A stretch of 64,000 nt of DNA from Nitrososphaerota archaeon (GTDB lineage: Archaea; Thermoproteota; Nitrososphaeria; PSMU01): the NCBI GenBank assembly GCA_040290255.1, contig PSMU01000001.1, positions 128,001 to 192,000 of the forward strand, written 5' to 3'. The notes beneath the pieces were generated by a model. That model saw nothing but the letters and a program-made list of their open reading frames with translations, had not been told where the DNA came from and did not search any database. The position numbers and the translations under genes were made by a program. Positions 1 through 64,000 of this stretch are shown here, piece after piece; position 1 is the first letter of the stretch, and each line of letters starts with the position of its first letter.

Positions 1-78
1 TGCCTTATTTTCCGACGATAAAGACATATCACACCGTTTATATCTCATGCCGCTCATGGCGAACGGTAAACCATAAGG

Positions 79-180
79 TGCCGGGGGCGGGATTTTCGCT
101 CGATTTCGAACCCGCGACCTCCGGATTATGAGTCTCGCCCTACATGACCGGCGCCCAAAACCAGGCTAGGCGACCCCGGC
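79..180 (-). tRNA. tRNA-Met(CAT), probably elongator, with two non-canonical BHB introns (30/31, 14 nt; 59/60, 12 nt)
   Basis: Reverse complement: GCCGGGG..CCCCGGC-A acceptor stem. Anticodon arm CCGGA-CTCATAA-TCCGG after removing 147-134; T arm GCGGG-TTCGAAT-CCCGC after removing 104-93. Both inserts have 4-bp central helices and 3-nt bulges. Confidence 0.9.
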
Positions 181-202
181 ACTTCTCATGATATTCGCAA
201 GC

Positions 203-211
203 TATATATAA
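203..211. promoter_or_regulatory. Probable bidirectional TATA box (TATATATAA)
   Basis: About 25 nt from the tRNA-Met 5' end (minus) and about 25 nt from the GTG at 234 (plus). Confidence 0.55.
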
Positions 212-233
212 GTTAACCTTTCGCTGAGTCGAA

Positions 234-350
234 GTGAGCCTCACCGACTTTTTCAATGCGGCCGTGAGCCTCACGATAGCCTCTGCAATTCTTACTCTCA
301 TCATCATCTTCCTATACCTTAGACCTGAAGCTACGTCGGCCTCTGGCTAG
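234..350 (+). CDS. 38-aa single-pass membrane micro-protein (not in ORF track)
   Basis: GTG..TAG frame encodes MSLTDFFNAAVSLTIASAILTLIIIFLYLRPEATSASG, with a hydrophobic helix and a TATA box at leaderless spacing. Confidence 0.5.
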   Translation: MSLTDFFNAAVSLTIASAILTLIIIFLYLRPEATSASG

Positions 351-363
351 CTGTGCCCCTATA

Positions 364-1788
364 CTAAGGCATATTCCTGGGTGATAGCACTTGAACCATC
401 GTATACTTAGTCACCTCTAGCGTGACTCTATCTCTGAACATCTTGGGTTTTGCGGCCCTTATTAACACCTTTTGCCCTGAGCGGAGCATCTTTACCTGGT
501 GCGCGTTACTGCCCCAGGCCACCAATTCCACCTCACCACTGCTATCTCCTATTAGGATCCTCGCCTGCTCGACCTCCTTGCCATCGCTCAACTTCACAAC
601 TCTAACCATTGGCCCAGATAACGTGATGGCGGGCAAAAAGACCCATTGTTCGCCCGGCCCTATATCAGCTATTTTCTTGGAAAGTGCCTCTACCGCTGAT
701 GCCTTCGTGTTTCCTTCGACGCTCTTTATCTCGACAACATCATGCGCCCTAATAAAGCTCGCTGAGCTCCTACTGGTCAGATGCACGTTCGCATCCAATA
801 TATCGCCTAACCTCAGGACAAGGTCCCTAGAGGCTTCCACAAAAATAAGCTCCCCGACGTCGTTCCTGCACACCAGATAAGCAAGGTTGCTCTGCGGGTC
901 CTCTCTGAACGAGAGCACGGTTAGCGCCTGGGTTCTCTGCAGGTCTTCCACTTCAAGATCGCTTTCATCGCCACCCTTTATGAGGAGGCCCCCATAGCTG
1001 CTTTTTGTCACTCTTACATTGTATAGGTACACCAACCTTCCCTCTGCCTCAGATATTCTCTCCAGCGTCAATGGAGGCCGGCGGAAGAGAACTCTTAAAG
1101 GCAGACCCACGCCCCTTACATCCCTGATTCCAAAGGTAACATACTCTAGACCCTTCCCCTCCGTATCCATAGACCCTCGCACCTTCCCCGCGACAATCCC
1201 CCGGAGGACCAAAAAATGCGTCCTGTTCCCAATCGCCGATACATCCGTCGCCAGTTCCTTGGGACTGCTAACGCCTTCTATGTCCGATAGCTTCTCAACC
1301 ACACTATTCTCTCTAACATGTACTGTCACATGATAATCTCTAGCCTCTGTTACAGCTACATTTGAGACCCTGAGCGCATCACCCCTTGAGATCTGTAATG
1401 ATTCCAGCTTCTGCGCTGCTCGCTCCCAAAAGATCATAAGAGCACAGGCACGCTCATCATAGAGAACCCCTTTTCGATAAACCAGCTCGCCCCCTTGGTC
1501 CCGGTTCCCCTGCTTCATCTTAGTAGGGCCTAGAGTAAGGACACGTCCTATCACAGTTACGCCTCTAAGTCCTGCTGTCAGATCACCTACCCTCAGGGCC
1601 AGTATTGGTTCAGGTTCTAAGCGAACACCTAAGTCAGCAGCCACTAGGTAAGCCGCGCCGAGCCGACTCAAATAACCGCCCCCGATCCTCTCACGCTTCT
1701 CGTCTATTAGCCTAAGGAGTTCTTGGGAATCCCTGCCCGTTCGCTCGCTGATGAGCCTAAGCAGTTCGTCTAGCTTCCTTACACTCAC
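364..1788 (-). CDS. rpa: Replication protein A / multi-OB-fold ssDNA-binding protein
   Basis: N-terminal 'GYLSRLGAAYLVAADLGV' typical of archaeal RPA; OB-fold motifs such as 'IGDSSGEVELVAW'. Confidence 0.8.
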   Translation of the reverse strand: MSVRKLDELLRLISERTGRDSQELLRLIDEKRERIGGGYLSRLGAAYLVAADLGVRLEPEPILALRVGDLTAGLRGVTVIGRVLTLGPTKMKQGNRDQGGELVYRKGVLYDERACALMIFWERAAQKLESLQISRGDALRVSNVAVTEARDYHVTVHVRENSVVEKLSDIEGVSSPKELATDVSAIGNRTHFLVLRGIVAGKVRGSMDTEGKGLEYVTFGIRDVRGVGLPLRVLFRRPPLTLERISEAEGRLVYLYNVRVTKSSYGGLLIKGGDESDLEVEDLQRTQALTVLSFREDPQSNLAYLVCRNDVGELIFVEASRDLVLRLGDILDANVHLTSRSSASFIRAHDVVEIKSVEGNTKASAVEALSKKIADIGPGEQWVFLPAITLSGPMVRVVKLSDGKEVEQARILIGDSSGEVELVAWGSNAHQVKMLRSGQKVLIRAAKPKMFRDRVTLEVTKYTMVQVLSPRNMP

Positions 1789-1843
1789 TTTCCTTCCCTC
1801 TTCAATCAGTTCCCCTATTAAACTTCCACTATTTAGTCCGAGC

Positions 1844-2155
1844 TCATAGTGACTTCGCTGTTGCCGCCCTCTTGCGCTTACAGATCATCAGCTCTAGCGA
1901 GGACAGATGCTTTATTCCGCCACCAGGCACTTCGATCGAATCCTTTTCAATTTTCCAACCCTCAATGCTCAGATCCTTTATGAAGCTCTCCCTCAACAAG
2001 TTAACCACCCGCGCCATATTAATTATGCCTACCCCTCTAGCCCTAACTTTAACGCTATTGCATCCCGTATTGAAATGCGTGAGAATGGCGGTCACATAGC
2101 TGAGGGGCGGCTTCTTGCTGCCTATTATGACGAGTGGTAGCTCTTCCTCCAACAA
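1844..2155 (-). CDS. albA: Alba DNA/RNA-binding chromatin protein
   Basis: 'IIGSKKPPLSYVTA..VKVRARGVGI..SSLEL' Alba signature. Confidence 0.85.
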   Translation of the reverse strand: MLEEELPLVIIGSKKPPLSYVTAILTHFNTGCNSVKVRARGVGIINMARVVNLLRESFIKDLSIEGWKIEKDSIEVPGGGIKHLSSLELMICKRKRAATAKSL

Positions 2156-2245
2156 GGTCGCACGCTCCGCTCATAATATAACTCTTTACCAGCCAAGAGC
2201 TTCAGCTACGGCCTCAGCCATGATGTCGGAATCGCGCCAGCGAGA

Positions 2246-2343
2246 TGCGGGGGGTGGGATTTGAACCCACGAACCCCTTAAGGGACGAGGTCTCTCAATA
2301 TATCCTAAGCCTCGCGCCTTTGACCAGGCTCGGCCACCCCCGC
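2246..2343 (-). tRNA. tRNA-Leu(TAG) with canonical 37/38 intron (12 nt, 2292-2303)
   Basis: GCGGGGG acceptor; CGAGG-CTTAGG[ATATATTGAGAG]A-CCTCG anticodon arm; long variable arm; GTGGG-TTCAAAT-CCCAC. Confidence 0.93.
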
Positions 2344-2432
2344 ACGCTAAACTGCATTGTATTCTCTTATAAGTAAAACGTCGGCGTTTTTTGACAAGAG
2401 CCACTTTACATGATCCAAGTTAAGCCGTTAGT

Positions 2433-2891
2433 ATGCTGTTGGCCGATTGGCAGATTCGACGGGCCCTAGCGCTAAAGCGCTTGGTCATAGATCCTCTGGA
2501 CGAGGCGCTCATTCAACCTAATGGCGTAGACATAAGGATGGGCTCGGAGTTCAAGTTTCTAGACAAGACGGAAAGCTTTCGGGCTTCCTCCATTCTGCTT
2601 GAGCCACATCGCAGTGTCCTCTGCACTTCGTACGAGACGTTTAGAATGCCTAACGATTTAACTGGCATCATTTGCTTGAAGAGTTCCTACGCCAGAAGAG
2701 GCCTGTTAGCGCCTACCACAGTTATAGACTCCGGGTATTATGGCCGCTTAACGCTTGTCTTGACAGCCGGCAGCGCAGCCATCGAGCTCAGGAGCGGTGA
2801 ACCCATATGGTATCTCCTGCTGGTCCGCTCAGCCAAAGTAAAGAAACCCTATTCCGGCAAGTACCAAGGCATCGACGTTTTGTCGCAATAA
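2433..2891 (+). CDS. dcd: dCTP deaminase (trimeric dUTPase family)
   Basis: 'IQPNGVDIR', 'KSSYARRGL', 'IDSGYYG', 'YSGKYQG'. Confidence 0.88.
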   Translation: MLLADWQIRRALALKRLVIDPLDEALIQPNGVDIRMGSEFKFLDKTESFRASSILLEPHRSVLCTSYETFRMPNDLTGIICLKSSYARRGLLAPTTVIDSGYYGRLTLVLTAGSAAIELRSGEPIWYLLLVRSAKVKKPYSGKYQGIDVLSQ

Positions 2892-2908
2892 ACCAGCTTA
2901 ACCTAGAG

Positions 2909-2980
2909 GGCCGCGACCGGGAATCGAACCCGGATCTGGAGGTCCACAGCCTCCCGTGCTGCCATTGCACCATCGCGGCC
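2909..2980 (-). tRNA. tRNA-His(GTG) with genomically encoded G-1
   Basis: G-GCCGCGA..GGAGG-CTGTGGA-CCTCC..TTCGATT..TCGCGGC-C. Confidence 0.93.
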
Positions 2981-3058
2981 ATACGCCTAGAACAGTTTAG
3001 CACCTTTAACCTTTTCATCGACGGCGCATCTCATTCATGTGAGTTAGTGTGCAAGCAG

Positions 3059-3132
3059 TGGACCGGGCGGGATTCGAACCCGCGACCTCCCGCGTGCGAG
3101 GCGGGCGTTCTACCAGGCTGAACTACCGGCCC
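3059..3132 (-). tRNA. tRNA-Ala(CGC)
   Basis: GGGCCGG/CCGGTCC-A acceptor with G3:U70; CCCGC-CTCGCAC-GCGGG anticodon arm. Confidence 0.95.
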
Positions 3133-3226
3133 ATCAGCATCTCAAAGCAGGCTCCTTTAAAGTTACCAAGCCTTAACTCACCGAGAACCTGAGGATATAC
3201 CTTTGGCGCTTCGATCATAGCTTAGT

Positions 3227-3318
3227 TGGCGGGCCCGGTGGGATTCGAACCCACGACCTACGGGTCTCTCTACAGCGGTCTAAGAGCCCGCCGCTCTACC
3301 GTGCTGAGCTACGGGCCC
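3227..3318 (-). tRNA. tRNA-Lys(CTT) with canonical 37/38 intron (15 nt), encoded CCA
   Basis: GGGCCCG acceptor; GCGGG-CTCTTA[GACCGCTGTAGAGAG]A-CCCGT; BHB central helix CTCT/AGAG. Confidence 0.93.
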
Positions 3319-3380
3319 GTGTTGTGAGGTCGAGAGGACCCCCTTTAAACTTTAACTTACCCCATCCTAGTTCCAAGCGC

Positions 3381-4406
3381 ATGGCTCTGTTCTTGATAGG
3401 GCTTGGTATTTACGGGATAGAGGGCATGCCCTACAAGTTAAAGAGGGTCGCAACAAGCTGCAAGACGCTCTATCTCGAGGATTATACGGCTTATGTGCCG
3501 AACAAGCTGATAGACCTCCTGTCGGGCGAGCTCAACAAGCCCATCATAAGGGTGGGCAGGCCTTTCCTTGAGGACGGCGATGAGCTCCTCAGACAGGCGA
3601 AGCAGGATGACATCGTACTGCTCGTATACGGCGACCCGCTCATAGCTACTACTCATTTGCAACTAATTCTAAGGGCCCTCGCACAGGGCGTCAGAGTTAA
3701 GGTGATGCACAATAGCTCTATACTAAATCTTGCATATGGGGGCTTGGGTCTGCAGCCCTATAGATTTGGCAGGTTTGTAACTTTAACGCGCAGCCTAGCA
3801 CCCCCGCTTACCGCATATATGGTGCTGCATACCAACCTAGCTAATAACCTGCATACCCTCATGCTCCTAGAGTACGCGCCGGGCACCGACATCCTTACCC
3901 CGGCCGAGTGCCTCAACCTGTTGCAGAAGGCCGAGGAACAGCTGGGCCTAGGCATAATAAACGCGGACCTTTTCGTAATCGCTCTTTGTGGTTACGAGGA
4001 GGAGACCCAGATTAAAGCAGGCACGTTAGGTGAGCTGGCTAAAATGCGTTTTGGGCTAGGCCAATACTCGCTAATTATACCCGCGCGATTGCACTTTATG
4101 GAGGAGGAGGCGATCAAGAGGCTTTGTGGTTATGACGCCCCTATCCCGGATAATACACAAAGGGTCGTACCGGTTTGGCGTAAAATATTGGAGCCACGGT
4201 TAGCCGAAGTACGTCAAGCGCTCACCAAATTATATGAGCAGAAGGGCTCGCGGGGCGTTTATACGCTACTGGAGAAGGCCCAAACTTACTATGACGACAT
4301 CGACAGATACATTAAAGAGGGAAGGGCCGAGCTGGCCATTCTTACCCTTGGCCGTCTCGAGGGCTTACTCGAGAGCCATTCCAGCCACTTGAAGGTGAGC
4401 AGTTGA
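3381..4406 (+). CDS. dph5: Diphthine synthase with C-terminal DUF357-like helical extension
   Basis: 'LFLIGLG', 'YLEDYT', 'GDPLIATTH', 'GLQPYRFG', 'LHFMEEE'. Start moved to ATG 3381. Confidence 0.9.
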   Translation: MALFLIGLGIYGIEGMPYKLKRVATSCKTLYLEDYTAYVPNKLIDLLSGELNKPIIRVGRPFLEDGDELLRQAKQDDIVLLVYGDPLIATTHLQLILRALAQGVRVKVMHNSSILNLAYGGLGLQPYRFGRFVTLTRSLAPPLTAYMVLHTNLANNLHTLMLLEYAPGTDILTPAECLNLLQKAEEQLGLGIINADLFVIALCGYEEETQIKAGTLGELAKMRFGLGQYSLIIPARLHFMEEEAIKRLCGYDAPIPDNTQRVVPVWRKILEPRLAEVRQALTKLYEQKGSRGVYTLLEKAQTYYDDIDRYIKEGRAELAILTLGRLEGLLESHSSHLKVSS

Positions 4407-5029
4407 TAGCTACTCGGCTGCCCCGGCATCTTAAGCAGCTGCTCTCTAAGATTTACGCCATGAGCCTAGCCCAAGACGTCGTTAGCGTCTCGGCCATTCA
4501 GAAGGAACTGCCCGTAGAGAGGACATATTTAATGAAGGAGTTGGCTAGACTCAAGGCTTTAGGCCTTATAGCACTGAATAAATCCATTAAGCTAACCGCA
4601 GAGGGCAGAAAGGCCCTTACCGTTGTTTTGGCCGGCGGCGTCTTCGATATCATACACGCCGGCCACCTCTACACCTTGAGCAAGGCCAAGCAGCTTGGTG
4701 ACGTCTTGGTCGTGGTGATCGCTACCGATAGAAGAGTGCTCTCACTTAAAGGGAGGCACGCTCTCCACAGCGCTGACCTGAGAAAGGAGTTGGTTAGCGC
4801 GTTAAAGTGCGTCGATGTCGCGCTCATTGGTAGCGAAGGCAGTATATTTGATACCGTCGTTAAATTAAAGCCTGACATAATAGCCTTGGGGTACGATCAA
4901 GCACATGATGAACAGGAACTCGCCCTAAAATGCAGAGAGATGGGGTTAAACACACGCGTAGTCAGGATAAAGGGCTACGTTAAAGGAGTAAAGACATCTA
5001 GGATTCTTAGGAAGCTTTATCGAGAATAG
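4403..5029 (+). CDS. ribL: FAD synthase (cytidyltransferase family) with N-terminal winged-HTH-like domain
   Basis: 'AGGVFDIIHAGH' HIGH motif, 'PDIIALGYDQ'; convergent with riboflavin kinase. Confidence 0.8.
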   Translation: MIATRLPRHLKQLLSKIYAMSLAQDVVSVSAIQKELPVERTYLMKELARLKALGLIALNKSIKLTAEGRKALTVVLAGGVFDIIHAGHLYTLSKAKQLGDVLVVVIATDRRVLSLKGRHALHSADLRKELVSALKCVDVALIGSEGSIFDTVVKLKPDIIALGYDQAHDEQELALKCREMGLNTRVVRIKGYVKGVKTSRILRKLYRE

Positions 5030-5717
5030 AGCGATCGAGCTTCGCTATCACATCAATAACATCTCCATCTTTGGCCGCCAACGCCTCGCGCAGGTTACGC
5101 TCCGCAATTAACTCAGCTATCTGCGCCTGATAATGTGTTCTATCTATATTGCAGAGGAACGCCTCCTCTTCCCTATTCCCGAACCGAACTACAACAGGAT
5201 AACAGGTTAGCCCACCATAGCTCCTCACCCCATCATTCCATTCTCCAATTCTAATGCCGGGCAGAGTAAAGAGCAGCAACTTCTTCAGCACATCCCTCTT
5301 CGTTAGCAAGCTTAGATTCAGGGTGCCCGGGTAAGGTACCATGCCTAGCTTCGCTTGAAACTGTCTCCTGTAACCCTCCAGAGCCATATAATAGCCCCCC
5401 TCCCTTATTCCTGTCATGACGGCTCCTCTCATTCTAATCTCGAGCGACTCTATCCCTAGGGCCTTAACGAGCATAAAAAGCATATGCGATAATTCGCCTA
5501 GGGCTACCTCGTTCACTACTATGTCGCTACGCTTGCCCGTTCTCAGCCGGCTGACATATCCCTGTCTTTCAAGGGCGATGAGATGAGCTGATATGGTTTG
5601 CTGAGCTAGGCCTAGCCTCTTTCCAAGCTCTTTTTCGGCGACCTTTATGCCCTGCTCTAGGCCTCCAAGCCTCGCAAGCTCAAGCAGCGTAAGAAGTAGG
5701 TTACCCTTTAGCTTCAT
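5007..5717 (-). CDS. ribK: CTP-dependent riboflavin kinase with N-terminal HTH (RbkR-type)
   Basis: 'SAHLIALERQGYV' HTH; 'GIREGGYY', 'PYPGTLN', 'RTHY'. Confidence 0.88.
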   Translation of the reverse strand: MKLKGNLLLTLLELARLGGLEQGIKVAEKELGKRLGLAQQTISAHLIALERQGYVSRLRTGKRSDIVVNEVALGELSHMLFMLVKALGIESLEIRMRGAVMTGIREGGYYMALEGYRRQFQAKLGMVPYPGTLNLSLLTKRDVLKKLLLFTLPGIRIGEWNDGVRSYGGLTCYPVVVRFGNREEEAFLCNIDRTHYQAQIAELIAERNLREALAAKDGDVIDVIAKLDRSILDKAS

Positions 5718-6339
5718 TTGCCATCCTCGTGGCAAGATCATGGGCCTCTCGAAGCGGCGCTGGGTAGCTCCCCCCTAACTCTAACACGATCCTCCTTACG
5801 TCCTCATTAGAAACTGCATGGCCAATGCTCGCATAGTACCTCTGCGGCCCTGCTGACGCCCATCCTATCACTTCTCCATCAGCAACTATAGCAGAAACTT
5901 CACCTTCCACTTCCTCAACCCTACCCTCTAGCAGCGACTTCGCTATTCCGACCACAGGCCTATCTAGGAGAACTCCTACTATGACGGCTAGCCCCGCCCT
6001 TCTTGGGTGAGCGTACCCGTGTCCATCCACTAGGGCTAAATCAAACTCGTCCTTTAGGGGTTCGGCGGCCGCCAGCATAAGCGGTGCTTCCCGTAAGTAG
6101 AGCAGGCCAGGGATATAGGGGAAAAACACTTTTCCCTTATATACGTTGGATTTGATCGTCGTTTTCTCTTCATAGTCATAGAGAACGGCCGCGGCCACCC
6201 CGACGCCCCTGGCGTAGCTTACATCTAGGCCCAAAAGATACCTGAGGCTCCCATTCCATCCGCGCATATGCATGGCCTTGGCGAGCTGCCTCTGTAGCCT
6301 AATGAAGAAGGATATAGTCGCCTTATCTATCCCGCTCAT
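5701..6339 (-). CDS. nfi: Endonuclease V
   Basis: 'GLDVSY', 'PYIPGLLYLRE', 'VDGHGYAHPRRAGLA', 'GIAKS'. Confidence 0.92.
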   Translation of the reverse strand: MSGIDKATISFFIRLQRQLAKAMHMRGWNGSLRYLLGLDVSYARGVGVAAAVLYDYEEKTTIKSNVYKGKVFFPYIPGLLYLREAPLMLAAAEPLKDEFDLALVDGHGYAHPRRAGLAVIVGVLLDRPVVGIAKSLLEGRVEEVEGEVSAIVADGEVIGWASAGPQRYYASIGHAVSNEDVRRIVLELGGSYPAPLREAHDLATRMANEAKG

Positions 6340-6405
6340 CTGAATAAAAAAAAGTAAAGGGTACTAAAAAGTTTACAAAAGGCCCTAATCAGAGAGGGCT
6401 TACAA

Positions 6406-7395
6406 ATGCAGGCGAAAAGAGCCTCCCGGCCTAGTGCATTTAAGCCAGTGATTACTCAAGCAGCTAATGAGCTTAGCAGGGCAGGGTTTAAGGTCCTCCC
6501 GCTCTCCGGCCCCTCTATGCCTCATATGCTAGCTGCGCGGCGAGGCATGGCAAAGCTGGTCTGTCTTTGCGAATACAGACGCCAGAGAGACTTACATAGA
6601 GCTCGCATCAATTTATCGGAATTAGCTAAAACATTAGGTCTTACGGCCGAGTTATGGAGCAAGAAAAACGCCAGAATGAGTAAGTCCGTGGTCTATAAGG
6701 CGCCTAGCTTTATCGAGCCAGCTCGTGGCAGGGCACTTGCTACCGGGGAGATGCTCGCTATCGAGAAGCTGGCCGGCGCAAGCGGATTGAGCAGGCTTTT
6801 AATGATGGAAAACGCTGGTCGGTCTATAGCGGAGGCGGCAGGCAGACTCTTTGGTTTGACGCAGGGCATGCGGGTCGTGGTGGTCGCAGGCCTGGGCAAC
6901 AACGGCGGAGATGGCCTTGCAGCAGCCAGACATTTAAGATCGTTAGGACTTAAGGTGGACGTCTTTCTTCTTGGGGGAGAGGATGAGATAAGAACACAAG
7001 AAGCGCGTACCAACTGGGGCATACTCAAGAATTTGCGGGCAGCTAGGCTTTATACCCTGAAGGAACACGGCGTTAAAGTGCTGGGCAGGCTGCTGCGACA
7101 CGCCGATTTAATTATCGACGCCCTGCTCGGCACAGGGCTCAAAGGCGCCGTTAGGCCTCCTTTTGACGAAGCAATAAGGCTCATAAACGCCTCTCAGAAG
7201 CCCGTCCTCTCCGTCGACATACCTTCTGGCCTTGACTCAGATACCGGCAGGGCGCTGGGCTTAGCCGTTAAGGCCACCATCACAGTTACTCTACACCGGC
7301 CAAAACTAGGATTGTTGCGGCGAAGCCCCTACGTAGGCGAACTCTATGTGGGCAGCATCGGTCTGCCTGTGCTGCGGAAGAGTCAAGCTATATAA
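6406..7395 (+). CDS. nnrE: NAD(P)H-hydrate epimerase (YjeF-N) with extra N-terminal domain of about 105 aa
   Basis: 'LMMENAG', 'GNNGGDG', 'IDALLGTG', 'SVDIPSG'. Confidence 0.88.
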   Translation: MQAKRASRPSAFKPVITQAANELSRAGFKVLPLSGPSMPHMLAARRGMAKLVCLCEYRRQRDLHRARINLSELAKTLGLTAELWSKKNARMSKSVVYKAPSFIEPARGRALATGEMLAIEKLAGASGLSRLLMMENAGRSIAEAAGRLFGLTQGMRVVVVAGLGNNGGDGLAAARHLRSLGLKVDVFLLGGEDEIRTQEARTNWGILKNLRAARLYTLKEHGVKVLGRLLRHADLIIDALLGTGLKGAVRPPFDEAIRLINASQKPVLSVDIPSGLDSDTGRALGLAVKATITVTLHRPKLGLLRRSPYVGELYVGSIGLPVLRKSQAI

Positions 7396-7418
7396 CTTGG
7401 CGAGTGATATTCCCTACA

Positions 7419-8447
7419 ATGGGCGTTAATCTTAGGGATCTAGTAACGCCAGTAAAAGTGAGCCTGAAGGCGCTCAGCGGTAAAACTATTGCCGTAGATG
7501 CTTATAATGCGCTCTATCAATTCTTGGCCATTATAAGAGGAGAGGCCGGCGAGCCCCTTATGGACAGCCAGGGCAGGATAACAAGTCACTTAAGCGGCCT
7601 CTTTTACAGAACCTTAAATCTGCTTTCCGAAGGCGTTAAGCTCATCTACGTATTTGATGGCGTGCCTCCCTCGCTAAAGGCCGCTGAGATAGCGCGCAGG
7701 AGGGCCGTCAAGGACGAGGCCACCCAGAAATACGTTGAAGCCTTAAAGAGGGGCGATCTAGCCGAGGCCAAGAAGTACGCGCAGGCCACCTCTATGATCA
7801 AGGACTATATGGTGGACGACGCGAAGCGGCTCTTAAGGCTGCTCGGGGTGCCCTATGTCGATGCGCCCTCTGAGGGTGAGGCGACGGCCGCCTATCTGAC
7901 TCAAAAGAAAATGGCGGACATGGTGGCTTCACAGGACTTTGACAGCCTACTCTTTGGAGCCACATGTCTAATTAGAAATCTTACGATAAGTGGGAGGAGA
8001 AAATTGCCAAATAAGCCTGTATACGTTGAGGTCGAGCCCGAGCTTATAACGCTTAACGAATTGCTTACCCAGTTGGGCCTGACGCGTGAGCAGCTAATCG
8101 ATGTCGCCATTCTCATAGGCACCGACTTCAATCCCGATGGATTTGAGGGAATTGGCCCCGCAACGGCCTTGAAACTGGTTAAACAGTATGGCCGCCTAGA
8201 GAACATCCCCTCTTTACAGGAGAAACTAAAGGAGGTCGACTACAATCAGATAAGGGAAATCTTTCTGAAACCAGCTCTACCCGCCCGAATAACTCTAGAG
8301 TGGGGCGCGGTAGATGAGCAGGGGCTAATAGACTTCCTATGCAGGGAGAGGGACTTTTCTGTCGAGAGGGTCACCAACGCCCTTAGCCGGTACAAAGAAG
8401 CTCAAGCAAGATCCGCTTCTAGCCTGGAAAAATGGTTTAGAGCCTAG
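7419..8447 (+). CDS. fen: Flap endonuclease 1
   Basis: 'MGV', 'DAYNALYQFL', 'APSEGEA', 'SQDFD', C-terminal PIP-like 'SSLEKWF'. Confidence 0.96.
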   Translation: MGVNLRDLVTPVKVSLKALSGKTIAVDAYNALYQFLAIIRGEAGEPLMDSQGRITSHLSGLFYRTLNLLSEGVKLIYVFDGVPPSLKAAEIARRRAVKDEATQKYVEALKRGDLAEAKKYAQATSMIKDYMVDDAKRLLRLLGVPYVDAPSEGEATAAYLTQKKMADMVASQDFDSLLFGATCLIRNLTISGRRKLPNKPVYVEVEPELITLNELLTQLGLTREQLIDVAILIGTDFNPDGFEGIGPATALKLVKQYGRLENIPSLQEKLKEVDYNQIREIFLKPALPARITLEWGAVDEQGLIDFLCRERDFSVERVTNALSRYKEAQARSASSLEKWFRA

Positions 8448-8712
8448 CGCTGAATCTTCCGACCCCGAGCACCGTTACTGAGCCAACCCCCTCAATGCTA
8501 CTGAGCTGCCGCTCTAACTCGTCCACACTCCCTTCGGCATCCTTCACGCGAACGTCTAAGACCAAAGCGTTTAAACCAAAGGCTATGGGCTCTTCCCAAG
8601 ATCTCTGGACCAACGATGATTTTAGCGACTCCTTTATGTTCTCAAGCAGGGAACTCAGCGGAACCTCGATGCCGCTAGGTAGAACACGTACCCGGACCAG
8701 CAGCTCCCCCAT
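8437..8712 (-). CDS. ef1b: Translation elongation factor 1-beta
   Basis: 'EEPIAFGLNAL', 'IEGVGSV'; ATG at 8712. Confidence 0.9.
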   Translation of the reverse strand: MGELLVRVRVLPSGIEVPLSSLLENIKESLKSSLVQRSWEEPIAFGLNALVLDVRVKDAEGSVDELERQLSSIEGVGSVTVLGVGRFSARL

Positions 8713-8794
8713 AACTCTCGCCCTCGACATCTCGCCTAAACCCGTAGTTATGCCTTCCGTCAAGGCCACCTCAGAGTCCAGAAGTGCTCCTAAT

Positions 8795-8983
8795 TTACGG
8801 CCCTTCAAAAAGGCAATTGATGCACTTATAAGTTCTCATCAGCTTTCTGCAAACCTCACACCTCCAAATTAGAACTTGCTTGCAATTTGGGCAATAGAAT
8901 TTAATGGCCAAGCTCTTAGGTCTTATTGGCCTATTGCAAGACGTACAAAGGGGCAAAGCCAGCTGGCTGCTCACTCCTACCAC
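8795..8983 (-). CDS. Zn-ribbon protein (DUF1610/HVO_2753 family)
   Basis: 'CTSCN..FYCPNC..IWRCEVCRK..YKCINCLFEGP'; conserved neighbour of EF-1beta. Confidence 0.9.
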   Translation of the reverse strand: MVGVSSQLALPLCTSCNRPIRPKSLAIKFYCPNCKQVLIWRCEVCRKLMRTYKCINCLFEGP

Positions 8984-9061
8984 GGACTCTTTTACGCCGT
9001 CCTAATAACATATTCCCTAGCTCCTGAAGCGGCTGCTCTGCTTACTCATGCTTCGCATCTT

Positions 9062-10228
9062 TCACTCGAAAAGCGCCTTCACTAAGGATGGCACAAGAGC
9101 GCTCAGGGCCTGCCCTGCTAATTCGAGGATCGAGGAGAGGCCCGCCATGCCGATAAACCTCCTTATTACGCGTGAGTGCTCGTCGAAACTCCCTAGCTCA
9201 AACTCCACATGCTCTATCCCTGCCCTTTTAGCCATTCCTATCAACGCTTCCAGTTGCTTGTTGCTCAGGTTCCGGTATACCTGTCGCATCAGGCTCATCA
9301 ACTTGAATTCCTTGCCGAACCTCTGAAGCCAAGCACGTTCATACTCTCTACCCGGTTCACACCCTTCCTTAAGGCTCATGCCTAGCGCCCTGCCTGCTAG
9401 CACGCCTCCCATTCCCGAGGTGAAGATCCCTCCCGCCGTTGTGGGTTTAGCCTGGCCCGCCGCATCACCAACGACGAGTTGATTCGGAGCTATGAAAAAG
9501 CTCTCAAGCGCTCCTCCTGTCACCAGCGGGGCAGCCACCCTCTTTACTACATTTGCATCAAGGCGTCTTACTAGCCTTTCAAAGGCGGGCGCAGGGCTGG
9601 CGCCTACACTCGCCGCTCCTATCCTCACCATGTTATCGCCAAGCGGTATGACCCATGAAAAGAAGCCAGGCGTCGCCTCCTGATCAATATAAACCAATAC
9701 CTCCTTATCGTCCAAGCCCCTTGCCCAAGCATCGCACTGAACGGCTCTAGCCACGTCACCCTTCTTTCTTCTAAGATAAGAATACGCGCCGCCGGCGTCC
9801 ACGACCCAAGTGGAAGATACAGCTCCACTTTGTGTCAGCACCTGACCCCCTCTAATCTCTAAGACGCGTCGACCTACTTCAAGGCGAGCTCCTGCCTCGC
9901 TTGCCTGCTCTGCTGCCCGTTTATCTAGGGCGCGCCTGCTAAGCACCAGCAGCCGCTGTCGACCGGCGTTTATGGTAAGCTTTGAGCCATTAGGGGAGAT
10001 TATCGTGCCTGTCTCTATCCTGTTTAAAACCTCGTCCTTAGGTATGATGCCCAGCTCAAGGAGGCCTTGGGCGCTTACCAATCCCCCGCACTTCTCAGGA
10101 GATCCGACCTCCAGATCTTCTTCTAACACCATAACATTAAGCCCCCTTAAAGCGCACTCACGCGCCGTCAAAAGTCCTGCGAGGCTCCCTCCAACAACTA
10201 CTACATCAAATTCAGCTTCCTCGTCCAC
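9062..10228 (-). CDS. Geranylgeranyl reductase family flavoprotein
   Basis: GxGxxG-like 'VVGGSLAG', 'PEKCGG', 'FSWVIP', 'VGDAAGQAKPTTAGGI'. Confidence 0.85.
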   Translation of the reverse strand: MDEEAEFDVVVVGGSLAGLLTARECALRGLNVMVLEEDLEVGSPEKCGGLVSAQGLLELGIIPKDEVLNRIETGTIISPNGSKLTINAGRQRLLVLSRRALDKRAAEQASEAGARLEVGRRVLEIRGGQVLTQSGAVSSTWVVDAGGAYSYLRRKKGDVARAVQCDAWARGLDDKEVLVYIDQEATPGFFSWVIPLGDNMVRIGAASVGASPAPAFERLVRRLDANVVKRVAAPLVTGGALESFFIAPNQLVVGDAAGQAKPTTAGGIFTSGMGGVLAGRALGMSLKEGCEPGREYERAWLQRFGKEFKLMSLMRQVYRNLSNKQLEALIGMAKRAGIEHVEFELGSFDEHSRVIRRFIGMAGLSSILELAGQALSALVPSLVKALFE

Positions 10229-10275
10229 GTTCCTAGGTTCGAGAAGACATTATTAATGGTTTGTAAAATCTTCTT

Positions 10276-10644
10276 GTGAGCCGGGGCTTGGAGGAACTTA
10301 AGATGGCGATCGTTCTCAGAGCCGACATCAAAATGGGCAAGGGCAAGCTTGTGAGCCAGGCCTGTCATGCGGCCATAGAGGCCTATGAATCGGCCAGGGC
10401 AAAGAGCCCCGACCTCTGCGCTACCTGGCGGGAACAGGGAGCTAAGAAGATCGTGCTAAAGGTAGATTCTCTACAAGCGCTCTTGGAGTTGGCCGCGAGA
10501 GCTGCAGCCCGGGGTTTGCCACATGCCCTTATAGTTGATAGGGGCCTGACTCAAATCCCGCCCAATACTCCTACAGCCCTAGGAATAGGCCCGGCTCCAT
10601 CTTCGTTACTTGATCAGATAACCGGCTCACTTAAGCTCCTTTAA
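10276..10644 (+). CDS. pth2: Peptidyl-tRNA hydrolase Pth2
   Basis: 'MGKGKLVSQACHA', 'KIVLK', 'DRGLTQI..TALGIGP'. Confidence 0.93.
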   Translation: MSRGLEELKMAIVLRADIKMGKGKLVSQACHAAIEAYESARAKSPDLCATWREQGAKKIVLKVDSLQALLELAARAAARGLPHALIVDRGLTQIPPNTPTALGIGPAPSSLLDQITGSLKLL

Positions 10645-11117
10645 TCCTCGCTCTTCAGGGAGGTGGCCCTTTTTCCTAATCTGTGCTTTAGCTCCCTATC
10701 AGAGAGTATCTGAGGCGCTCTTGGGTCAACGCAAATCAATTCGACGAAGACGTACCTTCCATCTTGAAATAGCTTATAACCACCCAAGGGGACTAGGTTA
10801 GGATATCTCTTCCGAGCCCTCTGCAAGGCCACCTCAACATAGTTCAGGCTCACCTTCCTTCTCTTTACGCCCAGCGCCTTCTGTCGCCTTCCGGCCCTCG
10901 GCCGCTGCCTTCTCATGGCCTTCCGGCCAACCCTTACCCGCAGTACTACCATACCCGGTTTATCCTTGTAACCTACTCTGCGGGCCCTATCGATTCTAAT
11001 CGGCTTGTCAAGACGCACGATAGCCGGCTCTCTCCTCCACTTTACCAGCCTACTCATGAGTAGGTGCCTCTTTTCTTTCCACAGCTCTTGCCATGTTTCG
11101 GTCATATAGCTATACAT
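10641..11117 (-). CDS. rpl15e: 50S ribosomal protein L15e
   Basis: 'WRREP', 'RIDRARRVGYK', 'RKRYPNL', 'DGRYVFVE'. Confidence 0.92.
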   Translation of the reverse strand: MYSYMTETWQELWKEKRHLLMSRLVKWRREPAIVRLDKPIRIDRARRVGYKDKPGMVVLRVRVGRKAMRRQRPRAGRRQKALGVKRRKVSLNYVEVALQRARKRYPNLVPLGGYKLFQDGRYVFVELICVDPRAPQILSDRELKHRLGKRATSLKSED

Positions 11118-11193
11118 AACCTCCTCCCAGCCCCCCTCCGCCTAGTATAAAAGTGCACGTTGATCCACACGGCTCTAGTTATCAGGCTCACTC

Positions 11194-12346
11194 TCACTTA
11201 TCCGCCTCGACAGGCCAATAATTTAGTGACCAGAAGGATACGGGAACGTCGGCAAGGCGATACCCTTCTATAACCTTCGGTATGGCCGGCAGGTTCCTAA
11301 AGGAGGGAGTCGAGATGCGCACTCTGTAAGGATGAGGACCTCCGTCGGAGATTATATGGTAGGACATGCAGCCTCGGGCGGCCTCGGTTCTGGCGTAGGC
11401 TTCCCCCACCCTGCCTCGTAACTGCCCTCTTAGGGGCAGCCTGACAGGGCCCGGCCTCATCTTCCTGATCGCCTGTTTGATGATCTTTAGGGACTCCAAC
11501 ATCTCGTAGAAGCATACCCAACAGCGCGCCCATGAATCCCCCTCCTGCATAACTGGAACCGAAAACTCGAAGGTATCATAGAGCGAGTAGGGCTCGTCTA
11601 TCCTTACATCCGATTTAACGCCGGAGGCCCTAAGGGTTGGGCCTACGCATCCTAGGGCTATGGCATCCGCCTTGCTCAGGAAGCCCACGTCCATAGTCCT
11701 TTTTTCGAAAACAGGGTTTTCAAAGTAGATTTTCTTGTACTCTTGGAGCCTGCCCTCGAAGTACTCGCAGACTTTAAGCACCTTATCTTCCCAGCTGGGA
11801 GGCACATCACACCTTACCCCACCAGGCACATAGTAGGCAAAGGTAACCCTAGCGCCTGAGGCCATGGCAGCCAAGTCGATAAAGTACTCGCGATCCCCGG
11901 TTGCCCACATGAACATCGTGCTGTGACCCGTAAATATGCCCTGTATGGCAAGCCAGTACAAGTGGCTGATAATCCTGTTAAATTCCGCCATTATCACGCG
12001 CAGGTATTGCGCGCGTTCCGGCACCTTCTCGCTCAACCCTAGCAATTCTTCTACCGCCAGCACATAAGGAAACAATATGCCACATGAGTCTAAGATTACA
12101 GGCCGTTCAAGGTGAGGTATATTCTGAATATAGGTCCTATACTCGCACATTTTCTCCTCGCCCCGGTGGACGTACCCTGGGTCGGGGATACACTTGATGA
12201 CGATATCGCCATCTAAGGTCACTATTAGCCTAAAGTGCCCACTTCCCGGATGTTCCCCCCTACTAGGTCTGGGGACCTATTGAGACAGTGAGCACGTTAT
12301 CTGCTACTCGCTCCTCTGTGTAGACATGTTTGAGTGCCGACTCCAA
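11194..12346 (-). CDS. nuoD: NADH-quinone oxidoreductase subunit D, split gene: exon 1 12346-12269 (TTG start), exon 2 12252-11194; 378 aa spliced
   Basis: Exon 2 has 'GYVHRGEEK', 'ERAQYLR..EFNRI.SH', 'EAARG', 'PYRVRISTPS'. Exon 1 ends 'LTVSIGPQ' and exon 2 begins 'HPGSGHFRL'. SD-like GGTGGT at 12356-12351. Confidence 0.93.
12253..12268 (-). other. 16-nt bulge-helix-bulge pre-mRNA intron in nuoD (ACCTAGTAGGGGGGAA)
   Basis: Sense strand: GGT-CCCC-[AG^A]-CCT-AGT-AGG-GGGG-[AA^C]-ATC. Cutting after the 2nd nt of each bulge yields GGT CCC CAG CAT CCG (GPQHP). Confidence 0.9.
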
Positions 12347-12378
12347 GAGGACCACCGCATCACGCTTAAGGCTACGAG

Positions 12379-12386
12379 CTTTTAAA
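12379..12386 (-). promoter_or_regulatory. Probable TATA box for nuoD (TTTAAAAG)
   Basis: AT-rich box about 33 nt upstream of the TTG start. Confidence 0.5.
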
Positions 12387-12468
12387 CCTGCCCCTGCCGT
12401 TCTTGCGGCCCAGCTATTAGGCGAGAAAAAGCCTTTTTACCAAGCGAAGCCTTGGCCTGGATAACAGC

Positions 12469-13503
12469 TTGCAAGCACTGGAATCGCTCGAGGCCCTCTT
12501 CTACGAGGATCTCGGATTACTTGAGGCTAGGATTCAAGAACTTGCTTCAAGGCTCCACTTTCCCTCCTACATGCTGTACATGACTCGAGGGGGCAAGCGA
12601 TTGAGGCCGCTAATCGCCTTAGCCGTTTGTAAGAGCTTAGGCGGTTCAGCTATGGGGGCCGTGGACTATGCTGCTGCGATAGAACTGGTTCATTCCGCCG
12701 TCTTAGTACATGACGATATACTTGACAGGCATAACATGAGGCGAGGTAAGAAACCGCTCTATAGGCTCTTGGACCCCCGCCGCTCTCTTCTGTTGAGCGA
12801 TATGCTTCTGAGCTCAGCCCTCAAGCTTACCAGCTCCGCTGACGGCAGCAAAGATACGCTCAGCGATACTGTGTATACGCTCTGTAGGGGCGTGGCCATG
12901 GAGCCGCTTAACCCCCTCCGCTTTCTTAGGAGGAGCCTTAACTTAGGCATCTTGCCTACATTCTATGAGTTAATAGCCCGGCTTAAGACGGGGGAGCTCT
13001 TCGGTGCGGCGGCTAAGATGGGAGCGATTGCCGCTGGAGCACCAGCCAAGACCATAGCTGCAGCGTATCAATATGGCGTTGAGGTTGGCACGGCCTATCA
13101 GCTCGCTGATGACCTGGTCGATTTCATATCATGGTCCAAATACGGCTCGATACCAGACCTAGGTTCTTTGCTGACGGTCACTTTATTCATTCCTTACGCC
13201 TCCACTAGCTATGAAATGAGCAGATATTTGCTGAGCCGCGTCCTTCATTCTTATGTGCTGTTCCGGCTACTAACACCGATAAGGCTTGGAAAAGCCCTAG
13301 TGGCGTTGACGCCTCCGAGGGGCATAGTTCAGAGCTTGGTCAGATCCGCGCTTAATAAGATTCGCTCGTACTGCTCCTCAGCTAAGAGGGCCTTGGCTTC
13401 CTTCCCTGACAACAAATACAGCTGGTTACTGCTTCAGCTCCCAAATTATGTGGTTAACAGGCAGCTAGCTGAAGTTGGTCTTTCGCTGGAAGAGACAACA
13501 TGA
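12469..13503 (+). CDS. Polyprenyl diphosphate synthase
   Basis: 'GGKRLRP', FARM 'HDDILD..RRG', 'KTG', SARM 'YQLADDLVD'. Confidence 0.88.
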   Translation: MQALESLEALFYEDLGLLEARIQELASRLHFPSYMLYMTRGGKRLRPLIALAVCKSLGGSAMGAVDYAAAIELVHSAVLVHDDILDRHNMRRGKKPLYRLLDPRRSLLLSDMLLSSALKLTSSADGSKDTLSDTVYTLCRGVAMEPLNPLRFLRRSLNLGILPTFYELIARLKTGELFGAAAKMGAIAAGAPAKTIAAAYQYGVEVGTAYQLADDLVDFISWSKYGSIPDLGSLLTVTLFIPYASTSYEMSRYLLSRVLHSYVLFRLLTPIRLGKALVALTPPRGIVQSLVRSALNKIRSYCSSAKRALASFPDNKYSWLLLQLPNYVVNRQLAEVGLSLEETT

Positions 13504-13555
13504 TAAGACTCTTTTAAGTTTGCCTGCAGGAGACTGAACGCTTTTACCTATTCTC

Positions 13556-14080
13556 TTATGCTATCGTAGCATACCTTCCTAGATTGCCTACGCTGCCAAG
13601 ATAAAGCGCCGGCTTATAATGGGCGTAATCCCAATAATCGCCGAAGGCCTCCTGTGCCTCGGCGCGGATAGCTCTCCCTATTACTAGCACGTGATCTCCC
13701 ATTCTATGGCTGCTCCGCAACCTCGCTAGCACTAAGGCGGCTGCCTGCTCCAGATACGGTATGCCCTTCCAGGACTGACAGGTAAGCGTCATGCGCGCTA
13801 GCTTCTCCACACCCCTCGCTATAGTGAAGCCAGCCACGTCAAGCGCGCGCACGTGCATGAAGTCAAGCCAGTTTAGAGAAAAGCCCTTATGCCTTAAGAT
13901 AGCGCTAAGGGTTCTCGACCCTTTCAGCAGGGCCAGCGCTACATATGGAGGCTTCTGTGCAACAGGCATGGCCGAGCTTACGGCCGCCATAGCAAGGCCT
14001 TCGCCCTCGCCAGCCATAACTATGACAGGCACAACGGGGTAAAAGAGCCTATGAAGGCGCGTGGGGCCTACCTCCTTCAT
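13556..14080 (-). CDS. Flavin reductase-like FMN-binding protein
   Basis: 'RLFYPVVPVIV', 'PPYVA', 'GDHVLVIG'. Confidence 0.8.
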   Translation of the reverse strand: MKEVGPTRLHRLFYPVVPVIVMAGEGEGLAMAAVSSAMPVAQKPPYVALALLKGSRTLSAILRHKGFSLNWLDFMHVRALDVAGFTIARGVEKLARMTLTCQSWKGIPYLEQAAALVLARLRSSHRMGDHVLVIGRAIRAEAQEAFGDYWDYAHYKPALYLGSVGNLGRYATIA

Positions 14081-14117
14081 ATACTTATATGAAGCATACC
14101 TTTATAAAAGGAGTGGG

Positions 14118-14936
14118 TTGGCGGCCGAGATCACATACGTCAAGGTAGTAGGTGATAAGAGAAGGTCAGAGTTAAAGCGTGAAGCGGAGCGCCTACTACG
14201 GGAGCTGGGCTTTAAGCTGGACGGCAATCCTCAACTTATAATCGTCCTAGGAGGCGATGGCCTCTTCAGCTACTGCGCAAGGCTATACGACCGCCCCCTG
14301 CTGTTCGTAGGGCTTAAAGGCAAAGAGCCCGCCGCCTCCAGAGCCTTCTTGGCTCAGATCGATTATTATGCGTTAGAGGGGGCCCTCAAGCAGATAAAAC
14401 AGGGAAGCTATGAGCTCGTTTCCTACCCTAGGCTCGCCGCCTCGTTAAATGGCACGCTAAAGGGAACGTCGCTGACAGACGTCTACCTTGAAAGGGGGGC
14501 AGAGGCGGGATGCCTTCGCCTTCAGGTCGAAGTCGAGGGGCCACGAAGTTTCACCGAATTCGCCATCGCTAACGGCATCATAGTAACGACTCCTTTGGGA
14601 GCCTCAGGCTACTACTCATATGTAGACAAGATAAAAGGCGATCTCCTAAACGTGGACGCCGTTACCACCTTAGCTCCCAACGACCTTGGAGTTTGCTATA
14701 TCTTGCCCACTTATACGCTGAGAAGAGGATCTGATTTACATCCCCTGCGCTACTCGATAGCTAATACGTCTAAAGTTTCCGTGCGCCTCCTCAGAGAAGG
14801 CGATGCGAGGCTCTATGGCGTGGGCAAGGCGCTAAGGGGCTACCGAGTACGGCTGGGGGACGTGGTGAGCATCTCACTTCACGATAAGCCCGCGAAGCTA
14901 ATTAAGCTCCAGCTGAACTCAAGCAGGCGACCCTGA
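14118..14936 (+). CDS. NAD kinase family protein (divergent)
   Basis: 'LGGDG', 'GIIVTTPLGASGY'; TTG start at 14118 inferred. Confidence 0.7.
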   Translation: MAAEITYVKVVGDKRRSELKREAERLLRELGFKLDGNPQLIIVLGGDGLFSYCARLYDRPLLFVGLKGKEPAASRAFLAQIDYYALEGALKQIKQGSYELVSYPRLAASLNGTLKGTSLTDVYLERGAEAGCLRLQVEVEGPRSFTEFAIANGIIVTTPLGASGYYSYVDKIKGDLLNVDAVTTLAPNDLGVCYILPTYTLRRGSDLHPLRYSIANTSKVSVRLLREGDARLYGVGKALRGYRVRLGDVVSISLHDKPAKLIKLQLNSSRRP

Positions 14937-14984
14937 GTAATAAAATATATTAGCGGCCGCGAACTACCTAGCCCCTGAACCGCA

Positions 14985-15506
14985 TTGGACCAACATGAAG
15001 AGGGCCTTAACGCTAAAGTAAGAGCGCTGAGCAACGAGGCCTCCTGGTTTAAGGAGCTTTCCGAAAAATTGGAATACTTTTTAGATACAGAGGAAGGCAG
15101 GAGAGAGCTGCTGGCCAGGGCGGAGGCGAGGGCCAAGAGCTACGCGCTTCTGGCTGAAGAGGAGGAAAGAAGGGGGAATAAGAGGGAAATAATCTGGCTC
15201 TCCTATTACTGCCTGCACTGCAAGAATTTTACGCGCTTGAGCTCACAGCGCATGCGCTGTGAGAAGTTCCAAGTTCGGCTAGTGAAGCCCTTCTACGGAA
15301 AGGCCATCTGGTCCGTGGTAGCCGCCGAAGGAGGGGGATATGAGAGCGTGGTAAGCGAGATAGACTGGGACAAAAAGGTAGACGGCGCTAATGAGCTTAT
15401 GGCGAACCAAGCTATGAGGCTAATCAATAATGGCCTCCCTTATCCTTGTTACAGCTCGAGGCTGAACTTTAGGGAGGTACGGCCACTGCTTAAGAGGCCT
15501 CGCTAG
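14985..15506 (+). CDS. Hypothetical protein, coiled-coil N-terminus plus Cys cluster
   Basis: 'CLHCKNF..RCEKF..PC'; no family recognised. Confidence 0.6.
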   Translation: MDQHEEGLNAKVRALSNEASWFKELSEKLEYFLDTEEGRRELLARAEARAKSYALLAEEEERRGNKREIIWLSYYCLHCKNFTRLSSQRMRCEKFQVRLVKPFYGKAIWSVVAAEGGGYESVVSEIDWDKKVDGANELMANQAMRLINNGLPYPCYSSRLNFREVRPLLKRPR

Positions 15507-15588
15507 CTTATTGGCCAAGTGGGATATCTCAAGGTAGTAATACTTATAACGCTAGACCTAGCTCCCGCTCAGATTAGGCAAGAAGGAG

Positions 15589-15915
15589 ATGTCCCAGCAG
15601 ACACGCATGGCGCGGATAAAGCTCTCCAGCCCGAGCCTAGAGGATATAGAGAAACTCTGCCAGCAGATCAGGGAGATCGCCCAGCGGACCGGCGTAAAAA
15701 TGAAAGGTCCGATACCATTGCCCACGAGGAGATTAAGGGTCGTGACACGTAAGGCTCCTTCGGGTCAGGGCACGCACACCTTTGATAAGTGGGAGATGAG
15801 GGTCCATCGGCGCATCATAGAAATCGATCCCAGCGATAGGGTCATACGGCAGCTGATACTCTTGAAGCCACCGGAAGCCGTCTACATGGAGGTAAAGCTA
15901 CCCCGTTATTCCTAA
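15589..15915 (+). CDS. rps10p: 30S ribosomal protein S10 (uS10)
   Basis: 'GPIPLPTRRL', 'RKAPSGQG', 'WEMRVHRRII'. Confidence 0.96.
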   Translation: MSQQTRMARIKLSSPSLEDIEKLCQQIREIAQRTGVKMKGPIPLPTRRLRVVTRKAPSGQGTHTFDKWEMRVHRRIIEIDPSDRVIRQLILLKPPEAVYMEVKLPRYS

Positions 15916-16797
15916 GCTCTTAATCCACGCGATCGTTCTGTTAAGCCCCTCCTTTAGATCTACCACTGGCCGATAACCCAATTCGTGCTTGGCCTTTTCA
16001 ATAGAGGGATAACTGACCATGGTCTCCTCCAAGGGATGTCTTGGCGGCAGCTCTAGGATCCTCGATGAGGAGCTCGTCAGCCTTACTATTTCTTGCGCTA
16101 ACTGTTTTATTGAAATCGGGGTCCCTGTACCTACGTTGTATACGCGGAGAGAAGAGCTGGGCCTTTCGAGCACCAGCTCGACGATCCTGCAGTAGTTAGC
16201 GATATAAGTGAAATCACTCACATCGCGCCCGCTATTGTAAAGCTCTAGGGGCTCGCCGCGCAGAGCACGAATTATGAACCTGCAGACCGCGCTGCCTAAG
16301 CTATCCCATTCTCCGAAGAGCTTCCAACTCCTCAGTATGGTCACCGGCAGTCCCTTGGCCCTTGCATACGCTTCAAGGATTTGCTCCCCAATACACTTAG
16401 AGTAGTCATAAGGCGTCCTTGGGGCCCTAGGAGCTGTTTCATCGACAGGAACGGAGCTAGGATTGCCATAGACATTAGCGGTTGAGGCGTATATGAGCTG
16501 AGTAACCTTCTTTCTGATCGCTAATTCAGCCACATTTAGCGTTCCTACCGCATTAACTTTGATCGTCTCGTAAGGCTTCTCTATGCTCTGCGGTATATTG
16601 GTCAGGGCTGCTAGGTGTATGATTGCGTCAAAGCTGAGCTCGCCCAAGCGGGTGAATACGAAGTCAGCGTCAGTAACATCTCCCTCTACTTCGGCCTCCT
16701 TTAAATCCAGCGCTATCAACTCGTAGCCCCTTTGGGCCAAATGCGCCATTAAATTGCGGCCCACAAAGCCAGATGCGCCCGTGATGAGGACCCTCAT
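15898..16797 (-). CDS. NAD-dependent epimerase/dehydratase (extended SDR)
   Basis: 'GASGFVG', 'HLAA', 'YDYSK'. Confidence 0.9.
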   Translation of the reverse strand: MRVLITGASGFVGRNLMAHLAQRGYELIALDLKEAEVEGDVTDADFVFTRLGELSFDAIIHLAALTNIPQSIEKPYETIKVNAVGTLNVAELAIRKKVTQLIYASTANVYGNPSSVPVDETAPRAPRTPYDYSKCIGEQILEAYARAKGLPVTILRSWKLFGEWDSLGSAVCRFIIRALRGEPLELYNSGRDVSDFTYIANYCRIVELVLERPSSSLRVYNVGTGTPISIKQLAQEIVRLTSSSSRILELPPRHPLEETMVSYPSIEKAKHELGYRPVVDLKEGLNRTIAWIKSLGITG

Positions 16798-16880
16798 TGC
16801 CTCCTTGACCGCGCGGCGGGTCTAATAAAATGTAATGATGCCTTCAAAAAGGTTTTAGGCCTTAGCGGTTCTGCTCCCTT

Positions 16881-16953
16881 GCCCCGGTAGCTCAGTCGGA
16901 AGAGCATCCGCCTCGTAAGCGGAGGGTCGCGGGTTCAAATCCCGCCCGGGGCT
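16881..16953 (+). tRNA. tRNA-Thr(CGT), intronless
   Basis: GCCCCGG/CCGGGGC-T acceptor; TCCGC-CTCGTAA-GCGGA; GCGGG-TTCAAAT-CCCGC. Confidence 0.95.
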
Positions 16954-16958
16954 CTGAT

Positions 16959-18173
16959 TCATCCTGCAGCAAGATCAACTCGCATGTATTTACTCACCAA
17001 CTCCTCGAACTTGGCAATGAACCCCAGCTCGGCCCCCGTGGGGATTATCCATGACGCCGCAACCGAGTATCCATCTCCAAACCCTCCTAGCGCCTCACAC
17101 GCCTCAGCTATTAGGGACGATAACGGTGGATAGCGCCCTTCACGAACCTGTCTTTCCAGTTTAATGCCGGTCCTAGCAGATAGCCTCGTATAGTCCACGC
17201 TCAGCTCTCCCAATCCCGGTACATGCCTGGGGATATTCATGAAGCCCACTAGGTACTTGTTTGGGTTGACGAAACCTTGGTGCCGCAGGTATGAGCAGAA
17301 GCTTCCGAGCACCTTGCCACTCATCTCGTTAAAAAGATCGCCCGTGTTAAACCATTGGACCCAGGTCCCTCGCTGCAGCTTTCCCCTTCGTAGCTCGTAC
17401 AAGAGCTTTCTATTGAGATCACGGCGCTCTTCCTCTAACTGTTCCGCCTGCTTCCTGATCGATTCCGGAAAGCCGCTTAAACAAAATTCCACTGCCAGTT
17501 CGGGCCACCCCTATAATATCCTACTGACGCAAGCACGGAGATGAGTGTGCTAGCCCGCGAAACGGCCATGCTCCTTTTATCAATCATGATGGAGGACGTC
17601 TCAACACTATAGAGACCGCTTTGAACAGCCTCTTCTACCGCTATTGAGTTGAAGCCCCTGTAGCTTCCTCCCAGTTCAAAGGCACCTATCAGCGCGAGAT
17701 GTGCGTATTTTTCACATCCCGACTCATCTTTAACCCAAATAGGTATGCAATGGTGGAAGCTGACGCGTCCGCTTCTCCGCTATAGCCTACCAGCTCGGGA
17801 TTTACATTTACAAGGCCCTCATCCTACATATGCAGGGGATCGTGGCGATCAAGAATTATCGCGGGCTTAGCCCGGCGCGCTTTACTTATCTTGGGGCATG
17901 AGCGGAGCCCAGGTCAGTAAATATAACGATATCCTCGCCCGAAGAGTATGTTACGGGGAGAAGCTCTGGAAACAGCTTGTCCAGACACGCCCTTCCCACC
18001 CGAAGGCCGGCGCTCTCCAGGGCTATTGAAGTTAGCGCAGCAAAGCAGACGCCATCTATCTCATCGTCATGTATTATTAGTGCGGACCTGGCTCCTCGGG
18101 CCAATTCCTCCGCTTCCTTTAAAAGCTCCTCCAGTCCCCCCCTAGCACGGAAAGCTAAGAACCAGCCCTTCAC
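16959..18173 (-). pseudogene. Decayed DHH-family (RecJ-like) phosphoesterase
   Basis: Motifs 'HDDEIDG', 'TDLGS', 'ILDRHD' (DHH to DRH), 'NVNPEL.GYSG..DASAST', 'ASVGYYRGGP' lie in different frames. Frameshifts near 17889, 17710 and 17502; in-frame TAG at 17826-17824. Confidence 0.85.
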
Positions 18174-18176
18174 TAA

Positions 18177-18623
18177 TTAAGCCTTTTCAGCCTCTTCCTT
18201 TATCTTGGTCAAAATAGTTTGAATGACCTTATCGGCCTGAGCCCTAATCAGCCTCTCACCGGGGCCAGTTAAAAGGCCGCTTATATCGGCCTCCGCGTTC
18301 CATTTCATCCGCGTCATCTCTCCCTGCTCAGAAAGGGAGAAGGCGGCCTGGATCTTAACGGTGCTTCCTAAGCCCTTTCCTTCGGTCACCAAGGTAGCAG
18401 CCTCAGGCTCCTTCTTATCCACGATTTTCCCCCTCACATCCAAGCTCCCTTTGATGAAGGCCACTCCCACCTTCACCTTGGCCTCGAACTCATCCTCACT
18501 TATCTGTCGAAGCTGCTCTACATCGGGAAGGGCACTTCCTATGAGCTTTGGATCGACCAAGATCTTATACACTCTCTGCGCAGATGCCTTCACGTCAAGT
18601 TGCCCTTGGAAGGCTATCTTCAC
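18177..18623 (-). CDS. coxG: CoxG/SRPBCC family protein
   Basis: 'DPKLIGSALP', 'AKVKVGVAFIKG', 'GERLIRAQADK'. Confidence 0.82.
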   Translation of the reverse strand: MKIAFQGQLDVKASAQRVYKILVDPKLIGSALPDVEQLRQISEDEFEAKVKVGVAFIKGSLDVRGKIVDKKEPEAATLVTEGKGLGSTVKIQAAFSLSEQGEMTRMKWNAEADISGLLTGPGERLIRAQADKVIQTILTKIKEEAEKA

Positions 18624-18642
18624 GTCAATCCCCTGAGTCCCC

Positions 18643-19809
18643 TTAAGATATTTCTTTACCCTTTAAACTTCGAGCGGCTTCATAGAAGCGCCTATCGAAC
18701 TCAAGGGTCGTCTCAAATAACGTCCATAAGGCCTGCGTATCAAGATAGTGCCTAGCGATGGGTGACAGGAGCGAGTAGCCGAATCCGCCGAAGATCTGAA
18801 CGGCGCTATCGGTCGTGGTTGCCGCCAGCTCAAGGGCCGTCCTAAGCGCGGCGCCCTCTTGAACCATAAGGCAAGCGGCGCCCTCCACATGTTTTGTTTG
18901 ATCTTTGTTTTTAGCTACCTGCTCACAGAGATAGAAGGCCAACGCATCGACTATTTGGTAGCCCTTCACCATTCCGGCTAGGTGCCTCTTAACTAAGGCA
19001 TGCTCTATAATCGGCTTGCCCCATTGCACCCTTTCTTGAGCCCTCTCAAGGCTACTGAGCATCGTCTCCTTAATGACTCCGGCCAGCGCACCCACCAACC
19101 AAGCTACGGACAAAACCGTGATAATCCTAGGCAGATTCCCTTGCGCGGCTCCGGTAGCCACGTTCTCCTTAGGTAAGCCCCGTAGACTAGCCTTGACTAT
19201 CGCGAGATCCGTGCTTAGTAAGCCCATGCGGCTTTCCATCCTATCCAAGACCTCAACCTGCTCTTTGTCCAACACGAAGACAGCCCACCTGTCCTCGCTT
19301 CTATCGCGCGCTAGGACCACGAAGGCATAGGCGTCCACCGCATTGAAGATCGGTTGTGGAGCTATTTCGAGGTCGGTTCCTCGATCATCATGCCCATAGA
19401 CAGCCGAGGCAAAGGGCGGGCCCACATAGGCCAAGAGGGATTCACTGCCGCCTCGCCGGAGCGCTCTTTGCAACGATTCCTCCCCTCCCCTTGACCTTGA
19501 GATCACGAGTGAAGCCTGCAAGGAATGTGAGAGAAGTAGCAGAACGGGGGAAAGTCCTATCTTGGCTAACCGGGCCGCTGTGCGTGTCATGAGCTTTATA
19601 TTCGCTAACTCTTCTCCCAAGCCGATCTCCTTGTGCAAATTGTAGAGCCCGGCTTTATACAGCCCGTCCTTTACCTGACGGCTCGGCCCCCTTGGGCGTG
19701 ATATATAGTGCTCGTATTCCATGGGCGCCAGCTCATCAGCGGTCCTTTCTACGAGATTCAGAAGCTCCGCCTCTTTAGGCGTTTCTGTAATTTCCAAGAA
19801 GCCGGCCAT
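18643..19809 (-). CDS. Acyl-CoA dehydrogenase-like protein (divergent N-half)
   Basis: 'ERVQWGKPI', 'AVQIFGGFGYS..PIARHYLD'. Confidence 0.75.
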   Translation of the reverse strand: MAGFLEITETPKEAELLNLVERTADELAPMEYEHYISRPRGPSRQVKDGLYKAGLYNLHKEIGLGEELANIKLMTRTAARLAKIGLSPVLLLLSHSLQASLVISRSRGGEESLQRALRRGGSESLLAYVGPPFASAVYGHDDRGTDLEIAPQPIFNAVDAYAFVVLARDRSEDRWAVFVLDKEQVEVLDRMESRMGLLSTDLAIVKASLRGLPKENVATGAAQGNLPRIITVLSVAWLVGALAGVIKETMLSSLERAQERVQWGKPIIEHALVKRHLAGMVKGYQIVDALAFYLCEQVAKNKDQTKHVEGAACLMVQEGAALRTALELAATTTDSAVQIFGGFGYSLLSPIARHYLDTQALWTLFETTLEFDRRFYEAARSLKGKEIS

Positions 19810-19860
19810 AGGGGCAAAACGGTGGCTGGCTTAATAGGTTAGCAGTTATAGGGCTAGGTC

Positions 19861-20862
19861 ATGGAGGTGCTCTGGCACACAGCTGAAGCGGAGAGGCTAA
19901 TAGGCATAGCGATGCGCCGCTGCTATACATCTAAGCCCCTTCAAGAAATTATGGAGGAAGTATCTGCAGAGTATGGTGCGTACTTAACCTGCTCAGCTTA
20001 TCAAAGGATGGAGTTCGATGTCTACGAGCACGTTAGAATAAGCGGGCTGATGACTGCTTCGCCCGAAGAGCTGCTGTCCTTGCTTTTGAGGTTCCGCTAC
20101 CTTGATGTGACGCGATTAGACCGAGAAACCTGGCTCGTTTCCTTCAATCTTAGGACAGCCCTGGAGGCTATGTTGGCAGGCGTAAATGGGTTTAGCGAGG
20201 TAGTCCAGAGCGTAGCACCCAACCTTCATAAGGCCGTGGGAGGTCATCCCCTCCCCCCTCGTCCCGCAGGGCTGGAAACAAAGCAACGGGCGGGAACGGA
20301 GGCGGGCGTGCAGATGAAGGTAGAAGTCATACAGGCCTTAACCCCCCATATCCTAAATGATGCCCTTCGCTCGCACGGCTATAGGCAGATAGACTCCAAA
20401 CAGGAACTTGCCAAGCATTGCTTTGTGACATTGAGCATTGAGGGCATCTCCAGGGTCTGCTCGCACCAACTCGTAAGGCATAGGCCCGTATCATTTAGCC
20501 AAGAATCACAGCGATTTTCCGCTGCCGTTGAAGAGGACTTCGTGGTTCCGGATAGCATTGCCGCCAACACCACGGCTCGAGAGGTGGCGCTGACGCTATT
20601 TGCGCATGCCCGGCAATGCTACGCAAAGCTAAGGGAATTGGGCATAAAGAAGGAAGATGCACGCTTCGTGCTGCCGATGGCTATATCTACAAAATTGATG
20701 ATGACCGTGCAGAGCAGATACTTGAACCACATACTGTTCTACAGGAGCAGTGCGAGCAGCGTGGGATTGAAGGCACAGTGGGAGATAAGGAGGCTTAGCG
20801 ATAAGATACTCACGCTCGTCAGCGAGCTAATGCCAGATCTATTCTCAGAGCTGACCCCCTAG
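19861..20862 (+). CDS. thyX: FAD-dependent thymidylate synthase, long form
   Basis: 'GISRVCSHQLVRHRPVSFSQESQR', 'EDARFVLP', 'AQWEIR'. Confidence 0.9.
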   Translation: MEVLWHTAEAERLIGIAMRRCYTSKPLQEIMEEVSAEYGAYLTCSAYQRMEFDVYEHVRISGLMTASPEELLSLLLRFRYLDVTRLDRETWLVSFNLRTALEAMLAGVNGFSEVVQSVAPNLHKAVGGHPLPPRPAGLETKQRAGTEAGVQMKVEVIQALTPHILNDALRSHGYRQIDSKQELAKHCFVTLSIEGISRVCSHQLVRHRPVSFSQESQRFSAAVEEDFVVPDSIAANTTAREVALTLFAHARQCYAKLRELGIKKEDARFVLPMAISTKLMMTVQSRYLNHILFYRSSASSVGLKAQWEIRRLSDKILTLVSELMPDLFSELTP

Positions 20863-20884
20863 CGCCTGCTGTAGCTTCTGTCGC

Positions 20885-21103
20885 CTAAGCCTGCGCCTTC
20901 TTCATTAGCCACTCGATGTATTCCGCCATGACCCGCTTGCGCCTCTCCTTAGCGTCCAACTCCACTTGCTCCTTCTTCCTCTCCCTGATATCCTGTAGCT
21001 CCTCCCTAGTTATGAAGAGGCCGCAGTTCCTGCAGATGAGGTGCTTGGTGCTCGGCTCATAGAACAGGGCAGAGTTGCACTCCGGGCAGACCCTACTGCT
21101 CAC
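20885..21103 (-). CDS. Small Zn-ribbon protein
   Basis: 'CPECN..LFYE..CRNCG' followed by a charged helix ending 'EYIEW'; GTG start inferred. Confidence 0.75.
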   Translation of the reverse strand: MSSRVCPECNSALFYEPSTKHLICRNCGLFITREELQDIRERKKEQVELDAKERRKRVMAEYIEWLMKKAQA

Positions 21104-21184
21104 GCCGGCGCCGAGAGGGCACATAGATTTATATGCTTCTATCAACATCTGGTTTTTAAAGCCCCAGCTGGGTGCTGTAAGGCC

Positions 21185-22075
21185 TTGCCATGGGCTGTTG
21201 CCTCTGGGCCTGCCTCTTACGATCTAGCTAAGAAAATCTGCTCCGGCCTTGATGCTGAATGGGTAGACGTTCAATGGCGCACCTTCCCTGACGGGGAAAA
21301 CCTGCTCAGGCTTACCTCCAGCGTCCTAGGCAAGAAAGTCCTGCTCGTACAGTCCACCTACCCTCCCGTTGATACTCACTATATGCAATTATTTCTTTTG
21401 GCGAGCAAGCTCTCGGAGGCCGGGGCCGAGGTCTTTTGCATAATGCCTTACATGGGCTATGCCCGACAGGATAGGGAATTTATGGAGGGCGAGGTGGTCA
21501 GCATAGGGGTCCTAGGCAGGCTCCTCAAGTATACAGGCGTAAAGAGGTTGGTTACCGTCGACATTCACAGTCCGAGGGCTCTGGCCCAGATTCCCTTAGA
21601 AGCCTACAGCCTTTCGGCCATTCCGTTGTTGGCAGAGTACGCGAAAACACAACTAAAGCTAAGGAACCCGCTGGCCGTGGCCCCCGATCAAGGCGCTGCA
21701 ACAAGGGTGCAGGCCTTCTCGGCTTTGTATGGCTGTGAATGGCACGTACTGACAAAGAGGCGGGATAGGGTGACGGGCGAAGTAGAGGTAACCGCAGCAG
21801 GACTCGAGAAGGTCGCGGTGGAGGGCCGAGACATCCTGCTCATCGATGACATATTGAGCACGGGCTCCAGCCTCCTAAAGGCTGGCTCGCTTTTCTATAG
21901 CCTTGGGGCTGCAGGAGTAAGGGCCCTATGTGTCCACCCCTTGCTCGTCGGCGGTGCCTTAGAAAAGCTGAAGGCCGCAAGGATCGACGTCATAGGGACA
22001 AATACGGTCCCCAGCCCCGTGAGTTATGTTGATGTCTCACCCTTAATCATCAGCTACTTCTCACATGGAGCCTGA
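21185..22075 (+). CDS. prs: Ribose-phosphate pyrophosphokinase
   Basis: 'FPDGE', 'PYMGYARQD', 'APDQGA', 'IDDILSTGSS'. Confidence 0.93.
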   Translation: MPWAVASGPASYDLAKKICSGLDAEWVDVQWRTFPDGENLLRLTSSVLGKKVLLVQSTYPPVDTHYMQLFLLASKLSEAGAEVFCIMPYMGYARQDREFMEGEVVSIGVLGRLLKYTGVKRLVTVDIHSPRALAQIPLEAYSLSAIPLLAEYAKTQLKLRNPLAVAPDQGAATRVQAFSALYGCEWHVLTKRRDRVTGEVEVTAAGLEKVAVEGRDILLIDDILSTGSSLLKAGSLFYSLGAAGVRALCVHPLLVGGALEKLKAARIDVIGTNTVPSPVSYVDVSPLIISYFSHGA

Positions 22076-23072
22076 GGAGCGCTTCTTTGTATATTTGGCT
22101 GGGGATGTCCCAGAAGCGGGGGCTGCCGAGCTTAGGTCGCTCTTAGCGGGCCAAGAGGGGGTGGAGATCAAGCCCCTGACGGACAGGCTCTTCTTGATTA
22201 AAGGGGCTCTCGATATCGCTACGCTTTGGCATAGAATGGCACTCATCAAGTGGGCGGGAAGGATACACGCCGAGCTTCCCGGCCTAGAGCCAGAGAGCTT
22301 AAGACAAGTGGCCTGGGAAAGGATAGTAACATCTAAGGAGGTGCTGATAGCCCTCCACGGATTTCAAGGGCAAGTTAAGAGCCCTATTGAAGAGCTAATC
22401 CTTTCGGCTATAAAAGAGAGGGGCAACGCCGCGCTTCTCCGCCCGTCTCGGGCGGAGCAGGTCATTCATCTCTTCCGAACGCCAAGCTCGTACTACGTAG
22501 GAACCTCGGGGCGCCCCCCTCGACGGCGCTGGCTCGATAGAAGGCCAAGGGCTAGGCCCTTCTTTCATCCCGTAGCTCTTCATCCCCGCCTGGCAAGGCT
22601 CATGGTAAATCTCGCCGGGCCTTTAGGGAATGCAGTGCTCCTAGATCCATTTTGCGGTACAGGCTCAATACTCATAGAAGCCGCCATCCTTGGCCTGCGG
22701 GCATTGGGGTCCGATCTTAGCTTAAGGATGTGCAAGGGCGCCTTATTAAATGCCAGGCATGCGGGCCTCACGGACATCGACATCATACAGGCCGACGCCA
22801 GGAACATGCCCCTGCGAGAGGTGGGGGCCATCGTCACCGACCTACCCTATGGCCGCGCCTCTTCTCTTCATCATATAAAGGCCGAGGAACTCATAGGCGC
22901 GTTCCTAACGGAGGCGGGGCGTTTACTTGTAGGGGGAAGTAGTATGGTCCTGCTCTATTCCCATGACCTAGAGAGGTATGTGCGTTCAGGTGAATTCTTA
23001 AGGGTCCAAAGATTTAGGATACCTGTACATAGAAGGTTAACCAGAATTCTCGCCGTTCTTAAGAAGTCGTGA
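22065..23072 (+). CDS. trm11: tRNA (guanine10-N2)-methyltransferase
   Basis: 'RPFFHP..LHPRLARLMVNL', 'LDPFCGTGS', 'TDLPYG'. Confidence 0.85.
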   Translation: MEPEERFFVYLAGDVPEAGAAELRSLLAGQEGVEIKPLTDRLFLIKGALDIATLWHRMALIKWAGRIHAELPGLEPESLRQVAWERIVTSKEVLIALHGFQGQVKSPIEELILSAIKERGNAALLRPSRAEQVIHLFRTPSSYYVGTSGRPPRRRWLDRRPRARPFFHPVALHPRLARLMVNLAGPLGNAVLLDPFCGTGSILIEAAILGLRALGSDLSLRMCKGALLNARHAGLTDIDIIQADARNMPLREVGAIVTDLPYGRASSLHHIKAEELIGAFLTEAGRLLVGGSSMVLLYSHDLERYVRSGEFLRVQRFRIPVHRRLTRILAVLKKS

Positions 23073-23104
23073 TGGCTTATATCATGGCGGGCCTGGCGTA
23101 AACC

Positions 23105-24007
23105 ATGCGCATACACTTCCTAGGGGTCTCAGCGGCGGGCCCCATCGCCGACTCACATTATACCTCGCTTGCCCTACAGTATAAGGGCGAGGTTCTGCTG
23201 TTCGACTGCGGCGAAGGCACCCAGCGACAGCTGCTCAAGGCCGGTCTGGGTCTGCTTAGGGCAATGCGCATCTTTATTACACATATGCACGGCGATCATG
23301 TAGTAGGGCTACTGGGCATACTTCAATCGATGAGCCTGCTTAACAGGGAAAGGCCCCTTTACGTATACGGGCCTAGGGGCATAAGGAGCTTCATTGAAAC
23401 TAACTCACGCCTTCTGAAATTCAGTCCAACCTTCCCTCTTTACATACAGATAGTTCGAGAGGGGCTCGTAGCAGAGGGCCAGGATTACAGGGTGCTCGCA
23501 AAGCGGGCCCGCCACAGCATAGAGGCCTACTCGTATCTGTTTGAGGAGAAGCCGAGGCCTGGCACGTTTTATCCCGAAAGGGCTATGCAGCTAGGCGTGC
23601 CGAGGGGCCCCCTCTGGAAGGAGCTGCAGAGGGGCAGGGACGTCGTCATACAGGGAAGGGTGATAAGGGCAACGGAGGTGACAGGGCCACCTAGGCGGGG
23701 CAGGCGCGTAGGATATAGCGGCGATACGAGACCCTTCCCCTCATTGGCCAAGTTCTTCAGGGACGCCGACCTCCTTGCGATGGAAGCGACCTATAGCAGC
23801 GAACATAAGGATAGGGCTGTGGCCAACTATCACTCTACGGCCGAGGAGGCAGCTAGGTTAGCCTTGAGGGCAGGCGTAAAGCGGCTATACCTGATACACT
23901 TTAGCGCTCGATATGGCGATAGGGCAAAGTTGCTCGATGAAGCGCGGAGGATCTTCCCGGCGACTCACCTAGCCACAGAGCTGGCTACGGTGGAACTTCC
24001 TCCTTAG
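23105..24007 (+). CDS. rnz: Ribonuclease Z
   Basis: 'FDCGEGTQ', 'HMHGDH', exosite 'GVPRGP', 'SGDT', 'HFSARY'. Confidence 0.95.
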   Translation: MRIHFLGVSAAGPIADSHYTSLALQYKGEVLLFDCGEGTQRQLLKAGLGLLRAMRIFITHMHGDHVVGLLGILQSMSLLNRERPLYVYGPRGIRSFIETNSRLLKFSPTFPLYIQIVREGLVAEGQDYRVLAKRARHSIEAYSYLFEEKPRPGTFYPERAMQLGVPRGPLWKELQRGRDVVIQGRVIRATEVTGPPRRGRRVGYSGDTRPFPSLAKFFRDADLLAMEATYSSEHKDRAVANYHSTAEEAARLALRAGVKRLYLIHFSARYGDRAKLLDEARRIFPATHLATELATVELPP

Positions 24008-24804
24008 CGCCTCCATTCCTTACGGGCCAAGATGTTCGTGACGATATCGCGCAGCTCGCTCACCGACGCGTAGGGCTCGGCGATGGACTCAACCGACAGG
24101 TTACCCGCGAAGCCTAAGCCCAGCATCTGGCTTATGATGGTTCTCCATGGCACGACCCCCGCTCCTATCTTTAGATGATCATCCCTGAGACCGTTGGTAT
24201 CGGAGCAGTGGACGACGAGCACCCTGTTCGTCAATTTCTGAATAAAGTGGTCCAAAAAGCCCGCTATGTAGGCGTGCGCCACATCCAGAACTAATTGGGG
24301 GGCCTGCGCGGCGGTTTTATAAAACTCCAAGAACTCGTCAGGCGCTACGAAGGCCATATCCTTAATCGGAGGCATGTTCTCGATCCCCATTTTTATCCCC
24401 CTTGAAGAGGCATAGTCGAACAATTCGAAGAGGCCCTCGATCAAGGCCTCCTTCACGCCTTCCTTTGTTCCTCCAGGATGTACCACAATATAGGAAGCCT
24501 CTATCTCCGAGGCCGCGTCGATGCTCTCCTTAATGCGCCTAATGCTGGCGAGCCTGCGCCCCGCCTCGAGCGAGGAGAGGTCTACTTCCCTAAAAGGAGC
24601 ATGTATGCTGAACTTGTAGCCTATAGCCGCCAAATCCTTTATGAGTTTGGTTCTTGCCCTGCTGAGCTTATGCGCTCCCTCGTCCACTAGCTCCCAGAAG
24701 GCAGGGCGGCCCTGAGGGTTATCGCTCGCAACCTCAGCCGGCACACTCTCGAAGTTAGCTCCGTTCATATAGAGGTATAAGGTTGAAAGCCCCACCTGCA
24801 GCAC
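24004..24804 (-). CDS. Sugar-phosphate isomerase/epimerase (AP endonuclease 2 TIM barrel)
   Basis: 'HAPF', 'VVHPG', 'IENM', 'LDVAHA', 'DDHL..G.G'. Confidence 0.8.
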   Translation of the reverse strand: MLQVGLSTLYLYMNGANFESVPAEVASDNPQGRPAFWELVDEGAHKLSRARTKLIKDLAAIGYKFSIHAPFREVDLSSLEAGRRLASIRRIKESIDAASEIEASYIVVHPGGTKEGVKEALIEGLFELFDYASSRGIKMGIENMPPIKDMAFVAPDEFLEFYKTAAQAPQLVLDVAHAYIAGFLDHFIQKLTNRVLVVHCSDTNGLRDDHLKIGAGVVPWRTIISQMLGLGFAGNLSVESIAEPYASVSELRDIVTNILARKEWRR

Positions 24805-24862
24805 GTACTTGATACGACCATGGCGCTTATTTCTCTTTCCGGTTAGAGCGGAATATGCCTGA

Positions 24863-25261
24863 CTAGGCGGTCAGCTCCTCTATAATCTTCTTGATGTCCC
24901 CTTCATAGATCAGGGTAAGCTTTATCGGCCCTAGCGGCGATTCGTTCTCTACCTCACAGGGCACAAGCCGTCCCGCGTAGGCGGCTTGCTTGTTAAGGTA
25001 GACCCAAGTGGCGCCCTCGTTAACGTGCTCGCTTAGCAGCCTGCGAAGGGCCGCCCTTATCCTTTGCGTCCTCGCTTCAAACTTTAGCCTCTGAAGGCAG
25101 GCGTTTCCCTTACAGGTTGCCCTGATAGTCCTTTCGCCTAGGTTAATTTCGACGGTGGTCGAGCCGAAGACGTTCTGCAGGGCCCTGGCCACCTTCTCCC
25201 TGCTTTCTGATTCATATACCTCTGCTTCGGCCAGCACTAGGAGCCCCTCAGAACCAGCCAT
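24863..25261 (-). CDS. UPF0201/DUF54 RNA-binding family protein
   Basis: 'ESREKVARAL.N', 'LNKQAAYAG', 'SPLGPI'. Confidence 0.85.
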   Translation of the reverse strand: MAGSEGLLVLAEAEVYESESREKVARALQNVFGSTTVEINLGERTIRATCKGNACLQRLKFEARTQRIRAALRRLLSEHVNEGATWVYLNKQAAYAGRLVPCEVENESPLGPIKLTLIYEGDIKKIIEELTA

Positions 25262-25820
25262 GACCCTTTAGCCAGACGATTATCTTTTCCTTGGCCGTTC
25301 TTTTAAAGTCTTCTATAAGCATGCCCTCTTCATTTACTATGACAAGGTCTGCCAGCGCGATGGCCTTACAGAGCCCCGCCGCCAGCTCCCTTTCATCCCT
25401 TCTGCTGAGTTCCTCCGGCAGCTTCGGGTCGTCGCTCCGACCCCGCTTGGAGAGCAGGGCGAAACGCCTAGAAGGGGCTGCATGAACAGCGATTAGGAGA
25501 ACCTCGCCCCGTTTCTTGAACTCTTCGACCTCCTCCATGCTTCTTATGCCATCCACGATGACACAACCCCTCAACTCCCTATTCTGCTCGAGGGCCAGTT
25601 GCGCTACGGCCCCGCCGCCATGAACCTGTCTGAGCTCATGAAAGAGCTTGCTGAGGTTCTCGTCCGTAGGTTCCAACCCCCTGCTCAGGGCAGCCTGTCT
25701 GACCACATCGCCTAACGTTATCCTTCTGAACCCCATATCCTCCAATGCCCTGGCCACCGTCGTCTTTCCCGCGCCAGGCATGCCCGTGATGCATAGAAAG
25801 AGCATTCTGCCCTGCGCCAC
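25248..25820 (-). CDS. UPF0200 P-loop kinase (dephospho-CoA kinase-like)
   Basis: 'GMPGAGKTT', 'VDGIRS..E', 'RGRSDD..RDEREL'. Confidence 0.85.
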   Translation of the reverse strand: MAQGRMLFLCITGMPGAGKTTVARALEDMGFRRITLGDVVRQAALSRGLEPTDENLSKLFHELRQVHGGGAVAQLALEQNRELRGCVIVDGIRSMEEVEEFKKRGEVLLIAVHAAPSRRFALLSKRGRSDDPKLPEELSRRDERELAAGLCKAIALADLVIVNEEGMLIEDFKRTAKEKIIVWLKGHGWF

Positions 25821-25883
25821 TTCTATTCCCCTCTAAACGACAGCTTAAAAATTGCTTTAGAGAGGCAAGGACTTAGTCGGGAC

Positions 25884-26438
25884 ATGGTGAGGGCCTTCCT
25901 AGCCGTCGAAGCCAGCGAGGGCGTAGATGCCGATAAGCTGACAGAATTGTATAGGAGGCTGGGTGAAGTGGGACAGCTTAAGTTCGTTAAGAAGGAGCAG
26001 CTCCACTTCACGATAAAGTTCTTCGGCGACATCCCACCGGCGACGATCGAGACAATCAGGGGGCTGCTCTCCGGCTTGAGCATAGCCCGCTTTAGCATCA
26101 CGTTAAAGGGCATTGGCACGTTTCCTACGCCGCTCAGGCCACGGGTGATTTGGATAGGCGTAGATGAAGAGGGCCGGACTCCACTTATGGATCTAGCTAA
26201 AAGGGTCGGAAGTCTCTTGGCCGGCAAAGTGCCGTTTGATCCGAAGCCCTTCGAGCCACATCTAACGGTGGCCAGGGTAAAGAGCCTTAAAGATAGAGCC
26301 CGTTTTGAGTCCACCCTTGCAGATTTCAGGACGACGAAGTTTGGGAGCGTTGATGTGAAGGAGATCAAATTAAAGGAGAGTGTGCTCACTTCTCAAGGCC
26401 CCATTTATCACGATCTCTTCTCCTTGGGCTTGGAGTGA
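25884..26438 (+). CDS. thpR: RNA 2',3'-cyclic phosphodiesterase (2H phosphoesterase)
   Basis: Two HxT motifs ('HFT', 'HLT'), 'PRVIWIG', 'GPIY'. Confidence 0.92.
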   Translation: MVRAFLAVEASEGVDADKLTELYRRLGEVGQLKFVKKEQLHFTIKFFGDIPPATIETIRGLLSGLSIARFSITLKGIGTFPTPLRPRVIWIGVDEEGRTPLMDLAKRVGSLLAGKVPFDPKPFEPHLTVARVKSLKDRARFESTLADFRTTKFGSVDVKEIKLKESVLTSQGPIYHDLFSLGLE

Positions 26439-27820
26439 CGGGAATGTCTGAACAAGAGCTCGAGAGGGTCCTGGACGAGGCGAGACGTGGTCTCTCACCC
26501 ACAGAGCAGCAGGAACAGGAGCTCATGAAGCAGGCTACCGAGTTGATGAAGAGGGTAGAGGCAGAGGCCAAACGGCTGGGGGCAGAGGTAGAGCTAGGGG
26601 GCTCTTTGGCGAAAGGGACATGGCTGCCCGACGACGTTGACATCGACATCTTCGTCAAATTTCCCGCTGACCTAAGCGAAGATGAGCTGGAGAGAAGGGG
26701 GATAGAACTGGGCCTTAAGGCTCTGGGCGAGACGAACGCTAAATTGCGCTATGCAGAGCACCCCTATGTCGAGGGCGTTGTTAACGGTAAAAGGATTAAC
26801 ATTGTGCCCTGCTTCTCCGTTGAACCCGGAAAGTGGAGAACAATCGCTGACCGCTCGCCCTATCACGTTCGGTGGGTGAGAGAGAGGCTGAGTGAGCGCC
26901 AGAGGGAGGAGGTACGCCTGTTGAAGGCCTTCATGAAGAAGGCCAAGGTATATGGCGCGGAAATAGAGGTAGAGGGATTCAGCGGTTTCGTGTGCGAGCT
27001 TTTGATAATTCACCATCAGAACTTCACAAACCTGCTAAAGTTTCTGGCATCTTGGAGGCCCGGCGAGCCCTTGTCGCCTCAATTAGCCGGCGGGGACAAG
27101 AGGGAATCCATTTGGCTCCCGGACCCAGTTGACCCGGCCAGGAATTTAGGCAGGGCAATTTCCCTGAGGCAGATGGCCCGCGTTTGTCTGGCCAGCCGCG
27201 CCTTCTTGAGTAGCCCCAGCACGAGTTACTTTCTTTACAAGTCCCCCTCTAAAATCAGCCCCTACTACCTGCTGAACTCCCCCCTCATGACTCAGCTTCT
27301 GTTGGTGATCTTCAAACATAAAGTCAGGAGCGAGGACATTCTCTTCGGTCAATTGAAGAAGACCTTGAAACATCTTGTCAATCAACTTAAGCAGGCCGAG
27401 TTCTCGCCGTGGCACGCGCAGGCTATAAGTAACAAAAGCGATGAGAGCGGCTTCATATTCCTGTTGGAGCGAACACACCTTTCTCGCTATAAGCTCAAGC
27501 TGGGGCCCTTGACATTCGACCGCGAACATGCCGACGACTTCCTAAGACAGAACGCCGGGGAGGCGCTCATGTTGTGGATAGGCGAAGAGGGCCGCCTGAG
27601 GGCCGTCACGAAGAGAAAATTCGTATCGGCAGCGGAAGTATTGAAAGCCCTGATAACTCAAGGCTCCGGCGTAGCGGAGGGCCTTCGCGATGAGCTGGCC
27701 AAAGGACGGATCTATGAGGGTTTAGATATAGTGGAGGCCTTGGATAAACACGAATGGCTGCTCCCTCAGCTATCGGAATTCATCCGAGGGGATGTACCAC
27801 GGCTTCTTACCGCTGAGTAG
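26435..27820 (+). CDS. cca: CCA-adding enzyme (class I)
   Basis: 'GSLAKGTWL..DIDIF', 'YAEHPY', 'DRSPYH', 'GFSGFVCEL', 'DPVDPARN'. Confidence 0.95.
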   Translation: MTGMSEQELERVLDEARRGLSPTEQQEQELMKQATELMKRVEAEAKRLGAEVELGGSLAKGTWLPDDVDIDIFVKFPADLSEDELERRGIELGLKALGETNAKLRYAEHPYVEGVVNGKRINIVPCFSVEPGKWRTIADRSPYHVRWVRERLSERQREEVRLLKAFMKKAKVYGAEIEVEGFSGFVCELLIIHHQNFTNLLKFLASWRPGEPLSPQLAGGDKRESIWLPDPVDPARNLGRAISLRQMARVCLASRAFLSSPSTSYFLYKSPSKISPYYLLNSPLMTQLLLVIFKHKVRSEDILFGQLKKTLKHLVNQLKQAEFSPWHAQAISNKSDESGFIFLLERTHLSRYKLKLGPLTFDREHADDFLRQNAGEALMLWIGEEGRLRAVTKRKFVSAAEVLKALITQGSGVAEGLRDELAKGRIYEGLDIVEALDKHEWLLPQLSEFIRGDVPRLLTAE

Positions 27821-28601
27821 GATCGCGCAGGGGCGCGCCAGAATACTTCTCTGCTACCCACACTGTCATAGAAGCGATGAGGTCTTGGCCGAGCTCTCTA
27901 ACTTCAACGTGGAAGGGCTGTTGTTAGAGGGCCCTACACAGGCACACGGCTTCAACGTGCTCGGCAAGGGCCACAGCTCGGTCGTGGTAAAGGCCCTGTT
28001 ATCAGATGGTCGCCTGGCGGCCCTAAAGATCAGGAGGAGTGATTATAATGGTAAGGGCTTCGATTTTGAGGCAAGGGCCCTAAGTGCGGCGAACTCAAGG
28101 GACATAGGCCCCCGCTTCTACTGGCAGACCAAGAATGCCATAGCTATGGCATACGTGAGGGGAACGGGCCTAGTAGAGTTCCTCTCCTCCGCTTCTGGCG
28201 AGAGCATAGCGCTCGCCTTAAGGAGGCTCATCTCACAATGTTACGAGCTCGACCTCTTAGGGATATCCCATGGTCAGCTCTCGGACCCGCGGAGACATGT
28301 AATCATCTCGCCCGATGCGGCGCCCATCATCTTGGACTTCGGAAAGTCTCAACTGAACTCCTCCAAATCCAATGTAACGGCCATAGTCCAGGCCCTATTT
28401 TTAAGGAACCCTCTTCGTAGGTTGGTAACGGGGCGCTTGGGTGGGGTAGAGGTACAGGCCGTGCTCAAGAGCCTAAGGAGGTATAAGGCCGAGCGCTCAA
28501 GGGATGCCATCGAGGCCCTCCTGCGTAACATTAAGCTACAACCAGCGCAGGACCACTACGAGTCCGACCAGGTAAAAGTTAAAACGGGCGCGAGCCCCTG
28601 A
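27792..28601 (+). CDS. Archaeal Ser/Thr kinase-like protein (COG2112-type)
   Basis: 'LGKGHSSVV', 'ALKIRR', 'HGQL', 'ILDFG'. Confidence 0.8.
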   Translation: MYHGFLPLSRIAQGRARILLCYPHCHRSDEVLAELSNFNVEGLLLEGPTQAHGFNVLGKGHSSVVVKALLSDGRLAALKIRRSDYNGKGFDFEARALSAANSRDIGPRFYWQTKNAIAMAYVRGTGLVEFLSSASGESIALALRRLISQCYELDLLGISHGQLSDPRRHVIISPDAAPIILDFGKSQLNSSKSNVTAIVQALFLRNPLRRLVTGRLGGVEVQAVLKSLRRYKAERSRDAIEALLRNIKLQPAQDHYESDQVKVKTGASP

Positions 28602-28605
28602 GAGG

Positions 28606-28693
28606 GGGGCCGTCGTCCAGCTTGGTTAGGATGCCAGCCTGAACTCTTGGCTAAGGGCGCTGGTGGTCCTGGGTTCAAATCCCAGCGGCCCCA
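28606..28693 (+). tRNA. tRNA-Pro(GGG) with 13-nt BHB intron inside the anticodon (34/35; 28642-28654)
   Basis: GGGGCCG/CGGCCCC-A acceptor. CC-AGCC-[TG^A]-A-CTCT-T-GGCT-[AA^G]-GG gives mature loop CT-GGG-GC in stem CCAGC/GCTGG. Confidence 0.9.
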
Positions 28694-28711
28694 CTTAGCC
28701 CATCCATCCTC

Positions 28712-29659
28712 TCACCGCACAGTCGCCTTACGCCCGCGCACCTCAAGCAGGGCATGAGCTAGAAAGGGCAGGACGATGGTGGCATCGCTGTGTACGGTGA
28801 CGTGCTTGGCGCTCTTGGCTATCTTGCCCCAGCTAATCGCTTCCTTCGTTAAGGCGCCGCTTAGGCTTCCATCATACTCAGCAGCGGTGGTGATATAGAC
28901 CGCATAGGTTAGCCCCCCGCGATACTGGCTCCACCAGATGAGATGGTGCTTCGAGACACCACCTCCTATTATCAGGCCCCCCAGCCTTTTGGCGCTGAAG
29001 ATCATCTCGGCCAGCAAGTCCTGGTCCTGCATAAGATCTACGTGGAAGGACTTGTCCTTCTGATGGGCAAGCCAGAATTGGTGGCCTACAGCGCCATCGA
29101 AGGGCGCCGGGACAATTATAGGGACCCTGTTCTTGGCGGCCCACCACAGGATGCTGGATTCATCGCATAGCCGCTCGCCCATTCTCCAAAGAATTTCATG
29201 GAAGGGCTTATTCGCCAGCTCTTCCATGCCCTCCTTCTCCAGGAAGAGGCGCACCTTCTCCTCGATTAACGGGCCGTAGGCCTCCCTAGGTATGTATACA
29301 TTGCCCAGGCGGTGATAGCCCCGCCTAAGTAGCTCGACATCATCTGCGTAAAAGGAGCCAGCGTAGTAGTGGCCATAGCATCTCGCTAAGTCATGGTCTA
29401 CGGTGCCGCAGGTCGTAATTATGACATCGAAAAACTTTCTCTTTACGAACTCCACCAACACGCCCCTAATGCCCGTGCCGACCATCGCGGCCGGGAAGGA
29501 TAGAAGCCTGAGGCAGTCGGCGTCGTCCAGCATGCTCCTAAGGATTTGAAAGGCCTCGCCTAGGTGCCTGCCCCCGAACCCACCCATATCGCTCATCTGG
29601 TAAAGGATGCGAGTGTAATCCCTGCCCGTGATGCGTAGGTCCCTGACTTTCCTCAGCAT
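28712..29659 (-). CDS. dys: Deoxyhypusine synthase
   Basis: 'RLGNVYIP', 'IIGGGVSKH', 'YDGSLSGA..EAISWGK', 'DATIVLP'. Confidence 0.95.
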   Translation of the reverse strand: MLRKVRDLRITGRDYTRILYQMSDMGGFGGRHLGEAFQILRSMLDDADCLRLLSFPAAMVGTGIRGVLVEFVKRKFFDVIITTCGTVDHDLARCYGHYYAGSFYADDVELLRRGYHRLGNVYIPREAYGPLIEEKVRLFLEKEGMEELANKPFHEILWRMGERLCDESSILWWAAKNRVPIIVPAPFDGAVGHQFWLAHQKDKSFHVDLMQDQDLLAEMIFSAKRLGGLIIGGGVSKHHLIWWSQYRGGLTYAVYITTAAEYDGSLSGALTKEAISWGKIAKSAKHVTVHSDATIVLPFLAHALLEVRGRKATVR

Positions 29660-29777
29660 GCGTCGGTTGGGTCAGAGGGCATTAAAAGCGTGCGCTGGCC
29701 AGCGAGGGGGTGAAGGGCCCGCGTTACCGACGGCAAGCACAACAAAAGTTTTGAGAGAAAGTAAGCCAAGCAGGGCC

Positions 29778-30206
29778 GTGGAGCAGGATTACCCAGAGCC
29801 TACGGTGGGAGGTCTCATAGTAGATGGCCTTGGCAGGATCTTGTTGGTTAAGTCACACAAATGGAGGGGCTATTACAGCGTGCCTGGCGGGCACGTCGAG
29901 TTCGGCGAAACCCTTGAAGCGGCGGTGGTAAGGGAAGTGGAGGAGGAGACGGGCCTTAAGGTCAGGCCCGTTAAGCTCCTCTTGGTCCAAGAGGCGATCT
30001 TTGCGCCGGAATTTTACCTGCCCAGGCACTACATCTTCTTCGATTACCTCTGTGAGCTAATAGGGGGGACGCTCAGCCTGGATAAGAGGGAGCTACAGGA
30101 CTATCTCTGGACCAAACCTGAGGAGGCTACGGGGCTGTCCGTAGAGCCCTACACGCGGAGGGTGATAGAGGCGTATCTTCATTTCCGCGATTCGGCAGCC
30201 TCCTAA
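29778..30206 (+). CDS. NUDIX hydrolase
   Basis: Nudix box 'GGHVEFGETLEAAVVREVEEETG'; GTG start inferred. Confidence 0.9.
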   Translation: MEQDYPEPTVGGLIVDGLGRILLVKSHKWRGYYSVPGGHVEFGETLEAAVVREVEEETGLKVRPVKLLLVQEAIFAPEFYLPRHYIFFDYLCELIGGTLSLDKRELQDYLWTKPEEATGLSVEPYTRRVIEAYLHFRDSAAS

Positions 30207-30207
30207 G

Positions 30208-30516
30208 CTACCACTTCTCAGCGGCCTCGTAGCGGATGGGAGTGCCGGCGCAGTCCACGACGCCCGTGACCCTGCGTATAAAGTTAGGACATGCGAAGCA
30301 TATAAGGAAGGGAAGATCCTTGGCGAAGACAGGGCACGACACATATTCCTTCTTCATCGCGCTCATGAGCTTTGGCGAGCCAAGGCCCTTAAGCTCAGCC
30401 GTGACCTCCTTAGGGACGTTCATGGGCCGCGGGGCCTTCTTGACCTCCACCTTGTACTTCGCCTCATCGGACAAGGTGCGCCGCCATCCTGGCTCCGGTA
30501 TATGAGCTTGTGCCAT
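30208..30516 (-). CDS. Hypothetical protein with 4-Cys motif
   Basis: 'CPV..FLICFACPNF.RR..G.V.C'. Confidence 0.7.
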   Translation of the reverse strand: MAQAHIPEPGWRRTLSDEAKYKVEVKKAPRPMNVPKEVTAELKGLGSPKLMSAMKKEYVSCPVFAKDLPFLICFACPNFIRRVTGVVDCAGTPIRYEAAEKW

Positions 30517-30563
30517 GGACTAAAGCAAGAAATAAATAGTAGTCCCCAAGGGGCCCGAGTACC

Positions 30564-30719
30564 TTGAGCAAGAAAGGCGGTGAGATTCCGAGCAACGCGG
30601 TCTTTGAGTATAATTGCACATGCGGGGCCCACTTCCAGCAGATAGGCCAAGCCGTCGCTCACATCAACAAGTTTAGGGATCACCAGCTTTCGAGGATAAT
30701 CATCGAAAAGAAGCAGTAA
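30564..30719 (+). CDS. 51-aa C2H2-type zinc-finger micro-protein (not in ORF track)
   Basis: MSKKGGEIPSNAVFEYNCTCGAHFQQIGQAVAHINKFRDHQLSRIIIEKKQ; Y-x-C-x-C-G-x2-F-x8-H-x6-H; AT-rich box about 25 nt upstream; fills an otherwise empty gap. Confidence 0.7.
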   Translation: MSKKGGEIPSNAVFEYNCTCGAHFQQIGQAVAHINKFRDHQLSRIIIEKKQ

Positions 30720-30721
30720 TT

Positions 30722-31264
30722 CTAGCCCGAACCTGAGCCCGAGCGCTGTAGGCTCAACTGGTAGCTTATCTTGCAGATCGCGAGCAGCAGAAGCACCAGA
30801 AAGGAAGAGGATAGGACCAGCGCCCACCAGCCGCCGAAGATCGGCCCCTGATCGAGCAGTATAAGGGGCAGCAGGGGGGCCGCCAAGGCCACGCCCAAGC
30901 CGCCCGCCATGACCTTCAGGGCATAGAGGGTGCCGTTGGCCAGTGAGGCGCTCTCAAACAGGCTGAGGATGATGAAGGCGAGCAGCACGTAGATATAGCT
31001 CCAGCCCAGGGCCATGAAGGGGTTAGGCGCCCTATGCGAGGCGGCCCTATAGCCAATGGCCGCGGAAATGAAGCACCAGGCCACGAGGTAAAATAGCCCA
31101 ACCCTGGCCAACTCGTCTAAGGTGCCGGGAACCCCGGTAGGGCCGAGGCTCCTCGAGAGAAAAAGGGATAACGCTAGCAGGGGCAAGAGGGGCACCTGGC
31201 TGCAGAGCAGCAAGAGGAAGCGCACTGCCCCGTGACCTACGGGCGCCCTTCGAGAGTTAAGCAT
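30722..31264 (-). CDS. Hypothetical multi-pass membrane protein
   Basis: About five hydrophobic segments; start overlaps the upstream NUDIX stop. Confidence 0.6.
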   Translation of the reverse strand: MLNSRRAPVGHGAVRFLLLLCSQVPLLPLLALSLFLSRSLGPTGVPGTLDELARVGLFYLVAWCFISAAIGYRAASHRAPNPFMALGWSYIYVLLAFIILSLFESASLANGTLYALKVMAGGLGVALAAPLLPLILLDQGPIFGGWWALVLSSSFLVLLLLAICKISYQLSLQRSGSGSG

Positions 31265-31688
31265 GGCGCAGCAGCCTGCTGACTTCCCTAACGGCACGCG
31301 CAACGGGTAGGTTGTCTAGCTCGTCGATCTTGAACCACTTCGCATCGCTCACATCATCGCCAGCCATAGGTTCCCCTCCCCTCGGTTCGGCCTTGAAGCA
31401 AATTATCAGAAAATGATACTCATTAGAGTCTCCTCGTGGCCCAATATCCTGGACGACCGCCAGCACCTCCTTCGGCTCTATGCTTAGGGAGCACTCCTCG
31501 CGCACTTCTCTAATGACAGCCTCCTTAAGGCCCTCGCCTAGCTCCACCAGCCCTCCCGGCAGGGACCAGAGCCGCTTATATGGCCCCTTGGCCCTCTTTA
31601 CAAGTAGAACGCTGTCGCCTTGGATGACCGCGGCCGATACGGCCACCAACGGCCTCGCCTGCCCTATCCTAGGTTCCTCCCGCTTCAC
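31257..31688 (-). CDS. NUDIX hydrolase (ADP-ribose pyrophosphatase-like)
   Basis: 'WSLPGGLVELGEGLKEAVIREVREEC', 'GDDVSDAKW'. Confidence 0.9.
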   Translation of the reverse strand: MKREEPRIGQARPLVAVSAAVIQGDSVLLVKRAKGPYKRLWSLPGGLVELGEGLKEAVIREVREECSLSIEPKEVLAVVQDIGPRGDSNEYHFLIICFKAEPRGGEPMAGDDVSDAKWFKIDELDNLPVARAVREVSRLLRHA

Positions 31689-32466
31689 CCACTACCCTCC
31701 CTCCCTCCTTTTCGGCCAGTTGCAGTAGGGCCCTGAGGGCCCTCTCAGCCTCCTCTTCCTCGCCTTGGACCTCAAGCTCGATAAGCGGCCCCTCGAGTTC
31801 TGAGCGGTTTGGATGAGACTTTATGTAAACGGATGGACTCTCGGAGCGGACAATATCTATCAGGGGTGCAAGTGTCGATTCCATGATGCCGACGAGCACG
31901 GCCCTCTTGACCGAAATGCTGGGTCCCTTAAAGCGGGAGGTGAGGAGAGACCTTATATGTCCTTCAAAGATGGCCTTCATCTCATCGGGGACCCCCGGGA
32001 GGCAGATGATGACATAGCTTGGCCCCTCTAGGAGGACGCCAGGAGCCGTTCCGACCGGGTTAGCGAGCGGGGCTGCTCCCTTGGGCAACAGCGCCATCTT
32101 GCGCCTTGCCTGCGTGATCGGTATCTCACGGCCCCTAGCAGCTAGCTTAGCATACTTTTCGGTTACCAGCTGAAGGGCTAAGGGATGCTCCAGGAGCTCT
32201 ACTTCAAGCGCCTTCGCCACGCCCTCCACCGTCATATCATCATAGGTGGGGCCCAGGCCACCGGTGGTGATCAGGAGAGAGGTACCCCTGCCGAGCGCCT
32301 CCTTGACGGCGCCGGAGATCTCATCGAGGTCATCGCCTACAGTAGTTATCCTGTTGACCCTTATGCCAAGCTCGAAGAGCTGCTTGCAGAGCCACTGGGC
32401 GTTGGTGTTCAGGGTCCTGCCGGAGAGCAGCTCATTGCCGACGGAGAGCAGCTCTGTCCGAGGCAC
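31669..32466 (-). CDS. CinA-N / MoCF-like domain protein (COG1058)
   Basis: 'VGNELLSG..NTN', 'VGDD', 'TGGLGPTYDDMT', 'LPGVPDEM'. Confidence 0.88.
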   Translation of the reverse strand: MPRTELLSVGNELLSGRTLNTNAQWLCKQLFELGIRVNRITTVGDDLDEISGAVKEALGRGTSLLITTGGLGPTYDDMTVEGVAKALEVELLEHPLALQLVTEKYAKLAARGREIPITQARRKMALLPKGAAPLANPVGTAPGVLLEGPSYVIICLPGVPDEMKAIFEGHIRSLLTSRFKGPSISVKRAVLVGIMESTLAPLIDIVRSESPSVYIKSHPNRSELEGPLIELEVQGEEEEAERALRALLQLAEKEGGRVVGEAGGT

Positions 32467-32520
32467 GCGCCACAGCTTGCCTGGCGCTAAATTAATGTTT
32501 ACCAGCCCATAGCTTGGGGC

Positions 32521-33282
32521 GTGTACCTTTTGTATGTGACCGGCCCCGCCGGCTCAGGCAAATCCCAGCTAGTAGGGGCGCTGGGGAACTGGTATGAAGA
32601 GAAGGGCTTCACGGTCGCCCGGGTCAATTTGGACCCCGGCGCGCTAGACCTTCCGTACGAGCCCGACGTCGACTGTCGAGAGCTTGTCAACATCTATGAA
32701 CTGATGGAGGAAAAGGGGCTGGGCCCCAACGGCGCGCTCATCATGGCCGTGAGCATGGTGGCCATCAACCTCGCGAAGCTTCAAGCGATGCTTGATGAGG
32801 TCAATCCCGACTTGGCGCTCATCGATACGCCCGGGCAGCTTGAGCTCTTCGTCTTCCGCGAGAGCGGTCCGTTTATAACGAGCCATTTAAGGCACTCGGG
32901 AAGGCTCAATCTCTTCCTCTTCGATGCTACCTTGGCCAAAGAGGCCAGCAATTTAGCATCGCTTGCCTTCCTAGCCGCCTCCACTCAGCTGAGGTTAGGC
33001 CTTCCTCAGGTCGGTGTGCTCACCAAGGTGGACTTGGCCAAGGAAGAAGTTCAAAGAATCCTAAGGTGGCTGGAGCAGCCTGCCGCCTTCGAGGCGGCCC
33101 TGACCGAGGGGAGAAAGGACGAGTACAGGAGGCTGCTCAGCAGAGGTGTCTGGAGAAGCGTTTCTAGGCTGGGCTTTTCGAGCTTCCTTTATCCTGTCTC
33201 TTCCATAACGCTAGAAGGGTTTCTCAACCTTTCGGCAGTGATATCTAGAATCCTTATGAGGGGTGAGGAAATGGCCGAATGA
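32521..33282 (+). CDS. GPN-loop GTPase
   Basis: 'GPAGSGKS', 'VNLDPG', 'LGPNGAL', 'DTPGQLE', 'TKVD'. Confidence 0.92.
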   Translation: MYLLYVTGPAGSGKSQLVGALGNWYEEKGFTVARVNLDPGALDLPYEPDVDCRELVNIYELMEEKGLGPNGALIMAVSMVAINLAKLQAMLDEVNPDLALIDTPGQLELFVFRESGPFITSHLRHSGRLNLFLFDATLAKEASNLASLAFLAASTQLRLGLPQVGVLTKVDLAKEEVQRILRWLEQPAAFEAALTEGRKDEYRRLLSRGVWRSVSRLGFSSFLYPVSSITLEGFLNLSAVISRILMRGEEMAE

Positions 33283-33304
33283 GGGCTAAGCCCATCACGA
33301 GAGG

Positions 33305-34198
33305 CTAAGCGTTGCTCCTGAATTCTATGCCTGATAACTGCGATAGGAGCAGGAGCACGGCCGAATAGTCGAGCTCGCCCAGCTCCTTCAACGAGGCGAG
33401 CCTGTAGAGCTCCTTACCCAAGGAGGTCAGCGGAAGCACCGCGCCCGTCCGTTCGGCGGCCCTATAGGCATAGTTTACATCCTTCAACATGTGATTGAGC
33501 GTGAAGGTGGGCGAGAAGTCTCCCTTCGCCATTCTCCGCCCCTTGTTTTCGGTGAGCCCGCTCTTATGGTGGCTGGCGTTGATGACCTCTATGATGACGT
33601 CCGGAGGGAACCCCAGCTTGATGGAGAGGGCCATCGCCTCGCACAGGGCTAGCGTATGGAGCGCCAGATAGAGGTTGAGCGCCAGCTTAAGCCTGTGGCC
33701 GGATGTCACGCCTCCCAAATAGATCGGTGAGCCCAGCTCCTGCAGGAATGCCCTATACTTATCAAAGTCCGCCTTCTCCGCACCGACGAGCAGCAAGGCC
33801 CTTCCCTGCCTGATGAGCGACGGCCCTCCGAAGACGGGGGAGTCTATCCACGTTATGCCTTTAGTCCTCACCAAGGACGAGAGCGCGGCCGACTCCTCAG
33901 CCCCTATAGTGCTCATCTCGATGAGCGCGTGGCCCTCCTCTAGCGCTGAAAGAAGCCCCTTCTCCCCCTCAAGCACGGCATGAAGCGCAACGTGGTCCGT
34001 CAGGCTGGTCATGACCACATCGGCGCTGGCGGCCAGCGAGGCCGGCGTATCATGAGCTACAGCCCCCGCCCTCACCAGGGGCTCTAGCTTGGCCCTCGTC
34101 CTATTGTAAACGTGAACACGATAGCCCTTGCTCAGCAGGTTTAATGCGATGGCGGAGCCCATCCTTCCCGTGCCTAAAACGCCGACTTCTCTTTGCAC
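33305..34198 (-). CDS. 3-hydroxyisobutyrate dehydrogenase family oxidoreductase
   Basis: 'GTGRMG', 'YNRT', 'DSPVFGG', 'KLALN', 'MLKDV'. Confidence 0.88.
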   Translation of the reverse strand: MQREVGVLGTGRMGSAIALNLLSKGYRVHVYNRTRAKLEPLVRAGAVAHDTPASLAASADVVMTSLTDHVALHAVLEGEKGLLSALEEGHALIEMSTIGAEESAALSSLVRTKGITWIDSPVFGGPSLIRQGRALLLVGAEKADFDKYRAFLQELGSPIYLGGVTSGHRLKLALNLYLALHTLALCEAMALSIKLGFPPDVIIEVINASHHKSGLTENKGRRMAKGDFSPTFTLNHMLKDVNYAYRAAERTGAVLPLTSLGKELYRLASLKELGELDYSAVLLLLSQLSGIEFRSNA

Positions 34199-34242
34199 AG
34201 CGCCTTAGCAACGCATAAAAATATAAGCGTAAGGAATCGCAT

Positions 34243-34698
34243 GTGGAGGAAGTTAAGGTCGCTGATCTAATGAAGAGTCCGAAGGGGGTGCTTAGGCCCA
34301 GCCAGACGGCCTTTGAAGCGGCCTTGGCAATGAGGGAGGCCGACATTTCCTCAGTGCTGGTGGTGGAGCAGGGAACCCTGCTAGGCATAGTGACGGAGCA
34401 CGATATCGTGCAGAGAGTGGTCGCAAACGGCTTGGATGCGAAGAAGGTAACGCTGGCCGACATAATGAGCCGCCCCATCATCTTCACGACGCCCCAGGCT
34501 ACGATCCTTCAGGCGGCGAAGCTCATGACCCAGTATAGGATCAGAAGGCTACCGGTCGTGGATAGGGGCAGGGTTGTGGGGATTGTGACCGCTGATGATA
34601 TAGCCCACTATCTGGCCAAGCTTAAGGACTATAGCGATGAATTCCTGAACGCTTTAGCCCGTTACTCAAGGCCGCCCATCGAAGGCCCCTACGCCTAG
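34243..34698 (+). CDS. CBS-domain pair protein
   Basis: 'GIVTEHDI', 'IRRLPVV..GIVT'. Confidence 0.9.
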   Translation: MEEVKVADLMKSPKGVLRPSQTAFEAALAMREADISSVLVVEQGTLLGIVTEHDIVQRVVANGLDAKKVTLADIMSRPIIFTTPQATILQAAKLMTQYRIRRLPVVDRGRVVGIVTADDIAHYLAKLKDYSDEFLNALARYSRPPIEGPYA

Positions 34699-34702
34699 GC
34701 CT

Positions 34703-35443
34703 CTATAGCAAAGCCTTCCTTCTGAGCTCCCCAAAGAAGGCCTCCATAGCGCCGCGTAGAAGCCCTGGCTTCTCTATTGGTATGAAATGTCCCACATCGC
34801 CGAGCAGTAGCAGCCTAGAGCCGGGAAGAAGGCGCTGCAGCTCTTGACTGGAGGAAGGGGGCACAAGCCTGTCGCGCAGGCCAGCCACTATGAGGCCGGG
34901 CCTCCCTGCCCCATAGGGCTTCCTGATGCTGCGCGCCTTCAAGATTGCGAAGTCGTATAGAAGCACACCCCGGTTTTCCATGAGTAGCCCCTCGATCTCC
35001 GGCCCTAGGCTCTCCTTCCTCTCCTCTGGTAAGGTTATCGGCAGCATCATCTCCCTAATGGCGAGCCTAGGCTCTCTGGCAAGCCTCTCCAAGAAACCAT
35101 CAGGAAACTCGAGCCTCGTCCCGTAGTTAACGCAGATGAGCGCCGTAAAGAGAGAGGGCTTTGCTAGGTAAAGGTGATGCGCTATCAGCGCGCCCAGCGA
35201 ACGGCCAACCAGCACTACGCCCGTAAGCCCCTGCTCGTTGAGCCATGCCTCAACTGCCGTGGAATAACCCTCGAATGTAAAGGGGCCTTCGACATGCCTG
35301 TTGCTGCCATGGCCCGGTAAATCGAGCAGGTAAGATCTAAAGCCGGCGAACCCCTTGCCCACCACGTCGAGCCAGACGCGCGAATCCTCGCCCGCCCCGT
35401 GAAGGAATACCAGGGGAGTTCCTTGGCCTATGAAGATGCTCAC
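34703..35443 (-). CDS. Alpha/beta hydrolase
   Basis: 'FLHGAG', 'DLPGHG', 'GRSLG', catalytic D and 'GH'. Confidence 0.85.
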   Translation of the reverse strand: MSIFIGQGTPLVFLHGAGEDSRVWLDVVGKGFAGFRSYLLDLPGHGSNRHVEGPFTFEGYSTAVEAWLNEQGLTGVVLVGRSLGALIAHHLYLAKPSLFTALICVNYGTRLEFPDGFLERLAREPRLAIREMMLPITLPEERKESLGPEIEGLLMENRGVLLYDFAILKARSIRKPYGAGRPGLIVAGLRDRLVPPSSSQELQRLLPGSRLLLLGDVGHFIPIEKPGLLRGAMEAFFGELRRKALL

Positions 35444-35445
35444 GC

Positions 35446-36399
35446 TTAGCCGCCGCTCACCCCCTTGGGAAGGAACTCCTGGCGTAGCGAGAGGGCCGCC
35501 GTAAGGGGATCGAGCTCCCCCCTATAGACCCGTTCCAGCAGCTCTAGGAACTCCCTGCGGCCCGCCAGGCGCTCCACCTCCTCCTTCACATAATCGAACA
35601 GGTAATCCATCACTTCATCCTTTACCATCTCCCTTCTTCTCTGCGCCAACCTGCCCGAGGCCTTCATATCCTCCAATGTGGAAAGCAGCTCCTTGCAGAG
35701 CTCCTCCACCCCTTCGCCCTTGGTGGCGATGGTCCTTAGGACTTTAGCGTCCTTCCTATCGAGCAGGGCCTGCCTAAGGTAGGCGAGTGCCAGCTCGGAG
35801 TACTGAAGGTCGGCCTTATTGAGGACATAAATGTTGCCGCTCTCCATGAGGCCCGCCTTAAGGGCCTGAAGTTCGTCGCCCAGCGCGGGCATGAGGACGA
35901 CGACCGTGATGTCCGCCAGGCGGCTGATCTGCACGTCGGCCTGACCCGCGCCTATGCTCTCCATCAGTACCACCTCGAAGCCGGCCGCTTCCAGCAGGCG
36001 TATCATGAGCCCGATCCTCCTAGCCAAGCCCCCTAGCTTTCCCCGCGCCGCCAGGCTCCTAATGTAGACGCCCTCATCAAGAGTGTGCTTGGTCATCCTG
36101 ATTCTGTCCCCCAGTATAGAGCCTCCGGTAAGATGGCTCGAGGGATCCACGGAGAGGACCCCGACCCTGAAACCCCTCTTCCTGAACTCGGAGATGAGCC
36201 TGTCGATGAGCGTGCTCTTGCCCGTGCCGACCGGACCTACGAAGCCTACATGCATGGCCCCGCCGCTGTAAGGATAGAGCCGGGCCGAAAGGTGAAGCGC
36301 CTCTTCCCTCCCCTCCTCAACCAAGGAGATCGCCCTGGCCAGCGCCCTTATGTTGCCCTTTCTAACCGCCTCGGCCAGGCTCTCGAGCTCAGCTAACAT
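35446..36399 (-). CDS. meaB: Methylmalonyl-CoA mutase-associated GTPase
   Basis: 'GTGKSTL', 'VDPSS..GGSILGDRIRM', 'GAGQ', 'NKAD'. Confidence 0.92.
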   Translation of the reverse strand: MLAELESLAEAVRKGNIRALARAISLVEEGREEALHLSARLYPYSGGAMHVGFVGPVGTGKSTLIDRLISEFRKRGFRVGVLSVDPSSHLTGGSILGDRIRMTKHTLDEGVYIRSLAARGKLGGLARRIGLMIRLLEAAGFEVVLMESIGAGQADVQISRLADITVVVLMPALGDELQALKAGLMESGNIYVLNKADLQYSELALAYLRQALLDRKDAKVLRTIATKGEGVEELCKELLSTLEDMKASGRLAQRRREMVKDEVMDYLFDYVKEEVERLAGRREFLELLERVYRGELDPLTAALSLRQEFLPKGVSGG

Positions 36400-36400
36400 C

Positions 36401-37522
36401 CTACTGCGTGAGCGGAGTATAAGGAGGACCTTGATAGAGGGCCCTGGGCCTGTAAATCCTGTTTTCGCTCTGCTGCTCTATGACATGGGCCACCCAGCCC
36501 GCCATCCTGGCGGCTACGAAGATAGGAGTATACTGGTTCATCTCGATGCCCATCAGGTAGTAGAGGGGGCCCGTGAAGAAGTCCACATTGGGGTACAGAT
36601 CCCTCTTCTGCTTCATCAGGAGCTCCACCCTTTCGGCTAGCTCATACCACTGCAGCTTTCCCTTGTTCTCCGCAAGCTGCCTTAATAGGTTCTTGGCGAA
36701 GAGCGCCCTTGGATCGAGCCCCCTCTTGTAGACCCTATGCCCAAATCCCATCACCCTCTCCTTACGGCTTAGAAGCCGGTCGATGTACTCCTCAGCCCTA
36801 GATGCGTCGCCTATCTCGAGCAGCATCGCCATCACCTTCTCGTTTGCCCTGCCATGTAAGGGCCCCTTTAGCGCGGAGATCGCGGCGCAGACGGAGTTAT
36901 AGATGTCCGAGAGGGTGGAGGCCACCACGCGGGCGGTGAAGGTGGAGGCGGCCAGTTCATGCTCTATGTAAAGGATCATGGTCTGCTCGAAGATCCTGGC
37001 TTCAAGGGGTTCAGGTGGACTGGGCTTAAGGAGCCTGAGCAGGTTATAGCTTATGCCTTCCTTCTCCAAGGGATCAAGCGCGGGTAAGCCCTTAAGCAAC
37101 CTGTAGCCATTCCCCACGATCAGAGGGGTGGCCGCTATAAGGCGCAGCCCCTTCTTGAGGTTGGCCTCCACGGAGGGGTCCTCCAGATTCTCCTCATAGG
37201 CCGCTAGGACGCTTATGCCCACCCTCACAACATCCATGGGGTGCATGGAGCCGGGCATCCTGCTCAGCAGCTCGTACACCGGTCTCGGAACGTGCATGTA
37301 GCGGACAAGTTCCTGCTTAAGGGCCGTCACCTCTTCCGGCGAAGGCAGCCTTCCATAAAGCAGTAAGTAGATCGCCGCCTCGAAGGTGGCCTTCTGGGCC
37401 AGCTCGATAAGGTCGTAGCCCCTTATGAGAATTCTATGGTTCTCAACGTCTATGGTTGAGATGCGGGTCGTGGTCGCGATGATGTTCTCCAGGCCGGGAG
37501 AGAAGGGAAGCCCCACCCCCAT
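36401..37522 (-). CDS. prpC: 2-methylcitrate/citrate synthase
   Basis: 'EHELAASTF', 'GPLHGRAN', 'GFGHRVY', 'YPNVDF'; in operon with prpB and prpD. Confidence 0.85.
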   Translation of the reverse strand: MGVGLPFSPGLENIIATTTRISTIDVENHRILIRGYDLIELAQKATFEAAIYLLLYGRLPSPEEVTALKQELVRYMHVPRPVYELLSRMPGSMHPMDVVRVGISVLAAYEENLEDPSVEANLKKGLRLIAATPLIVGNGYRLLKGLPALDPLEKEGISYNLLRLLKPSPPEPLEARIFEQTMILYIEHELAASTFTARVVASTLSDIYNSVCAAISALKGPLHGRANEKVMAMLLEIGDASRAEEYIDRLLSRKERVMGFGHRVYKRGLDPRALFAKNLLRQLAENKGKLQWYELAERVELLMKQKRDLYPNVDFFTGPLYYLMGIEMNQYTPIFVAARMAGWVAHVIEQQSENRIYRPRALYQGPPYTPLTQ

Positions 37523-37525
37523 CCC

Positions 37526-38440
37526 TTACCCCACCCTCTTGTTAGTAGCCCTTTCGCTAAGGAGCTGCGCAGCCCTTTCCGCAAGGGCCCTGTCGCCCTC
37601 CTCATAGCGCCAATAGCCAATTTTTGAGTAGAACTCCTCCCTGGTCGTCATCCTGGAGAGAAGCGTAGCCTGGCTCCCCGTCCGTTTGAGCTCCATCAGC
37701 CCCTCCTCCATGGCCTTGGAGGCCAAGCGAAAGAGCGTGACAGGATAGATCACCAGCTGATAGCCCAGCTGCGCGAAGGTGCTAAAGGGGATATATGGGG
37801 TCTTGCCGAACTCCGTCATGTTGGCGAGCAGGGGTCCCTTGACCTCCTTCCTGAACCTCTCGAACTCCTCAACCGACTCCAGGGCCTCGGGGAAGATGAT
37901 GTCCGCGCCCGCCTCCTTGTAAAGCTGCGCCCTCCAGATGGCATCCTCCAGCCCGTTCACGGCCCTTGCATCCGTCCTCGCCACGATGAGGAAGTCCTCG
38001 CTCCTCCTGGCGTCCAGGGCCGCCATGATCTTCTCTACCATCTCCTTCGGGCCCACCACCCTCTTATGTGCCAAATGCCCGCACTTCTTCGGCATCTCCT
38101 GATCCTCGATCTGGATGGCGGCGGCGCCGGCGGCCTCAAGCTCCTTTACGGCTCTGGCCACGTTGATCGCTTCCCCAAAGCCGGTGTCCGCATCTACTAT
38201 TACCGGTATATCCACCACATACGCTATTCTCCTCACCATCTCGGCGATCTCGCTCAGCGTGAGCAGTCCAAGGTCAGGCAGCGCCATGCTGCCCGAAAAC
38301 GCCGCGCCGCTCAGATAGCAGGCCTTGAAGCCCGCCTGCTTTACGAGCAGGGCAGAGTAGGGGCTAAAGACGCCTACGACCATCTGAGGCTCCTGGAGCA
38401 GCTCCGTTAGACTTGAAGCCCTTTGGCTAGGCCGACGCAA
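37526..38440 (-). CDS. prpB: Methylisocitrate lyase
   Basis: 'LPDLG', 'DADTGFG', 'KKCGH', 'ANMTEFGKTP'. Confidence 0.93.
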   Translation of the reverse strand: MRRPSQRASSLTELLQEPQMVVGVFSPYSALLVKQAGFKACYLSGAAFSGSMALPDLGLLTLSEIAEMVRRIAYVVDIPVIVDADTGFGEAINVARAVKELEAAGAAAIQIEDQEMPKKCGHLAHKRVVGPKEMVEKIMAALDARRSEDFLIVARTDARAVNGLEDAIWRAQLYKEAGADIIFPEALESVEEFERFRKEVKGPLLANMTEFGKTPYIPFSTFAQLGYQLVIYPVTLFRLASKAMEEGLMELKRTGSQATLLSRMTTREEFYSKIGYWRYEEGDRALAERAAQLLSERATNKRVG

Positions 38441-39818
38441 CCTTACCCCTCACATCTAGCAGGCCTATCACCTTGCTTATGTTACTCACCCCCTCCAGAT
38501 TAAAGACCAGCCCTGCCAGCCGCTCGGCCCCTTCCTTGCCAATGACGGGCATGGCCAGCCTGTTGAACTTTTCCAGAACCCTCTGATCCTCAACGGGTCG
38601 CTGCGGATGGCCCGGCGCGTGGTCGACCCTTATCTCAAGCACGGCGTTCTCCTTGGTCCTCACCTTAATGTGCGTCGGAAAGGCCTTGGGGTAGAGCGAT
38701 GAGAATTCGCGCGATTCCGTGACCTTCATTTTCCTGAGGAGCTCGTTCACGGTTTCGTCCTTAAACATCCTCTCGTTAAAGTCTCCGATCCATATATCAC
38801 CCTTGGCCAGGCAGACGGCCACGCAATAAGGCAGGCTGTGGTCCGCCGTCTCTCGCGTCTTAGGGGCCCACTTCTCGGGGTCCTTTACGATTATCTCGTA
38901 GGCCGCATCGAAGGTCTCTATATCTATGCGCTCGATCCTATCGGGCCGCAGTCCCCTCTTCCAGAGCTGCAGCGCCCCATCGACGGCGGTCTGGGCATGG
39001 TACTCCACGGGATAGAACTTCATATAGCTCTCCAAAATCTTCGAGGGCGGCCTCTTGCCCATTCCCTCTAGGGCCGAGTAATCGAAATACTTTGCCACGA
39101 GCTTGATGAAGGCCATCTCGCCCTCGAAGGGCTGGAAGGGACCCGTGAAGCCCTCCTTGGCCAGAAGGCAGGCGAAGACCGCATTTCTGCTCGAATTGGC
39201 GGCCGCAGCCCCCTTCCACATAGAAAGTTCCCCAACCCTCGTCTGGCGCATGGACGCGTGAGGCACTATATAGATGGAGATGGCGTTGCTTATCTGCTCT
39301 TGGCTGAGGTCGAGCAGCCTGGCTACGGCCGCGAGGGCGCCCAGGCCTAGGAAGTTGACATGGTCCCAGCCCATCTTCCTCAGCGAGGTCGCGTCACAGA
39401 GCCTCATGGCGACTTCGTAACCGGTGGCTATGGCCGCTATGAGCTCCTTTCCTCCCTTTCCCGCCGCCTCGCAGGCCGCTAGGGCGGCAGGGATTAGGTC
39501 GCTGGGATGTAGCGGCTCTCTTGAGAGATAGGTGTCGTTAAAGTCCAGATATCTAACTGCCACGCCGTTGGCGAACGCGGCCCATTCAATCGGCACGGTT
39601 TCAAGCGTACCGAAGAGGCTTGCCCCTGCCTTTATCCCTGCATATCTTGCCGCGGCCCTTCGGGCTAAGCTGGGCGCGGGCTCCTGGAGCGCCGCGAGGG
39701 CGCAGCCCAAAGAGTCCAGGACCCTCCTCTTTACTTCCCTCACCACTTCAGGGCTTAGATCCGTGTAGGAGGTCCCGGCGATGTATTCGGAGAGAAACTG
39801 CGAGATCCTATCGCTCAT
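38427..39818 (-). CDS. prpD: 2-methylcitrate dehydratase (MmgE/PrpD)
   Basis: 'RYLDFNDT', 'HPSD', 'WDHV', 'SMWKG', 'RETADHSLPY'. Confidence 0.92.
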   Translation of the reverse strand: MSDRISQFLSEYIAGTSYTDLSPEVVREVKRRVLDSLGCALAALQEPAPSLARRAAARYAGIKAGASLFGTLETVPIEWAAFANGVAVRYLDFNDTYLSREPLHPSDLIPAALAACEAAGKGGKELIAAIATGYEVAMRLCDATSLRKMGWDHVNFLGLGALAAVARLLDLSQEQISNAISIYIVPHASMRQTRVGELSMWKGAAAANSSRNAVFACLLAKEGFTGPFQPFEGEMAFIKLVAKYFDYSALEGMGKRPPSKILESYMKFYPVEYHAQTAVDGALQLWKRGLRPDRIERIDIETFDAAYEIIVKDPEKWAPKTRETADHSLPYCVAVCLAKGDIWIGDFNERMFKDETVNELLRKMKVTESREFSSLYPKAFPTHIKVRTKENAVLEIRVDHAPGHPQRPVEDQRVLEKFNRLAMPVIGKEGAERLAGLVFNLEGVSNISKVIGLLDVRGKVASA

Positions 39819-39881
39819 GCCAGGCCCGCTCGCGCAACTATTATAAAAGGAAAAATATGAGTGTGTGCAACCTAGGGCACC

Positions 39882-41666
39882 GTGGAGTCGGCCCTTTTGC
39901 TGAAAGGAGACGAGTTGGAGAAGAGGGCGCAGTTCTGGGGCGCTATCCTCTCCGAGCTGAGGGAGAGGAGGAAGAGGGTTGCGGAGCCCTATGATGCTGA
40001 GGCCATTGAGCGGCTAAGAAAGGAGGAGGAGAGATGGCTGAGCCAGGTCTATGGGCCCTCGCTCACAGAGGGGGAGAGGAGGCCCGCCTTTCAGACCACG
40101 TCGGGCATAACCGTTAAGCCGCTCTATACGCCCGCGGATATAGCCCATATTAGCTATACGGAGCAGTTGGGCTTTCCTGGGGCCTACCCCTATACAAGGG
40201 GCGTTTATCCCAGCATGTACAGAGGAAGGCTTTGGACGATCAGGCTCTTCTCCGGCTTTGGCTCGCCCGAGGATACCAACAGGCGCCTTAAGATGCTCCT
40301 GCAGGAGGGAGAGACAGGGCTCAGCATCGCCTTTGACATGCCCACGCTCTACGGCTATGACCCCGACAGCCCCAGGGCGTATGGGGAGGTGGGCAAGTGC
40401 GGCGTCTCCGTCGGCTCCCTTAAGGATATGGAGATCATCCTTGACGGGATACCGCTGGACCGCGTCTCCACATCGATGACGATCAACGCGCCTGCCGTGG
40501 TGCTCTTGGCTATGTACGCCGCCGTGGCGGAAAAGCAGGGCGTTCCGTTGAACAGGCTAAGGGGCACGATTCAGGCCGATATACTGAAGGAGTACATAGC
40601 GCAGAAGGAGTGGATCTTTCCTCCCGAGGCCCACCTCAGGATCATAAGGGATATGATGGTCTTCTGCACCAAACATATGCCCCTTTGGCACTATCTAAGC
40701 GTCAGCGGCTACCATATCAGGGAGGCGGGGGCCTCGGCCCTACAGGAGTTGGCCTTCACGTTAATGGACGGTTTCACATACGTTGACCTGGGCAGGAGGG
40801 CGGGCCTCTCCGTCGATGAGTTCGCCCCCAGGCTCTCCTTCTTCTTCAACGCCACGATGAACTTCTTCGAGGAGATCGCCAAGTTTAGGGCCGCCAGGAG
40901 GATATGGGCGCGCGTGATGAAGGAGTTTTATCAGGCCAAGAACCCTCGGAGCCTGCTGCTCCGGTTTCACACGCAGACTTCGGGGGCCTCGCTGACTTGG
41001 CAGCAGCCGCTGAATAACATCATCAGGACCACCATAGAGGCACTGGCCGCCGTGCTGGGAGGCACGCAGTCCCTTCACACAAACTCCTACGATGAAGCCT
41101 GGGCCCTGCCCACGGAGGAGGCGGCGCGGATCGCGCTCAGGACGCAACAGATCATTGCCCATGAAACGGGCATCGCGGATGTTATAGACCCCTTGGCGGG
41201 CTCTTATTACTTAGAGTGGCTCACGGAGCAGCTCGAGGAGGGGGCATACCAGTACTTCCTCAAGATAGATGAAATGGGCGGGATCCTGGAGGCAATTGAG
41301 AGCGGTTACCTGCAGAGGGAGATCCACGAAACGGCCTATCGGTACCAGAGGGCCGTGGAGCAGGGCCGCGAGATAATCGTAGGGGTAAACAGCTATGTAA
41401 TCCCGGAGGAGCCCAGGGTTAACTACCTTAAGATAGATGAGGAGGTTCAGAGGAGGCAGATCGAGAGGATTCAGAGGCTAAGGCAGGAGAGGGACAACGT
41501 GAAGGTGAGGGAGTGCCTGGAGAAGGTTAGAAGGGCCTTCGAGGACCCCAGCGTAAACTGTGTGCCACCCATCCTGGAGGCCGTCAAGGCCTATGCGACG
41601 CTGCAGGAGATCATGGACGTGGGTAGGGAGGTCTTCGGGACTTGGTCCGAGCCCTCGTTCCTTTAG
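39882..41666 (+). CDS. Methylmalonyl-CoA mutase, substrate-binding subunit
   Basis: '[15 protein letters not shown]', 'SGYHIREAG', 'HTQTSG', '[14 protein letters not shown]'. Confidence 0.92.
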
Positions 41667-41687
41667 CGCCATGCGCGCGAGCTGGCC

Positions 41688-42143
41688 TTGAGCGGATCAG
41701 CTGAAAGGATAGAGAGGGTTGTGCCCGAGGGCCGAAGGATAAGGGTACTGCTGGCCAAGCCGGCCCTGGATGGGCACGACAGGGGGCTCCTGATACTTGC
41801 GCGGGCCTTCAGGGATGCGGGCTTCGAAGTCATTTACGGCGGGATCCTCAGATCGCCCGAGGAGGTAGTCGAAATAGCCATACAGGAGGACGTAGATGTC
41901 GTCGCCCTGAGCCTTCATAATAATGCCCACATACCGGCCTTTATCAAGGTCGCTCAGCTACTCAGGGAAAGGGGGGCTTCGGATATAGTGGTGGTGGGCG
42001 GCGGCATAATACCCCCTGAGGACAAACCCATCCTGGAGAAGTGGGGGATAACGGGCAACTTCGGGCCTGGTACGCCGTTGAAGGTCATCATAGAGCACAT
42101 CTTGGAGAGAGTAAAGAAGGAGAGGTGGAAGCTCAAGCCTTAA
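41688..42143 (+). CDS. Methylmalonyl-CoA mutase, cobalamin-binding subunit
   Basis: 'DGHDRG' B12 motif, 'QEDVD', 'GGGIIP', 'FGPGT'. Confidence 0.92.
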   Translation: MSGSAERIERVVPEGRRIRVLLAKPALDGHDRGLLILARAFRDAGFEVIYGGILRSPEEVVEIAIQEDVDVVALSLHNNAHIPAFIKVAQLLRERGASDIVVVGGGIIPPEDKPILEKWGITGNFGPGTPLKVIIEHILERVKKERWKLKP

Positions 42144-42188
42144 GGGCGGCTTATCAGCCTTATTAAGCCAGCAGGGCGAACGCGCGGC

Positions 42189-43418
42189 GTGCGCTCCGTT
42201 ACCTCCAGCGTCAAGGCCCTAGAGGAGCGGGAGGCCCCCTCTTGGCTGCGCCGCGCCAGGTCCAGGATAGGAATCGTTAAGAGGGCGATCTACTTCGACA
42301 ACGCTGGCGCGGGCCCCCTCTCCAGCGACGTGCGCAGGGCGGCCATCGAGTTCCTGGAGCTCTGGGATCGCGAGGGCGAGCCCTGGGAGGTAGCGCTCGA
42401 GCATATCGTGGAGGCCAGGGCGCTCTTCGCAAAGTTCGTGGGCGCCACGAAGGACCAGGTGGCCGCGGTCCCCAACGTCTCCACCGGCCTGAACGCGCTT
42501 CTGTCCTCATTGGAGCTGAAGGGGGAAGCTAACGCGGTGGCGAGCCCGCTGAATTTCCCCACGGGCATATTCGCCCTTCACGCGCTAAGGCAGAGGGGGC
42601 TGCTTAGGGAGGTAAGGTTAGCCCAGCGGAGGGGAGGCGCGGTGGGCCTGGAGGAGTATGAGCGCCTGATCGATGACCAAACCAGGATCGTGCTCGTGGA
42701 CTATGTCTCATGGATCACGGGGTTCAGGGAACATATAAGGGAGCTGGCAGGACTGGCGCACGCACATGGCGCGCGCCTGATCGTCGATGCCTTCCATCTC
42801 GTGGGCGTGATGCCCCTGGACGTTGCAAGGGATGGAATAGATGCCTTGCTCTGCGGGGCCTACAAGTGGCTGTTGGGCCTTCACGGCGCCGCCTTCGTCT
42901 ATCTCGCACGGGAACTGCTGGAGGGGCTAAGGCCCATGCTCGCGGGCTGGCACTCGATAGCGGATTCCGTCATAGATAGGATGGCAAGAAGGGAGGAGGT
43001 CTTCGCCAGGTCCTTCGATATATCGGACTACAAGAGGGCCGAGGACGCGAAGGTCCTCGAGTGGGGAACCTGGCCCGCCATCGCCTTTGAAGGGACCCTG
43101 GCCGCCCTAAAGATGCTGGAGGCCTTCGAGGTACCTCAGCGCTACGACGGACATACATACCGCTTAACGGAGGAGCTGCTGGAGGGCCTTGAGGGCCTCG
43201 GGCTGAGGGTCCTGACGCCTCGAGAGAGAAGGGCCGCGATCGTCTGCTTCGAGTTTCGCGACTCCCATGTTTTGGTCAGGAAGCTCCGCGAGAGGGGGAT
43301 CATCGTTTCGGCGCGGCCCGGCCTCATCAGGGTCTCACCGCACTTCTATAATACGGAGCAGGAGGTCCATGCCTTCTTGGAGGTCTTGGCCCAGGAGCTA
43401 AAGTCCCTTAGGCAATAG
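42189..43418 (+). CDS. Class V PLP aminotransferase (kynureninase/cysteine desulfurase-like)
   Basis: 'YFDNAGAGP', 'VDAFH', 'GAYKWLLG', 'RVSPHFYN'. Confidence 0.85.
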   Translation: MRSVTSSVKALEEREAPSWLRRARSRIGIVKRAIYFDNAGAGPLSSDVRRAAIEFLELWDREGEPWEVALEHIVEARALFAKFVGATKDQVAAVPNVSTGLNALLSSLELKGEANAVASPLNFPTGIFALHALRQRGLLREVRLAQRRGGAVGLEEYERLIDDQTRIVLVDYVSWITGFREHIRELAGLAHAHGARLIVDAFHLVGVMPLDVARDGIDALLCGAYKWLLGLHGAAFVYLARELLEGLRPMLAGWHSIADSVIDRMARREEVFARSFDISDYKRAEDAKVLEWGTWPAIAFEGTLAALKMLEAFEVPQRYDGHTYRLTEELLEGLEGLGLRVLTPRERRAAIVCFEFRDSHVLVRKLRERGIIVSARPGLIRVSPHFYNTEQEVHAFLEVLAQELKSLRQ

Positions 43419-43477
43419 GCCTTCTGAACGGCTACAGGCGCTATCGAAGGGATTGCCTATGGGGCCGAGCTATGGGA

Positions 43478-43498
43478 CGGGTAGGGGAAAACTGCCCG
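43478..43498. terminator. GC-rich hairpin between convergent genes
   Basis: CGGGTAG-GGGAAAA-CTGCCCG, 7-bp stem with one G:U pair. Confidence 0.3.
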
Positions 43499-43502
43499 GC
43501 GA

Positions 43503-44222
43503 TCAGGGCGTCAGGCCAAAGTAAAGCCTCCTGTTATTCCTGCCCTTATTTTCGACCCTTAGCAGGACGATCCTTCCCACCTCACCGGTATTGCTCACGT
43601 GAGGCCCTCCGTCGGCCTGGACGTCTACCCCCTCTATCTCCACCACCCTGAGCATGGAGACCTCGGGCGGCATCCTGCCCGCCAGCTTCACCATGCCGGG
43701 CCTTGACAGCGCCTCGTCCCTGGTAAGGTAGTACACCTTCACGGGCCTGTTCCTGCTGAGCTCGGCGTTGGCCTCCTCAATGCAGGAGTTAATTATGGCT
43801 CTATCGAAGGCCTTGAAGCTGAAGTCTACCCTGGCCCCCTCGGGGCTTACGTTATTGCCGGTGATGAGCGCCTCCTCCCTCCTTAGGATCACCGCCGCCA
43901 GGACGTGCAGGGCCGTGTGTAACCTCATGAGCTTGTACCTCCTCTCCCAGTCCAAAACCCCCCGGACGTGGGAAGTCGCCGGGGGCAGGCCTGGGTCGGT
44001 TAAGTGCCACACGCCATCATCGGAGAGCACCGCTTCCTTAACCCTCACCTCGCCGCCCGGGAACGATAGCGAGCCCATGTCCGTTTCGAGCCCCCCTCCC
44101 TTGGGGTGAAAGCAGGTCCTGTCCAGCAGGACGCCCTTGGAGCCCACTTCCAACACATTGGCCTCAAACTCCTTCAGGTAGGAGTCGTCCATGTAAAGGA
44201 GCTCGGTGCGGCCCTGCTTCAA
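43503..44222 (-). CDS. alaXM: Alanyl-tRNA editing protein AlaX-M
   Basis: 'LYMDDSYL', 'FHPKGGG..D.G', 'RLHTALH', 'QADGGPH'. Confidence 0.9.
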   Translation of the reverse strand: MKQGRTELLYMDDSYLKEFEANVLEVGSKGVLLDRTCFHPKGGGLETDMGSLSFPGGEVRVKEAVLSDDGVWHLTDPGLPPATSHVRGVLDWERRYKLMRLHTALHVLAAVILRREEALITGNNVSPEGARVDFSFKAFDRAIINSCIEEANAELSRNRPVKVYYLTRDEALSRPGMVKLAGRMPPEVSMLRVVEIEGVDVQADGGPHVSNTGEVGRIVLLRVENKGRNNRRLYFGLTP

Positions 44223-44272
44223 CGCCCCGGTTGGTTGGCGATGTGGCTTAAAGGCTTTGGGCCTCGCGCCCC

Positions 44273-44926
44273 TCAGATGTGATGGACGCCCCCCAGCAGG
44301 GCATTGATGAGGTTGGTGGCCTTCTCCTGGCCTATCGTCGTATCGGGCCCGTGGCCTGGGTACACGCGCGTGTCATCGGGCAGGGTGAACAGCTTGCGCG
44401 TTATGGAGTCCGCCAGCAAAGGGAAGTTGCCGCCCGGCGTATCGGTCCTGCCCACGGAGCCGGCGAAGAGCGTGTCGCCGCTGAAGAGCAGGCCGTTGCC
44501 CAGCAGGCAGATGCTCCCGGGCGAATGGCCAGGGGTATGTAGGACCTTAAAGGCATAGGGGCCCACCTTAAACTCATCCCCCTCCTTCATATAGTAGTCC
44601 ACGCGGGGCGGCGGCCCTACTTCGAGGCCCAAGAGCTGCTTTACCCTCTGCTGCATGGAGGCAAGGATGGGCGCGTCCGAGCCATGAAGATAAAACGGGG
44701 CCCCCGTTTCCATGCGGAGGACATCGACGGCCAGCACATGGTCAAAGTGGCCATGCGTGGCGATGATGGCCTTGAGCCTAAGCCCCTCCTGCTTTAGGGC
44801 CGCGAGCAGCGTCTCCGGCTCCCCTCCAGCATCTAAAAGCAGCGCTTCCCTAGATCCCTCATCAGCTATTATGTAGGCGTTGCTGGCCAGCAGCCCCACC
44901 GTAATCCTCTTCAGGACTAAGCCCAT
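44273..44926 (-). CDS. MBL-fold metallo-hydrolase (glyoxalase II-like)
   Basis: 'THGHFDH', 'TPGHSPG', 'FSGDTLF', 'PGHG'. Confidence 0.9.
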   Translation of the reverse strand: MGLVLKRITVGLLASNAYIIADEGSREALLLDAGGEPETLLAALKQEGLRLKAIIATHGHFDHVLAVDVLRMETGAPFYLHGSDAPILASMQQRVKQLLGLEVGPPPRVDYYMKEGDEFKVGPYAFKVLHTPGHSPGSICLLGNGLLFSGDTLFAGSVGRTDTPGGNFPLLADSITRKLFTLPDDTRVYPGHGPDTTIGQEKATNLINALLGGVHHI

Positions 44927-44961
44927 GGCCCTGTGGGCTTACATCGCAATTTAAGGCTTCT

Positions 44962-47178
44962 TTACCGGAAGTCCAAGAGACCCTTACCTCCGGAGACGGT
45001 AAGGCCCACGGCCTCCAGGATGCGCTCGCAGGCCGGGAGGAGCTGCTTCTCGGCATAATAGTCCAGGTCTACATCCTCGAGGCTCGCCTTGTAGTAGGGC
45101 CTGGCCCTATCGGAGACCCTTCCTTTCCCCTTCGCTATTACATAGCCTATGATGGTGCCGGGCACGATATCCCATCCTTCCCGCTTCATTTCGAGCGCGA
45201 CCTTGGTGTGGGCTCCTAGGGCCTGATAAGCTTCTAGGGGCCTCGTGATCTTCTCCCAGATGACCAACGCCGCCAGCGGCACCTTCCCTTCCCTTACCTG
45301 CTGGGCCATGCTCCTGGCCTCCTCCGCCGCTTCACCCGCCCTATCCCTCAGCACGAGCTCCAGCACGCGCAGCTGGGCCCTGCGGGCTGCCTTGCACCAG
45401 TCGCCCCGCACCGCCTCGAGGCCCACCACTTCTACTTTGTCGTCGACGAGCCCCCCATACTTCTTCTTCGCCTTCGTCAGGAGCAAGCGGCTGTACACCT
45501 TATCGATCCTGGCCTCGAGGCCCATCTCCTCCCTTATCCACCTGATCAGCTCCTCGATCGCCGCCCTAGCGCCCTTCACGAAGAGGGAGTCCGTGTCGCC
45601 ATAGAGCACCTCCAGCCCCAGCTCCCTCGCCCTTTCGGCCGAACTAGTAATGGCTTCCCTGCCCCAGGCAGCAATTGCCCTAGCTGCTTCGACGCTATAC
45701 CACCTGGCCGCGGGCCAGCCCAGGTAGCCGTACATGGCATTGGCAAGGAGCTTGAGCGCCCTCTGCTTAGCCTCAAACATCCTGCGCTCAACGCTGCCCT
45801 CCGGGAGGCGCTGGGCCAGGGCCTCCGCCTCCCTCCTGGCCTCTATCAACCTCGAAAGCAGGGAGGGCACAAACGCGTCCCCCCTTCTAAAGCCCACGCC
45901 CAGCCCCGGCGGCTTCTCCTCGCCGTTCTCCTCGATATTATCGAAGGAGACGTTGTGCTTGAGCATTATGCTCGGGTACATGGACTTAAAGTCTATGACG
46001 GCCACATCGCTGTACAGGCCCGGCCGGGGCTCGAACACGAACCCGCCTTCATAAGCATAGCCCGCGCGCCTGGGCCTCGGGGGGATGAGCTCCCCCCTCC
46101 TGACGGCCTCATACATCATATAATTCTCAACCCTAAAGCCCACCGAAGCCGAGAGCACATAATCGGCCGGCATGCCGGTGACCGAGGAGAGGGTGAGCAG
46201 ATAATCCTTTAACTCCTCGAAGAGGCGCAGGATCAGCCGTGCCCTTTCATCACAGAGCTGCGAGGCCCGGCCGGGGTCCTCCCTCGCCAACCTATACCAC
46301 TCCACCTCCGGCACTTCCTCGAGGCCCCGTTCCAAATTCATGTACTCCGCCATCTCCTCCAGCGTGTCGAGTTTAATCTCAGGTATCTCCTCGGCCAGGT
46401 CCTTCAGGTCCACGGCCAGCCTTCCCTCCACGGAGACGTGGCCGTAGACGCTCGTATGCGGCTCAGCGCCCATCCTTCCCAGCGCCAGGCGAAGGCCCAG
46501 AAGTCGGGCCCTGTGGGCCAGGTAGGGCAGGAGGAACTTGGTCCTGAAGCCCACGACTACATCGGCGTTCTCTTCCTCTATCCTCTGCACGAAGGAAATA
46601 AGCACTTGGTCCTCGGGGCCCGTTAGCCTCTCCAGGCCCCTACGCGACGCCAAGCTCAGCTGGACGACCGGGTCCCTATCCGGCCTGGGACTTCCACGCT
46701 CGGGCCTGATCACGGCCTCAAGGGCCACGACGTTAAGCTCCGGGAAAAGCCCCTCGACGTTAACCGGCTTCCCCTTGGCCACATACAGCTCAAGGCCGTC
46801 ATGGGTTCCCTCGAGCGCGGCCTCCAGCTCTACCCAAGAGGAGGGCCTGAGCCCCAGCGAGAGAAGGAATTTATGCGCTAAGCGTATATCGTGCTCGTAG
46901 GCGGTCCTGGCGTACTTCTTGGCCAGCCTCTCCGCCTCCTCCTCGTACTCCGCCCTCGCGGATATGACCAAGGAGGCCCTCGCTGGCTTTCCCCTCAGCT
47001 TCCTCTCCACGACGCTATGAGGCATCTGCTGATCATCGATGGGGGGCACGAGATAGTAGTAGGGCTTGAAGTCCAGGTACTTCACCAGCAGCCGGCTGTC
47101 CTCCTTCACGCACCAAAGGTAGATGACGGGCCCCCCCTCCTGCTGCTCCCCGGCCACGTCGAGAAGCCATGCCCTCAA
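44962..47178 (-). CDS. polB: Family B DNA polymerase (PolB3-like) with degenerate 3'-5' exonuclease motifs
   Basis: Intact 'DFKSMYPS', 'KLLANAMYGY', 'YGDTDS', 'KKKY'. Exo I reads 'ALE'; Exo II and III acidic residues not evident. Confidence 0.9.
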   Translation of the reverse strand: MRAWLLDVAGEQQEGGPVIYLWCVKEDSRLLVKYLDFKPYYYLVPPIDDQQMPHSVVERKLRGKPARASLVISARAEYEEEAERLAKKYARTAYEHDIRLAHKFLLSLGLRPSSWVELEAALEGTHDGLELYVAKGKPVNVEGLFPELNVVALEAVIRPERGSPRPDRDPVVQLSLASRRGLERLTGPEDQVLISFVQRIEEENADVVVGFRTKFLLPYLAHRARLLGLRLALGRMGAEPHTSVYGHVSVEGRLAVDLKDLAEEIPEIKLDTLEEMAEYMNLERGLEEVPEVEWYRLAREDPGRASQLCDERARLILRLFEELKDYLLTLSSVTGMPADYVLSASVGFRVENYMMYEAVRRGELIPPRPRRAGYAYEGGFVFEPRPGLYSDVAVIDFKSMYPSIMLKHNVSFDNIEENGEEKPPGLGVGFRRGDAFVPSLLSRLIEARREAEALAQRLPEGSVERRMFEAKQRALKLLANAMYGYLGWPAARWYSVEAARAIAAWGREAITSSAERARELGLEVLYGDTDSLFVKGARAAIEELIRWIREEMGLEARIDKVYSRLLLTKAKKKYGGLVDDKVEVVGLEAVRGDWCKAARRAQLRVLELVLRDRAGEAAEEARSMAQQVREGKVPLAALVIWEKITRPLEAYQALGAHTKVALEMKREGWDIVPGTIIGYVIAKGKGRVSDRARPYYKASLEDVDLDYYAEKQLLPACERILEAVGLTVSGGKGLLDFR

Positions 47179-47236
47179 GGCCCCTGCGCCTTAGGGGCGC
47201 GCGATGCGTTTATACCTTCCCCTCGGGCAGGGCGCA

Positions 47237-48238
47237 TCACTCAAGTATGAAGGAGGACTTGGCAGGAGCGGGGCCCAGCGGTACGGCATCGAAGCCCATC
47301 CTCCTCAGCTGCCCTGCGAGCTCGGCCACAAAGCCATGCACCGTGTAGACCCTCTCCGGGGAGCACTCCTTGATGAACGAGATGAGCTCCTCAAAGTCGC
47401 AGTGGTCGCTGAGGGGGAGGACGCAGTCCACGCCGAACCTGGCGGCCGCATCGGGCTCCGCGCCCCACCCGCTGAAGGCGATGGTAAGGGGCGCGAGGCC
47501 CAGCAGGCGCCTTATTCGCTCGGCGAGCTCCCTTGCCTGAGAGAGGGATGCTATGCCCAGCCAGGGACCCCTGGCCAGCCCCTCGTTGGCAAGCGCCCCT
47601 TCAAGGGAAGGGGCCTCGGGCAGCTCCACGCCCAGCGCCCGATAAGCCCTGTTAAACCTAAGCACCCTGTCCGAGATGTACAGGTGGGGCTCCCAGACCG
47701 AGAAAAAGTAGCTGAGGATCTGCGACTTGCCCAGAGGGTAGCCCAGCAGCAACACCGGCAGGCCCTGTGAGAAGGCGGCATCGATCAATTCGTTGGTCCT
47801 GTCCATGATCCACGTCAGGGCAGGAAAACGGTACCTGGGCCTGCCGTAGGTGGCCTCCACTATGAGGATACGGCACGGAACCGGCTTAGCGCTGGGCATG
47901 AAGCCCCTTGGCCTGCCGGCTATGTCGCCCGTATAGTACAAGAGGTCGTCGAGGAGGATGCCCGTGGAGCCGAGCATGTGTCCGGTCCTGTACAGCCTTC
48001 CCTCCTCCCTGGCCCCGTTGAGCGCGACGCCCTGCAGCCTAGCCAGCTTTACGGTCTCGGCGGAGGCGAGCACAAGGCCGCCGGGCGCCGGCATGCCAAG
48101 GTGATCGGTATGGGCATGCGAGTAGAAGAAGAGGTCGGCCGCCACGGGCGTCCTGGCATCAAGGGCTACCCTCCTTTGGCCTAGCTCGACCAGCAGCCCG
48201 CCCGCCTCGAGCCGCGTGACCCTGACGAGCTTGGGCAA
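47237..48238 (-). CDS. beta-CASP / SNM1-like MBL exonuclease
   Basis: 'SHAHTDH', 'GHMLGS', 'YTGD', 'EATYG', 'LGKSQ', 'LSDHCD', 'HG'. Confidence 0.82.
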   Translation of the reverse strand: MPKLVRVTRLEAGGLLVELGQRRVALDARTPVAADLFFYSHAHTDHLGMPAPGGLVLASAETVKLARLQGVALNGAREEGRLYRTGHMLGSTGILLDDLLYYTGDIAGRPRGFMPSAKPVPCRILIVEATYGRPRYRFPALTWIMDRTNELIDAAFSQGLPVLLLGYPLGKSQILSYFFSVWEPHLYISDRVLRFNRAYRALGVELPEAPSLEGALANEGLARGPWLGIASLSQARELAERIRRLLGLAPLTIAFSGWGAEPDAAARFGVDCVLPLSDHCDFEELISFIKECSPERVYTVHGFVAELAGQLRRMGFDAVPLGPAPAKSSFILE

Positions 48239-48248
48239 GGGCTCCCCC

Positions 48249-48785
48249 CTATCCTCCCGTTAGCCTTGCAAACTTATCCGCCGCGCTTCCGATGGGCTGG
48301 CTGAAGAGCCTCCTGCAGAACTCGATGTTGCTCAGGGCTATCACGGCCGAATCCACGACCTCCTTGCTCGGGTCCGAGAGCGCCTCCTCCAGGGCTTCCT
48401 TGGCCCCTTCGTAGCCTATGACGCCGAGGGCCACCGCCGCCTCATGTCTCACTATGGGGTGAGGGTCCCTGCGCACGGCCTCTATTAGGTACTGCACCGC
48501 CTCGCGGCGGCCCAGCTGGCCCAGCGAGTAGGCGGCTTCGTGCCTCACGATGGGGTTATCATCCCGCAGGAGGACCTCCGCTATTTCCTTCACGTACCTC
48601 TTTCCGGCCAGCTCCGCAAGGATGCAGACGGCCCTGGCCCTTATCACGAAGTCCTGGTGCTTGGTCAGCCGGGCGAAGAACTCCGCGTCTTCTTCCTCAT
48701 ATCTCCTCTCCATCTCAAAGAAGAGCGCGATCCTGTCCTCGGGCACGGAGAAGCTGCCCACGTTCCCTCCGCGCCTCGGCGCCAT
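48249..48785 (-). CDS. HEAT-repeat (PBS lyase/DOHH-like) protein
   Basis: 'VRHEAAYSLGQ' and 'VRHEAAVALG' repeats. Confidence 0.82.
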   Translation of the reverse strand: MAPRRGGNVGSFSVPEDRIALFFEMERRYEEEDAEFFARLTKHQDFVIRARAVCILAELAGKRYVKEIAEVLLRDDNPIVRHEAAYSLGQLGRREAVQYLIEAVRRDPHPIVRHEAAVALGVIGYEGAKEALEEALSDPSKEVVDSAVIALSNIEFCRRLFSQPIGSAADKFARLTGG

Positions 48786-48819
48786 AAATAACTTATTTTT
48801 ACGCCTCCTAGAGCGAGCG

Positions 48820-49560
48820 TTGCGCCCTCCCTCAGCGCTGCTCCTGGACTTTGTGGGGACGCTGGTGCTCTTTAAGCCGGATCCGCAAGGCGCGGTCAGG
48901 TGCCTCTTCGAAGAGCTGGCGCCGCTCCTGAATGAGCGGGACTTTGGCTCCTTTCATGGGGCCTACATGCGGGCCTACAACAAATACCTGGCCATCAGAA
49001 GAACCCAGCTGGTGGAGGTCTCTAATGATGTCTGGCTGCAGGAGGCCTGTAGGGCCCTAGACCCCGCCATCGAGCTGGACAAGGGGCTGTTGGAGAGGGC
49101 CATAACGCGCTACTTCACCTGCTTTATGAGGGGCCTGAGGCCCGCCCCGGGCGCTCGCAGCACCCTCCACTATCTTGCGCGCCAGAAGGGCTACAGGCTG
49201 GGCCTCGTCTCCAACTTCTCCTACGCTCCCTTTCTGAGGGCAAGGCTCGAAGGCTTAGGCCTGAGCGGCTTCTTCGAGGTCCTCGCGATATCCCATGAGG
49301 TGGGGTACAGGAAGCCCCACCCGGCCATCTTCAGGTTCGCGCTGGAGCGCCTGGGATGCGCTCCCGAGGAGGCACTGATGGTCGGCGATACGCCGAGCGA
49401 GGATGTCTACGGGGCCAGGAAGCTGGGCATGGGCGCCTGCCTCGTGCGCAGCTCGCTCACCGATAGCTACGCCGCCTACGAGGTGGACAGCGCGGAGGCC
49501 TCGCTGCTCAGCCCCGACCTGATCATCGACCAGCTGAGCGGGTTGAGGGCGCTGCTCTAG
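48820..49560 (+). CDS. HAD-superfamily hydrolase
   Basis: 'LLDFVGTL', 'VSN', 'RKPHPAIF', 'VGDTPSEDV'; TTG start inferred. Confidence 0.88.
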   Translation: MRPPSALLLDFVGTLVLFKPDPQGAVRCLFEELAPLLNERDFGSFHGAYMRAYNKYLAIRRTQLVEVSNDVWLQEACRALDPAIELDKGLLERAITRYFTCFMRGLRPAPGARSTLHYLARQKGYRLGLVSNFSYAPFLRARLEGLGLSGFFEVLAISHEVGYRKPHPAIFRFALERLGCAPEEALMVGDTPSEDVYGARKLGMGACLVRSSLTDSYAAYEVDSAEASLLSPDLIIDQLSGLRALL

Positions 49561-50477
49561 CCCCTTCTCCTTTCCTCCAGGCCCCTCAGCTCCACCTCCG
49601 GTGTGCCTGTATCGAGCTGTATGGTGACGTGGGCTATGCCGAACCTGCTGCGCAGGAGCTCGTTGATGCGGGCGAGGAGCTCCGCCGCCCTGCTGAGCGC
49701 TTGGTCCTCGACGACCACATGGCAGGTCAACGCGTAGAGGTCGGTGCCTATGGTCCAGATATGTAGGTCATGCAGCGACTTAACGCCGGGGAGGGCCTGG
49801 AGGGCGGCGGCCACCTCCTTGGCGCTGATCCTCTCAGGCGCCCCTTCAAGCAGCACGGCCGAGGAGTCCAATATTAGCTTCGCGGAGGAGCGCAGCAGGC
49901 TGAGCCCTATGATGAGCGCCAGGAGGCCGTCAAAGAAGGCCATATGGGTGAGCTTCACGAGCAGGTTTCCGGTTATGGCGCCCAGCGAGGAGAAGCTATC
50001 GGAGAGGGCGTGAAGGAAGGCCCCCCTGGCTCCCAGGCTCCTGGCGCTGAAGGGCCTGAGGAGCAGGAGCACGGACGAGTTGATGAGCAGCCCTATCAGG
50101 GCCACGCTAAGCGCCAGGTCGGCGTTGGGGAGCGAAGGAAGCAGGAGGCGCCTTATCGCCTCGCCCGCTATGGTTAAGGAGATGGAGCCCAGGGCGACGC
50201 CATTTACGAAGGCGCCCAGCACCTCAGCGCGATGAAAGCCATAGGTGTACTTGTAGGTGTGGGGCGCCCTCGCCCTTCCTATCGTCCATAGCGCCAGCGC
50301 GAAGGCCAGCGCGTCGGTGCCCATATGGCCCGCGTCGCTGAGTAGCGAGAGGCTGCCACTGAGCGCGCCCCCTGCCACCTCCAGCGCCGTGGCGCCCACC
50401 GTGAGCACCAGCGCCAGCCTGAGGCGGGCGAGCAAGGCACCGGAGTGCGGTTCAGCCTCCTTCACACTCTGTCCCAC
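49557..50477 (-). CDS. czcD: Cation diffusion facilitator (Zn/Co/Cd efflux)
   Basis: 'SDAGHMGTD', 'YGFHRAE', 'HALSD', 'HDLHIW', 'HVTIQ'. Confidence 0.9.
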   Translation of the reverse strand: MGQSVKEAEPHSGALLARLRLALVLTVGATALEVAGGALSGSLSLLSDAGHMGTDALAFALALWTIGRARAPHTYKYTYGFHRAEVLGAFVNGVALGSISLTIAGEAIRRLLLPSLPNADLALSVALIGLLINSSVLLLLRPFSARSLGARGAFLHALSDSFSSLGAITGNLLVKLTHMAFFDGLLALIIGLSLLRSSAKLILDSSAVLLEGAPERISAKEVAAALQALPGVKSLHDLHIWTIGTDLYALTCHVVVEDQALSRAAELLARINELLRSRFGIAHVTIQLDTGTPEVELRGLEERRRG

Positions 50478-50520
50478 TATATGCCAGGCCTGCCATTTAA
50501 GGCCTGCAGGGGCCTAAATG

Positions 50521-51462
50521 TTACTTGCCCGCGTAGTAGGACTCGATCTTTATCTGCGTCCGCTTTGCCCCTATCTCGGGGCTGAGCAGCAGCCTCATCA
50601 TGGCCTGAATGAATTCGGCGCTGCCGCAGATTCTGTTGGAGGCCCGCTCATGGGTCAGGATCTCGCGCGGCAGCCAAAGCAATAACTTTTGGGGGCTATC
50701 GACCCTGCCCTGTATCTTGGCGTAGGAGGGGTCGAACTCCCTGGTCAGGGCATGCGTGACGCGAAAGTTGGCGAGCCGCCTCTGCAGCTCCTCCAGCTCG
50801 CTTCTGTATATTATATGGGCCTTGGTCTTGTTGGAATACAACAGATTCACTTGGACATCCCTTATCCCCTTATCAAAGATGTACCTCAGGTAGCACATGA
50901 AGGGTACGATGCCGCTGCCGCCTGCTATCAGGTTCAGGTACGCGCAGGTCCCCTCCTCGAAGATGAAGTCGCCGTCGGCCTCCGTGATATGATAGTAGTC
51001 GCCCACGCTGGCGTTATCGATGAAGGTGTTAGAGAGCAGGCCATAGTAGATGGGCTGGCCCGTCTGCTTATCCCTTTCGATATAGCGCTCGATCGTTAGC
51101 TCTATGTATTCCTTCCTCGTGGGCGGGCTCGCGATGGAGAAGCGCCGCGGCACCTCCGCGGGCCTCCTTTCCTTGAGGGCCTTATCCACCTCCCTGCTGA
51201 GGTTCTCGAGCGCCCTCTGGTAGGCCGGCTTTGGTATGATGCCCTTCGTGAACCCGTCCTCGAAGTAGGCCCTTATCAGCGAGGAGCTCAGGAGCAGGGT
51301 TGCATACTGGCCCGGCCTATGCGTGTATGAGATACCATCTAGGGCGAAGCGGTAGGTGAAGGTATCCGGCGTCTCCTGGACTATCTGGGCCAGCCTTAAG
51401 GAATACACCTTGTAGAGCCTGTTCCCTATGAGGTACTGGCCGACCTCCTGCCTGAGCTCCAC
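50521..51462 (-). CDS. Ferredoxin-NAD(P) reductase family FAD/NAD-binding oxidoreductase
   Basis: 'RPGQY', 'RRFSIAS', 'IAGGSGIVP', 'ICGS', 'IESY'. Confidence 0.85.
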   Translation of the reverse strand: MELRQEVGQYLIGNRLYKVYSLRLAQIVQETPDTFTYRFALDGISYTHRPGQYATLLLSSSLIRAYFEDGFTKGIIPKPAYQRALENLSREVDKALKERRPAEVPRRFSIASPPTRKEYIELTIERYIERDKQTGQPIYYGLLSNTFIDNASVGDYYHITEADGDFIFEEGTCAYLNLIAGGSGIVPFMCYLRYIFDKGIRDVQVNLLYSNKTKAHIIYRSELEELQRRLANFRVTHALTREFDPSYAKIQGRVDSPQKLLLWLPREILTHERASNRICGSAEFIQAMMRLLLSPEIGAKRTQIKIESYYAGK

Positions 51463-51574
51463 GCCGGGGGCAGTACCCCCCCTCTATAAGGCTTATCGGC
51501 GGCTAGGCCAGATGACGCGGGGGTTTGAAATTGCTAACAAGGCCCGTTTATAATTTGGGCCGGGCCGCAGCGGC

Positions 51575-51817
51575 GTGGAGCAGAGGCAGAGGCCGGCGAA
51601 CTGGGCCAGCTATGCTGAGGGCATGATGAAGGCGGCCGAGCAGAAGGCCAAGGCGGGCCAAGTGGAGGAGGCCATCGCCGGCTATCTCATGGCGGCCGAT
51701 ATTTTCCTAACCCTGGCGAAGTCGGAGTCCACATACAGGGCCTGGCTGGACTATGCCACAAAGGCCGAGCTCTGCCAAAAGAAGGTCAAGGAGCTGATGG
51801 CCGGAGGACAAGGTTAA
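51575..51817 (+). CDS. Stand-alone MIT-like three-helix protein
   Basis: 'AEQKAKAGQVEEAIAGY..AADIFL..KAE....KVKEL' resembles the MIT pattern. Confidence 0.6.
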   Translation: MEQRQRPANWASYAEGMMKAAEQKAKAGQVEEAIAGYLMAADIFLTLAKSESTYRAWLDYATKAELCQKKVKELMAGGQG

Positions 51818-51843
51818 AAAGCCGAGCCTTAGCAGAGCCTTCA

Positions 51844-52062
51844 ATGCGTAGGAACGAACTGCAGCCGGTGGAGGTGGCCGAGAAGATCTGCGTGACGGAG
51901 CAGGCGATCACGGCCCTCGAATCGCTTGTGAGCCGGGGGCTCCTGAGCGAAAAGGACGCAAAGGTGCTGATCGAACATATGATAAACTCCCTCCTGAACT
52001 TGGTGCGGGAGTCCAAGGCCCAGAGGAGGAAGATGCCCCACGACCTAAGCCTCCTTAAGTAA
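51844..52062 (+). CDS. Small hypothetical protein
   Basis: 72-aa helical ORF filling the gap, co-oriented with the MIT-like gene. Confidence 0.5.
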   Translation: MRRNELQPVEVAEKICVTEQAITALESLVSRGLLSEKDAKVLIEHMINSLLNLVRESKAQRRKMPHDLSLLK

Positions 52063-55000
52063 GGACCTCTTCTCGCGGCCTTTCTCGCTTTTCCGCCTTC
52101 AGCGCTTCAAGCGTTAGATGGCAGAGGTAGAGGGACCTCGCCTCCTCCTTTAGGTACTCGGCGAGGCGTTCCCTTAGCCTTGACCCCTCCGTCCTTATGA
52201 AGCTCATTTTAGGCCTCCGTGCGGCCTCCTTCTGGGCCTCAAAGCTCACGTCCTGGAGCCTGACCTGCCTGACCATGCCCAGCCCCTCCTCCAGCGCTTC
52301 CCTCGTGGCCCTCTCCCCGAGCACACCCCTCAGCTCCTCGGCGAGCGATAGCAGCAGGCCCAACTTCGCGGCGCCCAGCAGCGAGGCCCTCAGCGAGGCG
52401 AGGCCGGCCGAGGTCAGAAGCGCCTCTACATCGCCCAAGTCGTGGACGATCACCCTAAAGCCCCTATCTATGAGCGAGGAGAGCCCTTGAAGGATGGGCG
52501 CCGCGGCTCGATCGGGCTCGCCCAGCTCCTTTGTGCCCGTAACGCAGGACACCTCCTCACCATCAAAGAGCGCGAGGCCATAGATGCCGCTCCTGAGGTC
52601 CTCCCTGAGCGTAAGGTCAACGGCCGCCAGGCTGGCGAGCTTTAGGGCCTTGGAGGGCCTCGGCAGCGCCAGGCTTCTTCCCTTGAGCTGGACCACGAGC
52701 CTCTCCCTTGAGATGAGGTAATCTAGGAGCGCCAGCGTCTGCCTCTTCACGATCTTCCAATCCAGGCCGAGAGAGAGGAAGCTGGCATGCGCCAGTTCAT
52801 CCACCACCTCTAGGAAGACGGCGTCCAGCTCTTGAGGCTCATAGCGCTCCGCTAGCGCCCGCAGACCTGCCCAGTCGAGCTTCACTAGGAGCCCCGCGCT
52901 CTCCGCCTCATGCAGGAGCACCACCTTCCTGTTGCCCATGACGGCTACATCGTACTTGATCAGGTCGAAGGGGATCCCCAGCAGGCGCCTCAGCAGGATC
53001 ATGAGGAAGGCCAGGCCCAGCCTGAGCAGCTCCTGCCCCTCGGTGGGCGAGACTTCGAAGGAGATGCCATACGTATAGTCCCCATAAGAGCCGAAGGTGG
53101 GCGTGGGCGCCACGATCCTCCTTTCATCGCGCAGCACGAGCGTCCTTTCGCCTATGACCTGCACCCTCCTCTTGGGCAGCGTGAACCTCCAGATCACCCT
53201 ATTCGGTATCTTGCTGTAGAGGCCAAAGCCGCTGGAGGGGGCATGCACGGCGCAGAGCACCTCCGTATGCACGCGGCCGTTCAGGTAATCCCCATATAGG
53301 TCTGGGCGCTCTCCGGCGCTTCTCTTCGCCCTTTCATACTCCTCGAGCACGTAGGCCAGGGCCTCGTGCCGGCGCAGCACCTGCTCCCTCAGATCATCGA
53401 TGATTACGCCCGTTACGGTCCTCGCCCTTCCGCCTCCGAGCCTATGCTCCACCACGACGCCGTCGCTGCTATAGTCTATGCAGCCCACCTGAAACTTCTC
53501 GACCAGGTCGACGTGGGATATATCCTCCAGCTGCTCCAGCTCCCTTCCTCCCCTGAGCCTCAGCCTCTTGATGCCAAAGGGGGGCGCGAACTCGTAGAAG
53601 TTCATCTTGAGCAGGACCCTCCTCCCCTCCGCCGTGAGCTCCCCATCCCTCTCTAGGCCCAGCCCCCTCAGGAAGAGCCTCTCCTCCCTGCTCAAATGAG
53701 CCCTGAGCGAGGGTGAGGAGAGCAGGAAGAGCGCCTCGAAGAGCCTGCTGTAGAGGTTGTCCCGGTTCACGAGCACCTTTTCAGCGGGCATCTCGAGCCA
53801 CTGCCTCAGCGCATTCACCCCCCTGCTGAGGAGCGAGAAGGTCCAGGGGCCCGAGGGGAAGATCACCGTCTCGGTGCGCGCTATCTCCTGCCTCCTGCCC
53901 TTCCTCCCCTCCTTCTGCCGGAACTCCCTGAGCGAATCGGGCAGCCCTATATGCACGACCCTTATGATGGGGCCTATATCGATGCCCTGGCTCAGCGTCC
54001 TCGGCGAGATCAGCAGCTTAAGCTCCCCCCTCCTGGCCCTCTCCTCCAGCCGCTCCCTCATCTCCTTTGAGATAAGGTGATGGTGCGAGGCCACCAGCTC
54101 CGGCTGAAGCTTCATGGAGAGCTGGCGGGCCACCTCCTCCGCCTTCGCGATCCCCCTCGTGAAGACGAGGGTTACGCCCTTATCCTCCGCATACCTGGCC
54201 AGCAGGGAGACGGGGTCCAGGCCCAGCTCTCCCACCTCCAGGCCCAGGGCCTGCACCACCTCCAGCACGGCGTAGCAGCGCTCCCTGAAGTCCTCATAGC
54301 TCTCCAGGTGCCTCAGCACATCGCTTCCCACACCCTTCGCCCTGAGTTCCTCCTTCCTCTCCCTCAGCATCTCCCAGAGCCTGCGCAGGTTCTTGCCCAG
54401 CACCACGTAATAGTGGTTCTCCGGATGAAAGGGCTTGCCCGCCACTATGGCCGTCCCCCTTCCATTTATCGATGTGAGGTATTCGGCCACGTCCTCCGGG
54501 TTCTCCAGGCCCGCGGTCAGGAAGCAGAGCTGCAGGCCCGGGTTCACATGCTTGACGAGCAGCTTCACCATGCTGAAGAGGAGCGCGATGGAGCGGGGGC
54601 CATAAAAGTCGAAGTCGTCCACCACCAGCAGCTGGGCCTCCTGCAGGAAGGGCCTGAGAAGCGAGGGCCTATTTGCCCCTATCTTCCTGAGCTCGTTGAG
54701 GAGGAAGGCGGGGTTCGTCACGACGATATGAGAGGAGAGCAGGCGCCGCCTCAACTCCCTGAAGCCCAGGCTCTTCACGTACTGGTCCCGCTTCAGGGCA
54801 TCTAGGGCCAGGACCTCAAGGCCCAAGGCGCCCCCATATTCCATGAGCCGGCTGAGCTGGTCGTTCGCCAGTGCCAGCGTAGGGTATATGGCCATCGTCC
54901 TCTTGGGGCCTTGGGCCGAGTAGGCGAACCACGCCTCGGTTTTGCCCGAGCCCGTGCCGGACTTCAGGATCAGGTTCAGGCCCTCCCTTAGCGCTTCTAG

Positions 55001-55207
55001 GCCCTGCTTCTGATGGCAATATAGGCGGGCCGGCGCGATGGCCCTGCACCTTGGGCTGGAGGAGCCAAGTAGCCCAGGCAGGAGCTGGCCGAAGGTTACA
55101 TCGCTGAACTCGGGCGCCTGGCCGGGGGAGATAAAATGGTAGTAATCGTAGCCCAGCTCCTTGAGCAGCTGCTCGGTGTTGAGCGGAGGGCCCAGCTGCA
55201 AGGACAA
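52055..55207 (-). CDS. Large SF2 helicase (Hrq1/SftH/MrfA-like architecture)
   Basis: Q motif 'LYCHQ', 'SGTGSGKTE', 'YPTLALANDQ', 'TNP', motif II 'DDFD', 'QGIDIG', 'QKEGRKGR'. Confidence 0.85.
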   Translation of the reverse strand: MSLQLGPPLNTEQLLKELGYDYYHFISPGQAPEFSDVTFGQLLPGLLGSSSPRCRAIAPARLYCHQKQGLEALREGLNLILKSGTGSGKTEAWFAYSAQGPKRTMAIYPTLALANDQLSRLMEYGGALGLEVLALDALKRDQYVKSLGFRELRRRLLSSHIVVTNPAFLLNELRKIGANRPSLLRPFLQEAQLLVVDDFDFYGPRSIALLFSMVKLLVKHVNPGLQLCFLTAGLENPEDVAEYLTSINGRGTAIVAGKPFHPENHYYVVLGKNLRRLWEMLRERKEELRAKGVGSDVLRHLESYEDFRERCYAVLEVVQALGLEVGELGLDPVSLLARYAEDKGVTLVFTRGIAKAEEVARQLSMKLQPELVASHHHLISKEMRERLEERARRGELKLLISPRTLSQGIDIGPIIRVVHIGLPDSLREFRQKEGRKGRRQEIARTETVIFPSGPWTFSLLSRGVNALRQWLEMPAEKVLVNRDNLYSRLFEALFLLSSPSLRAHLSREERLFLRGLGLERDGELTAEGRRVLLKMNFYEFAPPFGIKRLRLRGGRELEQLEDISHVDLVEKFQVGCIDYSSDGVVVEHRLGGGRARTVTGVIIDDLREQVLRRHEALAYVLEEYERAKRSAGERPDLYGDYLNGRVHTEVLCAVHAPSSGFGLYSKIPNRVIWRFTLPKRRVQVIGERTLVLRDERRIVAPTPTFGSYGDYTYGISFEVSPTEGQELLRLGLAFLMILLRRLLGIPFDLIKYDVAVMGNRKVVLLHEAESAGLLVKLDWAGLRALAERYEPQELDAVFLEVVDELAHASFLSLGLDWKIVKRQTLALLDYLISRERLVVQLKGRSLALPRPSKALKLASLAAVDLTLREDLRSGIYGLALFDGEEVSCVTGTKELGEPDRAAAPILQGLSSLIDRGFRVIVHDLGDVEALLTSAGLASLRASLLGAAKLGLLLSLAEELRGVLGERATREALEEGLGMVRQVRLQDVSFEAQKEAARRPKMSFIRTEGSRLRERLAEYLKEEARSLYLCHLTLEALKAEKRERPREEVLT

Positions 55208-55295
55208 GGCTATCTCGTGGCACCGGCCGGTTATTAAGGCCTTGCGGGCCGCGGAGCAAAAAAGGCTTAAATTGCCCTTTTCTCATGCCGGCATA

Positions 55296-55571
55296 TTGAG
55301 CGGCAGAAGGACGCAGAGGGCCTTCATCCTCCTAAAGGTGGAGCCGGGCCACGAGAGGGAGGTCATGCGCGAGCTGGCGGGGCACGATGAGGTAAGGGAG
55401 GTCCACGTGATAGGGGGCGAGTGGGATGTGCTCGCGGTGCTGGAGGTGAGGAGGGAGATAATTGCGCCGAGCGATGAGCAGGTCTACAACTATGTGGTGG
55501 ACAGGCTGAGAAAGGTGAGACATGTGCAGGACACTAAGACGCTCATCCCTCACCTGTCGACCTTCAAGTAG
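55296..55571 (+). CDS. Lrp/AsnC ligand-binding (RAM) domain protein
   Basis: 'AFILLKVEPG', 'GEWDVLA', 'TKTLI'; TTG start inferred. Confidence 0.85.
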   Translation: MSGRRTQRAFILLKVEPGHEREVMRELAGHDEVREVHVIGGEWDVLAVLEVRREIIAPSDEQVYNYVVDRLRKVRHVQDTKTLIPHLSTFK

Positions 55572-55589
55572 GTCGTGGACCGGAGGCCT

Positions 55590-56441
55590 CTAGCCCGAGA
55601 GCATTCTCCAAGCGAAGAAGATGCTGAGCGAGGAGAGGATAGCGGAGAAGAGGCCTAGGTAGAGGAAGTCATAGCCCAGGCTAGTGAGGCCCGGCGCTCC
55701 GAGAAGAAGTTGGCGGCAGGCGTCGGTGGCATAGGTGATGGGGTTTACCTTCGCGATGTACTGCAGCCAATCCGGCATGTATTTTATGGGGAAGAGCGCG
55801 TTGCTGGTGAAGAGCAGGGGCAGGTTCAGCAGGTTGCCCAGCGCGGCCTGCGTCTGCCAGTTCGTGGACCTTACCGCCAGCATCACGAAGAGCGAGGCCA
55901 GGCCAAAGCCCAGCAGCGCGAGGGCGGCAAAGGCCTCCAGCACGCCGAGCACGCTCATCTGGCTCAGGTCCATGCCCAGCAGGATGGCGACGAGCAGGAT
56001 GACGCCACCCTGCGTTATAGCCCTGAGCACATTGGAGAGCACCTTGGCCATGATGATCCAGGCCCTCTCGACCGGCGTGCTGAGCAGCTTATCCAGGATG
56101 CCCATCCTCTTGTCCCAGATGAGCGACATGCCGCCGAACATCACGGTAAAGATGACGATGAAGGAGAGCTGGCCCACGGCGAAGAAGGAGAAATAATCCG
56201 AGGTCCCGAAGGTGCCCTTCATCAGCTGCGTCGCGATCTGGTCTATGACCTGCTTGGGCAGATTGAGAAGGGGTATCTGCAGCGCCCCCTCCCTGAAGAA
56301 GGAGCCGAAGTCCATTGCCCGGCCGAACAGGCTGAGCCAGATGATGGGCTGGACGAGCGAGATGATGAGCAGGAAGGGGACCTTGAACCACTTGATCAGC
56401 TCCCTCTTTGTGAGCGCGCCCAGTCCCTGCAGGCCGCTCAT
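55590..56441 (-). CDS. ABC-2 type permease
   Basis: 'QPIIWL..FG', 'LLSTPV', 'PDWLQYIAKVNPITY'; ATGA overlap with the ATPase gene. Confidence 0.88.
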   Translation of the reverse strand: MSGLQGLGALTKRELIKWFKVPFLLIISLVQPIIWLSLFGRAMDFGSFFREGALQIPLLNLPKQVIDQIATQLMKGTFGTSDYFSFFAVGQLSFIVIFTVMFGGMSLIWDKRMGILDKLLSTPVERAWIIMAKVLSNVLRAITQGGVILLVAILLGMDLSQMSVLGVLEAFAALALLGFGLASLFVMLAVRSTNWQTQAALGNLLNLPLLFTSNALFPIKYMPDWLQYIAKVNPITYATDACRQLLLGAPGLTSLGYDFLYLGLFSAILSSLSIFFAWRMLSG

Positions 56442-57430
56442 GCCCTCGCCCTCCTCAGCGTGAGCCTCTGGGCCCACACATCCGCCGGCTCCTCCTCCCT
56501 GAAGGCCCTGCCCGTATACTCTAGGTAGACATCGTTGAGCGAGGGCTTCGTGATCTGAAGCCTCCTTATGTGATAGCCCAGCCGCCTGACCGCCTCCATG
56601 ATGGCGGGCGCCGCATCCTCCCCGGACTCGACCTTTATCCTGTAGGTGCTGTCCTGCCTGCTGACGGCCTTCACGAAGTCCAGCCTGGCCAGCGCGGGCT
56701 CCAGGCTCACGGCATCGCCGTCCACGCTCACCTCCACGATATCGCCCCCCAGCTCCTTCTTGAGCTCCGCCGGGGAGCCCAGGGCCACGACCCTTCCTCT
56801 ATCGATGATGGCTATCCTATCACAGAGCGCATCGGCCTCCTCCAGGTAGTGAGTGGTCATGAAGAGCGTCATGCCGTACTCGGCCTTCAGCTTCCTTATG
56901 TAGTTCCAGACGGCGATGCGCGTCTGCACGTCAAGGCCGAGCGTGGGCTCATCTAGGAAGAGCAGCCGGGGCCTGTTGATAAGGCCCATGGCCAGCTCCA
57001 GCCTCCTCCTCATGCCGCCTGAGTAATGCTCGACCTTCCTCTGCGCGGCCTCCCTGAGGTCCACGAGCTCGAGCAGCTCCTGAGCCCTCCTCACGGCGTC
57101 CTGCTTCGGTATCCCATAGAGCCTCGCCATCAACATTACGTTCTCCATGCCCGTTAGGTCCTCATCGGCCGTGTACTCCTGGGGCACGAGCCCTATCGAT
57201 GCCCTCACGCTCTTGGCCTCCCTCACGACGTCGAAGCCGCAGACGCTGGCGCTGCCGGAGCTGGGCTTCAGCAGGGTGGTCAGCATCTTGATGGTGGTCG
57301 TCTTGCCCGCCCCGTTGGGGCCCAAGAAGCCGAAGACCTCGCCCTCCCTCACCTCCAAGTCTATGTGATCAACGGCCACCAACCTTCCAAAACTTCTCGT
57401 CAGGCCTGAGGCCCTAATTATCTCCCCCAT
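56438..57430 (-). CDS. ABC exporter ATPase (DrrA-like)
   Basis: 'GPNGAGKTT', 'YSGGMRRR', 'FLDEPTLGLD', 'THY'. Confidence 0.93.
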   Translation of the reverse strand: MGEIIRASGLTRSFGRLVAVDHIDLEVREGEVFGFLGPNGAGKTTTIKMLTTLLKPSSGSASVCGFDVVREAKSVRASIGLVPQEYTADEDLTGMENVMLMARLYGIPKQDAVRRAQELLELVDLREAAQRKVEHYSGGMRRRLELAMGLINRPRLLFLDEPTLGLDVQTRIAVWNYIRKLKAEYGMTLFMTTHYLEEADALCDRIAIIDRGRVVALGSPAELKKELGGDIVEVSVDGDAVSLEPALARLDFVKAVSRQDSTYRIKVESGEDAAPAIMEAVRRLGYHIRRLQITKPSLNDVYLEYTGRAFREEEPADVWAQRLTLRRARA

Positions 57431-57914
57431 GCCCCGCCTCGAGCCTTCTCACCAGCGCATCCAGCCTATCCCGAAGCTGCCTAAGCCTCTCCAGATGGGC
57501 CCTGACCTTATCGGGTACGTCCTCAAAATACGACGTATAGGCCTCCATCTCCGTCAGCATTTCGGGCGCGCTGCTGGGCCTGCCCCAAAGCGCCCCTAGC
57601 CACCCCCTCCTGAACTCCTTCAGCTCCTGGACCTCGGCCTTTCCCTTCTCCGTCAGGGAGTACCTACCGTCCGCGCCCTTCGCGACAAGCCCCTGCTCCG
57701 CCAGCCTGCTCAGCGTGGGGTAGACGGAGCCAGGACTTGGCCTCCAAGCTCCCCAGGTCATCCTCTCGATCGCATCCATTATCTCGGCTCCGTTCATGGG
57801 CCTCTCTGCAAGCAGCAACAGCACGGTGCCGCCAAGCCCCCCGTAGCCCCTCATGAACCTCCAGCCCAGGAGGCCCGCGAAGAAGGGTGGGAAGGGCCTT
57901 CTCTCCGTATGCAT
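57414..57914 (-). CDS. PadR family transcriptional regulator
   Basis: 'PMNGAEIM..IE', 'RPSPGSVYPTL..L...G', 'YSLTEKG'. Confidence 0.9.
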   Translation of the reverse strand: MHTERRPFPPFFAGLLGWRFMRGYGGLGGTVLLLLAERPMNGAEIMDAIERMTWGAWRPSPGSVYPTLSRLAEQGLVAKGADGRYSLTEKGKAEVQELKEFRRGWLGALWGRPSSAPEMLTEMEAYTSYFEDVPDKVRAHLERLRQLRDRLDALVRRLEAGHGGDN

Positions 57915-57915
57915 G

Positions 57916-57937
57916 TCGATATCGGAATCGATATCGA
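57916..57937. promoter_or_regulatory. Probable PadR operator: perfect inverted repeat TCGATATCG-GAAT-CGATATCGA
   Basis: Lies between the TATA box (57941-57948) and the padR ATG (57914). Confidence 0.7.
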
Positions 57938-58015
57938 TCCTTTATAAGCCTTTCCTATCTCTAAGCTGTTTAGCTAGTTGGTAAGGCTAATAAAAACGCA
58001 CGGCAGCAGGCGCCC

Positions 58016-58963
58016 ATGGCTTCCGGCCCTTCGCTGGACGAGCAGATCACTTCGGCGGTGGAGAGGGTTTACGCTTCCGTGGTAAACGTAAGCACGGTGC
58101 GTCTGGTCTTCGATAACTTCCTTCAGGTGCATCCCGTGCAGGGCATCGGCTCCGGCGTGATCATAGACCCAGGCGGGTACATAGTGACCAACAATCACGT
58201 GGTGGCCAACGCAAACAGGGTCTTCGTCACGCTCCCGAACGGCCAGCAGCTCGAGGGGGGCGTGGTGGGCGCGGATCCCTACTCCGACATCGCGCTCATA
58301 AGGGTTAAGGCCTCAGGCCTAAACGCGGCCTCTTTGGGCGATTCCGATAAGCTCAAGGTGGGGCAGCTGGTCATCGCGATAGGCAATCCCTTTGGCCCGC
58401 TGCTCGGAGGCCCCACGGTGACAATAGGCGTGGTGAGCGCGCTGAAGAGGCATATAGGGGCGGGCGACTTTGTGCTCGAGAACCTGATTCAGACCGATGC
58501 CGCGATCAACCCTGGCAACAGCGGCGGGCCGCTGGTGGATTCAGGGGGCGATGTGATAGGCATAAACACGGCGATGATACCGTTCGCGCAGGGCATAGGG
58601 TTCGCGATCCCCATCAACGCCGTGAAGAGGGCCGTGCAGGATCTCATCCGCTATGGGCGCGTGCTCAGGCCGTGGCTGGGCGTGCTGGCCACCACGCTGA
58701 CCAGGGGCCTCTCCGAGTACTATGGCCTGCAGCCCATCAAGGGGGCGCTCGTGCTGCGCGTAGTCCCCCACGGGCCGGCCTACGAGGCGGGCCTGGAGCC
58801 GGGCGACATCATAACGGCCCTGGATTCAGTGCAGATAAGAAGCGTGGAGGACCTTCACCATGCGGTGCAGGAGAAGAGGGTGGGCGATGTGGTCAGGCTC
58901 GCGATCGTGAGGCAGGACAGGCGGCTCGAGTTGACGGCGGAGCTGAGCGAGCAGCCCTCCTAG
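58016..58963 (+). CDS. htrA: HtrA/DegP-like serine protease with PDZ domain, no signal peptide
   Basis: 'TNNHV', 'DIAL', 'TDAAINPGNSGG', PDZ 'WLGV'. Confidence 0.92.
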   Translation: MASGPSLDEQITSAVERVYASVVNVSTVRLVFDNFLQVHPVQGIGSGVIIDPGGYIVTNNHVVANANRVFVTLPNGQQLEGGVVGADPYSDIALIRVKASGLNAASLGDSDKLKVGQLVIAIGNPFGPLLGGPTVTIGVVSALKRHIGAGDFVLENLIQTDAAINPGNSGGPLVDSGGDVIGINTAMIPFAQGIGFAIPINAVKRAVQDLIRYGRVLRPWLGVLATTLTRGLSEYYGLQPIKGALVLRVVPHGPAYEAGLEPGDIITALDSVQIRSVEDLHHAVQEKRVGDVVRLAIVRQDRRLELTAELSEQPS

Positions 58964-59821
58964 CTACCTCTCCCTCCTGCCCCTAGGGGGCAGATAGGGC
59001 GCAGGTATGTATTCGACCGAGGGGCGGGCCTGGGCCGGCTGTGGGTAAAGGTCCATCAGCTGGTAGACCTCCGGAGGGATCCCCACCCTCACCTCGACGC
59101 CCAGCTCCCTGAGCTTACTGGCCGTGATGGGGTAGTCATGCGTGTACTTCCCGCTCACCAGCTCCTCCGCCAGCCTCTCGGCCCTCTCCTGCCCATACTT
59201 CTGCGCGGTCAGCTCGATGATGAACTCCTTCATCTGCTTGATCGCCTTCTCCGCTATATCCGCCCTGACCAGCATGGCATCGCTGGCCCTCTCCCTCCCC
59301 TTCTGCTCGACGGCCCTGAGCACGGAGACGGCGGGCACCGACCCTCCCCTGGCGTCGGCCAGCTGGGGATCGATGGGCCCCAGCACGGCATGAGGATCCA
59401 TCCAGATTTCGTCGGCGGCCAGCGCGACCAGCGTGCCCCCGCTCATCGCGTAATGCGGCACGACCACGACCTTCTTCGCGGGGTGATCCCTGAGCGCCAT
59501 CGCGATCTGCGCCGCGGCCAGCACGAGCCCGCCGGGCGTGTGGAGTATGAGCGTGATGGGCAGGTTGGGGGGCGTTAGCCTTATCGCCCTCAGCACCTGC
59601 TCCGAGTCCTCTATGTCTATGTACCTGTAGAAGGGTATGCCGAGGAACGAAACCCTCTCCTGCCTGTGTATCATCGCGATGACCCTGGAGCCGGTCTTCT
59701 CCTCTATCCTCCTGATGAGCGAGAGCCTGGCGCCCTGCACCATCCTGTGTCTTAGCTGGGGATAGAGGATGAGGAGCAGCACGACCAGCCAGAAGAGCAG
59801 CGTCAGGTCGAGCTCTGGCAA
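58964..59821 (-). CDS. ClpP-class membrane-anchored serine protease (SDH_sah family)
   Basis: N-terminal TM, 'IHRQE', 'HTPGG', 'AMSGGT', 'THDYPI'. Confidence 0.88.
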   Translation of the reverse strand: MPELDLTLLFWLVVLLLILYPQLRHRMVQGARLSLIRRIEEKTGSRVIAMIHRQERVSFLGIPFYRYIDIEDSEQVLRAIRLTPPNLPITLILHTPGGLVLAAAQIAMALRDHPAKKVVVVPHYAMSGGTLVALAADEIWMDPHAVLGPIDPQLADARGGSVPAVSVLRAVEQKGRERASDAMLVRADIAEKAIKQMKEFIIELTAQKYGQERAERLAEELVSGKYTHDYPITASKLRELGVEVRVGIPPEVYQLMDLYPQPAQARPSVEYIPAPYLPPRGRRER

Positions 59822-59930
59822 GCTACGGCTCCCCCATAGCCCGGCTTAAAAGCCCTTGCCGGCCATCTCCGACCCCTAAACGGGTGATGTGTTGGCAAAG
59901 CTATTTAAAGCTACGAGAGCGGCAAGCGCA

Positions 59931-61709
59931 ATGACGCAGCTTATCGCTATAGAGGGCAGGCTAAAGCAGGGGCAGCTCATCAGGAGGACCCAGAGCATCT
60001 GCCCCGACTGCAACCGCATCCTGCCCGCCTTCGTCTTCGAGAGGGATGGGAAGGTCTGGATGACCAAGACCTGCCCCGAGCACGGCGAGACCGAGGAGCT
60101 CTACTTCGGCTCCTATGAGCTCTATCGCCGCTTCTCGAGCTACTGGACGGAGGGGAAGGGCACCAAGGCCCCCAACGTGCCTATGGAATTCTGCGCGTGC
60201 CCGGCCAACTGCGGGCTCTGCAGCAACCACCTCTCACACACGGGGCTGGCCAACATCATCGTCACAAATAGGTGTGACCTGACCTGCTGGTACTGCTTCT
60301 TCTATGTGAAGAAGGGGCTAGAGGGCTCCTATGTGTATGAGCCCACCATCGAGCAGATCCGGCTCATGGTGAGGGCGCTCAGGGCCGAAAGGCCTGTGCC
60401 GGGCAACTCCGTGCAGATCACGGGAGGGGAGCCCACGCTGAGGGAGGATCTGCCCGAGATCCTTAGGGCCATCAAGGAGGAGGGCGTCGACCATATTCAG
60501 CTCAACACGAACGGCATAAACATCGCGCTCAAGCCCGAGCTCGCCAAGATCTACAGGGAAGCGGGGGCCTCCAACCTCTACCTCTCCTTCGACGGCGTGA
60601 CGCCCAAGACCAACCCCAAGAACCACTGGGAGGTGCCCTACACGCTGGATGCCTGCAGGAGGGCCAACCTGGGCGTGGTGCTGGTGCCCACCGTGATAAA
60701 GAGCATAAACGACCACGAGCTGGGCGCCATAATACGCTTCGGGCAGCGCAACGTGGATATAGTAAGGGCCGTGAACTTCCAGCCCGTCTCGCTCACCGGC
60801 AGGCTCACGAGGAGCGAGAGGGAGAAGTACAGGATAACGATCCCCGACTGCATAAAGCGCATCGAGGAGCAGACGGGCGGCGAGGTGACGGAGGAGGACT
60901 GGTTCCCCGTGCCCTCCTGCGCGCCCGTCACGCACATCATAGAGATGCTGACGAGGAAGCCCCAGTACGAGCTCTCCATTCACTTCGCCTGCGGCGCGGG
61001 CACCTACGTCTTCCAGGATGAGGAGAGCGGCAAGCTGGTGCCCATCACCAGGTTCGTGGACATAAGGGGCCTCTTGGAGTACTTGGAGGACAAGGCCGAG
61101 GAGATAAGATCGGGCAAGCCCACCTACCAAGCCGCCCTGGAGACCGCGATAAGGCTGATGCGCTTCGTGGATGCCAAGAAGCAGCCTAAGGGCCTCGACT
61201 TCAGGAAGGTCTTCCTGGCCATGCTGCTCAAGCACGATTACTCCACCGTGGGCCAGTTCCACCTGAAGAGCCTATTCCTGGGCATGATGCACTTCCAGGA
61301 TAAGTATAACCAGGATGAGGAGAGGCTCCAGAGGTGCGACATCCACTACCTGACGCCCGACCTGCGCATCATACCCTTCTGCAGCTTCAACGTCATACCC
61401 GAGTGGTACCGCGATAGGATCCAGAAGAAGTTCGGCATCCCCGTGGAGGAGTGGGAGAGGCGCAACGGGCGCAAGCTGGAGGATGGGCTCTACAGGGGGA
61501 CGCTGCGCAGGGGCAAGCATCACCCGAACTGCGGCTGTGATATCGCAGGGTATAAGGGCCCAGCTCCGCAGAACGTGATGGAGCCCGGCTGCGGGACCAG
61601 CGGCGTCGTGATCAACACGCCCGGCATGGCCACCATTCACCCCAGCAGGACCGGCGCGGCTACGACGGGCAACGTGGTGCAGCTGGGCAAGAAGCCCAAC
61701 GCCAGCTAG
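59931..61709 (+). CDS. tes: Radical SAM tetraether lipid synthase (Tes/GDGT-MAS, MJ0619 family)
   Basis: 'TQSICPDC..KTCPEHG', 'CPANCGLCSNH', 'CDLTCWYCF', 'NFQPVS', 'RCDIHY..IIPFC'. Confidence 0.85.
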   Translation: MTQLIAIEGRLKQGQLIRRTQSICPDCNRILPAFVFERDGKVWMTKTCPEHGETEELYFGSYELYRRFSSYWTEGKGTKAPNVPMEFCACPANCGLCSNHLSHTGLANIIVTNRCDLTCWYCFFYVKKGLEGSYVYEPTIEQIRLMVRALRAERPVPGNSVQITGGEPTLREDLPEILRAIKEEGVDHIQLNTNGINIALKPELAKIYREAGASNLYLSFDGVTPKTNPKNHWEVPYTLDACRRANLGVVLVPTVIKSINDHELGAIIRFGQRNVDIVRAVNFQPVSLTGRLTRSEREKYRITIPDCIKRIEEQTGGEVTEEDWFPVPSCAPVTHIIEMLTRKPQYELSIHFACGAGTYVFQDEESGKLVPITRFVDIRGLLEYLEDKAEEIRSGKPTYQAALETAIRLMRFVDAKKQPKGLDFRKVFLAMLLKHDYSTVGQFHLKSLFLGMMHFQDKYNQDEERLQRCDIHYLTPDLRIIPFCSFNVIPEWYRDRIQKKFGIPVEEWERRNGRKLEDGLYRGTLRRGKHHPNCGCDIAGYKGPAPQNVMEPGCGTSGVVINTPGMATIHPSRTGAATTGNVVQLGKKPNAS

Positions 61710-61813
61710 CCAGCCCCGAATCCAAGCAGTTTATGACGATCGCCCTCGGCTCAGCTAAGGCTGGGAGCGTGGTCCATAGCAAGGCTCATATAGCCCGCCC
61801 TTTTCATCTACAT

Positions 61814-62080
61814 ATGTTATTCATCGTTCTCGCGAGGTTCAGGAGAAAGCCCACGAAGGAACTGCTGGCCCAGGCGGATAAGCTCCTGGCCGAGATGGAG
61901 AGGGAGGGTGTTAAGGCGCTGGCCGGCTACTGGACGCTCGGCAGGTACGATGCTGTAAGGATTGTGGAGGCCCCTAATGAGGCCGCTATGATGAAGGCTT
62001 CGATCAGGCTCTCCGACATCGTTTCGACCGAGACGCTCGTGGCCCTGAAGAGGGAGGACGCGCTAAGGCTGGTGGAGTAA
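61814..62080 (+). CDS. GYD-domain protein
   Basis: 'YWTLGRYD', 'TETLVA'. Confidence 0.8.
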   Translation: MLFIVLARFRRKPTKELLAQADKLLAEMEREGVKALAGYWTLGRYDAVRIVEAPNEAAMMKASIRLSDIVSTETLVALKREDALRLVE

Positions 62081-62149
62081 GCGCGGCCGACAAAAGGCGG
62101 CGGCCTCTGGCCTAGCCTAGGGCATCGCGCCCTTAGCTCGAATTTTATC

Positions 62150-62715
62150 CAAGGGCCGGCCCTCAGCTGGGCGATACCGCCGTGGTCTTCGGCGCGGGCG
62201 CGATCGGCCTCTTGGTCCTGCTGCTCCTGCGGGCCGCGGGCATCAGGGAGCTGGCGGCCGTCGACCTGAATGAGGCCCGCCTCAGGTGGGCGCAGAGGCT
62301 GGGAGCAAGCCTGAGCCTGAATGCCAGGGAAGTAGATGTGGCCAGGGCCCTTCGGGAGCGCTTCGTGGAGGGCGTGGACATAGCGGTCGATGCCGTCGGC
62401 TCCTCGGGCACCAGGCTGGCCTCGGCGCTGAGCGTTAGGCGGGGAGGGCGCGTGGTGCTCCTGGGCCTGCACGAGAATTCGCTCAACCTAGATGGCAACT
62501 ACGTGGTCAGGAACGAGGTGGAGGTATTGGGCTCCTTCGCATACAGCGATGGGGACTTCGAAAGAGCAACGGCCCTCGTGAACCAGGGCTTGGCAGGGCT
62601 TCAAGAGGGGTGGATAGACATAAGGCCCCTTGAAGAGGGCCAAGAGGCCTTTAGAAGGGTGGCGGAGGGGGTCGAGGGCTATCCTAAGGTGCTGCTCTCG
62701 GCCCATAGGCCCTAG
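62150..62715 (+). pseudogene. 5'-truncated Zn-dependent (MDR) dehydrogenase fragment
   Basis: Begins at the Rossmann 'GDTAVVFGAGAIG', has 'DAVG' and ends 'KVLL'. No room for the N-terminal GroES domain after the stop at 62080. Confidence 0.7.
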
Positions 62716-62851
62716 GCTACCCACATCTACATGCTTAAGTCGGGCGGCCACCCACAGCCTGCCTTACTAGGGCTTTATGCGGTAGTTTCTGGCCTCGGGC
62801 GACGGCTGAAACAACCTGGAACGCGTTTCAAAGGAGCCCCTTTTAGCTCAT

Positions 62852-63376
62852 GTGGCCCCAGGCGGTGTTGTGATCGCGGGAAAGGGGCTGGTGGCGCTGC
62901 TGCTCGTCGCCGGCCTGGTGGCCGCCCTTGGCGCCTCGGCGGTGAGCTACGCCACGCCACATCCCACGCCTGCAGATGCGGAGCACCAAGCCAAGCCCGC
63001 CAAGGAGGCCCGCCAGTTCGGCAAGGGCGGCGCGAAGATAGAGGCGAGGGGCAACGTCTCGTCGTCGAACATCAGCGGCATAGCGCCGGGCGACAAGGTG
63101 AAGGTGGAGGCGAAGCTCCGCGAGGGAAAGAAGCTGGTGCTCGTGGTGCCGGGGAAGGGCAGGGTCGTGGCCAACGTCACGGGCGTGAGCATCGATGCGG
63201 CGAGCGGTAAGGTTAGGGTGAACGCGACGGTGCTGAGCAGCACCCTAGGCGGAATCTCAAAGGGCGACGGGCTCTCGCTGAGCTTCACGCTCACGCAGTT
63301 CACCATAGGGGATACGGCCACGGGCAAGGCGGCGACGGCCAGCACCTTCAAGATGGAATTCGTGAACAGGCCCTAG
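62852..63376 (+). CDS. Hypothetical secreted beta-rich protein
   Basis: Hydrophobic signal-like N-terminus 'LVALLLVAGLVAALGASAVSYA'. Confidence 0.7.
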   Translation: MAPGGVVIAGKGLVALLLVAGLVAALGASAVSYATPHPTPADAEHQAKPAKEARQFGKGGAKIEARGNVSSSNISGIAPGDKVKVEAKLREGKKLVLVVPGKGRVVANVTGVSIDAASGKVRVNATVLSSTLGGISKGDGLSLSFTLTQFTIGDTATGKAATASTFKMEFVNRP

Positions 63377-63456
63377 CATAAGCGCGGGGTTTTTCTTTCG
63401 CTATATCATGCTGGCGTTAAGTTGAACGACATAGCCCAGCGATCGAATCCTTGGTT

Positions 63457-64000
63457 TCACTCGGGCGGTATCTCCTTAAAGGCCAGGTCCACCGCTATTC
63501 CCCTGCGCCTATAGTAAACTTTGTGGGCGTAGTATAGCGCGATCCCTAGGAGGTAAACGCCGACTAAGAAGGCCGTCGAGGGCACGCTGAGGATGCCGAA
63601 CTCCGGGCGCGCCATGTACAGATAGGTGATGAGGGCCATGTAGGCGGCCGTGATGGCGCCTGCTATCGAAATTACGGGCACGCCACCAACCCTATACCTT
63701 GAAGCCGGCGAAGCTTCGTAGTGGGCTCTAGTTTTTGGTCGATATGGGTATAGTATGCCCGCGACCCCCACCGCGAGCCAGGTGATTGTCCCCCCTCCTA
63801 TGAAGGCATTGAGGCCGTAAGTGGAGAAGATGTTGAACGGAGGGAATACGAAGATCCAGAGCAGCACTAAGGCCAGCACGGTGCTGAGGACAATGGCGTT
63901 ATACGGGGTGCCGTAGCGCCCGCCCACTCTGCTTAGGCGCTCAGGCGCAACGCGATCGAGGCTCCACGCCAACATGCAGCGTGTGACCATGAGCATGGAC
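63457..64000 (-). CDS. APC-family amino acid permease, 3' part (runs off window edge)
   Basis: 'R..LAWSLDRVAP', 'GTPYNA', C-terminal 'FKEIPPE'. Confidence 0.85.
   Translation of the reverse strand, partial: SMLMVTRCMLAWSLDRVAPERLSRVGGRYGTPYNAIVLSTVLALVLLWIFVFPPFNIFSTYGLNAFIGGGTITWLAVGVAGILYPYRPKTRAHYEASPASRYRVGGVPVISIAGAITAAYMALITYLYMARPEFGILSVPSTAFLVGVYLLGIALYYAHKVYYRRRGIAVDLAFKEIPPE

Follow-up and report, generated by a model that had tools for sequence, protein, structure and literature searches.

A 16-nt insert in nuoD of a hot-spring archaeon of the class Nitrososphaeria is very probably a tRNA-type bulge-helix-bulge intron

The nuoD locus and its interruption

The window analysed here is a stretch of 64,000 nt (positions 128,001 to 192,000 of contig PSMU01000001.1) from the genome GCA_040290255.1, hereafter G000, and its numbering is used for nuoD. 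The host is a hot-spring archaeon of the class Nitrososphaeria, and the assembly is of metagenome type (1.21 Mb in 9 contigs, 91% complete, 63% G+C). On the minus strand, a frame open from beyond 12400 ends with ...VADNVLTVSIGPQ (V-S-I-G-P-Q) and is followed by 16 nt reading ACC TAG TAG in the same frame. A second frame then begins with HPGSGHFRLIVTLDG, coding for HPGSGHFRL, and runs to a stop at 11194-11196 (Table 1). Excision of the 16 nt gives ...SIGPQ^HPGSGHFRL (here and below, ^ marks a cut or a junction), matching relatives such as locus L004 (...VSIGPQHPGSGHFRLI). Two starts can be considered for the restored protein: TTG 12346 gives 26+352 = 378 aa, the size already proposed in the initial annotation of this DNA, and GTG 12355 gives 381 aa. 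Given the general picture of archaeal promoters, the TTTAAAA at 12386-12380 could be the TATA box of a leaderless mRNA starting near GTG 12355. The list of open reading frames holds at this place just a 342-aa ORF from GTG 12222 and a 30-aa ORF upstream. An Rfam search of 10500-13000 at E<=1 gave no match.

Table 1. Features of the interrupted nuoD gene, in window positions
Feature	Position	Strand	Description and basis
nuoD exon 1	12269..12355	-	codes (M)VLLESALKHVYTEERVADNVLTVSIGPQ if GTG 12355 is the start; alternative start TTG 12346
Probable BHB intron, 16 nt	12253..12268	-	tandem in-frame TAG TAG at 12265-12260
nuoD exon 2	11194..12252	-	352 codons starting HPGSGHFRL; PF00346 match
hBHBh' motif	12249..12277	-	motif scan; background rates from genome scan and shuffles
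Possible extra exon-exon helix	12240..12290	-	predicted (MFE fold); pairs 12290-12282 with 12247-12240
TTTAAAA box	12380..12386	-	read from the sequence; ~25 nt upstream of GTG 12355

The identity of the gene is clear from a profile search, in which exon 2 matched Pfam Complex1_49kDa (PF00346) at 9.5e-80. With P0127 as query, an uninterrupted public protein to which we return below, Thermus Nqo4 was matched at 6.9e-77 with the N-terminal QHP loop aligned. In Nqo4, the insert position corresponds to Q33^H34, with His38 four residues further on, within a loop which we take to bind the quinone head group. This N-terminal QHP loop of NuoD is complete only once the 16 nt are excised.

One may imagine that NuoD is made in two pieces, an exon 1 peptide of ~29 residues assembling non-covalently with a separate 342-aa product, since GTG 12222 does open an in-frame ORF of that length and exon 1 is conserved. 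However, the 342-aa product would be devoid of HPGSGHFRLIV, which is encoded between the insert and this GTG and is conserved in all relatives. Moreover, the peptide would end ...GPQT, and the bulge-helix-bulge (BHB) motif described below would be left unexplained. Such a two-piece protein seems to us extremely unlikely.

The whole assembly contains a single nuoD. An intact copy elsewhere, if joined by transcripts that are all unspliced, was named at the outset as a finding that would speak against an intron, and this 91%-complete genome holds one nuoD only. nuoC, nuoB and nuoH, single and intact, lie at 235-238 kb of the same contig (C3), where inspection of the locus revealed no nuoD downstream of nuoC. 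nuoD has moved ~95 kb away from these genes and is flanked by genes for ribosomal protein L15e and a polyprenyl synthase, with no homing-endonuclease gene next to it. When C3:40000-200000 is followed, window positions 1-28000 included, the G+C content goes from ~0.63 to 0.50-0.53 around C3:104-144 kb and then to 0.65-0.70 beyond 200 kb, other large contigs being steady at 0.62-0.68. nuoD, the L15e gene and several tRNA genes sit within this trough; the shift is gradual and thus does not look like a chimeric join.

Before any reading of the insert, its presence in the DNA of the organism had to be considered. G000 is a 9-contig assembly of metagenome type and the comparison was made with assembled contigs rather than raw reads, so that one could suspect an assembly or sequencing artefact, the 16 nt being absent from the organism. 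Yet Logan contigs assembled separately from 4 runs of 3 studies span 12253-12268 with 0 gaps, without joints and without omitted letters, although the window itself may stem from one of these runs. The search of sequencing runs for this stretch listed none from RNA. Among the runs carrying the 16 nt are word depths of ~190 and ~1,250. They include a contig of 9,093 nt from a ~2.4% diverged strain (34 differences over 1,433 positions), in which there is no difference between 12097 and 12308, the insert and its flanks being thus unchanged. The prospect of DNA lacking the 16 nt, raised in the initial annotation, therefore found no counterpart in the contigs of any of the 4 runs, and we give an artefact practically no weight.

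The diverged strain is also informative about the exons. Exon 2 shows 11 synonymous and 7 non-synonymous changes and exon 1 one synonymous and one V>I change, compared with 10 in the 113 nt that separate exon 1 from the upstream gene. Having so few changes relative to this spacer, exon 1 evolves like coding sequence.

A bulge-helix-bulge motif at the junction

The junction was scanned for the canonical geometry, in which each strand of a 4-bp helix is followed by a 3-nt bulge, an inner hairpin separates the first bulge from the second strand and an outer helix encloses the whole. At length 16, exactly one match is obtained, GGT / CCCC / AG^A / CCT-AGT-AGG / GGGG / AA^C / ATC, identical to the parse given in the initial annotation. 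The outer helix GGT/ATC pairs 12277-12275 with 12251-12249 (3 bp) and the central helix CCCC/GGGG pairs 12274-12271 with 12258-12255 (4 bp). The 5' bulge occupies 12270-12268 and is cut after 12269, the 3' bulge occupies 12254-12252 and is cut after 12253, and the inner hairpin between them (12267-12259) consists of a CCT/AGG stem with loop AGT. Cuts after the second base of each bulge excise exactly the 16 nt and join CAG to CAT. Since the outer and the inner helix both have 3 bp, the motif qualifies as a strict hBHBh'. A register shifted by -1 was also tried and was rejected, inner and outer helices being lost.

How often would such a motif arise by chance? Genome-wide, strict 3/4/3 motifs occur in G000 at 7.0e-5 per site and length (23,435 hits, counted on both strands for lengths up to 150). 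When the exons were kept fixed and the 16 nt shuffled, 105 of 200,000 sequences (0.05%) gave a strict BHB in the exact register; with random 16-mers in their place, the count was 54/200,000 (0.027%). The 16-mer was also looked for elsewhere in G000 as a test of mobile origin: no copy exists at <=2 mismatches, and 7 are found at 3 mismatches vs ~10 expected.

Predicted folding energies carry little weight either way. The minimum free energy (MFE) of the 56-nt junction, -16.8 kcal/mol, is not unusual compared with shuffles (z = -0.25), and the corresponding fold contains the central and inner helices but lacks the 3-bp outer helix. The canonical BHB conformer is at -6.4 kcal/mol, or at -12.4 kcal/mol with a distal exon-exon helix, hence 4-10 kcal/mol above the MFE. 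In our reading, nearest-neighbour models penalise 3-nt bulges, and these energies are therefore uninformative on the nuoD BHB. The distal helix (Table 1) is a predicted one and may possibly clamp the motif, as faintly suggested by the fold; an analogous 7-bp exon-exon helix, in another register, exists in the relative L036 presented below. As counterpoints to the intron reading, we note that the outer helix has 3 bp in G000 and 1 bp in L036, and that the canonical conformer is not the MFE structure.

Further protein-coding BHB introns were sought in the whole G000 genome by three screens: ORF repair on the 23,435 strict hits, a codon-usage filter on 101,871 relaxed hits, and a tighter filter. 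These yielded 2,645, 3,927 and 514 candidates, respectively, most of which were adjacent genes or antisense frames that stay open at 63% G+C. nuoD was recovered but did not stand out among them, and we propose no other intron from these screens.

nuoD in related genomes and an insert-free protein

We surveyed nuoD in genomes of the class, all from outside the family of the organism. A first set of 41 genomes gave 39 with nuoD, and a set of 401 gave 378; four genomes are flagged as unpublished, and no result given here rests on them. Among the 150 matches listed, nuoD frames have at least 369 aa in all cases but G000 (360 aa). The junction was inspected in 199 loci, some genomes being counted twice. 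There, 189 loci encode G-x-Q-HP in one frame and 6 GP[SA]HP in one frame; one locus starts too near the motif for the test but is uninterrupted, and one gave no motif. Interruption at this site concerns 2 of the 199, namely G000 itself and L036. The initial annotation had proposed an alignment with related genomes, and this comparison thus brought out a second lineage with a different BHB insert, one base upstream.

Several observations made along this survey concern other nuoD genes. Six genomes of two families (G005, G009, G017, G025, G029 and G037; loci L023, L025-L027, L029 and L030) have a ~30-residue in-frame insertion near query residue 270, and these are the loci with GP[SA]HP instead of GPQHP. 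In G021 (C27:10240-11333), one in-frame TGA lies between match residues 287 and 272, which could be a break, a recoding event or an error.

L036 is a metagenome contig of 57.6 kb whose NuoD is the closest found (264/352 residues identical, 75% at the amino acid level) and where nuoD still comes after nuoC. Its frame reads ...NVLTLSIGPQ, followed by 30 nt with an in-frame TGA and then by HPGSGHFRV. These 30 nt also fit a BHB, in one register only: the central helix is ACCG/CGGU, the bulges are CA^A and AG^G, 5+3 bp make up the inner stem, a single adjacent pair forms the outer helix and the 7-bp exon-exon helix lies distally. Excision joins CA to G CAT, giving Q-H and rebuilding GPQHP. Only 3 of 200,000 shuffles of this insert reach a register-exact BHB, and the 71-nt fold has z = -3.75. 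A phase-0 register was tried for L036 and rejected, no central helix being formed. On the same contig, upstream of nuoC, a ferredoxin-type ORF (L036:3-449, Fer4 at residues 82-99) is preceded by a stretch ending ...VVHN directly before a Cys. This stretch resembles the C-terminus of an intein within a NuoI-like subunit; the locus is truncated on its 5' side.

The two inserts differ in length (30 vs 16 nt), in sequence, in position by one base, L036 being upstream, and in phase (2 vs 0). In the central helix, the exon side shows synonymous differences, GGT CCC C in G000 vs GGA CCG in L036, and the intron partners differ to match, a covariation read from these two sequences. Between the two genes, pS is 0.77, that is saturated, with a pN of 0.19. 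Over the last 15 codons of exon 1, E-E-R-x-A-[DE]-N-V-L-T-[VL]-S-I-G-P is kept, 9 of the 12 identical residues being encoded by different synonymous codons. Both exons are thus under purifying selection, as judged from the sequences.

Predicted proteins from both types are truncated. In the 90% cluster of G000 type, all 7 members are calls of 342 or 318 aa, as anticipated by the initial annotation, according to which standard annotation would miscall the gene as truncated. They include one sub-type, ~90% identical by eye, found on contigs up to 776 kb. The 9 members of the L036-type cluster comprise 6 truncated calls of 318-340 aa on 28 contigs, 2 fragments and P0127. Among more distant homologues, P0039 (336 aa, 66% identity) and P0092 (341 aa, 60%) are called without the N-terminal GPQHP, unlike their relatives; they may correspond to cut contigs, wrong starts or further interrupted genes.

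Could nuoD simply be dead, the insertion having disabled it and left complex I non-functional or free of NuoD? The truncated calls (342/318 aa for the G000 type, 335-340 aa in most of the L036 type) and the ~95 kb separating nuoD from the other nuo genes would agree with a pseudogene. On the other hand, 352 codons contain no other frameshift or stop, the exons are open and constrained both between strains and in two lineages with saturated synonymous sites, and the same spot harbours two different inserts that are both register-exact BHBs. Synonymous sites being saturated while the exons are conserved, a gene broken before the divergence of G000 and L036 would not look so. Besides, nuoB, nuoC and nuoH are intact in a genome without a second nuoD. 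A dead gene is very unlikely.

P0127 deserves particular attention. This public protein of 380 aa, from a single 4,630-nt JGI/IMG contig, is composed of L036 exon 1 (28/28 residues) and exon 2 (352/352 residues) joined at Q^H. Prokaryotic gene callers are not known to perform splicing, and the nucleotide sequence behind P0127 should therefore be continuous and free of the 30 nt. Its source is either metatranscriptome cDNA or, in a population identical in other respects, an allele that lacks the intron. Whichever origin is right, the boundaries predicted from the BHB are those of a natural insert-free form.

Translational recoding would be another way around the stops, with a +1 frameshift or hopping in G000 and TGA read-through in L036, leaving extra residues between Q and H. 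A +1 shift after CAG indeed reads PSRGE and then HPGSG in frame, and the 30-nt insert of L036 is a multiple of three with one TGA. However, two lineages would need two different mechanisms, no slippery site was seen and take-off and landing codons do not match. The outcome would be unrelated peptides, of 5 residues in G000 and 10 in L036, placed in a loop for which 196 of 199 loci show no interruption. P0127 is without extra residues, and the register-exact BHB would have no explanation. We hold recoding to be as improbable as a dead gene. Bypass of the T4 gene 60 type was considered separately and rejected: take-off would be at CAG (CAA in L036), but the landing side, ...GGAA^CAT and ...TAGG^CAT, has neither CAG nor CAA.

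Taken together, we favour the reading that the 16 nt are an archaeal BHB intron within the nuoD coding sequence, at a probability of roughly 0.85 on the DNA evidence presented here. The insert would then very probably be a genuine, old, tRNA-type intron cut out of the mRNA. Its age is suggested by the nearest known relative, which has a longer BHB intron, and by exons under purifying selection. Alternatively, the different intron phases in G000 and L036 could mean independent gains rather than one old intron.

Splicing enzymes, precedents and significance

G000 is equipped for this kind of splicing, in agreement with the dependence on the tRNA-splicing machinery put forward in the initial annotation. 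It encodes two splicing-endonuclease (EndA) paralogues of 184 and 189 aa (C4:317215-317766 and C3:57059-57625), each with N- and C-terminal domains (PF01974/PF02778), and RtcB (1.7e-170). One EndA paralogue displays the Tyr/His/Lys catalytic pattern, as read from the sequence, and the other is without the His; there being two paralogues, one of them without the catalytic His, we read the enzyme as a putative heterotetramer.

Of the 28 tRNA genes of this genome, 14 carry an intron according to aragorn, although a few of these introns are long and clearly spurious. Our own strict scan found, in the T-loop (59/60) of tRNA-Glu (C3:248489-248505, minus strand), a strict BHB intron of 17 nt, an example of the non-canonical tRNA introns of Thermoproteota and Nitrososphaeria. 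Its central helix has 4 bp and its bulges 3 nt each, with 5 bp in the outer helix and 3 bp in the inner stem; its excision rebuilds a normal T-arm. aragorn overlooks this intron and gives a spurious one of 1,415 nt for another Glu call. Within the window, the genes for tRNA-Leu, -His, -Ala and -Lys are clustered at 2244-3318 (C3:130244-131318), where Lys-CTT has a 15-nt intron at the canonical position according to aragorn. The nuoD insert, of almost equal length, resembles the tRNA-Glu intron in having a central helix of 4 bp, a pair of 3-nt bulges, an inner stem of 3 bp and a loop of 3-4 nt. It differs in that the host RNA is an mRNA, that the outer helix comes from two coding segments instead of a tRNA stem and that the unspliced form has in-frame stops. 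Presumably, the same enzymes act on both.

We suppose that, in the pre-mRNA, exon 1 would pair with the 3' part of the insert over 4 bp, between two 3-nt bulges. The two-subunit splicing endonuclease would cut after the second base of each bulge, and RtcB would join the exons into ...GGT CCC CAG^CAT CCG..., coding for a NuoD of 378-381 aa with GPQHP. The spliced product would hold the junction peptide SIGPQHPGSGHFR, whereas ribosomes on the unspliced mRNA would meet the tandem TAGs and terminate after ~30 residues.

Splicing of this type has precedents in protein genes. In 2002, Watanabe reportedly found a BHB intron in the cbf5 pre-mRNA of Desulfurococcales and Sulfolobales. According to the accessible text of Yokobori 2009 (PMC2738675), cbf5 introns lie within the catalytic Asp codon, often with relaxed motifs, and some have frame-keeping lengths of 33 and 39 bp. 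The same text places them in species with hetero-oligomeric endonucleases and suggests intron loss via reverse transcription of spliced RNA. The nuoD insert shares with them its nature of a short tRNA-type intron in a protein gene, adjoining a functionally important residue. As far as the accessible text on cbf5 goes, the likeness extends to a host with two EndA paralogues, to the frame-keeping 30 nt of L036 and to presence or absence varying among relatives. Unlike the cbf5 introns, the insert lies in subunit D of complex I and in the class Nitrososphaeria, and G000 cbf5 is itself uninterrupted, a search for an intron there giving a single open frame of 336 aa. Compared with cbf5 motifs, often relaxed in the text cited, it is a strict motif of 16 nt, for which splicing is predicted.

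The initial annotation had given cbf5 as the established example of such a gene. It is not the sole precedent, and to call nuoD the first such gene after cbf5 would go a little too far: the accessible part of a 2023 review (PMC10485636) also counts HVO_1309 of Haloferax volcanii, giving two archaeal genes spliced by the tRNA machinery, with more expected. As predicted for nuoD, HVO_1309 is in that source an archaeal mRNA processed by the tRNA-splicing endonuclease; it occurs, unlike nuoD here, in a euryarchaeon with an alpha2 enzyme. In the part of the Caldiarchaeum genome paper that was available, introns are named for tRNA and rRNA only and complex I is termed "incomplete complex I". Full-text searches, supplements aside, returned no description of a nuoD intron.

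A wider joint reading would make the nuoD intron an ancient, selected switch through which the splicing enzymes gate NuoD, with P0127 derived from a metatranscriptome. We find this combination unlikely. If it were true, respiration would be coupled to the RNA-processing state, or to temperature through the marginal stability of the BHB fold; the intron would have slid by one base between lineages with the protein junction kept, and P0127 would be direct in-situ evidence of splicing.

For the more modest reading of a BHB intron in nuoD, the practical consequence lies in annotation. Gene callers give a NuoD of 318-342 aa without the quinone-site loop, so metabolic reconstructions could wrongly call complex I defective, and gene models should take BHB motifs into account. 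With its 16 nt, the intron is near the smallest size that a full BHB motif allows. BHB introns are rare in archaeal protein genes, and nuoD would be a new case of this rare but known kind; in the class Nitrososphaeria, no such protein-gene intron is known to have been described. If the reading is true, nuoD would be, by the count in the accessible part of the 2023 review (PMC10485636), the third archaeal protein gene spliced by the tRNA machinery and the first in energy metabolism.
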